Below are positions 1 through 64,000 of a stretch of 64,000 bases of DNA, piece by piece. A program made the position numbers and the translations under genes. Numbering within the stretch: the stretch's first letter is position 1; every line of letters begins with the position of its first letter. Origin of the DNA: Laetmonice hystrix (taxonomy: Eukaryota); assembly GCA_965235115.1 (NCBI GenBank), contig OZ249436.1:22198001-22262000 (forward strand), in the 5' to 3' direction. Below the pieces are notes generated by a model, which saw only the letters and a list, made by a program, of their open reading frames with translations, did not search any database and was not told the origin of the DNA.

Positions 1-520
1 ACGTGACCTAGGGCCGAGACTGCTCCCTCTAGTGTGTGTGACGTGACCTATGGCAGAGTCTGTTCCCTCTGTTGTGTGTGACGTGACCTAGGGCCGAGAC
101 TGCTCCCTCTAGTGTGTGTGACGTGACCTAGGGCCGAGACTGCTCCCTCTAGTGTGTGTGACGTGACCTAGGGCCGAGACTGCTCCCTCTAGTGTGTGTG
201 ACGTGACCTATGGCAGAGTCTGCTCCCTCTAGTGTGTGTGACGTGACCTATGGCAGAGTCTGCTCCCTCTGTTGTGTGTGACGTGACCTAGGGCCGAGAC
301 TGCTCCCTCTAGTGTGTGTGACGTGACCTATGGCAGAGTCTGCTCCCCATGTTGTGTGTGACGTGACCTATGGCAGAGTCTGCGCCCCATGTTGTGTGTG
401 ACGTGACCTATGGCAGAGTCTGCTCCCTCTGGTGTGTGTGACGTGACCTATGGCAGAGTCTGCTCCCTCTGTTGTGTGTGTGACGTGACCTATGGCAGAG
501 TCTGCTCCCTCTGTTGTGTG
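1..520. repeat. Minisatellite, 40-bp unit (truncated by window start)
   Basis: Unit acgtgacctagggccgagactgctccctctagtgtgtgtg with variant ...tatggcagagtctg..., about 13 copies. Confidence 0.97.
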
Positions 521-818
521 TATGGTCAAAACGAATTTTGAGGGCTTCATACTTTTAAACTGGCTACAAATGACGATTAAAGGTGACATGTTTGAACACT
601 ATTGCAACACTGAACTGCACTGTCTCACTTGTCGGCCGTCATAGAGCCGGTTTAATTGGTTGACCTAATTACAGCTTCTCAATGGTGGCTTAAACTATGA
701 AATGTTCGACATTGTCGGAATGTGTACTTCCCGACTGGTACTTTTAGACAGCGATTTAAAGGATCTAATGCTAAAGATCAGCATGTATCATCTATCTCCC
801 TGTTTCTCGGTTCTCGTC

Positions 819-860
819 TGAGGATTGCCAATGGATGCCAACGAAGTGTAAAACAGCCAA
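819..860 (+). mobile_element. Degenerate SINE/LINE-type 3' tail fragment
   Basis: tgaggattgccaatggatgccaacgaagtgtaaaacagcc resembles tgaggattgccttggatgctgaggcggcgtaaaagc at about 27132. Confidence 0.35.
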
Positions 861-1013
861 GCGCTCATTTAGCCGCTTTCTAGGTCTTGTATATAGTTAC
901 AAGTAACGTAGAGAGTAAAATTATTAGAACAGCATTGATATAGAGACGCACTTCACAGCACAGGTTTTCGTAAGGAGTATGCCTACATATGGTTAATCGT
1001 TCACCTATTAGCC

Positions 1014-4000
1014 TTTGTTGTAGGAACCAGCAGACCGAGATGGTTTGTTGTAGGAACCAGCAGACCGAGATGGTTTGTCGTAGTCCGAGATGGTTTGTTG
1101 TAGGAACCAGCAGACCGAGATGGTTGGTTGTAGTTAACTAGCAGACCCAGATGGTTGGTTGTAGGAACTAGCAGACCGAGATGGTTTGTTGTAGGAACCA
1201 GCAGACCGAGATGGTTTGTTGTAGGAACTAGCAGACCGAGATGGTTTGTTGTAGGAACCAGCAGACCGAGATGGTTTGTTGTAGGAACCAGCAGCCCGAG
1301 ATGGTGTGTTGTAGGAACCAGCAGACCGAGATGGTTTGTTGTAGGAACCAGCAGACAGAGATGGTTTGTTGTAGGAACCAGCAGACAGAGATGGTTTGTT
1401 GTAGGAACCAGCAGACCGAGATGGTTGGTTGTAGCAACCAGCAGCCCGAGATGGTGTGTTGTAGGAACCAGCAGACCGAGATGGGTTGTTGTAGGAACCA
1501 GCAGACCGAGATGGTTTGTTGTAGGAACCAGCAGACCGAGATGTTGTGTTGTAGGAACCAGCAGACCGAGATGGTTTGTTGTAGGAACCAGCAGACCGAG
1601 ATGGTTTGTTGTAGGAACCAGCAGCCCGAGATGGTGTGTTGTAGGAACCAGCAGCCCGAGATGGTTTGTTGTAGGAACCAGCAGACAGAGATGGTTTGTT
1701 GTAGGAACCAGCAGACAGAGATGGTTTGTTGTAGGAACCAGCAGACAGAGATGGTTTGTTGTAGGAACCAGCAGACCGAGATGGTTGGTTGTAGCAACCA
1801 GCAGCCCGAGATGGTGTGTTGTAGGAACCAGCAGACCGAGATGGGTTGTTGTAGGAACCAGCAGACCGAGATGGTTTGTTATAGGCACCAGCAGACCGAG
1901 GTGGTTTGTTGTAGGAACCAGCAGACCCAGATGGTTGGTTGTAGGAACCAGCAGACCGAGATGGTTTGTCGTAAACCGAGATGGTTTGGTGTAGGAACCA
2001 GCAAACCGAGATGGTTGGTTGTAGGAACCAGCAGACCGAGTTGATTTGTCGTAAACCGAGATGGTGTGTTGTAGGAACCAGCAGACCGAGATGGTTTGTT
2101 GTAGGAACCAGCAGACCGGGGTGGTTTGTTGTAGGAACCAGCAGACCGAGATGGTTGGTTGTAGGAACCAGCAGACCGAGATGGTTGGTTGTAGGAACCA
2201 GCAGACCGAGATGGTTGGTTGTAGGAACCAGCAGACCGAGATGTTGTGTTGTAGGAACCAGCAGACCGAGATGGTTGGTTGTAGGAACCAGCAGACCGAG
2301 ATGTTGTGTTGTAGGAACCAGTAGACCGAGATGGTTTGTTGTAGGAACCAGCAGACCCAGATGGCTGGTTGTAGAAACCAGCAGACTGAAATGGTTGGTT
2401 GTAGGAACCAGCAGACCGAGATGGTTGGTTGTAGGAACCAGCAGACCGAGATGGTTGGTTGTAGGAACCAGCAGACCGAGATGTTGTGTTGTAGGAACCA
2501 GCAGACCGAGATGGTCTGTTGTAGGAACCAGCAGCCCGCGATGGTTGGTTGTAGAAACCAGCAGACCGAGATGGTTTGTTGTAGGAACCAGCAGACCCAG
2601 ATGGTTTGTTGTAGGAACCAGCAGACCCAGATGGCTGGTTGTAGAAACCAGCAGACTGAAATGGTTGGTTGTAGGAACCAGCAGACCGAGATGGTTTGTT
2701 GTAGAAACCAGCAGACCGAGATGGTTTGTTGTAGGAACCAGCAGACCTAGATGGTTTGTCGTAAACCGAGATGGTTTGTTGTAGGAACCAGCAAACAGGG
2801 ATGGTTTGTTGTAGGAACCAGCAGACCGAGATAGTTGGTTGTAAGAACCAGCAGACCGAGATGGTTGGTTGTAGAAACCAGCAGACTGATTGTTGTAGGA
2901 ACCAGCAGACCGAGACGGTTGGTTGTAGGAACCAGCAGACCGAGTCGGTTGGTTGTAGGAACCAGCAGACCGAGATGGTTGGTTGTAGGAACCAGCAGAC
3001 CGATTCGGTTGGTTGTAGGAACCAGCAGACCGAGATGGTTGGTTGTAGGAACCAGTAGACCGAGACGGTTGGTTGTAGGAACCAGCAGACCGAGATGGTT
3101 TGTTGTAGGAACCAGCAGACCGAGATGGTTGGTTGTAGGAACCAGCAGACCGAGATGGTTGGTTGTAGGAACCAGCAGACCGAGATGGTTTGTTGTAGGA
3201 ACCAGCAGACCGCGATGGTTGGTTGTAGAAACCAGCAGACCTAGATGGTTTGTTGTAGGAACCAGCAGACCAAGACGGTTGGTTGTAGGAACCAGCAGAC
3301 CGAGATGGTTGGTTGTAGGAACCAGCAGACCGAGATGGTTGGTTGTAGGAACCAGCAGACCGAGATGGTGTGTTGTAGCAACCAGCAGCCCGAGATGGTG
3401 TGTTGTAGGAACCAGCAGACCGAGATGGTTTGTTGTAGGAACCAGCAGACCGAGATGGTTTGTTATAGGCACCAGCAGACCGAGGTGGTTTGTTGTAGGA
3501 ACCAGCAGACCCAGATGGTTGGTTGTAGGAACCAGCAGACCGAGATGGTTTGTCGTAAACCGAGATGGTTTGTTGTAGGAACCAGCAAACCGAGATGGTT
3601 GGTTGTAGGAACCAGCAGACCGAGATGATTTGTCGTAAACCGAGATGGTGTGTTGTAGGAACCAGCAGACCGAGATGGTTTGTTGTAGGAACCAGCAGAC
3701 CGGGGTGGTTTGTTGTAGGAACCAGCAGACCGAGATGGTTGGTTGTAGGAACCAGCAGACCGAGATGGTTGGTTGTAGGAACCAGCAGACCGAGATGGTT
3801 GGTTGTAAGAACCAGCAGACCGAGATGGTTGGTTGTAGGAACCAGCAGACCGAGATGTTGTGTTGTAGGAACCAGCAGACCGAGATGGTTGGTTGTAGGA
3901 ACCAGCAGACCGAGATGTTGTGTTGTAGGAACCAGTAGACCGAGATGGTTTGTTGTAGGAACCAGCAGACCCAGATGGCTGGTTGTAGAAACCAGCAGAC

Positions 4001-5175
4001 TGAAATGGTTGGTTGTAGGAACCAGCAGACCGAGATGGTTGGTTGTAGGAACCAGCAGACCGAGATGGTTTGTTGTAGGAACCAGCAGACCGAGATGGTT
4101 TGTTGTAGGAACCAGCAGACCTAGATGGTTTGTCGTAAACCGAGATGGTTTGTTGTAGGAACCAGCAAACAGGGATGGTGTTGTAGGAACCAGCAAACCG
4201 AGATGGTTTGTTGTAGGAACCAGCAGACCGAGATAGTTGGTTGTAAGAACCAGCAGACCGAGATGGTTGGTTGTAGAAACCAGCAGACTGATTGTTGTAG
4301 GAACCAGCAGACCGAGACGGTTAGTTGTAGGAACCAGCAGACCGAGTCGGTTGGTTGTAGGAACCAGCAGACCGAGATGGTTGGTTGTAGGAACCAGCAG
4401 ACCGAGTCGGTTGGTTGTAGGAACCAGCAGACCGAGATGGTTTGTTGTAGGAACCAGCAGACCGAGATGGTTGGTTGTAGGAACCAGCAGACCGAGATGG
4501 TTGGTTGTAGGAACCAGCAGACCGAGATGGTTTGTTGTAGGAACCAGCAGACCCAGATGGTTGGTTGTAGGAACCAGCAGACCGAGATGGTTTGTTGTAG
4601 GAACCAGCAGACCGCGATGGTTGGTTGTAGAAACCAGCAGACCGAGACGGTTGGTTGTAGGAACCAGCAGACCGAGATGGTTGGTTGTAGGAACCAGCAG
4701 ACCGAGATGGTTGGTTGTAGGAACCAGCAGACCGAGATGTTGTGTTGTAGGAACCAGCAGACCGAGAAGGTTTGTTGTAGGAACCAGCAGACCGAGATGG
4801 TTTGTTGTAGAAACCAGCAGACCGAGACGGTTGGTTGTAGGAACCAGCAGACCGAGATGGTTGGTTGTAGAAACCAGCAGACCGAGATGGTTGGTTGTAG
4901 GAACCAGCAGACCGAGATGGTCGGTTGTAGGAACCAGCAGACCGAGATGGTTGGTTGTGGGAACCAGCAGACCGAGATGGTTTGTTGTAGGAACCAGCAG
5001 ACAGAGATGGTTGGTTGTAGGAACCAGCAGACCGAGATGGTTGATTGTAGGAACTAGTAGACCGAGATGGTTGGTTGTAGGAACCAGCAGACCTAGATGG
5101 TTGGTTGTAGGAACCAGCAGACTGAGATGGTGTGTTGTAGGAACCAGCAGACCGAGATGGTTTGTTGTAGGAACC
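1014..5175. repeat. Large minisatellite, 30-bp unit, about 140 copies, with higher-order duplications
   Basis: Unit gttgtaggaaccagcagaccgagatggttt; accounts for all overlapping 10-aa-period ORFs on both strands. Confidence 0.98.
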
Positions 5176-5756
5176 GAGTGGGTCGCACAACTGATCAACT
5201 ACATCTAAATGCGCGTCGATGTTCACTTTTCATGTGGTATTAGGCTATCAGAGATATTTATCCGAACTTCCAAATCCGGAATCGAGAGAGCTGACACTTA
5301 AACTCACCGCCATTTTAGTTGTCCTCGCGCGCATGAGCAGTCGAGCCCAAGGAGGGAGCACACATATTAAAATCTCGACTAGACAAGATGCACTCTCCAC
5401 TCTTTTTACTCCCTTGAATTCGCCGTCTTTCTAATCCGCGCGAATGCTTTATGACCTTCAATTCTAAGAAACACCTCAGATACAGGCCTTCGTTTGCCTC
5501 AATCATGGCAATCTATTCCTATCTAAGTCACGGTGCCTGAAACAGTACCTGCTCCCGTCGTGACCTTTGACCCCAGTCGTGGTTTAGCAATGGGACGCCA
5601 TGACAAAGTTCAACACGACTGCCCGTTTAAAGACGAACATTGTGTGAATCTCACTTAAAGAGACATGAGATCAATTAATTGGCTCAATAGCTTCCAGTGA
5701 TAGTCACATAATCACATAATGTTGACCAGTTTAATGACATATTTTCCTCAGGAGAA

Positions 5757-6020
5757 GGGGGCCTCGGGTGGCCGAGTGGTCTAAGGTGTCGGCTCCATCA
5801 TGATACCTAGGACCATCGCCTCACACCGCTGCGACCCGGGTTCGATTCCCGGCCTGGGCTGCATGTGTGAAAGGTTTGTCAGTCAGTTCCTTCCCGAAGG
5901 TCGGTGGTTTCCTCCGGGTACTCCGGTTTCCTCCACCAAGAAAAACTGACTTTCATCTCATCTTCACCGCCGTGATATGACCCTGGCTGTTGCAAGGCGT
6001 AAAACCCCAAATACCCACCC
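5757..6020 (+). mobile_element. Full-length tRNA-derived SINE with V-domain-like core
   Basis: A-box tggccgagtgg; B-box ggttcgattcc; core ggtttcctccgggtactccggtttcctcc; tail gatatgaccctggctgttgcaaggcgtaaaacccc; 12-bp TSD tcctcaggagaa at 5745-5756 and 6021-6032. Confidence 0.92.
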
Positions 6021-7600
6021 TCCTCAGGAGAAAGTTTTGGTTTGGCTACCCTACTCCCTGCATTACGCACAGAAATGTTTCCCTCAGCCCGGGTTTCGTT
6101 GTAATGGTTGCCTTTCAGAACTGTGTAATCCATACTGCCATCCTAATGTTGAGGGGAGGGCGAACACTTCGAGCCTAACTGTAATTAGAATATAGATTGT
6201 CCATCGAAGAATTAGAGGTTCTGTCTGCGAACGCGAATCACTGCCAACTAGTAACCATAGCAGCTAATTTCTCAGAATGTTTCGTGCTAATTTAGAGGAG
6301 CCTGTCTGCAATTATTGGAAAATGATATCCTTATTTGTTGTCAACAACATTTCACGTTGGACTAATTGGCCCTCAATATGCGCGCTGCCTGGTGGATATT
6401 TAATGCGCAGGTCGGAAGTTCTCAGTAGGACGTCCGCGTGGAACCTTGAATGTTGGCACCTCAGGCCGACTGGGAAGAATGCGCGATTGGCAAACAAAAG
6501 ACAAGGCTGACGTATGTTTTTATGGACGTCGCATGCACGTGCCCACGGACGTGTGACGCACGTGCAGCGGTGGGGCTCCGACTGCAGGAAGCCCCGCCCC
6601 AGCGTGTTTGTCGCGTGTCGGGTTGTACGCACGTGCACTGATGTTCTACGCCATGTATGCGCGTGTTTTGGATGATCACCAATGCGTGTCGTTTTGTTCG
6701 CTCGGCACGTGGCTCTCAGTTGTCCTGTCCGCTATGGTCGACCCGGACGATGCCTTTCACGTGTCACACACCGGCCACGTCCTAATTCTACAATTGACCT
6801 ATAAACCATAGAATGATAGAATCTGCGGTCTATGGAACCTAGAAACAGTCATATAATATTCATCTATTGATGGATGACGAATTTGTCGTGTAATTACATT
6901 CTAAAGCTTCCATTATTCCTCTCCCTACACCCGTAAAAACGTCACAAAACATCATTATTCATTTTATATTGCAGTCAACACTACCAAACCGCAAATCCCA
7001 ATAGCAGCTATAGAATAACCTCGTATTCCCAGCGAATCATCCAAGATCTATAGTACATATTTTGCTGTCGAGTCTGATAAAAAGCAAGTTTTGTTATTGA
7101 GAAGATTGTCGACATGACTGGTCTGGTGGTAGTGGGTGCCAGTGTAATTACACGACTGAGATCACCCACCGTTCTCCACACCAACCCGTCCTCATCACTC
7201 GGGGTGATCATCTCCTACACGCAGTCAGTCGACTTGCGGCTAACTTGTTAATTTCCTACATCGCCCCCTGCGATCCGCTGGGACCTGCACAAGGGTAAAA
7301 TCTAATTACCCTCGTCCTGGGGAGGGGGTACGGTAACCCGGCCTAACACCCCCGGGGACTGTTACACGCAGGCGGCTGGGTTGGAGTGAAAGTTCGAGGA
7401 GATTTCCTAGTGTTACGATTAAACCAATGACCCGTGACGATCTGTAATCGCCATAAACAATTAATCCGTCACTTGCTGGGAGGATCCATTTTTTTCACAC
7501 GGTCAAGTCTAATGGAGCGGCCGAGTTAATCCAGACTTGGGAGGTCTGTAATATTGAGTGATTCTCCACCGCTGCCCTCTCACAATGCTAGCCATGAAAG

Positions 7601-9996
7601 GTCACCGAGGTTTATAACAGGCACAGACAGAGATCTACACGGCAGGTTTAGGCCCTTCTGTCACCGAGGTTTATAACAGGCACAGATAGAGATCCACACG
7701 GTTTAGGCCCTTCTGTCACCGAGGTTTATAACTGGCACAGATAGAGATCTACACGGCAGGTTTAGGCCCTTCTGTTACCGAGGTTTATAACTGGCACAGA
7801 CAGAGATCTACACGGCAGGTTTAGGACCTTCTGTCACCGAGGTTTATAACTGGCACAGACAGAGATCTACAAGGTTTAGGCCCTTCTGTCACCGAGGTTT
7901 ATAACTGGTACAGACAGAGATCTACACGGCAGGTTTAGGCCCTTCTGTCACCGAGGTTTATAACTGGCACAGACAGAGATCTACAAGGTTTAGGCCCTTC
8001 TGTCACCGAGGTTTATAACAGGCACAGACAGAGACCTACACGGCAGGTTTAGGCCCTTCTGTCACCGAGGTTTATAACTGGCACAGACAGAGATCTACAA
8101 GGTTTAGGCCCTTCTGTCACCGAGGTTTATAACTGGTACAGACAGAGATCTACACGGCAGGTTTAGGCCCTTCTGTCACCGAGGTTTATAACAGGCACAG
8201 ACAGAGATCTACACGGCAGGTTTAGGCCCTTCTGTCACCGAGGTTTATAACAGGCACAGACAGAGATCTACAAGGTTTAGGCCCTTCTGTCACCGAGGTT
8301 TATAACTGGCACAGACAGAGATCTACACGGCAGGTTTAGGCCCTTCTGTCACCGAGGTTTATAACTGGCACAGACAGAGATCTACACGGCAGGTTTAGGA
8401 CCTTCTGTCACCGAGGTTTATAACTGGCACAGATAGAGATCTACAAGGTTTAGGCCCTTCTGTCGCCGAGGTTTATAACTGGTACAGACAGAGATCTACA
8501 CGGCAGGTTTAGGCCCTTCTGTTACCGAGGTTTATAACTCGCACAGACAGAGATCTACACGGCAGGTTTAGGCCCTTCTGTCACCGAGGTTTATAACAGG
8601 CATAGACAGAGATCTACGCGGCAGGTTTAGGCCCTTCTGTCACCGAGGTTTATAACAGGCATAGACAGAGATCTACACGGCAGGTTTAGGCCCTTCTGTT
8701 ACCGAGGTTTATAACTGGCACAGACAGAGATCTACAAGGTTTAGGCCCTTCTGTCACCGAGGTTTATAACAGGCACAGACAGAGATCTACACGGCAGGTT
8801 TAGGCCCTTCTGTCACCGAGGTTTATAACAGGCACAGACAGAGATCTACACGGCAGGTTTAGGCCCTTCTGTCACCGAGGTTTATAACTGGTACAGACAG
8901 AGATCTACACGGCAGGTTTAGGCCCTTCTGTCACCGAGGTTTATAACAGGCACAGATAGAGATCTACGCGGCAGGTTTAGGCCCTTCTGTCACCGAGGTT
9001 TATAACAGGCATAGACAGAGATCTACACGGCAGGTTTAGGACCTTCTGTCACCGAGGTTTATAACTGGCACAGACAGAGATCTACCCGGCAGGTTTAGGC
9101 CCTTCTGGTTTATAACAGGCACAGACAGAGACCTACACGGCAGGTTTAGGCCCTTCTGTCACCGAGGTTTATAACAGTTACTGGCACAGACAGAGATCTA
9201 CGCGGCAGGTTTAGGCCCTTCTGTCACCGAGGTTTATAACAGGCACAGACAGAGACCTACACGGCAGGTTTAGGCCCTTCTGTCACCGAGGTTTATAACA
9301 GTTACTGGCACAGACAGAGATCTTCACGGCAGGTTTAGGCCCTTCTGTCACCGAGGTTTATAACTGGTACAGACAGAGATCTACAAGGTTTAGGCCCTTC
9401 TGTCACCGAGGTTTATAACAGGCACAGACAGAGATCTACACGGCAGGTTTAGGACCTTCTGTCACCGAGGTTTATAACTGGCACAGACAGAGATCTACCC
9501 GGCAGGTTTAGGCCCTTCTGTCACCGAGGTTTATAACAGGCACAGACAGAGACCTACACGGCAGGTTTAGGCCCTTCTGTCACTGAGGTTTATAACAGTT
9601 ACTGGCACAGACAGAGATCTACGCGGCAGGTTTAGGCCCTTCTGTCACCGAGGTTTATAACAGGCACAGACAGAGACCTACACGGCAGGTTTAGGCCCTT
9701 CTGTCACCGAGGTTTATAACTGGTACAGACAGAGATCTACAAGGTTTAGGCCCTTCTGTCACCGAGGTTTATAACTGGTACAGACAGAGATCTACACGGC
9801 AGGTTTAGGCCCTTCTGTCACCGAGGTTTATAACTGGTACAGACAGAGATCTACACGGCAGGTTTAGGCCCTTCTGTCACCGAGGTTTATAACTGGCACA
9901 GACAGAGATCTACGCGGCAGGTTTAGGACCTTCTGTCACCGAGGTTTATAACTGGCACAGACAGAGATCTACGCGGCAGGTTTAGGCCCTTCTGTC
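7601..9996. repeat. Minisatellite, 59-bp unit with a 53-bp deletion variant
   Basis: Unit tcaccgaggtttataacaggcacagacagagatctacacggcaggtttaggcccttctg, about 41 copies. Confidence 0.97.
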
Positions 9997-10196
9997 CGAT
10001 CAACTGAAAACCATCCTCAGACTATAAGGTGACTTGACTAATTATAAAACAGGATTGTATAATATTGGGTAATGTAGGAGGGTCATTAACTGTGATACAT
10101 TACACAATAGACATATTATGTACAAGTTTATAATGTCAGGACGGACTGGACTGGTTCCCTTATACCCTCATAAACAGACAATGTGGCCCGTCCTGA

Positions 10197-10655
10197 AGAC
10201 AGGTTTGTCTGTAGATTGATGTATCCTTACCTGGGGGGGGGGGGGTCGGGCTGGGGGGCTGGAGACAGGGTTGTCTGTAGATTGACGTATCCTTACCTGG
10301 GGGGGGGGGGTCGGGCTGGGGGGGCTGGAGACAGGGTTGTCTGTAGATTGATGTATCCTTACCTGGGGGTTGAGGTCGGGCTGGGGGGCTGGAGACAGGG
10401 TTGTCTGTAGATTGACGTAGCCTTACCTGGGGGGGGGGGGGAGGTCGGGCTGGGGGGGCTGGAGACAGGGCTGTCTGTAGATTGATGTATCCTTACCTGG
10501 GGGGGGGGGGTCGGGCTGGGGGGCTGGAGACAGGTTTGTCTGTAGATTGATGTATCCTTACCTAGAGCAGGGGGGGAGGTCGGGCTGGGGGGGCTGGAGA
10601 CAGGGTTGTCTGTAGATTGACGTAGCCTTACCTGGGGGGTCGGGCTGGGGGGGGG
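10197..10655. repeat. G-rich minisatellite, about 64-70-bp unit
   Basis: gacagggttgtctgtagattgatgtatccttacct(g)n tcgggct(g)n ctgga, about 7 copies with variable G runs. Confidence 0.93.
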
Positions 10656-10836
10656 GGCTAGCACGACCAGCACGACCACCAGCCGCATACCTCACAGAGC
10701 CCGTAGGTCGAGCGACAACTACTATCACTTAGATCATGAAATTAATTGGTTACACGCTCTCTTCAACTAGATTTACGATCTCAAAGATTACTGCTTCATC
10801 TCCGACGTGATCGTCCGTGCACTGCACGTCCACCCA

Positions 10837-11505
10837 GGCGTGCACGTGAGATGAGGTGGGTGATAGGGTCGGCGTGCACGTGAGATGAGGTGGGTGATAG
10901 GGTCGGCGTGCACGTGAGATGAGGTGGGTGATAGGGTCGGCGTGCACGTGAGATGAGGTGGGTGATAGGGTCGGCGTGCACGTGAGATGAGGTGGGTGAT
11001 AGGGTCGGCGTGCACGTGAGATGAGGTGGGTGATAGGGTCGGCGTGCACGTGAGATGAGGTGGGTGATAGGGTCGGCGTGCACGTGAGATGAGGTGGGTG
11101 ATAGGGTCGGCGTGCACGTGAGATGAGGTGGGTGATAGGGTCGGCGTGCACGTGAGATGAGGTGGGTGATAGGGTCGGCGTGCACGTGAGATGAGGTGGG
11201 TGATAGGGTCGGCGTGCACGTGAGATGAGGTGGGTGATAGGGTCGGCGTGCACGTGAGATGAGGTGGGTGATAGGGTCGGCGTGCACGTGAGATGAGGTG
11301 GGTGATAGGGTCGGCGTGCACGTGAGATGAGGTGGGTGATAGGGTCGGCGTGCACGTGAGATGAGGTGGGTGATAGGGTCGGCGTGCACGTGAGATGAGG
11401 TGGGTGATAGGGTCGGCGTGCACGTGAGATGAGGTGGGTGATAGGGTCGGCGTGCACGTGAGATGAGGTGGGTGATAGGGTCGGCGTGCACGTGAGATGA
11501 GGTGG
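10837..11505. repeat. Homogeneous minisatellite, 34-bp unit
   Basis: ggcgtgcacgtgagatgaggtgggtgatagggtc, about 19.5 apparently identical copies. Confidence 0.98.
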
Positions 11506-12185
11506 GGTGGGGGTCGGACAGGAGACGTGTACCTAAGTTGAGGTGGGGTGAGGGGGTCGGACAGGAGGCGTGTACCTGAGTTGAGGTGAGGTGAGAGGGT
11601 TGGACAGGAGGCGTGTACCTAAGTTGAGGTGGGGTGAGGGGGTCGGACAGGAGGCGTGTACCTAAGTTGAGGTGGGGTGAGGGGTCGGACAGTAGGCGTG
11701 TACCTAAGTTGAGGTAGGGTGAGGGGGTTGGACAGAAGGCGTGTACCTAAGTTGAGGTGGGGAGGGGGTCGGACAGGAGGCGTGTACCTAAGTTGAGGTG
11801 GGGTGAGTGGGTCGGACAGGAGGCGTGTACCTAAGTTGAGGTGGGGTGAGGGGCTCGGACAGGAGACGGTACCTAAGTTGAGGTGGGGAGGGGGTCGGAC
11901 AGGAGGCGTGTACCTAAGTTGAGGTGGGGTGAGGGGGTCGGACAGGAGGCGTGTACCTAAGTTGAGGTGGGGTGAGGGGGTCGGACAGGAGGCGTGTACC
12001 TAAGTTGAGGTGGGGTGAGTGGGTCGGACAGGAGGCGTGTACCTAAGTTGAGGTGGGGTGAGGGGGTCGGACAGCAGGCGTGTACCTAAGTTGAGGTGGG
12101 GTGAGGGGGTCGGACAGGAGGCGTGTACCTGAGTTGAGGTGAGGTGAGAGGGTTGGACAGGAGGCGTGTACCTAAGTTGAGGTGG
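11506..12185. repeat. Minisatellite, about 44-bp unit
   Basis: gtcggacaggaggcgtgtacctaagttgaggtggggtgaggggg, about 15 copies. Confidence 0.96.
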
Positions 12186-12277
12186 AGTAAAAGACATAGG
12201 TCTATCCTTTATTAAGTTAAATGTGTTTTATATTGTAACTGAGTGTAATACTATAGTGTTAAAAAAAATATTATAGA

Positions 12278-12856
12278 CAGACAGAGCCAGTCGTGGCGCA
12301 GAATGAGCGAGTCGTGGTGCAGACAGAGCCAGTCGTGGTGCAGACAGAGCCAGTCCTGGTGCAGACAGAGCGAGTCGTGGTGCAGACAGAGTGAGTCGTG
12401 GTGTAGACAGGTCGAGTCGTGGTGCAGACAGGTCGAATCGTGGTGCAGACAGCGTGAGTCGTGGTGCAGACAGAGCGAGTCGTGGTGCAGACAGAGCGAG
12501 TCGTGGTGCAGACAGAGCGAGTCGTGGTGCAGACAGAGCGAGTCGTGGTGCAGACAGCGTGAGTCGTGGTGCAGACAGAGCGAGTCGTGGTGCAGACAGG
12601 TCGAATCGTGGTGCAGACAGAGCGAGTCGTGGTGCAGACAGAGCGAGTCGTGGTGCAGACAGACCGAGTCGTGGTGCAGACAGAGCGAGTCGTGGTGCAG
12701 ACAGAGCGAGTCGTGGTGCAGACAGGTCGAGTCGTGATGCAGACAGGTCGAGTCGTGGTGCAGACAGAGCGAGTCGTGGTGCAGACAGAGCGAGTCGTGG
12801 TGCAGACAGAGCGAGTCGTGGTGCAGACAGGTCGAGTCGTGGTGCAGACAGGTCGA
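12278..12856. repeat. Minisatellite, 21-bp unit
   Basis: cagacagagcgagtcgtggtg, about 27 copies; source of the LSAPRLA and GADRASR ORFs. Confidence 0.97.
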
Positions 12857-13989
12857 AGACCATGAATTGGCGATATAAACGAGAATAAGATCGACCCCAA
12901 CCCAGGCGGTCGTCCATCATAATTGGTATTTTTACGCGTGGCTTTCATTCATCTCATGTCATCTAAAACAAGGGGCTGGCCAGACATTCGATGTTAATCG
13001 CTGTATCACTGACCCATAGACGGGATCATAAAAATCCCACTGTATGATTGATAATGCCTTCTAATTATGGGCTGCTACTGGCGTTTCCTTCATGCCGGGC
13101 CACTGGGTGCCCTTGGGTGGGCCCCCCGCGCGCCCCTCCCCTGGGAATACCCCCCGCCCCCAGGGTCCACAACGATAATTTGGCGCCACGACCCGTGATC
13201 GATGACGTAATTAGTCACGTGATTGATCGGCGGAAGGGCACGGCTTGGTTGAATCTGGGCACAGTGGCGTTTGGTGATCAACGAAAATTGTTCAGGAATA
13301 TACTTACCAGTATAAAGTCTAGTCTTTGACATGTAGGGAGAGCTGTGAGCGGCAGATATAGACGTGACGTGTGTACAGCACAAAAGGTTATCGCTATGTG
13401 ACCTTTGGTTAGTGGGAGGATAGAATATAGATTTATAGAATATAGATATATAATTTGTTGACATGCATGTATTTATTGACACCCATCGGTGAACTGTGGG
13501 CTCTGTTGGTATAAGTCACCATGCAGTCAGCAGATATTATGTCCAGCTGTTAATTGATACCCTTCCATCCATCCCAAGAACAATCCCACCTGGAACCCAT
13601 GTGTTTCGTTCCGCCCTGCAGCTCCTGCCGACGTACAATGTTGTATGTTACAGCAATCCTATTGTTCCTCAGACAGTGATTGCGCCAAGACCGACTTAAA
13701 GACACACACTGGGGCCAGTTCCCGCCGGAAACATTTGGTCGGACTGGGCGTGCATGTTCCATCGCTATCTCAACCCAGGTGATCAGTGGTCCCGACCGTG
13801 CGTGGTACGTCTATCAATGATGTATGCAGATCGGTGGGCCCAGCTCGACTGCCGCCTAGGGCCCCACGCTTCAATCAGTGGCCAGCCTCAAGAAACAACC
13901 AACAACCTATAGATACGGCCGACCACCCGCCAAATCCCCACGGAACTTTTGCGATGCAATTTTCTGTTAAACTTGTTGGCTCCGATTGC

Positions 13990-14640
13990 AAGTAGACCAG
14001 AGATCGACCTGTGCGGGACTGTTCTACATGTACAAGGAGACCACGATCACAGAGATCTACCTGTGCGGGAAATGTTCTACATGTACAAGTAGACCACGAT
14101 CACAGAGATCTACCTGTGCGGGACTGTTCTACATGTACAAGTAGACCACGATCACAGACATCGACCTGTGCGGGACTGTTCTACATGTACAAGTAGACCA
14201 CGATCACAGAGATCGACCTGTGGGGGACTGTTCTAAATGTACAAGTAGACCACGATCACAGAGATCTACCTGTGCGGGACTGTTCTACATGTACAAGTAG
14301 ACCACGATCACAGACATCGACCCGTGCGGGACTGTTCTACATGTACAAGTAGACCACGATCACAGAGATCGACCTGTGGGGGACTGTTCTACATGTACAA
14401 GTAGACCACGATCACAGAGATCGGTCTGTGCGGGACTGTTCTACATGTACAAGTAGACCACGATCACAGAGATCTACCTGTGCGGGACTGTTCTACATGT
14501 ACAAGTAGACCACGATCACAGACATCGACCTGTGCGGGACTGTTCTACATGTACAAGTAGACCACGATCACAGAGATCGACCTGTGGGGGACTGTTCTAC
14601 ATGTACAAGTAGACCACGATCACAGAGATCGGTCTGTGCG
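13990..14640. repeat. Minisatellite, 52-bp unit
   Basis: aagtagaccacgatcacagagatctacctgtgcgggactgttctacatgtac, about 12 copies. Confidence 0.96.
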
Positions 14641-15020
14641 GTCAGACCGTGCCGTCCCTCACCCCACACGTCCCCGTATACCGGCCACATTGCGGTCAAA
14701 CCGTGCCGTCCCTCGCCCCACACGTATACCGGCCACATTGCGGTCAGACCCTGCCGTCCCTCACCCCACACGTATACCGGCCGCGGTCAGACCCTGCCGT
14801 CCCCCACACGTCCCCGTATACCGGCCACGTTGCGGTCAGACCGTGCCGTCCCTCACCCCACACGTCCCCGTATACCGGCCACGTTGCGGTCAGACCGTGC
14901 CGTCCCCCACACGTCCCCGTATACCGGTCACATTGCGGTCAGACCGTGCCGTCCCTCACCCCACACGTATACCGGCCACATTGCGGTCAGACCGTGCCGT
15001 CCCCCACACGTCCCCGTGTA
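14637..15020. repeat. Minisatellite, about 42-54-bp variable unit
   Basis: gcggtcagaccgtgccgtccctcaccccacacgtccccgtataccggccacatt, about 8 copies, directly abutting the 52-bp array. Confidence 0.92.
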
Positions 15021-15510
15021 CCAGCAGGGTCTCCCCGGCCCCCAGCCCGGCTCCCGGACCGTGTTGATGATACGCCGTCCCTGATAAGGCGACCTCCTTG
15101 AGACCAGGCGAGCCGTACTAATGCTCCATGGTAAGGCGAGGAGATAACGGGTAAGGAGGAGTATACAAGAGAAGGAGAAGGACAAGTAGGATGGAGAGGG
15201 AGGAGGAAGTGGCAGGAGTCACGGAAACTTACTGGCCTACTTTAGTTTAAAGGCGTCGGTAATATAAGCAAATTGTAAAGATAAATACATAGATTAATAT
15301 AGATTCAATAGCTTGAACCGCTTGTGCCACCAGTGTAGCAAGGATTTCTAATAAATTATTTTGTGTTATAGTATATTGTGTCAATTTGCCACTTCAGAGA
15401 CCAGATCACAGGCTATCATAAACAAAAAACGTGTTCGAAAACGACATAGCTTCCGAACCTACTTCGTATATTTCAGCTTTGCTCTTCTTACCACTTCTAC
15501 CCATTCCTTT

Positions 15511-17393
15511 GGGTCATGTAGTACGCCTATGTCATGGGTGTCTAACATGTAGTACGCCTATGTCATGGGTGGTGTCTAACATGTAGTACGCCTATGTCAT
15601 GGGTGTCTAACATGTAGTACGCATATGTCATGGGTGGTGTCTACCATGTAGTACGCCTATGTCATGGGTGTCTAACATGTAGTACGCATATGTCATGGGT
15701 GGTGTCTAACATGCAGTACGCCTATGTCATGGGTGTCTAACATGTAGTACGCCTATGTCATGGGTGGTGTCTAACATGTAGTACGCATATGTCATGGGTG
15801 GTGTCTAACATGTAGTACGCATATGTCATGGGTGGTGTCTAACATGTAGTACGCCTATGTCATGGGTGTCTAACATGTAGTACGCCTATGTCATGGGTGT
15901 CTAACATGTAGCACGCATATGTCATGGGTGGTGTCTAACATGTAGTACGCCTATGTCATGGGTGTCTAACATGTAGCACGCATATGTCATGGGTGGTGTC
16001 TAACATGTAGTACGCCTATGTCATGGGTGGTGTCTAACATGTAGTACGCCTATGTCATGGGTGTCTAACATGTAGTACGCCTATGTCATGGGTGTCTAAC
16101 ATGTAGCACGCATATGCCATTGGTGGTGTCTAACATGTAGTACGCCTATGTCATGGGTGTCTAACATGTAGCACGCATATGTCATGGGTGGTGTCTAACA
16201 TGTAGTACGCCTATGTCATGGGTGGTGTCTAACATGTAGTACGCCTATGTCATGGGTGTCTAACATGTAGTACGCCTATGTCATGGGTGTCTAACCTGTA
16301 GCACCTATATGTCATGGGTGGTGTCTAACATGTAGTACGCCTATGTCATGGGTGGTGTCTAACATGTAGTACGCCTATGTCATGGGTGGTGTCTAACATG
16401 TAGAACGCCTATGTCATGGGTGGTGTCTAACATGTAGTACGCCTATGTCATGGGTGTCTAACATGTAGTACGCCTATGTCATGGGTGTCTAACATGTAGC
16501 ACGCATATGTCATGGGTGGTGTCTAACATGTAGTAAGCCTATGTCATGGGTGGTGTCTAACATGTAGTACGCCTATGTCATGGGTGTCTAACATGTAGCA
16601 CGCATATGTCATGGGTGGTGTCTAACATGTAGTACGCCTATGTCATGGGTGTCTAACATGTAGTACGCCTATGTCATGGGTGGTGTCTAACATGTAGTAC
16701 GCCTATGTCATGGGTGGTGTCTAACATGTAGTACGCCTATGTCATGGGTGGTGTCTAACATGTAGTACGCCTATGTCATGGGTGTCTAACATGTAGCACG
16801 CATATGTCATGGGTGGTGTCTAACATGTAGTACGCCTATGTCATGGGTGGTGTCTAACATGTAGTACGCCTATGTCATGGGTGGTGTCTAACATGTAGTA
16901 CGCCTATGTCATGGGTGGTGTCTAACATGTAGTACGCCTATGTCATGGGTGTCTAACATGTAGCACGCATATGTCATGGGTGGTGTCTAACATGTAGTAC
17001 GCCTATGTCATGGGTGGTGTCTAACATGTAGTACGCCTATGTCATGGGTGGTGTCTAACATGTAGTACGCCTATGTCATGGGTGTCTAACATGTAGCACG
17101 CATATGTCATGGGTGGTGTCTAACATGTAGTACGCATATGTCATGGGTGGTGTCTACCATGTAGTACGCCTATGTCATGGGTGTCTAACATGTAGTACGC
17201 CTATGTCATGGGTGGTGTCTAACATGTAGTACGCCTATGTCATGGGTGGTGTCTAACATGTAGAACGCCTATGTCATGGGTGGTGTCTAACATGTAGTAC
17301 GCATATGTCATGGGTGGTGTCTAACATGTAGTATGCCTATGTCATGGGTGTCTAACATGTAGTACGCCTATGTCATGGGTGTCTAACATGTAG
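15511..17393. repeat. Minisatellite, mixed 31/34-bp units
   Basis: catgtagtacgcctatgtcatgggt(ggt)gtctaa, about 57 copies. Confidence 0.98.
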
Positions 17394-19599
17394 ATTAGAC
17401 CCGTTTGATTATATCCCCCAACGGCCACCCCGGGGTAGCCAAGTCGATCAAGACCCCCTTCAGACAATACGACCCCCCCCCCCCTTTAACTCGCCCCTCC
17501 CCCTCCCACCACCAGCACCAGCACCACTACCACCACCACCGAGAGGAGCGTACCCGTGATCCCTTTGACTGAAGACAAAATGATGGAAGCCCACTCCCCT
17601 TGTCGTGTTGCCAAGTCGCAGTATCTGTACTAGAAAACTTGCACTAACAAGTTAATCATGGTCCACCACTGTTGATTACTGCTCGCTTGATCTCGCCTGG
17701 CACGATGGAGGTGAATACCATTGTAGGGAGGTGTTCCTCATCTCTTTGATCTTTGCCGCCAACATTGTAAATACGACAGCCGTAACAACGGCCCGTCCAT
17801 CTATTGTTTAATTACGGGTCGATAAGTAGAACGAGAACACAGTCTCCTGGAGTTTGCCAACTACACGTGAGCGTATATAAACCATAATTTATCTCGTACT
17901 TCGTTCATCTTCTATAGATCTATATTTTATACCCTACATACTGATCCGGTACAGGGCGTCGACCCAACCAATCCACCACGAATTGAGTAGCAAAGTTTGA
18001 ATACTGTGGTCACTGCACTCGGCACGTGGCATCCCTGGCAGTCGGCTAATTGCGGACTAATTTCACCCCCTCCCCCAAATTATGCCTGGAAATGGGCTTG
18101 CATCACGAAGGTGGGCAATCAGATCGGCGGTATAAAATTGTTAAAATGTTAATGATTCACCGTTATCGGCACTGTGTAGACGTGATTGCCCCCACAGCCT
18201 CCAAGGCCCGCTCGGTAAACACACGATGTTAAGATGACGTGTTAGCCCGTGATTTGGTGTTTTGGCATTGAATAAGATTACTATAAATTAATACAGTTGG
18301 CATGGGGACACGATATTTGCCGAGAGACAGGCCGTTGTCTCTCATGTGAAATGTGACCCCAGAAGGATGTCCACTGGCGAGTATTAGGTTAGCTTTCTGA
18401 TCCGGGCCATTCCCACATTTCTCTTACACCACGCATTCTATTTATACTGGTAAAATGATATACATAACATAAACTGAAGAATTCTAATATTATACTAGAT
18501 TACGTTATGTGTATTTAGTAGGGGTAGTAGTGTAAGAAGAAGGATTAGAAGGAGAAGACAACTAGGTAATAAAAGCAGTAGTAGCAGCAGTAAACACTAA
18601 TAGATATGTCTTCACTAACCGCCTGTGAAGACGGAATGTATGACGTAAGTAGTTCATGACAATGTCCGCCGTAGTCAGGTACTGTCCGGCCAACATGCCA
18701 GGTGCGGTTTATGTTGGTTGGATGGTGATCAGACCACACAGTGATTGTTGGCTTTCTAACATCTTATTTGGTATACCCATCTTTAGTCTCAGCAAACTGC
18801 AGACACAGAGAGATAGTAAACGTTGCATGGACTCCGTTCGTTCATGACGCAGAGTTTAATGGCGGGTTTGCCTGAGATTACTCGTTTGCGAGCTTAGCGC
18901 CCGGTGACACGCACCTCCAACCATTCCCAACCACAGAATTATGAAAATTAACGCACGCCTTTCAAAAGGCCGATCGGTGCTGAGAAGAAGCGAGTGCTAT
19001 AAGTAGACTGATACCTTATATAATCATACTAACCGTGGGAGTGTCCCCTGTCGTTTAGTACGGGAGTACGGGAGTGTCCAATATCATAACACTGTATTGA
19101 TAGAGCTTCGACGATGATACTTTACTACACATAATTATGTCGTTATGCGCAAAGTGTTATAATGTTCCAATACAGTAAACGCACGGCGCTGGTCATCTAG
19201 AAAAATATTCTAATATTATATAATAATATTCATGTATATTATCTACGAACGTCTATGGAGGCTAATACCACACATGCAGACATCTCGTCTATATGTTAGG
19301 GTTCACACACCCAACTTAAGTCCGATTTTTGGAACCGACCTATTTTTGGTTTAGTTTTCCTTTGGGGAAATTCAATCGGGCCTAAATTGGCCTTGTGAAT
19401 CATTCAGGTGAACATTAGCCACATCCTGTCCCTCCCCCACCTCCTTCTGCCCCCCCCCCCACCCCACCCCACCCCACTCTCACTAACAACACTATTGCTG
19501 GAGACAAACGGTTTATGGCCAGAAAGATCCCATTGGGAAATTTCTCGGGGATCATCCATTGTCTTTCGGGAAATATCACACACAACCAGTGTACAATCC

Positions 19600-19822
19600 T
19601 CGGGGCTGTGCGCGGGGGGGGGGGGGGGTTCGGGGTGTCCGTAACCCCCCCCCCCCTTCAAAATCAAGTATAGGGCTTTAAAAATGTCACTTTTGACATG
19701 CCGTTTTAGACCTTATTTTGTGCTCTAAAATGCATCAAATGCCACTGAATTACACCTTACATTTCCTAATTTGACGGCATGCCCCCGACCCCCCCCCCCC
19801 CTCAAGCATGTCCCCCCCCCGG
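19600..19822 (+). mobile_element. Probable degenerate non-autonomous DNA transposon fragment
   Basis: (g)n-ttcggggtgtccgtaa-(c)n head, AT-rich middle (ctctaaaatgcatcaaatg) and gcatgcccccgacccccc; layout recalled from invertebrate MITE families, no TSD confirmed. Confidence 0.4.
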
Positions 19823-20639
19823 CCCTTGTCCTTGTGTGCGTATAACCAATCTATGTCATTGTGCATACTCCACCTTGGACGTGGCCAAGTCAGACCCTGG
19901 GCTGCCTGTTAGGGTGGAGTGATCTGTTTGCTGACCATCCTCCAGTCTCCATGCAAACCTAACTTTCATGACAGTACCAAGCACATTGCGGGCAGCTTGA
20001 ACAGTTTCGTGATCCTTTTTTATGGACCCTAGTCAGTGTCGTCATCACCCTGCCTGGGCGCGTGCGCACAGCCCACATACGGCGGCCCTGTTCACGATGT
20101 GCGCTCAGAAAATTGCCGCTTTACGTGCGAACCGACCGCGATAAGATCAACAGCGCCCATATTTCTAATGGAAATAAAAATGAAAATTATGACCATCACG
20201 AAGAGTTCTCCACGAACAGGACAGTGAGGTTTGATGGCAGTTTGGTGATGAATATGGCATCGACAAGTGGTAACTGTCACCTGTTCCTAGGTATGGACTT
20301 TAAGTGGGCCGCGAGCCCGTACCCATCTGTTCAAACCGATGGTAGGAGAAAAATGAAATCCCCGCCTCGCATGCATGCACACTTATCCCGATGAATCAGC
20401 AAACAACAATTGTTGCTCTAACATGAGAGCCGGTAAAAACATACGAATTTTGATCAATGCGTGATTTTTGTATGATCTGTTTTTAGCGTGAGCCGCGCGC
20501 TGGTTGCTGATAGGATCAAATTATATTCTCGTGCGATCGTAGCGATTTCTATTTCGGTGACAGAATATGATCGAGGATCAGAACTAGGCGTAAATCATGC
20601 CTTTCTTTCTGCCTCCGTTCCAAGCGGCTGCTGCAGCTA

Positions 20640-20850
20640 TTGGGTAATAAAGGCCGCCTCCGGGCATGCGCAGTGGTTGTGTGAGGATCACGTGACGAAA
20701 GGCCGAGGTCGAGGCCGGATCGATGAACCAGTGGGGCGTGACCATGAACCGGAAATAAAGCAGGTAGCGCCGACCGGTTGGCTTCCGGTGGTGGCGACAG
20801 CGCTGGGAGAAGTCACTCGGCCGTAACGGGGGGCGGACTCCAAACCATCG
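20640..20850. promoter_or_regulatory. CpG-rich promoter/enhancer-like motif cluster
   Basis: gcatgcgca (NRF1-like, 20664); tcacgtgac (E-box, 20688); accggaaat (ETS, about 20748); cttccgg; gggggcgga (GC box, about 20830). Confidence 0.3.
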
Positions 20851-23800
20851 ACTTCTCTGTCCTGGGGCGAGCCGTGAAGCTGTCAGCCAGCGGAGAGCGT
20901 ACGATAGCATAACCAGGCACAGAAAATGAAAACGTACATGAAAAACACATTATACGTAAATCATTATTATCAAGTTCTATATAGATTCAATTTATATCTA
21001 TGAAACAGAGTAATAAAGGCGGGGTATAGGCCTATATAAATAAGAGTGTTTTTGTGGCAGAATGATATGGGAACTACATGTATACAATACTGATTGATTT
21101 ATTCTCTCTTTACACACCCTGAGACACAGAGACCAAATGTATTCTAAAAGAATCTTTCAGGAACGAGTTTCAGGGTCCTAAAATCCAAAGTTCCTATGAA
21201 AAGAATGAAATGATAAGAATAAAGAACTGACCACGGCCATGTTTGAAACGTACCCTCAGGTGTGTAACTGTGCAGGTGAGTTAAATGATGCGTGACGACA
21301 GCGTGCAGTATGAATGCACACCGTTTGATGACGCCTCATTTGCATATGGCAAATGCGCTCAGTGATACGCATCGTTACTCAGCCGTTCCGTTCCGCTCTG
21401 GTGACCCTCATGCCCATTTCCCGTTTTCCACGTGCCCGCTGCAGGGGTCTCGCCCAGTTAAAGCTGGGCTGGAAACACATCTTCAGGCTATGCATGTCGC
21501 CGATCTTTAATACCCACCCACAACACGTACACGTGCGTCAACAGCCTCGGACAATCCTGAAATTGTATTTCATGAGCTGAAAACATTCCTCCCCTCGAGG
21601 TGAAGGACAGGTTCTCTCTGTGAATATATTTCTATATCTTATTTACATTATAATATTTGTATATAGGCCGTTATACCAACACCATTTGAGGTCTAGTTCA
21701 CACCTATTATGTTCTTGTAAAACAATCGAGCAAAAAATCAATGCAGTAAACGCGTCATGGCTGAAAGTTTACGTGCTGAATATAATAATTTTATGATGTA
21801 GACTCTAGGTATAAAACATGGAACTCCTATGAAAATTACAAATTCATTCCTATAGTTCGCATGTTGGATAAAGACATACCCCAAAATTACGACTGTATCA
21901 TGGTTTAATAATAATGTCATCTATCTAGATTGCCTTTTTAATATTCTACGAGTTGTTTATTGATAATACTCATGTTATTTGGCAGTTATTTATTGTATGA
22001 ACCTGTAGTTCTCTTAGCGCATTTGTTCTATATTTTACTTCTTTTTTTCACAATGCGGTTTTACTCAGAGCAAGACTTCTCCACATCCATGCCCAGGGAG
22101 ACTGAGCCTCCTATAGGCCCATACACCACACACTGTGTTTGTCACGAGCTGTGATTGCATACCCACCTTGATGTGGTTTGCCTAGATCCGACCAATGAAA
22201 TTCATTGTAATAAACACGGTACGGTTTGATGGCCCTAACAACGCGATCTGTACCACAGACTTGTGCATGACGGCGCACATCGACACCGTCACACGTGCAC
22301 ACCCCCACCCCCGTACCCCCTACCCCGATTTCCCCGCGGACGACCTCAGTCGAGACGCTACAACCCTTCCGAGGATTAGGGTCAGGGTATCTATAGGAGT
22401 TGGATTAAGTTGTCGAGAGATCGGGATCAGACCGTTACAGAGTGTGTAGTTGGAAAGTTTCCCCTGGTTGTCATGGATTGAGTGTCACGCGTCAAGCTCT
22501 ACGGTTCTGATGGTGGAACTCGGAGGATGCGCGTGACAATGGCGCGTCTATTGTGACATGCCAGCCCCAGGTGGCGTTCGCTATTGTTACATCACGCCTC
22601 GGTGATAATGGTGCAGTGTGGTGAGAATTCAGCTTCAATCTCCGCTACTGTCGGCCAGACTGCATTATGTACAAAAACAATGGGATGGAATCGTAGAGAA
22701 TGGGTTCGTGGGGAATGGTTTATATGTGGGGGGGGGGGGGCGCCCCCCTTGGAAGGAAAGCAACGAGATTTCCGAGTCCAAACAGGCCAGCTATATCGAA
22801 TGGGTCCCCCCCCCCCTGAGGTGGCCTATCAGGGTGGATGTGGGGGTGAGGTGCCTATAAATGACCTACATGACCTTGTAAGAGGGAGCCGACCAGAGAC
22901 CGCTATACCGGTCTATGGTATAAATTAGATCCTAAGTCCGGGGGTGTATGTTCCCAGGTGACAATCGAACGACGTACATATTACGCCGAGACGCTGAGTT
23001 ATCGACGCATGCGCACTGTGCCCAGCGTCCGTCGGTCCTGCACCCATTAAGACGTCACGACGACAGACGCCAGGTGACACGTCGAGACCTCAAGGTTACA
23101 TGGAGAGTACACAGGTCGCCACGAGAGGGCGCTCAGAGAGATCCTTGTCACGGTGGCCTCATTACTAACAGTCCAGGTGACACTATAGGCTGATTACCGT
23201 GCTGTGTGATGATCTGATCATCTCGACATGGATTTGTAACCATATAAATATTGGCATAATTTGGCTGGCTCTGGTGTATTGTATATTTGTAATCCACCAA
23301 ACTGTGCGATTCAGTCCGTATAGATAAATCTGAGGGTTTATTGAACCCTAGGGGATGGGGTCACAACATGTCCACTCACACCCCCCTGGGGTATTATAGG
23401 CGGAGAGTCAGGCCAGTTGGCACAGACAGCACCCCTGCACTTCATGGCCCACTCTTTATGAAATATTCACAAGTAATACATCCATGTACACCGGCTCCTA
23501 CCTCCTGCTTTATCCTACCCTCGGACACGTGAATGCCCTTACCTCCATCCCTCTGCCGCAGACCATAACCACGACAACCCCACTCCCACTAATGTGTGTT
23601 TTGTATTTGTCCTCTATCTAAACACAATTGCGACCACGCCCTCTAATGTTGGTCTTTGTCAGAGACAACTCTAACGGTCCTGCGTCGTCCGGGGATCATA
23701 TAGTTGGACAATGTCGGATGACAACCAGCGCCAGGTATTCTTCTTCATCCAATTTGACGCGCCATTGTCGGCGCGGATTCTGCACAAAACGTTCCCATTT

Positions 23801-24563
23801 TTGGCACGGGCGTCGCGATCTCGGGATCATCCCAGTAGAATGTGGCGCCACGTAATCAACACAAGGCCCTCCCGGAAAAAGCCTGCACCCAACGCACCTG
23901 ACTCTTTGGAAGCGTCGACCAAAAGGTGGACTTGGCTGATAATGGTTGGGTGAGCTCGAGTTACTGATAGCTGATCGGATAATTCCCCGCCTCGGTCAAC
24001 AATCAGACACTGATACCAGAATCAGGAAGCCAAATGTACTCTGGGATGAAGTCAAAGCAAAGCCATCACATTTTAGACCACCCACCCCCACCCCCACCCC
24101 CACCCCACACAGCCCATCCCACCTCACCCGATCCACCATCTTGTATGCGCCAATCCATGGGGCCTACATATATCTGATGGCGTTCTCATTCTGTGTCCCC
24201 TACAGCGATTCGGACCGGGGGCGGGGGGGGGGGGGGGGAGTACGGTGTATGGAACATCCATGTCAGCTCTGTTACGACAATCTCTCATACATTGCTATAC
24301 AGTAAAACTTCTCTGGATGTTTTCATGCACACCTCACCCTGCTGACCGTTCATCTCCCTGTTATCTGCCCCCCCCCCCCCCCCCCCGGCGCCCGATCGAC
24401 GGTCAAGATTCCCAGCCAAATTAGCAATGTGTGTTGGTGGAGACGATGCAGTGGTTGTCTTGGACTCTGTCCAAGGTCATGAAGTCAGCTGACCCGCTCC
24501 GACCACGCCAGGTCGTCATGTAACACGGTTATTACTGCCCGCCCGCCGTGCATGCTACAAAAT

Positions 24564-26084
24564 ACGTGATCGGTTAGTCGTGTTATGATGACCCCGTGAT
24601 CGGTTAGTCGTGCTACGTGATCGGTTAGTCGTGTTACGATGACCCCGTGACCGGTTAGTCGTGTTATGGTGACCCCGTGATCGGTTAGTCGTGTTACGTG
24701 ATCGGTTAGTCGTGTTACGATGACCCCGTGATCGGTTAGTCGTGTTACGTGATCGGTTAGTCGTGTTACGATGACCCCGTGATCGGTTAGTCGTGTTATG
24801 ATGACCCCGTGATCGGTTAGTCGTGTTATGGTGACCCCGTGATCGGTTAGTCGTGCTACGTGATCGGTTAGTCGTGTTATGATGACCCCGTGATTGGTTA
24901 GTCGTGTTACGATGACCCCGTGATCGGTTAGTCGTGTTACGATGACCCCGTGATCGGTTAGTCGTGTTATGATGACCCCGTGATCGGTTAGTCGTGTTAT
25001 GATGACCCCGTGATCGGTTAGTCGTGTTATGATGACCCGTGATCGGTTAGTCGTGTTATGATGACCCCGTGATCGGTTAGTCGTGTTATGATGACCCCGT
25101 GATCGGTTAGTCGTGTTATAATAACCCCGTAATCGGTTAGTCGTGTTACGTGATCGGTTAGTCGTGTTATGATGACCCCGTGATCGGCTAGTCGTGTTAC
25201 GTGATCGGTTAGTCGTGTTATGTGACCCCGTGATCAGTTAGTCGTGTTACGATAGCCTCGTGATCGGTTAGTTGTGTTACGATGACCCCGTGATCGGTTA
25301 GTCGTGTTACGATGACCCTGTGATCGGTTAGTCGTGTTACGTGATTGGTTAGTCATGTTACAATGACCACGTGATCGGTTAGTCGTGTTACGATGACCAC
25401 GTGATCGGTTAGTCGTGTTACAATGACCACGTGATCGGTTAGTCGTGTTACAATGACCACGTGATCGGTTAGTCATGTTACAATGACCACGTGATCGGTT
25501 AGTCGTGTTACGTGATTGGATAGTCATGTTACGATGACCACATGATCGGTTAGTCATGTTACGATGACTACGTGATTGGTTAGTCATGTTACGATGACCA
25601 CATGATCGGTTAGTCGTGTTACGATGACCCTGTGATCGGTTAGTCGTGTTACGTGATTGGTTAGTCGTGTTACAATGACCACGTGATCGGTTAGTCGTGT
25701 TACAATGACCACGTGATCGGTTAGTCGTGTTACAATGACCACGTGATCGGTTAGTCGTGTTACAATGACCACGTGATCGGTTAGTCATGTTACAATGACC
25801 ACGTGATCGGTTAGTCGTGTTACGTGATTGGTTAGTCATGTTACGATGACCACATGATCGGTTAGTCGTGTTATGATGAACCCGTGATCGGTTAGTCGTG
25901 TTACGATGACCCAGTGATCAGTTACTCGCGTTACGCTGAACCCGTGATCAGTTAGTCGTGTTACGACGAACCCGTGATCGGTTAGTCGTGTTACGTGATC
26001 GGTTAGTCGTGTTACGATGACCCCGTGATCGGTTAGTCGTGTTACGATGACCCCGTGATCAGTTAGTCGTGTTACGATGACCCC
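24564..26084. repeat. Minisatellite, 30-bp unit with 21-bp short variants
   Basis: cgtgatcggttagtcgtgttacgatgaccc; central sub-domain variant caatgaccacgtgat. Confidence 0.97.
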
Positions 26085-27123
26085 AACTAAATGTTTTATT
26101 TCACCAAGCTACCCTCAGCTGAAACCAAGCATCTTTCAAGCACGGCCCTAATATTTTTTTCTACCACACGTATAATGAATGAAAACCTGAAGTGTAGCCT
26201 ACCATAAAGATATCAAAGTCCTGTGGCTACCCTAACCCATGTGTATATGCTGAAGACATCTTTAGATAGACCACCGCGAACGTTCCTCTTCAGTCCGACA
26301 TTCTGGGACCAGAAACCCACTGGGAAGCCGTGCTGTTACATGTTCAATGCCTGAACCTCCTCCGTGCAGTGTGAGGGCCAGCCGAGGGTAGGCGCCCATA
26401 CCTGGGGTCACACGGTCACACAGAGGCTTCCATCTCCGAGGTTCCCTGTACGTGACCCGGTCCCTCCTCCGCCGGCCGTGGGGGTGTCTACCTGCCGCTG
26501 ACCGGCCCCTCCCTCTCGGCGGCCTCGACAAACCCTCACCACAGCCACAACCCGCCCTGCCCATTTAGCCCTAAATTAAGGAGCCGGCCGCTGGACAACC
26601 GTGACACGGCCGATTGTGGCGGCACGTACCGCAAGCAGCGAGCAAATTACGCCGGCTTCCAACCATAGAAAACGGAAAGGAACCAAACTGAATAGCTACA
26701 TGTGGACTAAACGCGTGGGAGGGGAAGGGGTTGGAAATTGGGCTTTACGTTATGAGGGGGAGGACGCATCTTGGGTGGGGTCAGGGATGCGGGTCACTAA
26801 AATCCCTCCCTATAGATGTTTTACACTTCATGACGAAAAGGGCCAAGCGTAACGCAGCTGCCAACTTGATGATTGGCTTTCTCTGGTGATACCTTAACAT
26901 CAATAGCATAGACCTGTGCGTGCGAGAATGTCAGGAAAGCTGGCATTGTGAGTGATGGCTACTAGAATACATGTAATAGGTTTCAGCATACAGAAACTTG
27001 GTTATTGTAGGCTAGTTACAAGGCTGGTAGGCTAACCAAGTCTTTTCTGTTTTCGCCACAGTCCCCGTGGTACCTGAGAGACAATAGGCCCCTTTTTTCT
27101 GTGTCATATTCTGACTGTGTTTT

Positions 27124-27172
27124 CACCACCGTGAGGATTGCCTTGGATGCTGAGGCGGCGTAAAAGCATAAT
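27124..27172 (+). mobile_element. SINE-type 3' tail fragment related to the 5757 SINE tail
   Basis: caccaccgtga...ccttggatgctgaggcggcgtaaaa versus caccgccgtga...ccctggctgttgcaaggcgtaaaa in the 5757 SINE. Confidence 0.5.
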
Positions 27173-27178
27173 TACCGT

Positions 27179-29014
27179 CATCACAGCCGTATGGTCAATC
27201 AAAATAATATCTGAGTGATTGGTGGGTATCACAGCCGTATGATCATCAAAATAATATCTGAGACCGTGCACTCTGTGCCATGTACATGTAGTGATTGGTG
27301 GGTATCACAGCCGTATGGTCATCAAAATAATATCTGAGACCGTTAACTCTGTGCCATGTACATGTAGTGATTGGTGGGTATCACAGCCGTATGGTCATCA
27401 AAATAATATCTGAGACTGTTAACTCTGTGCCATGTACATGTAGTGATTGGTGGGTATCACAGCCGTATGGTCATCAAAATAATATCTGAGACCGTTAACT
27501 CTGTGCCATGCCACACATACATGTAGTGATTGGTGGGTATCACAGCCGTATGGTCATCAAAATAATATCTGAGACCGTTAACTCTGTGTCATGCCACACA
27601 TACATGTATTTTTCTTTTGAAATGCACGGGCATCAGGGGTAACCCAATTACTTTGACAATGTCCCTAAAGAGAAAAGTTGTATAGTCCTCTACAGGAATC
27701 GAACCCAGGCCCTAAGATTACTGCACCCATTCGCATAGCATAAGGTGTCGACATCCATGCCCACTAGGCCATCACAGCCGTATGGTCATCAAAATAATAT
27801 CTGAGACTGTTAACTCTGTGTCATGCCACACATACATGTAGTGATTGGTGGGTATCACAGCCGTATGGTCATCAAAATAATATCTGAGACTGTTAACTCT
27901 GTGTCATGCCACACATACATGTAGTGATTGGTGGGTATCACAGCCGTATGGTCATCAAAATAATATCTGAGACCGTTAACTCTGTGCCATGTACATGTAG
28001 TGATTGGTGGGTATCACAGCCGTATGGTCATCAAAATAATATCTGAGACCGTGCACTCTGTGCCATGTACATGTAGTGATTGGTGGGTATCACAGCCGTA
28101 TGGTCATCAAAATAATATCTGAGACCGTTAACTCTGTGCCATGTACATGTAGTGATTGGTGGGTATCACAGCCGTATGGTCATCAAAATAATATCTGAGA
28201 CCGTTAACTCTGTGCCATGTACATGTAGTGATTGGTGGGTATCACAGCCGTATGGTCATCAAAATAATATCTGAGACCGTTAACTCTGTGCCATGTACAT
28301 GTAGTGATTGGTGGGTATCACAGCCGTATGGTCATCAAAATAATATCTGAGACCGTGCACTCTGTGCCATGTACATGTAGTGATTGGTGGGTATCACAGC
28401 CGTATAGTCATCAAAATAATATCTGAGACCGTGCACTCTGTGCCATGTACATGTAGTGATTGGTGGGTATCACAGCCGTATGGTCATCAAAATAATATCT
28501 GAGACCGTGCACTCTGTGCCATGTACATGTAGTGATTGGTGGGTATCACAGCCGTATGGTCATCAAAATAATATCTGAGACCGTGCACTCTGTGCCATGT
28601 ACATGTAGTGATTGGTGGGTATCACAGCCGTATGGTCATCAAAATAATATCTGAGACCGTGCACTCTGTGCCATGTACATGTAGTGATTGGTGGGTATCA
28701 CAGCCGTATGGTCATCAAAATAATATCTGAGACTGTTAACTCTGTGTCATGCCACACATACATGCAGTGATTGGTGGGTATCACAGCCGTATGGTCATCA
28801 AAATAATATCTGAGACCGTTAACTCTGTGCCATGTACATGTAGTGATTGGTGGGTATCACAGCCGTATGGTCATCAAAATAATATCTGAGACCGTGCACT
28901 CTGTGCCATGTACATGTAGTGATTGGTGGGTATCACAGCCGTATGGTCATCAAAATAATATCTGAGACTGTTAACTCTGTGTCATGCCACACATACATGT
29001 AGTGATTGGTGGGT
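27179..29014. repeat. Minisatellite, 76/83-bp unit, interrupted by a tRNA-like cassette
   Basis: atcacagccgtatggtcatcaaaataatatctgagaccgttaactctgtgccatgtacatgtagtgattggtgggt, about 22 copies. Confidence 0.97.
27609..27778 (-). mobile_element. tRNA(Ser)-like Pol III head (SINE or satellite-derived); not a functional tRNA
   Basis: Minus strand reads gctgtgatggcctagtgg (A-box, plus 27761-27771) ... ggttcgattcc (B-box, plus 27695-27705); no 3' acceptor-stem complement. Confidence 0.75.
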
Positions 29015-29329
29015 AAAATATTTTTTATTAGAATTGTCTACTGAGGTCCGTGCCATCACTAGCCAGGCGCCTGAAGTCATGTGAGACGATCTCCACTTCT
29101 CTCGTCCGCCAGTCCGTCATTGACCGATATCCTTGACCTTCCATGACGTCCAATACGTCGGTGGTAGCTGCATTGTTTGTTCGTGTGAAACAACTCCTGT
29201 ACGGCCGCCACCAATGTCTGATCCGGGACACACAGTTGTTTCACGAGTAAACCCGACCGTGAATCAATGACTGCCCCCACAACCATTGTGTCCCCGCGTT
29301 CAGCGCGCCCTCTCTCGGAGCCATTCCCC

Positions 29330-29400
29330 TCAGGCGACCGATGACGTCATTGTGCCGGACTTCCGGTTCTACATCCCTGACGTTGACAACGTCCGGTGAT
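29330..29400. promoter_or_regulatory. CRE plus ETS motif pair in a CpG-rich stretch
   Basis: Palindrome atgacgtcat (29341-29350) followed by acttccggt. Confidence 0.25.
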
Positions 29401-29788
29401 ACAAATATGGAGGTAATCCTGTGCCGGGAGGCAAACAAAGCGAGGTTGGCTAGACGGTCGTAACGGGTAGAGGTATTGTTAGCCGGTGTAGGTCGACTAA
29501 TCGATAAGATGTTAATCAAATTAAATAAGGTGGAAGGAGGCATGTTGTGCCAGTTTAAAGTCCGTGTTTGAAGTTACCCCCTACGTGCAGCGTAGGAAGA
29601 CGATGGGCGGTACAACCACCGCCAGGAATCGTTATCGTTTCAACGGTTTGTTCAAAGGGACCACAAACCACCAGCAAGGACAAATTCATCCCGTTTTTCC
29701 AGGGATGTCTACATTAGCCCAGTTACAGAGCCGGCCTACACGCCCACGCCTACAGACTTGGTGATTCAATACGATAGCGCTGGATATA

Positions 29789-30643
29789 TCGGGTGGATAA
29801 AAAGAAACGCCCCGAACTTTAAACTTCAATATTTCAAAAAGTATTGATTGTAATTCAATGAAATTTTTCTTACTATCACTTCATGATGTTGTCTCTTAGC
29901 TGTTAATGTTACAACTCAATAGCTTGGATAATATTTCCGTAGCGCTAAAAACAAAAATCATTGTACAAAAGTGCAATGCCGGGCTAAAGTGAGTTGTAGT
30001 CGCACCCAGAGTCCCTGGCCTCACACTAGAGTAGGTGGTCAATCGGTCCCCCGTTTTCACTTCATACTGCTCTGAGTCTCTTTTTACATGCACCAATGCA
30101 CTTCCTAATCTCTGATAGGAAATTATCTTCCCATTATTGGGAAATAAGCAGCGTTCTGAACGTGTTGCTAAACGTCATAATGAATAAGATTTCCCTTAAA
30201 CTTCTGGTTACAGTCATATCGTCCTAATGTTGCAGTTTCTCTGTAGGGTTTGGCAAATTAAACATCTGGGTTTCTCTAGAAGTACTAGGAATAGCACATA
30301 ATTTATTATATCTAGTGGTTCACAACATTATACATATTGTAAAACATGCAAAAACTAAATATTGAAAACTTTTTTACCCAAGGTACAATGCGGTGCATCA
30401 AACAGGTGTCAAATTGGACACCTGGCAGCTGCATGATATTTGACCTAATTCCGGCATTGTGTTTTTAGACACTGATTTTTGTTTTTACGCCACGGGATTA
30501 ATATCAAAGTTATTGAGCTGAAACTTTAACATACAAGAGATAATATCATGAAGTTATATTATGGGAAATTTTATTGAATTATAATGCAAAGTTATTGAAA
30601 TATTAAAGTTTAAAGTTCGGGGCGTTTTTTTTTATCCACCCGA
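29789..30643. mobile_element. Tc1/mariner-type MITE, 855 bp, about 190-bp imperfect TIRs, TA TSD
   Basis: TA|tcgggtggataaaaagaaacgccccgaactttaaactt ... aagtttaaagttcggggcgtttttttttatccacccga|TA; inverted similarity extends to caatgccgg (about 29982) and ccggcattg (about 30451); no ORF. Confidence 0.9.
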
Positions 30644-30949
30644 TACATGGTATATGTCAGTCCTGTAGATCTCGTACACGCCCATCTTCACCGACACGGT
30701 CGGCCTCTATTCTGTGGCCGACGCTCCATAGGGAGGGTGTCCTTGACCTCATTGTGTCCGCTTTAAGCCAAAAATTATTATAGGCCTACAGAACTAAATG
30801 CGTAGGTCGCCATCATGGATTCATATACCATTAAGCTGAGTACAGTGTTTATAATTTGAAGCCAGGCCATCGTTTCCAACTCTATATTGTTACCTGTTTT
30901 CTGTGGAATTATTTTTAAGATGCGTATCGCTATGAGCGTATGATTTGGA

Positions 30950-31305
30950 TGACCCCAGCCTGTAAGAGTAACGTTGGCGGCGTAGATATCCTCTGACCCC
31001 AGCCTGTAAGAGTAACGTTGGCGGCATAGATATCCTCGGACCCCAGCCTGTAAGAGTAACGTTGGCGGCGTAGATATCCTCATGACCCCAGCCTGTAATA
31101 GTAACGTTGGCGGCGTAGATATCCTCTGACCCCAGCCTGTAAGAGTAACGTTGGCGGCGTAGATATCCTCTGACCCCAGCCTGTAAGAGTAACGTTGGCG
31201 GCGTAGATAGCCTCTGACCCCAGCCTGTAAGAGTAACGTTGGCGGCGTAGATATCCTCTGACCCCAGCCTGTAAGAGTAACGTTGGCGGCGTAGATATCC
31301 TCTGA
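30950..31305. repeat. Minisatellite, 44-bp unit
   Basis: tgaccccagcctgtaagagtaacgttggcggcgtagatatcctc, 8 copies. Confidence 0.96.
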
Positions 31306-33579
31306 TGGTGCTTGGGTTTGAGGCGCACGTACAGCCAGATTAAGGACGTGCATCTTTAATGGCATGGCTTAATAATTCAGGCGGCGCTTGGCTGAAATGA
31401 TCGACAGGCGCCCGCCGAGACTGACTGCGGTGATGCTTCGCTGGTCATCAACACTGCCTTAAAAGCTTTAATTGTGACCGAGCTGTGTTAGGGGGAAGGG
31501 GCCGAGCGACAGGGTCATCCCGGGGGGAGCCGTACCCCGGCATCCGGCCCCCTCCCCCACCGGCACGGTCCCCTGGGGGCGGCGTGAGAGAGATGACTGA
31601 TGCTGGAGACGATAACGGACATATTGTCCGAATTCATCATGACCGGGGCGCGGCTACAGCAGCCCGCCTCACTGACTGGCAGGTTACATAAGATGACACC
31701 CATGTTCACGCCTCCCACTTTCCATTCCTGCTAGCGATTGGCTTCGAGGAATCTAGGCATGCAACCCAGATGCTTACTAGAGTAGATTCTAACACACTGA
31801 TATATACAATTAGTCGTAAGATGATCTCTCAATCAGTAGTGAAGTGGAGACTGAACGACTGGTAGCTTTTGTATTATACATTGTTATGAGCCGGATACCG
31901 ATTTTGTTGGAATATCTCAGCTTCTAAATTTCAGTTAACTTGTTAATGAAGCTGGCTAGATACGTCAATGTACCTCTAATGGTCAGAATAAAGTCTGTTC
32001 ATTTCCATACCGGTGCAAACATACACCTTACATACGCATTTCAAGACATGCAGACAACAGGAGCAGACAGCCCATAAAGAGAAGTACCCCGTGTCAAACG
32101 TTCAATTCCATACACTACTTATAGTTTGTGCGACAGAGCGGACTGCCGCGGTCTGCGCTCACCTCAGTACACGGCACACTGCTGTGAGAGGGAACGATCT
32201 TACTTATTGTAAAAACTCCACAGATCATCCGAGCCTCGGGCGGGCCAGGTATAGCCGGACATTGGCCTGTAATCCTCACACCCCCACAAACCCACACACA
32301 GCCTTCCCCCCACACCCCCCCCCCCCCCACACACCCTACGGCCAGCGTCGACAGCGCCCTGCATGGACACACGCCACAGTTGTCTGTCTACACGGACACA
32401 CGGCCAACTTTCACTGACCACACGTTGGCCGTTGTCACAGCAACCAAGGTTATGGCTTAATGGCTATTTTTTCATGTTATTATTGATTTATGGTGGCTTG
32501 ACCGCAATGGCGGCTGGAATTGGCAGGCCGCCTGACCAACCAAGGAACGGCTCACTGAGCGGTGGTCTAATGGACCTACTGACTGAGGATTAGACCACAG
32601 GGCTAACTGTCTGTATACCATACTCGAGTTTTCGCCATTATAATCATTGTTAGTGTACATTATCACTTGTTTACATTCTTCAAAATTTTTATAATGAATT
32701 ATTATCAAATCAACTTCAATATTATCGTCATTATTTCAAGCGGCTATCAATTTAACAATTCTATAATAAATACACTAATATTGTTTTATTTATGTAAGCC
32801 TATGTCAACATTGTTAGCCGAACTAAAAAACCCTCCTTTACTCAGACAATTGAGTTATGAATGCTCGTGTCGATTAGCACTCTGTGTACGAGGAAAGGTT
32901 TCGTGTTGGATCCGTAATGTCCTGAGAAATCTCCTTTGAAGTTTCCGATATTTACCGGTGCTCGGCTGTAAACGTGCAGGAAACACTTTACTACCTGGCA
33001 TTGGTTCGTCACAGGTAAGCAGCCCACTGAATATGTTCGTTCTATAGGTGTACAGTTGTCCCCAAGGGTCGGGAGCTGCGAGTTGGCACGAGACAAATTA
33101 AAAATTGATAAACATAATGGTGCATGTCATATCGCTTTGTGTGTGACAAGTGCGCGGAATTTGTTCTGGCATCAGACCACGTACACTGATATCGTTATCG
33201 ACGAGTAACGAAAACACAACGTAGTTTGGGCAAACCGTCCGTTAACCTCGACAGGTATAGAGGATCATCAGTGACTACCAGACATCATAATACTTGTTTG
33301 CCTGCCGGGACTATACCGCTCAGGATGAAAAATAACTTCACGGCTGTGGCAAACGTGAACTTTCCGCTTGAATTAACTGATAGCTCTCACTGAATTATTC
33401 TGGATTATATTGTGACAGTTGGGAGATGTTCAACATTAACACTTACGGTATAAACCAGAAGTATTATTCTATTCTCAGAACAAAATGCTTTATACAATGT
33501 ATCCACTTTATTTGTACCGGAAAGAAGACAATGTTTGGTATAGAAGATGATTATGAGAACCAGTTTTATTTTCGCATTG

Positions 33580-33928
33580 ACACACACAGATACAGACCAT
33601 CCAGTGGTTAAAAATATGTAAAAGGGGCGTGCACTTCCAGAAACAAACATGAAAATTTGGCCTAAGGGGGTTTTGGGTATGCTGATTTAAAAAATTGCGG
33701 GAACCATGACGTCACTCCAACCGTTCCAGCCAAAAATTGAGAAATTCAAAATGGCCGCCAGAAAACACGTCTTCGTCCATAAAATAAAGTGCCCCGATTT
33801 CAATAATCTTGTTGTCTATACCTATGTTTTTGAGGTCAAGGAATCAAATAAAACTCATATCAAGATTAATAACGTACATCTTGATTGTACAAATGTTAAA
33901 AAGTGCTCAAAAAGACTTAAAAGACTTA
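33580..33928 (+). mobile_element. Probable Helitron/DINE(HINE)-like non-autonomous element segment leading into tandem arrays
   Basis: gggggttttgggtatgctgatt and ttcaaaatggccgcc motifs plus a short gacacacacagatacaga microsatellite, recalled as typical of such elements; termini not resolved. Confidence 0.4.
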
Positions 33929-34852
33929 CCAGACTCCCTCCCTGGGGCCCCTAGCCAGGACTTTAGATTGAAGGGCGCTGTTCATGTACTGGATGGGGCT
34001 TACCCCCAGACTCCCTCCCTGGGGCCCCTAGCCAGGACCTTAGATTGAAGGGCGCTGTTCATGTACTGGATGAGGCTTACGCCCAGACTCCCTCCCTGGG
34101 GCCCCTAGCCAGGACCTTAGATTGAAGGGCGCTGTTCATGTATTGGATGGGGCTTACCCCCAGACTCCCTCCCTGGGGCCCCTAGCCAGGACCTTAGATT
34201 GAAGGGCGCTGTTCATGTACTGGATGAGGCTTACGCCCAGACTCCCTCCCTGGGGCCCCTAGCCAGGACGTTAGATTGAAGGGCGCTGTTCATGTATTGG
34301 ATGGGGCTTACTCCAAGACTCCCTCCCTGGGCCCCTAGCCAGGACGTTAGATTGAAGGGCGCTGTTCATGTATTGGATGGGGCTTACTCCAAGACTCCCT
34401 CCCTGGGCCCCTAGCCAGGACGTTAGATTGAAGGGCGCTGTTCATGTACTGGATGGGACCCTCAGACTCCCTCCCTGGGGCCCCTAGCCGGGACTTTAGA
34501 TTGAAGGGCGCGGTTCATGTATTGGATGGGGCTTAACCCCAGACTCCCTCCCTGGGGCCCCTAGCCAGGACCTTAGATTGAAAGGCGCTGTTCAAGTACT
34601 GGTTGAGGCTTACCCCCAGCCCCCCTCCCTGGGGCCCCTAACCGGGACTTTAGATTGAAGGGCGCTGTTCATGTATTAGATGGGTCTTACTCCAAGACTC
34701 CCTCCCTGGGGCCCCTAGCCAGGACCTTAGATTGAAGGGCGCTGTTCATGTACTGGATGGGGCTTACCCCCAGACTCCCTCCCTGGGCCCCTAGCAGGAC
34801 CTTAGATTGAAGGGCGCTGTTCATGTACTGGAGGGGGCTTAGCCCCAGACCC
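33929..34852. repeat. Minisatellite, about 77-bp unit
   Basis: agactccctccctggggcccctagccaggaccttagattgaagggcgctgttcatgtactggatggggcttaccccc, about 12 copies. Confidence 0.96.
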
Positions 34853-35040
34853 TTCCCCGTGGCCACCAACCAGGGTTATCCCCCATGGTAACTTTTGGGC
34901 AGGGGTTCAGGTTAAGGCATAGGATAGGGATGTTTTTGGGAGGTGTAGGGACCGGGGTTAGGGATAACGCCAGGGCTATTTTTCGACCAAATTATTCGTG
35001 GGGTTTAAACAGGCGATGTACCCTCGCCAGGACATTGGAT

Positions 35041-35452
35041 TGAAGGGGGCTGCTCATCTCCTGGAGGGAGTTGCTCATGTACTGGAGGGGGCTGCTCATG
35101 TACTGGGGGCGGCTCATGTACTGGAGTGGGTTGCTCATGTACTGGAGGGGGCGGCTCAAGTACTGGAGGGGGTTGCTCATTTACTGGAGTGGGTTGCTCA
35201 TTTACTGCAGGGGGCCGCTCATGTACTGCAGGGAGTTGCTCATGTACTGGAGGGGGTTCATGTATTGGAGGGGCCGCTCAAGTACTGGAGGGGGCCGCTC
35301 ATGTACTGGAGGGGGTTGCTCATGTAGTGGAGGGGGTTGCTCATTTACTGGAGTGGGTTGCTCATTTACTGGAGTGGGTTGCTCATTTACTGGAGTGGGT
35401 TTGCTTATTTACTGGAGGGGGCTGCTCATGTACTGCAGGGAGCTTACCCCCA
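35041..35452. repeat. Minisatellite, about 21-bp unit derived from the 77-bp unit
   Basis: gctcatgtactggagggggtt matches the 77-mer sub-segment gttcatgtactggatggggctt. Confidence 0.9.
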
Positions 35453-36769
35453 TATAGAATTTGTTAAAAACTTCGTACTCGCTATCGGCATTTCTTTGTT
35501 TTATTTCTACGAGTACACATTACTAAGTCACGCATCAAACAGTTGTGTTTGGGGATGTAACACGACACAAACCAAAGTTACCATCGTCTAGAGAACCCTA
35601 GAATCACTGAACCAAGGTATCACTCACACACTAACAAAATAACTCACACCTACGTCAAGCCACTGCAACTATAGAATAACTTACTCCAAGCTCGCTCGTT
35701 CGGACATTACCTGTATGTATGCCAGACTTATTACCCTGGCTGTAAGTGCAAAATATATACAAAATCTTTCAAAGTTTTTAGGCACAAGTGACAAATAGCA
35801 GATAGAGCAACTGAAATATTCCCATTTTTCTTCCTTAAACACCACACACTTAGAGCGTAACTCTATGTAGTAAGAGAATCCTCCTTGGTCCGTTATCACA
35901 TGGTCTACCTCGACGGTAAGGCCTTTATTACCCATGATCAAGTCGTCAACAAACCAACAGCTTGTCCACCACTTAATACAACCCATGACAAACTTTCCAT
36001 TGTCATACGCTTAACTCACCATTCCCTTCAGACTAGTCCAGTACAGAAGTCGTACAAAAAAAACCTTTAGAATGGAAACAAGTACATGAACACTTAAGTT
36101 TACAAAAGATATTGTAATACATGTATATCATAACTTCATTCATTACGTTACATTTATGTACGTAGTCTTTTTGAATTGAATTATATGCCATCTGATAAAC
36201 AATGCTCGGTAAAGTCTCATCTTCTTCCATACCACAAACGGCCTCGGTAGTATACTCCAGCTCGAGCGAGGCCTTTATAAACATACCTCTCTTATAATCA
36301 ACACATCAATCACCAAACAATGTCAAGCAACAATTATAATGTCAATCAGCAACAACCCACATGGTCCACTATAGTTTTATCGGATAACTTGGTCCTTTCC
36401 TTACAAACACGTCCTCCTCTGAAATCGGTCAGAAATTGACTCAACTACTGTAAACTGTAAACCTATAGGTGAGTGTACCTTATCATCTTGTAGGTTAGAC
36501 TAGAACTGGATGATGTGAGGGGGGTGTAGGAGGGAGTGTACTAGGCAGCGACCTGTCATAGCTTTAGTATGAATGTTGGAAGGTGCATGCACTGACATGG
36601 TTCTCCTCCAGTTGCTTATCGCCTCCTCTCTCGTAGATAAGCGCTCCGTATTTGGGAGAGACCACTGTAAAATTTGTGAGAAGCCCACTTTCCTATTTCT
36701 GAGATAACTTTCCTACTTGTGAGAGAACAATTTTCTATTTGTGATAGCACACTTTCCTATAAGTGACAC

Positions 36770-36935
36770 AAGAGAGAGAGAGAGAGAAAGAGAACAATTT
36801 TATATTTGTAAGAAAGAGCAATGTTCTATTTGCAAGCGAAGAGTAATTCCCTTTTTTGAAAGAGAACAATTTTATATTTGTAAGAAAGAGCAATGTCCTA
36901 TTTGCAAGCGAAGAGTAATTCCCTTTTTTGAAAGA
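36770..36935. repeat. (GA)n plus 72-bp tandem duplication
   Basis: gaaagagaacaattttatatttg...cccttttt starts at 36786 and again at 36858. Confidence 0.9.
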
Positions 36936-37907
36936 AAAGATCAATTTCTTATTGACTTCCTAGATATGTGCGTTCGGTTTGGGGGAAGGGCGCTATGAGG
37001 GGGAAGCCGGAAAAGTTAAGAACGTATTTATACAATAATAGAATGTAGACGCCTCACACGTCGGTCATGACTGAGAGGATGAGGGTATACAGCAGATTAG
37101 TCTGATTGGGTCCATTTGACGGGTGACTAGTTCTATAATCATAATGTATCTTCAACAACATCTATAACGGCAAAAATACATTGCTACAAATCACACCACT
37201 ACTTGATCCGTACAGAATGAATCCTTAATCTAAACGGTTTCCTTACTCCGTGCCACGTAATCTTCATTCATTCCACTCGAAAACGTCTCCTTATAAAACA
37301 CTTCATTCCCGGATTAAGAAGTATGACTTAGTGTGCGCGCGGTATAAACTTGGGAGAAGTAAAGATTTACAGGTATTGAACTGTTTCGTGTCTTTCATTA
37401 TCTACACAGCATTCTCCGACCATCAGGCCTTGAAACGGTATATAAACGTTATAATAATGTCGGGGATAATACACTTATCTTTACAATGTCACTGTTTACT
37501 TGACAAAACTACTACCCTGTTGTGCTCAGGTATATTGTAAGCATATGTATGTGGCAAGATTTTGCTTTAGGCACAGAAATTTAAAATACGTAAAATCAGA
37601 TGACACCCTCCAATGTAACAAGTAATGACTAATGACTAAAGAGATGTAGGTTAACCCTACTATCGACCAATGGTCGTAGCAAAAACCACTTATCATGTGC
37701 TGATACCATCACATCGCCAAATCAAACCAAAACAAAACAAAATGTACTGAGATTCCAATAAACTCTTAAACAAAAAGCCTGACACAAAACCATTTTACTG
37801 CTACAAACATCATACGTAAACTCATTTATGGTAACTTTTCTCTACCACTTCCTGTTCTACCCTCATATATTTCATACCTTGTCTCATATCGATAACAAGA
37901 ACGAACT

Positions 37908-38858
37908 ACATACCAGGTACATACGGTCTATGGTCGTATATCATGTACGAGATACATACCAGGTACATATGGTCAATGGTCGTATATCGAGATACATACC
38001 AGGTACATATGGTCAATGGTCGTATATCATGTACGAGATATATACCACGTACATATGGTCTATGGTCGTATATCATGTACGAGATATATACCAGGTACAT
38101 ATGGTCTATGGTCGTATATCATGTACGAGATACATACCAGGTACATACGGTCTATGGTCGTATATCATGTACGTGATACATACCAGGTACATACGGTCTA
38201 TGGCCGTATATCATGTACGAGATACATACCAGGTACATACGGTCTATGGTCATATATCATGTACGAGATACATACCAGGTACATATGGTCTATGGTCGTA
38301 TATCATGTACAAGATACATACCAGGTACATACGGTCTATGGTCGTATATCATGCACGAGATACATACCAGGTACATACGGTCTATGGCCGTATATCATGT
38401 ACGAGATACATACCAGGTACATATGATCTCTGGCCGTATATCATGCACGAGATACATACCAGGTACATACGGTCTATGGTCGTATATCATGCACGAGATA
38501 CATACCAGGTACATACGGTCTATGGTCATATATCATGTACGAGATACATACCAGGTACATACGGTCTATGGTCGTATATCATGTACGAGATACATACCAC
38601 GTACATACGGTCTATGGTCGTATATCATGTACGAGATACATACCAGGTACATATGATCTCTGGCCGTATATCATGCACGAGATACATACCAGATACATAC
38701 GGTCTATGGTCGTATATCATGTGCGAGATACATACCAGGTACATACGGTCTATGGTCGTATATCATGTACGAGATACATACCAGGTACATACGGTCTATG
38801 GTCGTATATCATGCACGAGATACATACCAGGTACATACGGTCTATGGTTGTATATCAT
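37908..38858. repeat. Minisatellite, 46-bp unit
   Basis: atacataccaggtacatacggtctatggtcgtatatcatgtacgag, about 20 copies. Confidence 0.97.
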
Positions 38859-38993
38859 ATTTTCTACATACAAACAAGGACTGATTTATGACTCAAGAGT
38901 TTCTCGTTTTCTTTGTGTTATCATAGTGATATACATAAACCGTTTATAACATGTACCATTATATACACCAGTCTCCTGTCTAGCATGCCGAGG

Positions 38994-39148
38994 TTAAGAT
39001 GATATGTGGTAGAGTTGTCCGAGGATACCGACAGACACCGGGGAACACAAGCTTGGTGATGTCGACCCGGCCTTGAAGTAATCCTTGGCCCGGTCCCATT
39101 CTTCCTCCGGAAACCGTCCACCCAGTGACATCCTCTCGGCTTCCTTGT
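38994..39148 (-). CDS. Candidate terminal coding exon of an unidentified minus-strand gene
   Basis: Acceptor tttggttctgtttcag; phase-1 reading xKEAERMSLGGRFPEEEWDRAKDYFKAGSTSPSLCSPVSVGILGQLYHISS*; downstream T-rich UTR-like tract with AATAAA at plus 35500-35505. Other frames are also open and no homolog is recognised. Confidence 0.35.
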
Positions 39149-39394
39149 CTGAAACAGAACCAAATCTGAACGTCAGTCAGGCTGTGTAAAGTACGGTTTA
39201 TTTCGGTGAGTGGAGACTACCGACAGCTAATCACCCTAACCATGTTATATGGTGGCGGACTGACGGAACAACTGAGAACGTTGTCAAGTTTGTCCAGGTA
39301 CCACCTCCTCAGGCAGGTGTTCCAATCAACAGGTTACCTTCTCACAACAATAGGTAACCTTGGGGAACCTATTACTCATACACCTTACACTCGT

Positions 39395-40097
39395 TCACCC
39401 TTCACGTCTGGTCACAGTGCTCACATGGAGCAGTGGGGTAAATGATGAAACGGTCACCCTTCACGTCTGGTCACAGTGCTCACATCGAGCAGTGGGGTGA
39501 ACGATGAAACGGTCACAGTGCTCACATGGAGCAGTGGGGTGAATGATGAAACGGTCACAGTGCTCACATGTAGCAGTGGGGTGAATGATGAAACGGTCAC
39601 AGTGCTCACATGGAGCAGTGGGGTGAATGATGAAACGGTCACAGTGCTCACATGTAGCAGTGGGGTGAATGATGAAACGGTCACAGTGCTCACATGGAGC
39701 AGTGGGGTGAATGATGAAACGTTCACCCTTCACGTCTGGTCACAGTGCTCACATCGAGCAGTGGGGTGAATGATGAAAAGGTCACCCTTGACGTTTGGTC
39801 ACAGTGCTCCCATGGAGTAGTGGGGTGAATGATGAAACGGTCACAGTGCTTACAAGGAACAGTGGGGTGAATGATGAAACGGTCACAGTGCTCACATGGA
39901 GCAGTGGGGTGAATGATGAAACGGTCACAGTGCTCACATGGAGCAGTGGGGTGAATGATGAAACGGTCACAGTGCTCACATGGAGCAGTGGGGTGAATGA
40001 TGAAACGGTCACAGTGCTCACATGGAGCAGTGGGGTGAATGATGAAAAGGTCACAGTGCTCACATGGAGCAGTGGGGTGAATGATGAAACGTTCACC
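39395..40097. repeat. Minisatellite, 42-bp unit with longer variants
   Basis: ggtcacagtgctcacatggagcagtggggtgaatgatgaaac, about 15 copies. Confidence 0.96.
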
Positions 40098-41571
40098 TGT
40101 GCACCTGTAGCAGACGGAAACACATGCCAAGGTCGTCCGTAAAATGATGACTTTCTCATGTATAGTCGTCGGAGAGATAATGACACTTGAGTTATGACGA
40201 TGTCACGTTTCCATTAGTGAAAATGGGGTCAGTCGTAAATCACAGCCTATGGCCGTCTTCGTTTGTAACCTGGGGACAGTCTGGAAGAAAGCTTGGGGGT
40301 CCATGTGGAGGAAACTACCCTGCGAGTTAATAAGTGTGCTCTATTCGCTGCCCTTAGCGCTTTTTGAAAAGCTATTTAACTATCAAAAGGATAATTAATA
40401 ATCTAAAATTGTCACATTATCACAGTAATGGCATGGATATTTTATCACAAAATTCGGTCTAATATGGTAGTACGGCCAACAGGATGGTTACTCTGCGATT
40501 CACTATAACCAAAAATACTGGAATAATATAAATTAAAAATTCCTGGCGCATGCGGTTTTTGATTCATCACAAAATAAACATAAATTCCGAATAATGCATC
40601 TTTTAAATTTTCCTGATTATTACCTCTATACATGTGCTGTCACCACAGCATTGACCCTAAAATGTCCACAGGTCATCAAGTTTGGTATAAAGGTTCGAAT
40701 TCTAGATGTAGTTTCAGTCTGTCACCATACAACGGACTTTTTTTCCTTAATCTCTGAAAGAAGCTGATTAAAATCGCGTCCACTCTATGTCAGGTGGGAA
40801 CACTTTGCGCTCGGTCGGGCCTGGATCTCAGACGTTATGGTTAGATCGCAACAAGCCTTCACTGGAAGGGGGAGAAAAAAAAACTGGCCTGAGCAAATAC
40901 TGCTATGTCAATGTTGAATTAAGACAGATCCAACATAAATAGCCAAGGGGGGTAGCGGAAAGTGGAAAATCTGATCTTGGCTAGCCGCTCAGTGAGGGAC
41001 AGCCCTTGAGGCACAAACTCCTCTTATCGGGTAATCACACCACCTCTGACAAGTTGGCCAAAAAGTTGACATGACTGACATGTTTTGACATCACCTGGAG
41101 ATATTTACACAGATTAACGGACAGCCGGACGAGCTGGCCTCGTCTGACTAATGCCCAACTTGTCCTCGACCACACATTATCCCACAATCCTTCCCCCTCT
41201 TCTCTCTCCTTCACTGCTTAGATTGAAAATTAAATCGAGAAAAAAACGGGGCCAAGACCTGGGAGGTGGTTTGACGTGAGTGAGGCCCCTGACAGTGTTA
41301 CAGTACTACCCACTCGACATTCTTTAGTTCACATCTCGGGTTTATACAGTCATACCGTCTCTCCCCAATCATCAACTCTATCTAACCTACTAGGGTTAAA
41401 CTGCTTTAGACAAATAGAAAACACTGTGAAACACTTAATGAAGGGTGCTGCCTCAGACTGTACTTTGAATGTATTGATTTTACATACGCATCCCCTGAGA
41501 AAATCAAAGGATTTTATACAATACATGGTAAGGCCTATCTACATACAACCGTCATGGAGTGAGTCTGGGAG

Positions 41572-42408
41572 TGTGGGCCCCAACCACAGTGTACCCAACC
41601 GGTGGTTCCCTCACCCCGTCCTGACCGGCTGTGTGGGCCCCAACCAGTGTACCCAACCGGTGGTTCCCTCACCCCGTCCTGCCCGGCTGTGTGGGCCCCA
41701 ACCACAGTGTACCCAACCGGTGGTTCCCTCACCCCGTCCTGCCCGGCTGTGTGGGCCCCAACCACAGTGTACCCAACCGGTGGTTCCCTCACCCCGTCCT
41801 GCCCGGCTGTGTGGGCCCCAACCACAGTGTACCCAACCGGTGGTCCCCTCACCCCGTCCTGCCCGGCTGTGTGGGCCCCAACCACAGTGTACCCAACCGG
41901 TGGTCCCCTCACCCCGTCCTGCCCGGCTGTGTGGGCCCCAACCACAGTGTACCCAACCGGTGGTTCCCTCACCCCGTCCTGCCCGGCTGTGTGGGCCCCA
42001 ACCACAGTGTACCCAACAGGTGGTTCCCTCACCCCGTCCTGCCCGGCTGTGTGGGCCCCAACAGTGTACCCAACCGGTGGTTCCCTCACCCCGTCCTGCC
42101 CGGCTGTGTGGGCCCCAACCACAGTGTACCCAACCGGTGGTTCCCTCACCCCGTCCTGACCGGCTGTGTGGGCCCCAACCACAGTGTACCCAACCGGTGG
42201 TTCCCTCACCCCGTCCTGACCGGCTGTGTGGGCCCCAACCACAGTGTACCCAACCGGTGGTTCCCTCACCCCGTCCTGCCCGGCTGTGTGGGCCCCAACC
42301 ACAGTGTACCCAACCGGTGGTTCCCTCACCCCGTCCTGCCCGGCTGTGTGGGCCCCAACCACAGTGTACCCAACCGGTGGTTCCCTCACCCCGTCCTGCC
42401 CGGCTGTG
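41572..42408. repeat. Minisatellite, 60-bp unit
   Basis: tgtgggccccaaccacagtgtacccaaccggtggttccctcaccccgtcctgcccggctg, 14 copies. Confidence 0.97.
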
Positions 42409-42919
42409 GGGTAAACCAAGGGAGGGTGTAGTATAGAGGAAGGGGTGGGGTATCAATAATTGTGACGTTGGCCGAGTTATCACCAGTAGCCGTCCTGTCT
42501 CGACTGATAATGTGTCACCCCCACCCCACCCAAACCCCGGTCCGTCCGTCAAACAACCCCTCCGCACCTGTATAAACCCCAAACCCCTTCACTGCCCCCT
42601 TCCAACCCATTGTCTCCACACACTTTTAGACCAGTAATTCTTCTACCCCAATATTGACCCTACCTAACGTGTTTCGTAGAAAATACCAGTGGCAGTATTG
42701 CGTCACTTTGTTAATCTGAACTTCCTGACGAGTGAAGCGGCCACGGTCTCTGGGTTGAAGACCGTGGACTGTGACAACATGGTCGTAATTCACCGACACC
42801 TACAACAAACTTACACAACACCGTTTGTCTATCCAACTACCGCACTGCTTCCTTCCGTAATATACCTGCCTCCTAATCCCTGGCGGTAAACGTGCACATT
42901 TCCTGTGTCAATCTGTTCC

Positions 42920-42997
42920 CCTCACTGCCAGCACAGCAGTTCTCCAGGACCAAGTTACCTCACTGCCAGCACAGCAGTTCTCCAGGACCAAGTTACC
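42920..42997. repeat. 38-bp tandem duplication
   Basis: cctcactgccagcacagcagttctccaggaccaagtta, two copies. Confidence 0.9.
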
Positions 42998-43861
42998 ACA
43001 AAATGTACACTGACAGCCAGGGTAGTGACAAAGGTTAACATATTGCCTGAAGTACACATCAGAAACTGTTACTTGAAATGTTTCCGAGCTACTAATGTCA
43101 GGTACTGAGACTCGCTTGTCACCGTCGTGTCACCAAAATAATCCCTTCTACCTTTTTTCTTCTATTACCCATGGCAAAACTAATATCATTTGGTAAGGCA
43201 CTAGCTTGCCCAGGATAAGTCCCAACAATAAAAACACCTTAATTGAAGTCCTTTGCGTACAAGAGCGGGCTAATATCGTCCGGATTGAGATCGATTTCAA
43301 ACTATAAAGATTGTAAAACGGGTCGAGCTGTGAATGAAGTAAGTAAACAGAGTTTGGTGTGAAGAGGTTTGGTGTGAGAATGTGCCTGGGGTGGTAAGGA
43401 CTTGGGGAGCACGGTCAATGATAACATACCGGAGGGTAAAACCAACACCTTCCCTCCATACCGTCTGTCAGCTCGAGAAACCTTTGTTGAATGGTTGTCA
43501 GTCGGCCTGCCACGACTTCCTGACCAAACTACTGATTGTAGCTTCATTTCGGGTAATCGGTACAGACGTGCTGCAGGCCTTCCTGTCCCAACCCGCTACC
43601 TGCCACCATGTCCTTCGTCAACATCCCATCCCCCGGATACATATGACACCAGTGTGGCAGAGAACGGGCCGAAATAATTATTGATCTGTCATCTTAGTGA
43701 GCTGTGCTCGTATCACCCAAGGGGGTACTCCCCTCACCCTGGCCCTCAAACTTCACCATCAAACAACATTCGGCAACTTTCCATTCTCTATAGCCGAGCA
43801 TCTTGACACAGCGCTCACCTAAACCATACATCTATGAATGAATCATAGCTTAATCCTGTCC

Positions 43862-44288
43862 GCTGAAACATCCCTTGCTGAAACTTCCCTTGCTGAAACT
43901 TCCCTTGCTGAAACATCCCTTGCTGAAACATCCCTTGCTGAAACTTCCCTTGCTGAAACTTCCCTTGCTGAAACATCCCTTGCTGAAACTTCCCTTGCTG
44001 AAACTTCCCTTGCTGAAACATCCCTTGCTGAAACTTCCCTTGCTGAAACTTCCCTTGCTGAAACTTCCCTTGCTGAAACTTCCCTTGCTGAAACTTCCCT
44101 TGCTGAAACTTCCCTTGCTGAAACTTCCCTTGCTGAAACTTCCCTTGCTGAAACTTCCCTTGCTGAATCTTCCCTTGCTGAAACTTCCCTTGCTGAAACT
44201 TCCCTTGCTGAAACTTCCCTTGCTGAGACTTCCCTTGCTGAGACTTCCCTTGCTGAATCTTCCCTTGCTGAAACTTCCCTTGCTGAAA
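43862..44288. repeat. Minisatellite, 15-bp unit
   Basis: gctgaaacttccctt, about 28 copies. Confidence 0.97.
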
Positions 44289-45473
44289 GACTCTTGCCTC
44301 AAAGGCCTGTAAAAATAAGTTCTTAAAATTAAAGTTCGAATTGGACTACAACAGAACCTATAACTTGGCAGACTGTCCCAGCCAGCAGAAAGTGCTACCA
44401 TGATTTTATGTTATTAATGTTGAGAACATCTAATTCCAATAAAAGTATACTGCCGACTGTTGACTTAACCCCTGGGTATGTGTCACTGTTGTACCGGCAC
44501 ACTGACTGCAAGCAAGGCCATGGAAACAATCGGCCCTCGGCCGCTGCCATAACAACTGGAGGTGACAGTTGTCCCGGCGTTCACACATGACTGGTGTTTT
44601 GAAATGTGATCAGGGTAGACTTCTCCTGTGGACAGACAAGGAGGAAGGAGGCCTGAGGAGCCGCTCAGCCGCCCTTCTCATTGGTGCAAAACTAAGGCAT
44701 CAAAGCAGCTTTGTGCGACTGAGATTTTGCAGACAGGCCTGGGGGCTGGAGGTTATAGCAAGGAGAACTTTCCCAGGGCTGACGACCAGCCACCGGTCAG
44801 CTGGCTCGGGGTGGTCAGCCGCGGCGATGGCGGCCAGGAGATGTCGGCCTGTGCCGGCTGTCGGCGGCCTGTGCTCCGGCAGGCCGGCCGCCCTCCCTCA
44901 CACCGGCCGTGAGGTCAGCTACCGTCAACAGTGGGTCTGACTCGGGCCGCTGTCGGTGTCAGCGGGTCGGTCAGGGTTATCAGCTGAATACAGTGAGAGG
45001 TCTGAGAACGGGTCCCACCAACCACCTACACGACTACCTCAGACTACACTCAACCTCCGGGCTACTAGTCCTAACAAAGACACCACACTTACACGTACTT
45101 TCTGACCGGTAAAAGTGAAAAAAAACAACAATAACGACACGCTATAAAAGCCTGTACATGGTGTTCAGACAGCTAATAGTCCATTAAGTGCTACATAGTT
45201 TATGTCCATTGTCATTCTCCTTCGGTTTGCTTGTCAAATGAAATGACTGGGTGGACAAGGGTGCTTTATCTGGTGAGGCGATCAGAGTTTGAGCTGTTGA
45301 TGAGGTGGCTGAGTGAGTGACAGGTAAAAAGGTAGTGTCACTGTCCTGGTGTGGTGGGTGTGAGAGGGGTAGAGGTTATCTATCTCCGGCTGAGGGTCCT
45401 CCCCGCCGGGCCACTCACTGCTCCACTTGGGGGAGGGGGAGGGGGAGGTACTGACTGGTCGGGCACCTCAGGC

Positions 45474-45841
45474 CTACAGGGGCAGGGACTGAGGTCTTAC
45501 CCCTCTCAGGACTACAGGGACCTGGGTCTTACCCCTCTCAGGACTACAGGGACCTGGGTCTTACCCCTCTCAGGACTATAGGGGCCTGGGTCTTACCCCT
45601 CTCAGGACTACAGGGGCCTGGGTCTTACCCCTCTCAGGAACACAGGGGTCTGGGTCTTACCCCTCTCAGGACTACAGGGACCTGGGTCTTACCCCTCTCA
45701 GGACGACAGGGGCATGGGTCTTACCCCTCTCAGGACTACGGGGGCATGGGTTCTACCCTCTCAGGACTACAGGGGCTTGGGTCTTACCCCTCTCAGGACT
45801 ACAGGGGCATGGGTTCTACCCTCTCAGGACTGGTTCTTACC
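45474..45841. repeat. Minisatellite, 32-bp unit
   Basis: tcaggactacagggacctgggtcttacccctc, about 11 copies. Confidence 0.94.
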
Positions 45842-46816
45842 CGTCTCGTGACGGCAGGGAACTAGGTTTTACCCCCTACTATAAGAACCACATGGTCGGA
45901 AGTAGTTCCAACCCTTTCAGGACAGTTAATACATACATTCTCAAACTGAACCCGTCTATACACGGGCAGATATCCCACTACTTGACCCCATCGGTCCCAT
46001 TTATCAAGCCTTTCTTCTATTCTGCTTTCTTTTCAACAAGCTTCATCCAGTCTGGCCAGAAGCTGAATGGGGGGGGGGGGGGGGGCAAGCATGGCTGGCC
46101 GGCTGCTTTGGTCCTTTCCGGAGGGTCAGTAGAGTGATCAGTGTAGGCCACCATCAAAGCTAACCGCACTGGTTGCTTTTTCCTTACTTGGTTTATAACA
46201 AAAATAAAAACAAAAAAAGACGGCCATGAAAACTACACAAGATCAAATAAGGAGGGGGGGGGGGCAACTGTAGCTGTAAGACTAAGATGTCCTCTTTCAA
46301 ATAGGACTTTGATTTCGAAATTATTGCCACGGATGATTGTGCAATAATTAAAAAACCCTCAAAATCAGCCCTTTAGACCTGTTAGTGGTAACTGATAACT
46401 GTAATATAGCCATTATATTCTCACCTAGATGTATCCGTCATGTCTTATGTTTTACACCTGTATACTATACATCCACTAAGGAGATGTAAGAATCCTATCC
46501 ATCATACAAAACAAAGGCTGTGAGAGTTTTACAAGATCAATTTCCTTCTGTTTCTCAGGTGTTCACCTATAAAGACGCTGTCTATATTTAGCCAGGGTTG
46601 GATCCCCCCACCCCCGACCAGGTATTCTCTTCATCCTCCTCATCATCATTACCAGGCCAGGTACATCAGCACCTGGCCTGCCAGCTCGAGGTGCCCGTGT
46701 CTGGTTACAGGCTGTCATGCAGGGGCATTAAACCTGATGAATCTGGTGGCCTTCATGACAAGTATCGACGCTGACCCTTCACAGTCTGATGGAGCCCTGT
46801 CACCGCCCGACATCAT

Positions 46817-47572
46817 GCTAGGGCTTGGCAGCAGGCTGGGGGTTCACCTGGGACTGGGCGGGGGGCAGGCTAGGGGTTGGCAGCAGGCTGGGGGGGGGGG
46901 GTTCACCTGGGACTGGGCGGGGGGCAGGCTAGGGGTTGGCAGCAGGCTGGGGGGTTCACCTGGGACTGGGCGGGGGGCAGGCTAGGGGTTGGCAGCAGGC
47001 TGGGGGTTCACCTGGGACTGGGCGGGGGGCAGGCTAGGGGTTGGCAGCAGGCTGGGGGTTCACCTGGGACTGGGCGGGGGGCAGGCTAGGGGTTGGCAGC
47101 AGGCTGGGGGGTTCACCTGGGACTGGGCGGGGGGCAGGCTAGGGGTTGGCAGCAGGCTGGGGGTTCACCTGGGACTGGGCAGGGGGCAGGCTAGGGGTTG
47201 GCAGCAGGCTGGGGGGGGGGGTTCACCTGGGACTGGGCGGGGGGCAGGCTAGGGGTTGGCAGCAGGCTGGGGGGTTCACCTGGGACTGGGCGGGGGGCAG
47301 GCTAGGGGTTGGCAGCAGGCTGGGGGTTCACCTGGGACTGGGCGGGGGGCAGGCTAGGGGTTGGCAGCAGGCTGGGGGTTCACCTGGGACTGGGGCGGGG
47401 GCAGGGTCGAGGGCTAGGGTCTTCAGCCTGGGACTCTGGGCGGGAGGGGGGGGGGCAGGGGCGGAAACTGGGGACTTCCGCCTGGGACTGGGGGCTTCAG
47501 CCTGGGACTGGGGGGGGGGGGGGGCAGGCGGAACTGGGGACTTCAGCCTGGGACTTTCAGCCTGGGACTGGG
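46817..47572. repeat. G-rich minisatellite, about 52-bp unit, with a degenerate tail
   Basis: gctaggggttggcagcaggctgggggttcacctgggactgggcggggggcag, about 11 copies, then decayed ttcagcctgggact units. Confidence 0.94.
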
Positions 47573-49473
47573 GTAGTGTTGGGGATGGGACAGAGACAGG
47601 AGGCTGGGCATGAATCGTTGTGGGGACAGGCGAGGGGTGAGGGGTGGGGCTGAGTCTCCTAGAGTTGATCCCTGGACCAGGTTTTAACATCCAGACATGG
47701 TCATGCCCTGGTCAGGGTTGGATCCTCCCTTCCCACCAACCACACGACTTCAGACCCAGAAGAACATCGTACTGTAGCAGCCAATATTCTCAGCTGTCTG
47801 GGGCTGGCCTTACACAGCATACACCTGGTAGACGTTTTCTTTTTTCAAGTCGGAAGATGACCTGAGATTAAAATGTTAATCAACCTCGAATTCCTAATCC
47901 ATTTTATTTGTATAAATTAATTCTAAGTTGGTGGAGAGAAAACAGAGCTAAATTGCGAAGCGACTTAAAGTAATTGTGGCAAGAAAAATGATATTTCAAA
48001 TTACTAGTAATCAACTAGGTGCATGTAAATTAGATTTCTTTTGTCAGAAACATTTAAGCATTCTTTAGGCCTGTTTTTCACAAATTTCTTTTCCGTACCT
48101 GTACGCGTTAGTCAGTGCCTGAGCGATATTTAACGTGTGTGCCATTGGTAAGAGGGCAGTTGTGGTGGGTCAGTCCGTGTGGGAGTGAGTGAGAGAGGGA
48201 GAGAGAGAAACAGAGAGATAGAGACATATACGGTAATTATAGAGATAAAGCTCGTCGGAGGTCGGACGTCAGGCTGTAGTGTGAAGTCCGCCTGTTGAAC
48301 AGTGTTGAGGGCAGTGTTCACGGCTGACCTTGACCCCCAGGTCATGAACCCCTGGGGTCAGCCCCCCCCCCCCCCGTGTAGACGGACACTGTGGTTTCGC
48401 TGGTCCGGTACCGTGGTCACTAAGAACACGACCTGATACTGGACACCATGCTATCAACAACCAATGTCTCTAATGTGCTTTCAGTGAAAATGGCAATGTA
48501 ATAAGTACTACACTTATTTCAATTCCTTCATCACTTAGAAATATGAGCTACGGGTGGCAGAGGTCCATTTGTGTGATTGCTCTGTCAATCGGAACAGTGG
48601 CATACTCCAAGTCGGCCAGGTTAGGAGGACTTACATACGAGGCGAGGCGGCAGGTTGGGTGGGTGGAGACCGCTTGCCTTACCTCTGCCAGTCTGCCACA
48701 ATTAAAACAGCTCGGTCAGAAAGTAACAAATGGTTGGGTTACAAATCAACTAATGGCCCTCACTATACTCGCGGGCGCTGGTGGCGGCCACTCGCTACTT
48801 ACCGGGTTACATCAGCCTAACAGCCGCCATTGTGTGAGGCTTTTACTATCAACACGCCTCAATCAATTGTTGTGATATAATACGGGATTGTAGCTAACCT
48901 TATCAGATCTAAGTAGACAAAAAGCGAGCTTGGATTTCCTGCAGGTGAAGGAGTTGTGGATGAAACCATTGTTTCAACCCTCTGGTCGGATTGCCATGGC
49001 AATCAGTACATAATGAAGCACCATACGTTCACTATTGTCACACTGGATACAAATCCTAGCTACCATTGTCGTCTGCAGGCAAACTTAACCAACTGATACA
49101 CCATTTGTTCGTCCCCGCCCCCTAAACAACCTCTCCAAGAAACTAGAGCCGCCGTGTAAGACAAAAGTCGGGTAAAAAAAAGACAGCTGCACACATAACC
49201 GGAGCAAAGTGGGTGCCAGGTCACAATACGTAACGTCGTGTGGTTGTGGCACGCGTGAACTTTACGTGGCACCTATCAACACTGACAATCAGCCCCATCC
49301 GAGAGTTCAAAATTAAAACTCACAACGTACTCTTTATAAACGTCCAGCGTCCTTCTAACGTACTCAGGATTACTGAGGCAGTGTACCATATCACTTGGTT
49401 CTCCTTTATTTCGTTTGAAGCATGCCATATCTTCCCCACGCTACTTTGCTTTTAATGCCCCGCTTTTATTTTC

Positions 49474-50835
49474 AGGACACTGCCATGGAGGGAGGGACAC
49501 TTCCATGGAGGGACACTGCCATGGAGGGAGGGAAGGACACTGCCATGGAGGGAGGGACACTTCCATGGAGGGACACTGCCATGGAGGGAGGGAAGGACAC
49601 TGCCATGGAGGGAGGGAAGGACACTGCCATGGAGGGAGGGACACTGCCATGGCGGGAGGGAAGGACACTGCCATGGAGGGAGGAAAGGACATTGCCATGG
49701 AGGGAGGGACACTGCCATGGCGGGAGGGAAGGACACTGCCATGGCGGGAGGGAAGGACACTGCCATGGAGGGAGGGAAGGACACTGCCATGGAGGGAGGG
49801 ACACTTCCATGGAGGGACACTGCCATGGAGGGAGGGAAGGACACTGCCATGGCGGGAGGGAAGGACACTGCCATGGAGGGAGGGAAGGACACTGCCATGG
49901 AGGGAGGGAAGGACACTGCCATGGAGGGAGGGACACTGCCATGGAGGGAGGGAAGGACACTGCCATGGAGGGAGGGAAGGACACTGCCATGGCGGGAGGG
50001 AAGGACACTGCCATGGAGGGAGGGAAGGACACTGCCATGGAGGGAGGGACACTCGCCATGGAGGGACAGACCATAGATATGTGCAGTACACATCTATGGA
50101 CAGACACTGCCATGGAGGGAAAGACACTCGCCATGGAGGGACAGACCATAGATGTGTACAGTACACATCTATGGACAGACACTGCCATGGAGGGAAGGAC
50201 ACTCGCCATGGAGGGACAGACCATAGATGTGTACAGTACACATCTATGGACAGACACTGCCATGGAGGGAAAGACACTCGCCATGGAGGGACAGACCATA
50301 GATGTGTACAGTACACATCTATGGACATACACTGCCATGGAGGGACAGACCATAGATATGTACAGTACACATCTATGGACAGACACTGCCATGGAGGGAA
50401 AGACACTCGCCATGGAGGGACAGACCATAGATGTGTACAGTACACATCTATGGACAGACACTGCCATGGAGGGAAAGACACTCGCCATGGAGGGACAGAC
50501 CATAGATATGTGCAGTACACATCTATGGACAGACACTGCCATGGAGGGAAAGACACTCGCCATGGAGGGACCGACCATAGATGTGTACAGTACACATCTA
50601 TGGACAGACACTGCCATGGAGGGAGGCACACTGCCATGGAGGGAGGGAGGGAGGGAGGGAGGGAGACTGCCATGAGGGAGGGGGGAGGGACACTGTCATG
50701 GAGGGGAGAAGGAGGGACACTGTCATGGAGAGAGGGAAGGAGGGACACTGCCATGGAGGGAGGGAGGGAGGGAGACTACCATGGAGGGAGGGAGGGAGGG
50801 AGGGACACTGCCATGGAGGGAAGGATACTGCCATA
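49474..50835. repeat. Composite minisatellite: 16-24-bp units with a central 75-bp palindrome-bearing block
   Basis: ggacactgccatggagggagggaa units; units at 50050-50620 carry ccatagatgtgtacagtacacatctatgg. Confidence 0.95.
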
Positions 50836-50863
50836 GAGGATGGCTGGATGGATGGAGTGAGTG

Positions 50864-50933
50864 AGGGAGGGAGGGAGGGAGGGAGGGAGGGAGGGAAGGA
50901 GGGAGGGAGGGAGGGATTTAAGGAAGGAAGGAA
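50864..50933. repeat. (GGGA)n/(GGAA)n microsatellite
   Basis: Direct reading. Confidence 0.9.
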
Positions 50934-53016
50934 ACAAAATTTAATGTGCCTATAGTTGAACCTATGTGTCTGTGAGGATTCTCCGACCTCTAACCAAAGG
51001 TCCCCGGTTTGCCTACATTTTAGATTCATCCACGGTTGTAATCGTCCCATTGTCACACAGTCTACCCTCTCTATGATCTGGACGTTCAACTCGTCCACCA
51101 CCTGTCATAAACACACCTCCTGGTCGCACCTTGTGCGCCAGATGCTGCACTTCCTGACAAACCCCACGGCCAACACCATGACAAATGATACAGGCTGAGG
51201 GCGACATGTTTCTTGGGGCTAATTAGAGACGGAGGGGGTAAGATCAATGTGTAGTTGTTGGTGGTGGGCCGGCCGGGGTGGCTGTGGGAGACGGTGATGT
51301 TCCATGATGGGCGTGGCACGGCCCTCCGCGCCCTCTTCAAAGCGACCCGTGTTCTGGCCGTCAGCCGGCTGGCCCTGACGTACAGGGCGTGGCATCATCC
51401 CGGCTCACGGCCACGATCGCCGGTGGCGAGCTTTAATTAAGTGCCATACTTTGATTGGCTGTGTGGCAGGTGCCCCAGGTGCCCGTCTCTGATCTTTTGT
51501 GAACCCCAGAGATATCTGCGCCGCGGACGTGGCCGTCGGGCAGGTTGAGAAGGATAACGGAGCTGCCAGCACACCCCATCGCTCGTCAAAATAATGCTAA
51601 TATCACGCTAATTTGTACGCTGTGTCTACCTGACGGCGCATTGTATGGCTGTCAGAACGCACTACTCCGCTCGGCTAATTTACGTCAACAGCATCAGATC
51701 ACCAGTCAAACACGTCACATTCTGACACCGGTTTTCAGCGTACCGCCGAGCCCAAAAAAATAACATTCTCTGCCACTGGCAGCTGAGTCGGGCACGCCTG
51801 CGCACCCCGACCTGCGCACTCGGCCGCCGCCAGCAGGCCTCCAACCCCCAGACAGCCACAAAACTGTCTGACTGCACGTGAATACGAGTCGGGGTTTATC
51901 GTGGTCACGGCTCTAATGAAATCAGCGCGCCCCGCTGACGGTTCAGCCAACCGTCAACATGACCTGAGATAAGACTTGATAATTACAGCCCGTCTCCAAT
52001 CGACCACAGACTCACATCGACCAGCATATGTCACCGTATACCAAACCAGAAATCCAATTCGCTCCAAAGATACTTGCAACTTTCCACGTGAAACCATACC
52101 AGAATCACAATTACTTTGTGTTTGTTCGCAATGTGGTCGTTTTAAGCACTGTGAATTCTCCCGAAAGTTAAAACGGGGTGATTTGACAGTGGCGGTGACT
52201 TTGTCTGAGTGACGGCTCCCCGCAGTGAGTGTAATAATTGCCGGTGAATAGTGGAAAATTAGTTTGACAGTTGTGTGCCCCAGAGGGGTCCTAGCAGAGG
52301 CCACCCGATCCCGGTGGTTGTGCCCCCGCCCAGCGCACTGATAACCCACCCATATGGTGCGTACCGAGTCCATCCACTCCCCAAGCCCAGCGTCGCTTTG
52401 TCACCTCGATTGTTCAACAATTTCTTGTCGATTTTAACTTTGACAATCCCGACTCAATGTGGTTCTGGGATAATGACGCTGACCGACAGTTCTGCCGTCT
52501 GTTCCATGTGATCTAATTTTGCGGGTTTTATTGAATCAAAACCAGCCTTTGCTGGTTGTTCTAACACTGTCTAACTTCATTTGTAGCTATTTGATGACAA
52601 TCATTGTTATCTTTCCGGTCATAACTCACCCACATCATCGTATAGAAGTCAAATCATCAAAAGGGTCTCAAAGATTCAAATACAGTCTTCGGTGGTCCGG
52701 GTATGCTGTCAATTGCTACATCTGATAATATATTTACCTCGAGTGCACTATCCATTGTTCTGCCCTATGTTCCGTTTTCCCCCCTCTTCATCCTTTAGAG
52801 ACCCACTTAAAAGGAATGTGTGACGAGATCTGATATAATATGCTTGACTTTTATATAGATAACAGGGGCTAAACATACTGCCCTCTCCAATCGTCAACGT
52901 CACAAATCTACTAGTATGTATGCTATAGACAACAGGTGTCTCTGCTTCTCTTGATGTTTCGAGGCTTGGCCGAGCCAGCCTGACATCTTCACGGCTATAG
53001 GACAGATCCACGTGCC

Positions 53017-53219
53017 GTTCGTTATAACAGGGTAAACGTTCGTTATAACAGGGTAAAGGTTCGTTATAACAGGATAAACGTTTGTTATAACAGGGTAGAC
53101 GTTCGTTATAACAGGGTAAACGTTCGTTATAACAGGGTAAACGTTCGTTATAACAGGGTAAACGTTCGTTATAACAGGGTAAACGTTCGTTATAACAGGG
53201 TTCGTTATAACAGGGTAAA
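53017..53219. repeat. Minisatellite, 21-bp unit
   Basis: gttcgttataacagggtaaac, about 10 copies. Confidence 0.95.
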
Positions 53220-53758
53220 TGATCATAGATGACAAGTCTCACCTACAAGTTTAAAACAAGGTCAACTCGGTCGTACTTAGCTAGACTTACCACTGGGTCA
53301 GATATATGTACACTCCCCACGTTATCCAAGTCTAACAAAATGATAAAGAACTAAGCTCTCCTTTAATCACGATAAAACGCTCTGGTATACATCGACCAAG
53401 CTACATCTTGTTACTTCAATATCAATGTAAATAGTAATAGAGAGAAAATACAACCACATATCATGGGCTAAATTACTTTATCATAACGCAACCAGACGGG
53501 TCAAAACAGGAGTTGGATGGATGACTATTATAAAACCCAACCATGCAATGAGGGATTCATAGATCCGTGATGAGGCGTACTTAATATGTAGATGCAAAGA
53601 TATGAAATCCTTTTGGGACCGACAGATAAAATATTTGGACAAGATCGAAATCTCTGCATATTTGCTGCCGGAAAGCTGACTCGGCCGCTTGGGGAGTTGA
53701 ACGGATCATGATTTCAGGGCTATGTGATTCTACCGTTCATGGGACTCCATGTGGTTGA

Positions 53759-54175
53759 TGGGGACATCCTATCTAACAGGGACGCCAGAGTGGGTGGGAT
53801 TCCACAAGATGATGGGCACATCCTATCTAATAGGGACACTACAGTGGGTGGGATTCCACAAGATGATGGGCACATCCTATCTAATAGGGACACTACTGCA
53901 GTGGGTGGGATTCCACAATATGATGGGGGCATCCTATCTAATAGGGACACTACTGCAGTGGGTGGGATTCCACAATATGACGGGGACATCCTATCTAATA
54001 GGGACACTACTGTAGTGGGTGGGATTCCACAATATGACGGGGACATCCTATCTAATAGGGACACTACTGCAGTGGGTGGGATTCCACAATATGACGGGGA
54101 CATCCTATCTAATAGGGACACTACTGCAGTGGGTGGGATTCCACAATATGATGGGGGCATCCTATCTAATAGGGA
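53759..54175. repeat. 57-bp minisatellite, left part
   Basis: gggacactactgcagtgggtgggattccacaatatgacggggacatcctatctaata. Confidence 0.96.
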
Positions 54176-55036
54176 TGTTACGCGCCATCGGTCGATCTGA
54201 CCCATCGGCCGATGGGTCAGACCCATCGGTGGATCGGCCAACGGGTCGCCCGTCGACCGATGGGCGACCCATCGGTGGATGCGCGGCGCGCCAGGGTCGC
54301 GGCCCATCGGTGGATGGGTGGTTGGTAAACAGAACACAGGGATCCAATATATAAAACGAACTATACTCTAGTTATCATGAAGAAAAAAACGTTTAGCCGT
54401 AGGCACCCTAACTTTAACTTTAACAGAACTTGAAATGTGTGTGAAAAAAAAGTTGAGTAGTGTTAACAGCGGGTAAATCTGGGGGTAATCAAACATGGCA
54501 ACAATGGTCTGGACAGGAGGTGGGTGTGGGGTCTGGACAGGAGGTGGGTGTGGGGTCTGGACAGGAGGTGGGTGTAAGGTCTGGACAGGAGGTGGGTGTG
54601 GGGTCTGGACAGGAGGTGGGTGTGGGGTCTGGACAGGAGGTGGGTGTGAGGTCTGGACAGGAGGTGGGTGTGGGGTCTGGACAGGAGGTGGGTGTGGGGT
54701 CTGGACAGGAGGTGGGTGTGGGGTCTGGGCAAGAGGTGGCTGGGTGGTCTGGGCCGGAGGTGGCTGGGGGATCTGAGTTCTTGACTGAAGGGAGGCCTGC
54801 GGCTCGGGCTGAGAGGTAATTGTCTCCTCCAGGTTTTCATGTCATTTCATGTCTCCTGGTTTACCAACCAGCCATCCACCGATGGGTCAGACCCATCGGC
54901 CGATGGGCCGCGACCCTGGCGCGCGCCGCGCATCCACCGATGGGTCGCCCATCGGTCGATGGGCGACCCGTTGGCCGATCCACCGATGGGTCTGACCCAT
55001 CGGCCGATGGGTCAGATCGACCGATGGCGCGTAACA
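54176..55036. mobile_element. Non-autonomous DNA transposon, Ginger-like (TGTTA...TAACA, 4-bp TSD, long TIRs)
   Basis: ggga|tgttacgcgccatcggtcgatctgacccatcgg ... ccgatgggtcagatcgaccgatggcgcgtaaca|ggga; TIRs about 54176-54330 and 54859-55036; removing the element plus one ggga restores an intact 57-bp unit. Confidence 0.88.
54506..54775. repeat. 24-bp G-rich minisatellite inside the Ginger-like element
   Basis: gtctggacaggaggtgggtgtggg, about 11 copies. Confidence 0.95.
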
Positions 55037-55632
55037 GGGACACTACTGCAGTGGGTGGGATTCCACAATATGATGAGGACATCCTATCTAATAGGGACAC
55101 TACTGCAGTGGGTGGGATTCCACAATATGATGAGGACATCCTATCTAATAGGGACACTACTGCAGTGGGTGGGATTCCACAATATGATGAGGACATCCTA
55201 TCTAATAGGGACACTACTGCAGTGGGTGGGATTCCACAATATGACGGGGACATCCTATCTAATAGGGACACTACTGCAGTGGGTGGGATTCCACAATATG
55301 ATGGGCACATCCTATCTAATAGGGATACTACTGCAGTGGGTGGGATTCCACAATATGATGGGCACATCCTATCTAATAGGGACACTACTGCAGTGGGTGG
55401 GATTCCACAATATGACGGGGACATCCTATCTAATAGGGACACTACTGCAGTGGGTGGGATTCCACAATATGATGAGGACATCCTATCTAATAGGGACACT
55501 ACAGTGGGTGGGATTCCACAATATGACGGGGACATCCTATCTAATAGGGACACTACAGTGGGTGGGATTCCACAATATGATGAGGACATCCTATCCACTA
55601 GGGACATTACTGTAGTGGGTGGGATTCCACTA
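55037..55632. repeat. 57-bp minisatellite, right part
   Basis: Same unit as 53759-54175, resuming in register after the TSD. Confidence 0.96.
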
Positions 55633-55645
55633 TAATATGATGTGC

Positions 55646-55995
55646 ACCCACCCCCTCCTCACCCCACTCCATCCCCCAGCCCCTGACCCCCCCCCCCCAC
55701 TCCATCCTCCGGCCCCTCCTCACCCCACTCCATCCCCCACCCCCTCCTCACCCCACCCCCTCTTCAACCCACTCTATCCCCCCACCCTGCCCATCCCACT
55801 TCATCCCCCGGCCACTGACCACCCCACTCCATCTCCCACCCCCTCCTCACCCCACCCCCTCCTCACTCCACTCCATCCCACCCACCCTGCCCATCCCACT
55901 TCATCCCCCGGCCACTGACCACCCCACTCCATCCCCCACCCCCTCCTCACCCCACTCCATCCCCCACCCCCTCCTCACCACTCCATCCCCCTACC
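55646..55995. repeat. C-rich degenerate repeat
   Basis: Repeated cccactccatcccccaccccctcctcac modules. Confidence 0.8.
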
Positions 55996-57117
55996 TCTGG
56001 TCACCCTGACGGTACCCAGTATGTTAGGACTATTTTTGAACAGAAAGCCGCGGTCAGTTATACTGTATGGAAGCGATTCAGGAAAACCCGTCTCCTGACC
56101 GAGCTGAGTGATGGTTGGAGTGTTAAATTCGTGTCAGTGTTGACTTTTGATCTGATGAAGTGACTGACTACTGGCCCCGTGCCCCCCCCCCCCCCACGAG
56201 TACGGACCCCCCGGGGTACGTACCCCCCCCCCACTCCGGACGGCCTCCGTTCTTCCTCACCTCACCACACCCAGTGCTCAGTAGGCCCAATTTCCTATAC
56301 TACTCACCGAGAAATAATCAAGCTGTCAAATCTTCCCTCGCTAGCCTTAGTCCAATATAACTTCCATTCACAACTGATAGGCTCACATCCTGAGTCAATT
56401 TACCTCTCCAATGCGCTCAACCGACTCGCTGGCCCGCTTTTTATTAATAATGTCCCACATGGCACCAACTTCTACATCAGTTCCTGCTTCTCCCGACAAT
56501 AAATACTTGTGAGGTCATCCTCTTCTGCTTCCCCAATACAAGGACCCCCCCCCCCCCCGAAAATATACTAAACAAGGTTGAGAGACTTACATCCCCCAAA
56601 AGGATGAAGTCGCTGCAGTTTCTCAAATACTGACTGTTACACCACCCATGTGTCAAGAAGAGTATTGAGAGCTGTTTGAACTGCTGATGTTCGACTATAG
56701 TATATCACTCGACCATCGAAGAAGCTGACTATTTTGCCAAGTTGTAGATAAGACTATCATTGGCTGGTATCAGGCGTCCCGTGAGTGAATACTCATAACA
56801 TATATTTTTTATTTAAATTTATGGCAATGCAATGTTTGTCCGGTTATTCAATTAATAAACCAAGTTTATTGAATAAAACATTTTTCTTACTCAGTGCTTT
56901 TTCCCAACAAAATTTAATAAATGCACAGTGAAAAAACATGTTTTATAAATAAATTTCGTGAAGAAACCAAGTTTATTCTCAAAATGACAGATTATTTATT
57001 TAAAAAAAACAAGTTTAGTATTTCAGGAATAAAATGGTCTTTATTCAGCGTCATGAATCACGGCCATAGAAGCGACTTTACAGTTGCACCCAGAACGTCA
57101 TATTGAACGCCACTGTC

Positions 57118-57133
57118 CCACTAGATGGCGCTG
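57118..57133 (+). promoter_or_regulatory. CTCF consensus-matching site
   Basis: ccactagatggcgctg fits the bilaterian CTCF core CCASYAGRKGGCRS; CRE tgacgtca lies about 17 bp downstream. Confidence 0.45.
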
Positions 57134-57452
57134 TGATAAAGGAAAGGATGACGTCACAATATTTCAAAGGGAATCCCCTGCAATTTTCAAGGCACCGGGC
57201 ATTTTCCCTCCAAGAGATGAAAATATATCTTTCATCATAATTTAACAACACGATCTGTAAATATTATGAACCCAATAAAGACATCAAATGTAAGAACTAG
57301 AAGACACAAGGTTTGTAAGTAATTCCCACTGCCGTGGGACAAGAACAAGGAAAAAATCATATTACATTAAGCAGAAAAGCGTAAAAAGTATTTAATTAAT
57401 CGCATGTTCTACATGTGCCATCGTAGATTACAGACACCTATCAGTGGCGAGA

Positions 57453-58001
57453 ACATGTTTGATACTCGATGGGAGACGTTCCTAGCCATCAGTCAGATTA
57501 CCATCCATACACAGCCTCCAATCGGTCACGGTTAGGTTACAGACATGTTTGATACTCGATGGGAGACGTTCCTAGCTATCAGTCAGATTACCATCCGTAC
57601 ACAGCCTCCAATCGGTCACGGTTAGGTTACAGACATGTTTGATACTCGATGGAAGACGTTCCTAGGCATCAGTCAGATTACCATCCATACACAGCCTCCA
57701 ATCGGTCACGGTTAGGTTACAGGCATGTTTGATACTCGATGGAAGCTGTTCCTAGCCATCAGTCAGATTACCATCCATACACAGCCTCCAATCGGTCACG
57801 GTTAGGTTACACCCATCAGTGGTGAGAACATGTTTGATACTCGATGGAAGACGTTCCTAGCTATCAGTCAGATTACCATCCATACACAGCCTCCAATCGG
57901 TCACGGTTAGGTTACAGACATGTTTGATACTCGATGGAAGACGTTCCTAGCTATCAGTCAGATTACCATCCGTACACAGCCTCCAATCGGTCACGGTTAG
58001 G
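57453..58001. repeat. Minisatellite, 90-bp unit
   Basis: acatgtttgatactcgatgggagacgttcctagccatcagtcagattaccatccatacacagcctccaatcggtcacggttaggttacag, 6 copies. Confidence 0.96.
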
Positions 58002-58236
58002 TTTGGGACTAGAAGGAATTTTCGTTACCCGCAGATTTCGAGGGAATGTCCCCCCAATCAATGTGTGCCCTTCCTGCCCCATCTGTAACAGACAGATGAC
58101 CGTGGATAAAGCTCATCCTCCGGCCGTGGATGGCGGGGACAGGTCCCTGAGGGGACACCCCCTCTGATCCCGGGATTATCCCCTCCCCGCGCCTACCCAG
58201 GGATGAGTGCCCGCGGGGGTACAGCTGGCCTTACAA

Positions 58237-58885
58237 ACACCCACACACCGGGCCCCCATCAATACCCACAGACACACCCACACACCGGGCCCCCATCAAT
58301 ACCCAGACACACCCACACACCGGGCCCCCATCAATACCCACAGACACACCCACACACCGGCCCCCATCAATACCCACAGTCACACCCACACACCAGCCCC
58401 CATCAATACCCACAGACACACCCACACACCGGGCCCCCATCAATACCCACAGACACACCCACACACCGGCCCCCATCAATACCCACAGACACACCCACAC
58501 ACCGGGCCCCCATCAATACCCACAGACACACCCACACACCGGGCCCCCATCAATACCCACAGACACACCCACACACCGGCCCCCATCAATACCCACAGAC
58601 ACACCCACACACCGGGCCCCCATCAATAACCACAGACACACCCACACACCGGGCCCCCATCAATACCCACTGACACACCCACACACCGGGCCCCCATCAA
58701 TACCCACAGACACACCCACACACCGGGCCCCCATCAATACCCACAGACACACCCACACACCGGGCCCCCATCAATACCCACAGACACACCCACACACCGG
58801 GCCCCCATCAATACCCACACAGACACACACCCCACACCGGGCCCCCATCAAAACCCACACAGACACACCCACATACCGGGCCCCT
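58237..58885. repeat. Minisatellite, about 36-37-bp unit
   Basis: acacccacacaccgggcccccatcaatacccacagac, about 17 copies. Confidence 0.95.
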
Positions 58886-58976
58886 ATGTTGTATGGTCTG
58901 CACCCCCCCCCCCCAGTATGGCACCCACCGGTATAGTTACTCTGATATGACCCCTGCCGCAGCCAGTAACCGTTAC

Positions 58977-59679
58977 ATGGCCCCGACCGCCACCAGTCAC
59001 TGTGACAGAGGCCATGAGATCTATGGCCCCTACCGCCACCAGTCACTGTGACAGAGTCCGTGAGATCCATGGCCCCTACCGCCACCAGTCACTGTGACAG
59101 AGTCCGTGAGATCCATGGCCCCTACCGCCACCAGTCACTGTGACTGAGGCCATGAGATCCATGGCCCCTACCGCCACCAGTCACTGTGACTGAGGCCATG
59201 AGATCCATGGCCCCTACCGCTACCAGTCACTGTGACAGAGGCCATGAGATCCATGGCCCCTACCGCTACCAGTCACTGTGACAGAGGCCATGAGATCCAT
59301 GGCCCCTACCGCCACCAGTCACTGTGACTGAGGCCATGAGATCCATGGCCCCTACCGCCACCAGTCACTGTGACAGAGGCCATGAGATCCATGGCCCCTA
59401 CCGCCACCAGTCACTGTGACTGAGGCCATGAGATCCATGGCCCCTACCGCTACCAGTCACTGTGACAGAGGCCATGAGATCCATGGCCCCTACCGCCACC
59501 AGTCACTGTGACAGAGGCCATGAGATCCATGGCCCCTACCGCCACCAGTCACTGTGACTGAGGCCATGAGATCCATGGCCCCTACCGCTACCAGTCACTG
59601 TGACTGAGGCCATGAGATCCATGGCCCCTACCGCCACCAGTCACTCTGACAGAGGCCATGAGATCCATGGCCCCTTACC
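58977..59679. repeat. Minisatellite, 46-bp unit with two internal inverted repeats
   Basis: ccgccaccagtcactgtgacagaggccatgagatccatggccccta, about 15 copies. Confidence 0.96.
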
Positions 59680-60247
59680 GTATGCGGTCCATGTTATCTA
59701 CGATCACGCTGACTTCTACTATTGTTGACATGACATGTTTCATCAGGCTCTCGTTGCAAGGACCCCGTCATGGGGCCCGACACCCCACCATTGTCACCTC
59801 AACCCTCTTTGATGTCCTTATCGTCTCGTCATCAGCTCCCATTAACCTGACTCTAACGTCACTTAGAGGAGGGTCAGTGCACCGCCAGGCCGGCTTCTAA
59901 TCTGTAAATCTGCTCTCAGTTCGGGGAGTTGTAATCCTCCAGCGGCCACTGTCCTCTGTCTGCTGCCACGGCCGGCTCCTCTGATGTGGCGGCCGGGCCC
60001 TCAATCACGTCTCTATGTCCCTCCATCCCCATGGAGCCAACACATACAACCCACCCACCCTCCTAACCCCTGCCCTTTACCATCTGGTCTCTGGCCTACT
60101 CCACAGGTCACTCAGGAGACCTACTGGCCTGTGTCAAGGTCAGGTCAGGTCAAAGGGCAATCAGCAGGGCTTGTAGATATCGGGTGGTTGGCTTGTGTGA
60201 CCACCACAATACGACCACTCCCCTGACCACTGTATCAGTACCCGAGC

Positions 60248-61283
60248 GATATCACAACCCTCTGACTGGCCTACCATTATCTTGGTGATATCACAACCCT
60301 CTGACTGGCCTACCATTATCTTGGTGATATCACAACCCTCTGACTGGCCTACCATCACATTGGTGATATCACAACCCTCTGACTGGCCTACCATTATCTT
60401 GGTGATATCACAACCCTCTGACTGGCCTACCATTATCTTGGTGATATCACAACCCTCTGACTGGCCTACCATCACATTGGTGATATCACTACCCTCTGAC
60501 TGGCCTACCATTATCTTGGTGATATCACAACCCTCTGACTGGCCTACCATCACATTGGTGATATCACTACCCTCTGACTGGCCTACCATTATCTTGGTGA
60601 TATCACTACCCTCTGACTGGCCTACCATTATCTTGGTGATATCACAACCCTCTGACTGGCCTACCATTATCTTGGTGATATCACTACCCTCTGACTGGCC
60701 TACCATTATCTTGGTGATGTCACAACCCTCTGACTGGCCTACCATTATATTGGTGATATCACTACCCTCTGACCGGCCTACCATTATCTTGGTGATATCA
60801 CAACCCCCTGACTGGCCTACCATTATCTTGGTGATATCACAACCCTCTGACTGGCCTACCATTACCTTGGTGATATCACAACCCTCTGACTGGCTCACCA
60901 TTATCTTGGTGATATCACAACCCTCTGACTGGCCTACCATTACCTTGGTGATATCACAACCCTCTGACTGGCCTACCATCACCTTGGTGATATCACAACC
61001 CTCTGACTGGCCTACCATTACCTTGGTGATATCACAACCCTCTGACTGGCCTACCATTACCTTGGTGATATCACAACCCTCTGACTGGCCTACCATTATC
61101 TTGGTGATATCACAACCCTCTGACTGGCCTACCATTATCTTGGTGATATCACAACCCTCTGACTGGCCTACCATTATATTGGTGATATCACAACCCTCTG
61201 ACTGGCCTACCATTATCTTGGTGATATCACAACCCTCTGACTGGCCTACCATTACCTTGCTGATATCACAACCCTCTGACTGG
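60248..61283. repeat. Minisatellite, 39-bp unit
   Basis: gatatcacaaccctctgactggcctaccattatcttggt, about 26 copies. Confidence 0.97.
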
Positions 61284-61429
61284 TCTGACATCAGCCTAGT
61301 TATATCGCAGTCATTTGATAACTTTCATATCATATTTTTGATATCAGAGTGTTTCGATCATCTAAACGCTATCCTGGTGTTTTCTCCATGTCATCTGATC
61401 AAGCACTTTAATCCAAAAAACGTCGCATG

Positions 61430-62330
61430 AGGAGAGACATCATAATAATTATTCTTGTGGAAAGACATCTGAGAATAATAATTCACATGGAGAGACATCT
61501 GAGAATAATGATTCTCGTGGAGAGACATCTGAGAATAATGATTCTCGTGGAGAGACGTCTGAGAATAATGATTCTCGTGGAGAGACATCTGAGAATAATG
61601 ATTCTCGTGGAGAGACGTCTGAGAATAATGATTCTCGTGGAGAGACGTCTGAGAATAATGATTCTCGTGGAGAGACGTCTGAGAATAATGATTCTCGTGG
61701 AGAGACGTCTGAGAATAATGATTCTCGTGGAGAGACGTCTGAGAATAATGATTCTCGTGGAGAGACGTCTGAGAATAATGATTCTCGTGGAGAGACGTCT
61801 GAGAATAATGATTCTCGTGGAGAGACGTCTGAGAATAATGATTCTCGTGGAGAGACGTCTGAGAATAATGATTCTCGTGGAGAGACGTCTGAGAATAATG
61901 ATTCTCGTGGAGAGACGTCTGAGAATAATGATTCTCGTGGAGAGACGTCTGAGAATAATGATTCTCGTGGAGAGACGTCTGAGAATAATGATTCTCGTGG
62001 AGAGACGTCTGAGAATAATGATTCTCGTGGAGAGACGTCTGAGAATAATGATTCTCGTGGAGAGACGTCTGAGAATAATGATTCTCGTGGAGAGACGTCT
62101 GAGAATAATGATTCTCGTGGAGAGACGTCTGAGAATAATGATTCTCGTGGAGAGACGTCTGAGAATAATGATTCTCGTGGAGAGACGTCTGAGAATAATG
62201 ATTCTCGTGGAGAGACGTCTGAGAACAATGATTCTCGTGGGGAGACGTCTGAGAATAATGATTCTCGTGGAGAGACGTCTGAGAATAATGATTCTCGTGG
62301 AGAGACATCTGAGAATAATGATTCTCGTGG
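61430..62330. repeat. Minisatellite, 30-bp unit
   Basis: gagaataatgattctcgtggagagacgtct, about 30 copies. Confidence 0.97.
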
Positions 62331-63267
62331 TATTACACTACCATATATATTCATCAGCTCATGATCTCTGTTCTAAATTTTACTAAAATATTACAGAAAT
62401 CTAAGAGTATCATTGTGATACGAGGTAAAGGCCTTCCCATAAACATATTTGTTCAATTCTGACATGAAGTTCAACCAAATATACCTAAACGTGCGTAGAT
62501 TGGAAATATCAGAAATAGTTCATATACTTAAGTATAATTAACAGGCCTTAAGTTCTATTTATTTAAATCCGAAACACAAAGTACGAGTTCTGACTCCCGT
62601 TTTAGTCTATGTGTAGAGTCTAGGGTTTATGAGTAGGTGGGGTGGGGGCATGGGTTGTACAGTTGTCAGCCCTCAAGGCATCCTCATCTCGACCCACCGG
62701 CCTGTTCCGACTTACTGCTGCTGATGCGGCCGCTGACCTTGGGGTCATCCGCCACCAGCCAGGTGCTGATGTCAGACGCTGCCCTGCAGGCACCTGCAAC
62801 CACTGGCCACTGCATTTCAAGGTCGTGCTCCTGGATCCAAGGTCACCTGCTCTGCCTGGACGGGGCGGTGGTGGCCAGGCTCCGGGCGGCTGCCGGCCAC
62901 GCGCCAAGACGTCCCCCACCCCACCCCGACCCCACTGACCGCTGCCCATCACCCAGACAATCCCTAACCAGGAAACCCCTTTCTTCACCTCTGACCCTTC
63001 ATCAAGTTGACCCTCAGTGACCACCCTAAGTGACAGGTGGGTCTGATGACAGTTAATGACAGGTGTCAGTGTCTTATCACCTGGTGTTATAAAACAAACA
63101 ATCACCACCAGGGGCAGTGTTCCCACATGTGCCCTGGTCCACCCACACTGTCGTCACCCATGGTCCATTCCGTATTCTGTTTCAGATAAATCAATGGTCA
63201 CTCAATAACGTTGTGGAGACTGGTAAACTATTCGTCACCCGACACACTTCTTGTCAGCATCAGTCTA

Positions 63268-63513
63268 CAGTGATTTGGTAAAACCTAGTAAGTCGAGTTT
63301 TTGTCCAATTTGAGTTAGTCTCATTTTTGGACTTACTAGGTTTTGCCCTATCATATCTAGTCCTATACAAGTGATCAGAACTCTATGCAAATCATAGTTA
63401 TTGACCTGGAAAACCCTAGCGTTTGCCTGCACCTCAACGGGAGGAACGGTTCGTTTGTCCCAGTTTTCTCAAAATTAGGCAAAGTGGACTTGCTAGGTTT
63501 TTACAGATCACTG
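63268..63513. mobile_element. Small Tc1/mariner(pogo)-type MITE, 246 bp, TA TSD
   Basis: TA|cagtgatttggtaaaacctagtaagtc ... gacttgctaggtttttacagatcactg|TA; extra internal inverted copy gacttactaggttttgcc at about 63330. Confidence 0.82.
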
Positions 63514-63545
63514 TAGAATTCTCTGTCCTGACGAGCACATAAACA

Positions 63546-63790
63546 ATCGGTAGACTACATTCGGTACATGTCCAAGTACTGTATATGGCTGTCAGTGTCA
63601 TAACGATCGGTAGACTACATTCGGTACATGTCCAAGTACTGTATATGGCTGTCAGTGTCATAACGATCGGTAGACTACATTCGGTACATGTCCAAGTACT
63701 GTATATGGCTGTCAGTGTCATAACGATCGGTAGACTACATTCGGTACATGTCCAAGTACTGTATATGGCTGTCAGTGTCATAACGATCGG
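63546..63790. repeat. Tandem repeat, 60-bp unit x4
   Basis: atcggtagactacattcggtacatgtccaagtactgtatatggctgtcagtgtcataacg. Confidence 0.96.
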
Positions 63791-64000
63791 CCTCCTGTCA
63801 ACACGATGACTATACAAACAAACTAAGATTTCGGGGGCTCAAAGAGAAACCAATCAACATCATCTCAATTTAAGGAGCCAAAGTAAATATTTGCAAAACG
63901 TTAGGAGGAACAATCAGGATGCACAACATCAAAGTACGATCTCAAAATATTTATGGACAAAATCCTCGTCCAATGACTTTGCGGCGATCGCTTGACTAGG

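Follow-up and report, generated by a model that had tools for sequence, protein, structure and literature searches.

The two groups of Ginger transposons both have TGTNR ends and 4-bp target-site duplications (TSDs). As described in PMC2836005, animal Ginger2 elements insert at RTATAY targets and carry terminal inverted repeats (TIRs) of 50-180 bp, and Ginger1 elements have TIRs of 40-270 bp, with CCGG, CCGT or ACGG accounting for 99% of their TSDs. Non-autonomous Ginger2 families have been reported, including Ginger2-1N1_NV (PMC2836005) and Ginger2_NA of Bombyx mori and Rhodnius prolixus (PMC3845634). In addition, tandem repeats that travel inside mobile elements, with a unit number that varies by copy, are represented by DTC84 of Donax trunculus (PMC3879986), a cassette that spreads its internal array, and by the non-autonomous element Tetris of Drosophila virilis (PMC4079207). 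On the strength of these accounts, both Ginger2 MITEs and MITEs that carry arrays are already in print.

Here we describe a MITE from a 64,000-nt stretch of the Laetmonice hystrix genome (the window, which denotes this whole stretch) and the family to which it belongs. As far as the accessible descriptions of Ginger2-1N1_NV and Ginger2_NA go, these families share with the MITE TGTNR ends, AT-rich 4-bp TSDs, an RTATAY-like target, the absence of coding sequence and copy numbers of tens to hundreds; the TIR length of the MITE falls within the reported 45-297 bp, and its first 7 bases are the same as those of the Bombyx Ginger2_NA (PMC3845634). The published families have identified autonomous relatives, whereas none was found for the MITE in genome searches. 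Furthermore, TIRs of palindromic modules, a target signature extending 3 bp beyond the TSD and a variable internal array are features of the MITE that do not figure in those descriptions, although the supplements may show them. DTC84 differs in that its inverted repeats are short, its duplication is AA and its core repeats number at most five (PMC3879986); set beside DTC84 and Tetris, the MITE is a Ginger2-like cassette with 5-119 units of 24 bp. In the literature on Ginger elements, nothing was found on modular Ginger2 TIRs or binding sites, and no study was found of how a Ginger2 transposase recognizes its ends; subscription papers, Repbase, Dfam and supplements may hold such material.

The window element and its terminal modules

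The element occupies positions 54176..55036 of the window (861 bp, delimited from the sequence and the family copies). It is presented on the plus strand, an arbitrary orientation used for all copies, and the features below lie on that strand unless otherwise indicated. It starts with TGTTAC, ends with GTAACA, and is bordered on each side by GGGA (left TSD, 54172..54175; right TSD, 55037..55040). Outside the TSDs, ATA (54169..54171) and CAC (55041..55043) form the left (RTR) and right (YAY) halves of a 10-bp target signature. The host sequence is a 57-bp minisatellite, with 7.5 units to the left of the element (53756..54175) and a right part that is back in register (55037..55634). When the element and one GGGA were taken out, the host units formed an unbroken run, confirming the statement of the earlier note that the array resumes in register. 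Re-measuring also returned the length, the TGTTA...TAACA ends, the 155/178-bp TIRs and the ggga TSD that the note had given. The window is rich in minisatellites, with 117 Tandem Repeats Finder rows in 1-64000, one of which, at 1014-5175, comprises 141 units of 30 bp. None of the contigs from four sequencing runs of one sample bridged the insertion site, and these data are therefore neutral on empty-site alleles; a search of metagenome contigs with the terminal 21-mer of the element gave 0 matches.

The interior between the TIRs begins and ends in unique sequence, about 175 bp before and about 85 bp after a G-rich 24-bp tandem array of 11.2 units (54506..54775). The array, absent from the earlier note, is part of the element family, and other copies contain 5-119 units. 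The longest Met-started frame in the element is 125 codons, and Ginger-type protein queries had no match at the locus.

The left TIR is 155 bp long (54176..54330) and the right TIR 178 bp (54859..55036, minus strand), the latter being the commonest length in the family. Their first 116 bp are 99% complementary, and an alignment of the two TIRs shows two substitutions and three gaps, of 21, 2 and 1 bp. The TIRs had been said to be tiled with modules, and the two 8-mer words of these, cccatcgg and ccgatggg, indeed had 14 occurrences in the element against two in the remaining 63 kb of the window. Two head-to-head modules form a perfect palindrome in the left TIR (54196..54221), and an identical one lies in the right TIR (54991..55016); the palindrome previously noted is thus perfect as stated, with a length of 26 bp instead of 24 bp and one occurrence in each TIR. 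The palindromic TIRs folded better than shuffled sequences (z -3.46), an excess that follows from the inverted modules and is uninformative about function.

The 21-bp gap corresponds to a module that, according to the TIR alignment, is retained in the right TIR (54887..54907, minus strand) and absent from the left. The earlier note had counted it as an extra module on the right. A gain on the right was rejected, as a left TIR of 176 bp is typical: 48 of 57 independent copies have one, among them L002, the closest relative (which matched a 325-bp query over 346 bp), and only 2 of the 57 had a left TIR of 155 bp. It follows that the window copy lost a module from its left TIR, between direct repeats spaced 21 bp from each other, with a loss point near 54302/54303; slippage or recombination is the inferred cause. 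Right TIRs in the same 57 copies were mostly 176-180 bp long (42 copies), with 9 of 199-201 bp and 2 of 157 bp, and the passenger subfamily had a left TIR shortened to about 74 bp.

The family, its target sites and its carriers

The family was searched for in the 627-Mb, 35-contig assembly. The terminal 22-mer had 209 exact matches (control, 0), and a 16-mer with two mismatches allowed had 798 matches versus 462 in the control, which corresponds to roughly 170 elements; the family numbers well over a hundred copies in this genome. A total of 101 complete copies were recovered, a sample biased to young copies and including only part of the passenger class, of which 57 were independent, 31 were in one carrier element (carrier 1), 8 were in another (carrier 2), and 5 were in two local duplications. 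Independent copies ranged from 590 to 3542 bp (median, 1392 bp), a spread that results from the variable length of the internal array. The window copy had 1 difference from L002 in 592 aligned non-array bases, in keeping with the earlier description of the element as young, and among the 59 copies then classed as independent, 4 were identical to their nearest neighbor and 20 were within 0.5% of it. The family is young. Long open frames through the 24-bp array were rejected as coding sequences, being repeat artefacts. At L132 and L043, frames of 1020 and 1068 aa lie within or next to the MITE copies and look like non-LTR retrotransposon insertions. Seven further loci (L125, L135, L120, L054, L134, L115, and L325) have ends with the first 16 bases of the MITE and other modules or interiors, which suggests that they represent older sister families; L120 contains an array of 21-bp modules.

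For TSD statistics, each carrier or duplication contributed a single event. Intact TGT..ACA ends were present in 56 of 63 insertion events, and in 38 of these 56 the flanks formed a perfect 4-bp TSD, where 1.9 were expected from mispaired flanks, so that the 4-bp TSDs called for by the earlier note were indeed found at other copies. Of the 18 events with no perfect TSD, 12 had one mismatch. Lengths of 3, 5, 6 and 8 bp gave 0, 1, 1 and 1 matches, respectively, with all others within 3-8 bp giving 0 or 1, and 2-bp matches numbered 13, with 8.7 expected. The TSDs were 79% AT, and TATA was the commonest. Among 39 perfect TSDs (including one carrier copy), 15 sites were at most one mismatch from RTATAY, as were 3.5% of flank 6-mers.

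Symmetrizing the target sites yielded the consensus RTR-TATA-YAY (RTRTATAYAY). Of 38 sites, 37 had a T two bases ahead of the TSD, and 33 matched at least 5 of the 6 positions of RTR....YAY, versus 6.2% of 20,047 background 10-mers; the signature was derived from the same sites on which it was scored. The window TSD, GGGA, is atypical of the AT-rich core, and all six of its flanking positions match the signature. Moreover, the host array carries an RTR-NNNN-YAY site in nearly every 57-bp unit (15 exact and 1 variant), so no special cause is required to explain why the element inserted into this minisatellite.

Of the 101 complete copies, 39 were passengers in a Harbinger-like or a Transib-like element. 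In carrier 1 the MITE is flanked by 1746 bp of carrier sequence on one side and about 1130 bp on the opposite side. The TIRs of this carrier are 16 bp long and start with GCCCG, and 12 of 19 copies have 3-bp TSDs; by TSD length carrier 1 appears Harbinger-like, with TSDs that are not strictly the TWA given for Harbinger in PMC4482050. It is non-coding and about 2.9 kb long plus the MITE (L095-L114), and its copies include inverted pairs (L033 and L035), a tandem pair (L038) and, in L112, one copy that appears nested in another. Carrier 2 is bounded by CAC..GTG, and each of its 6 complete copies has a 5-bp TSD, features that fit Transib as described in PMC1131882; it is non-coding, with long inverted repeats (L141, L170, and L333-L336). 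In each carrier the MITE lies at one fixed site, implying a single insertion that was then multiplied. Copy counts therefore overstate the MITE's own transposition, as at least 39 of the 101 copies stem from two carrier-multiplied insertions.

Two coding Ginger2-type families and the search for a partner

Protein searches of the genome identified two young coding families whose TIRs differ from those of the MITE. Family A is 5.3-5.4 kb long, with several exons, TATA duplications and TIRs of about 400 bp that are rich in palindromes of up to 32 bp. Its 6 loci (C3:3152055-3157446 [L288+L289], C4:34.61M, C2:47.73M, C30:4.26M, C1:61.25M, and C5:32.63M) are about 99% alike. A relative with 71% identity in one exon and its own modular end lies at C13:28.27M. 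Family B is 7.3-8.8 kb long, with TIRs of about 420 bp that contain repeated modules and an internal tandem array of variable length; its 4 loci are C1:37.21M, C2:14.72M, C2:11.95M, and C19:19.07M (L298-L301 and L245). The family B protein contains H2C2 and rve domains and lacks GPY/F. Several KRBA2-like proteins, a group placed within GINGER2 in PMC3575427, are among its named relatives. In a 27-row tree, in which family A was represented by one 117-aa exon and no named Repbase Ginger2 protein was included, families A and B joined the KRBA2-like proteins at 91/92, a key branch below the 95/80 threshold, apart from LTR and Polinton-type integrases. Complete copies of A and B had a perfect 4-bp TSD in 5 of 7 cases and one mismatch in 2 of 7, and RTR....YAY was matched at 6 of 6 positions in all 7, with the flanks read by eye and two of them in TA runs.

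The MITE and both coding families therefore have in common TGT ends, 4-bp TSDs, an RTR....YAY target and long TIRs of repeated, partly palindromic modules, whereas A and B have other module sequences, TIRs of about 400-420 bp and a transposase gene. When the ends of all three were aligned ungapped, 13 of the first 30 bases (54176..54205 in the window element) were identical in register. With TGT excluded, 10 of the 27 positions 4-30 were identical in all three, a match that was seen first and tested afterwards; shuffling gave a mean of 2.1, and a count of 10 was attained in 2 of 200,000 shuffles; among 100,000 inner windows taken at random, 2 attained it. Slid registers in this three-way comparison gave 1-4, versus 9. 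In addition, the MITE and family A alone matched at 24 of 42 terminal bases, a value reached by 0 of 20,000 shuffles. Over the whole TIR, local alignments of the MITE with A and B were weak, with 29 and 9 of 300 shuffles, respectively, scoring as well, and there was no blastn-level match between the TIRs of the MITE and those of A or B.

A longer copy with the same TIRs and a DDE integrase, which the earlier note had proposed to look for, did not emerge from the genome searches. No coding copy was found with exact end lists (which for AGA-preceded ends covered contigs up to C6), 9-kb inward reads from unpaired ends, or extensions of 10-20 kb for 12 lone ends; for the remnants at C5:35.80M, C12:28.69M, C1:23.72M, and C1:23.00M, 1.5 kb of flank on each side was covered. 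Genome integrase searches likewise gave no transposase with MITE TIRs among the best 150 candidates each, two Ginger-type queries found nothing at 181 loci, among them the MITE ends and their extensions, and blastn with the 180-bp TIR gave no match of note near Ginger-type integrase loci. One candidate for the partner's end, the single-copy L125, combines a complete TIR with a related stretch of subterminal sequence; it was rejected after 28 kb inward contained neither a second TIR nor an integrase match. A 3445-nt contig from one run extends outward from the L125 end.

The searches also revealed other integrases. A second non-LTR group, P0001 (L189, 2846-4505; L236, 2942-5651; and L207-L212), was sister to Polinton-type integrases in the tree; some of its database relatives have an OTU domain, and its members carry downstream what we take to be an OTU-like motif. 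In L236, a 903-aa open frame is enclosed by long repeat arrays that are inverted relative to each other. Eight loci (L242, L243, L244, and L247-L251), with integrase, ATPase-like and capsid-like frames, presumably represent Polinton/Maverick-type gene sets, of which two near-identical copies lie on C1.

Assignment and proposed mobilization

We consider it highly probable that the window element is a recent copy of a non-coding TIR family with 4-bp TSDs, likely moved in trans by a DDE transposase of the Ginger2/Tdd integrase type. The earlier note had called it a non-autonomous Ginger element, a proposal upheld by the 4-bp TSDs, the lack of gag-pol and the features shared with families A and B, and narrowed here to Ginger2/Tdd by the RTATAY-like target. 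The element has TGTTA at both ends, in the form TGTNR, and its TIRs of 155 and 178 bp, with 176 and 178 bp the commonest lengths in the family, compare with about 50-180 bp for Ginger2/Tdd elements and up to 297 bp in TDD-5. A cognate transposase of the Ginger2 clade would have H2C2 and DDE and lack both GPY/F and YPYY; the genome searches yielded none with these TIRs, and families A and B lend indirect support.

A Ginger1 origin would agree equally with the TGTNR ends, the 4-bp TSDs and the TIR length (PMC2836005), and the window TSD is G-rich; it appears very improbable, since CCGG, CCGT or ACGG was found in 0 of 39 perfect TSDs. Still less credible is a solo LTR or other remnant of a Gypsy-type retrotransposon. 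This genome is rich in LTR elements, and TGT..ACA ends with 4-bp TSDs occur among them, but LTRs have only short inverted ends and the TIRs here are 155-178 bp. Furthermore, none of the sampled copies borders gag-pol in direct repetition, the arrangement that the earlier note said would speak against its reading; no gag-pol was seen between or beside the ends, and the few integrase or pol matches in MITE loci fall outside the elements.

Another superfamily with 4-bp TSDs (Sola1, Chapaev, piggyBac, Kolobok, IS481EU or an OTU-bearing integrase family), with convergent likeness to Ginger2, seems to us improbable, if somewhat less so than the two preceding explanations. In its favor, the genome searches found no coding partner, and the genome holds P0001. 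Some transposon groups are specific for TTAA targets, and the variable TSDs found here do not fit them. IS481EU elements likewise have TGT..ACA ends and TSDs of 4 bp, or of 15 or 25 bp, but, within the part of the account used here, are reported only from parabasalids and have TIRs mostly shorter than 50 bp (PMC10045372), against 155-178 bp in the window element, for whose family TSD lengths of up to 9 bp were compared. Similarly, Sola1 TSDs are AT-rich (AWWT), but the tabulated Sola1 ends start with GGAC (PMC3845634). GingerRoot/IS3EU elements, as far as described, have 6-bp TSDs and mostly TA..TA ends; here a 6-bp match occurred in 1 of 56 events, and the ends are TG..CA. The in-register terminal match and the shared target point instead to the Ginger2-type families.

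DDE integrases bind the ends of their elements and join CA-3' ends to target DNA with a stagger that is filled by host repair. Under the Ginger2/Tdd assignment, the enzyme would come from a sister family of A and B, closest to A, and would be missing from or unrecognized in the assembly. It is predicted to dock on the conserved terminal 30 bp or so as its primary binding site, with the repeated inner modules as putative auxiliary sites, and it would then cut the element out and join the CA-3' ends to the target with a 4-bp stagger. The presence of modular TIRs in all three families lends this arrangement plausibility. That family A or B itself supplies the enzyme is less likely than a missing sister of A, and we hold it to be rather unlikely. 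Equally tentative is a broader proposal, in which Ginger2 ends would constitute a two-part code of a conserved frame of about 30 bp and fast-evolving palindromic modules, and the MITE family, its own transposase gone, would be cross-mobilized by the family A enzyme.

Since the MITE and the two young coding families share the terminal frame and the 10-bp target and differ in their modules, end recognition is testable in this genome. If the two-part end code is true, the three families would offer a ready-made set on which to test how cut-and-paste ends are recognized by a Gypsy-like integrase. The window copy alone is a routine MITE insertion. The family documents two ordinary routes by which repeats spread, namely, dispersal of a 24-bp minisatellite and multiplication of passengers by unrelated carriers, and it is notable mainly for the many copies that travel inside two other transposons.
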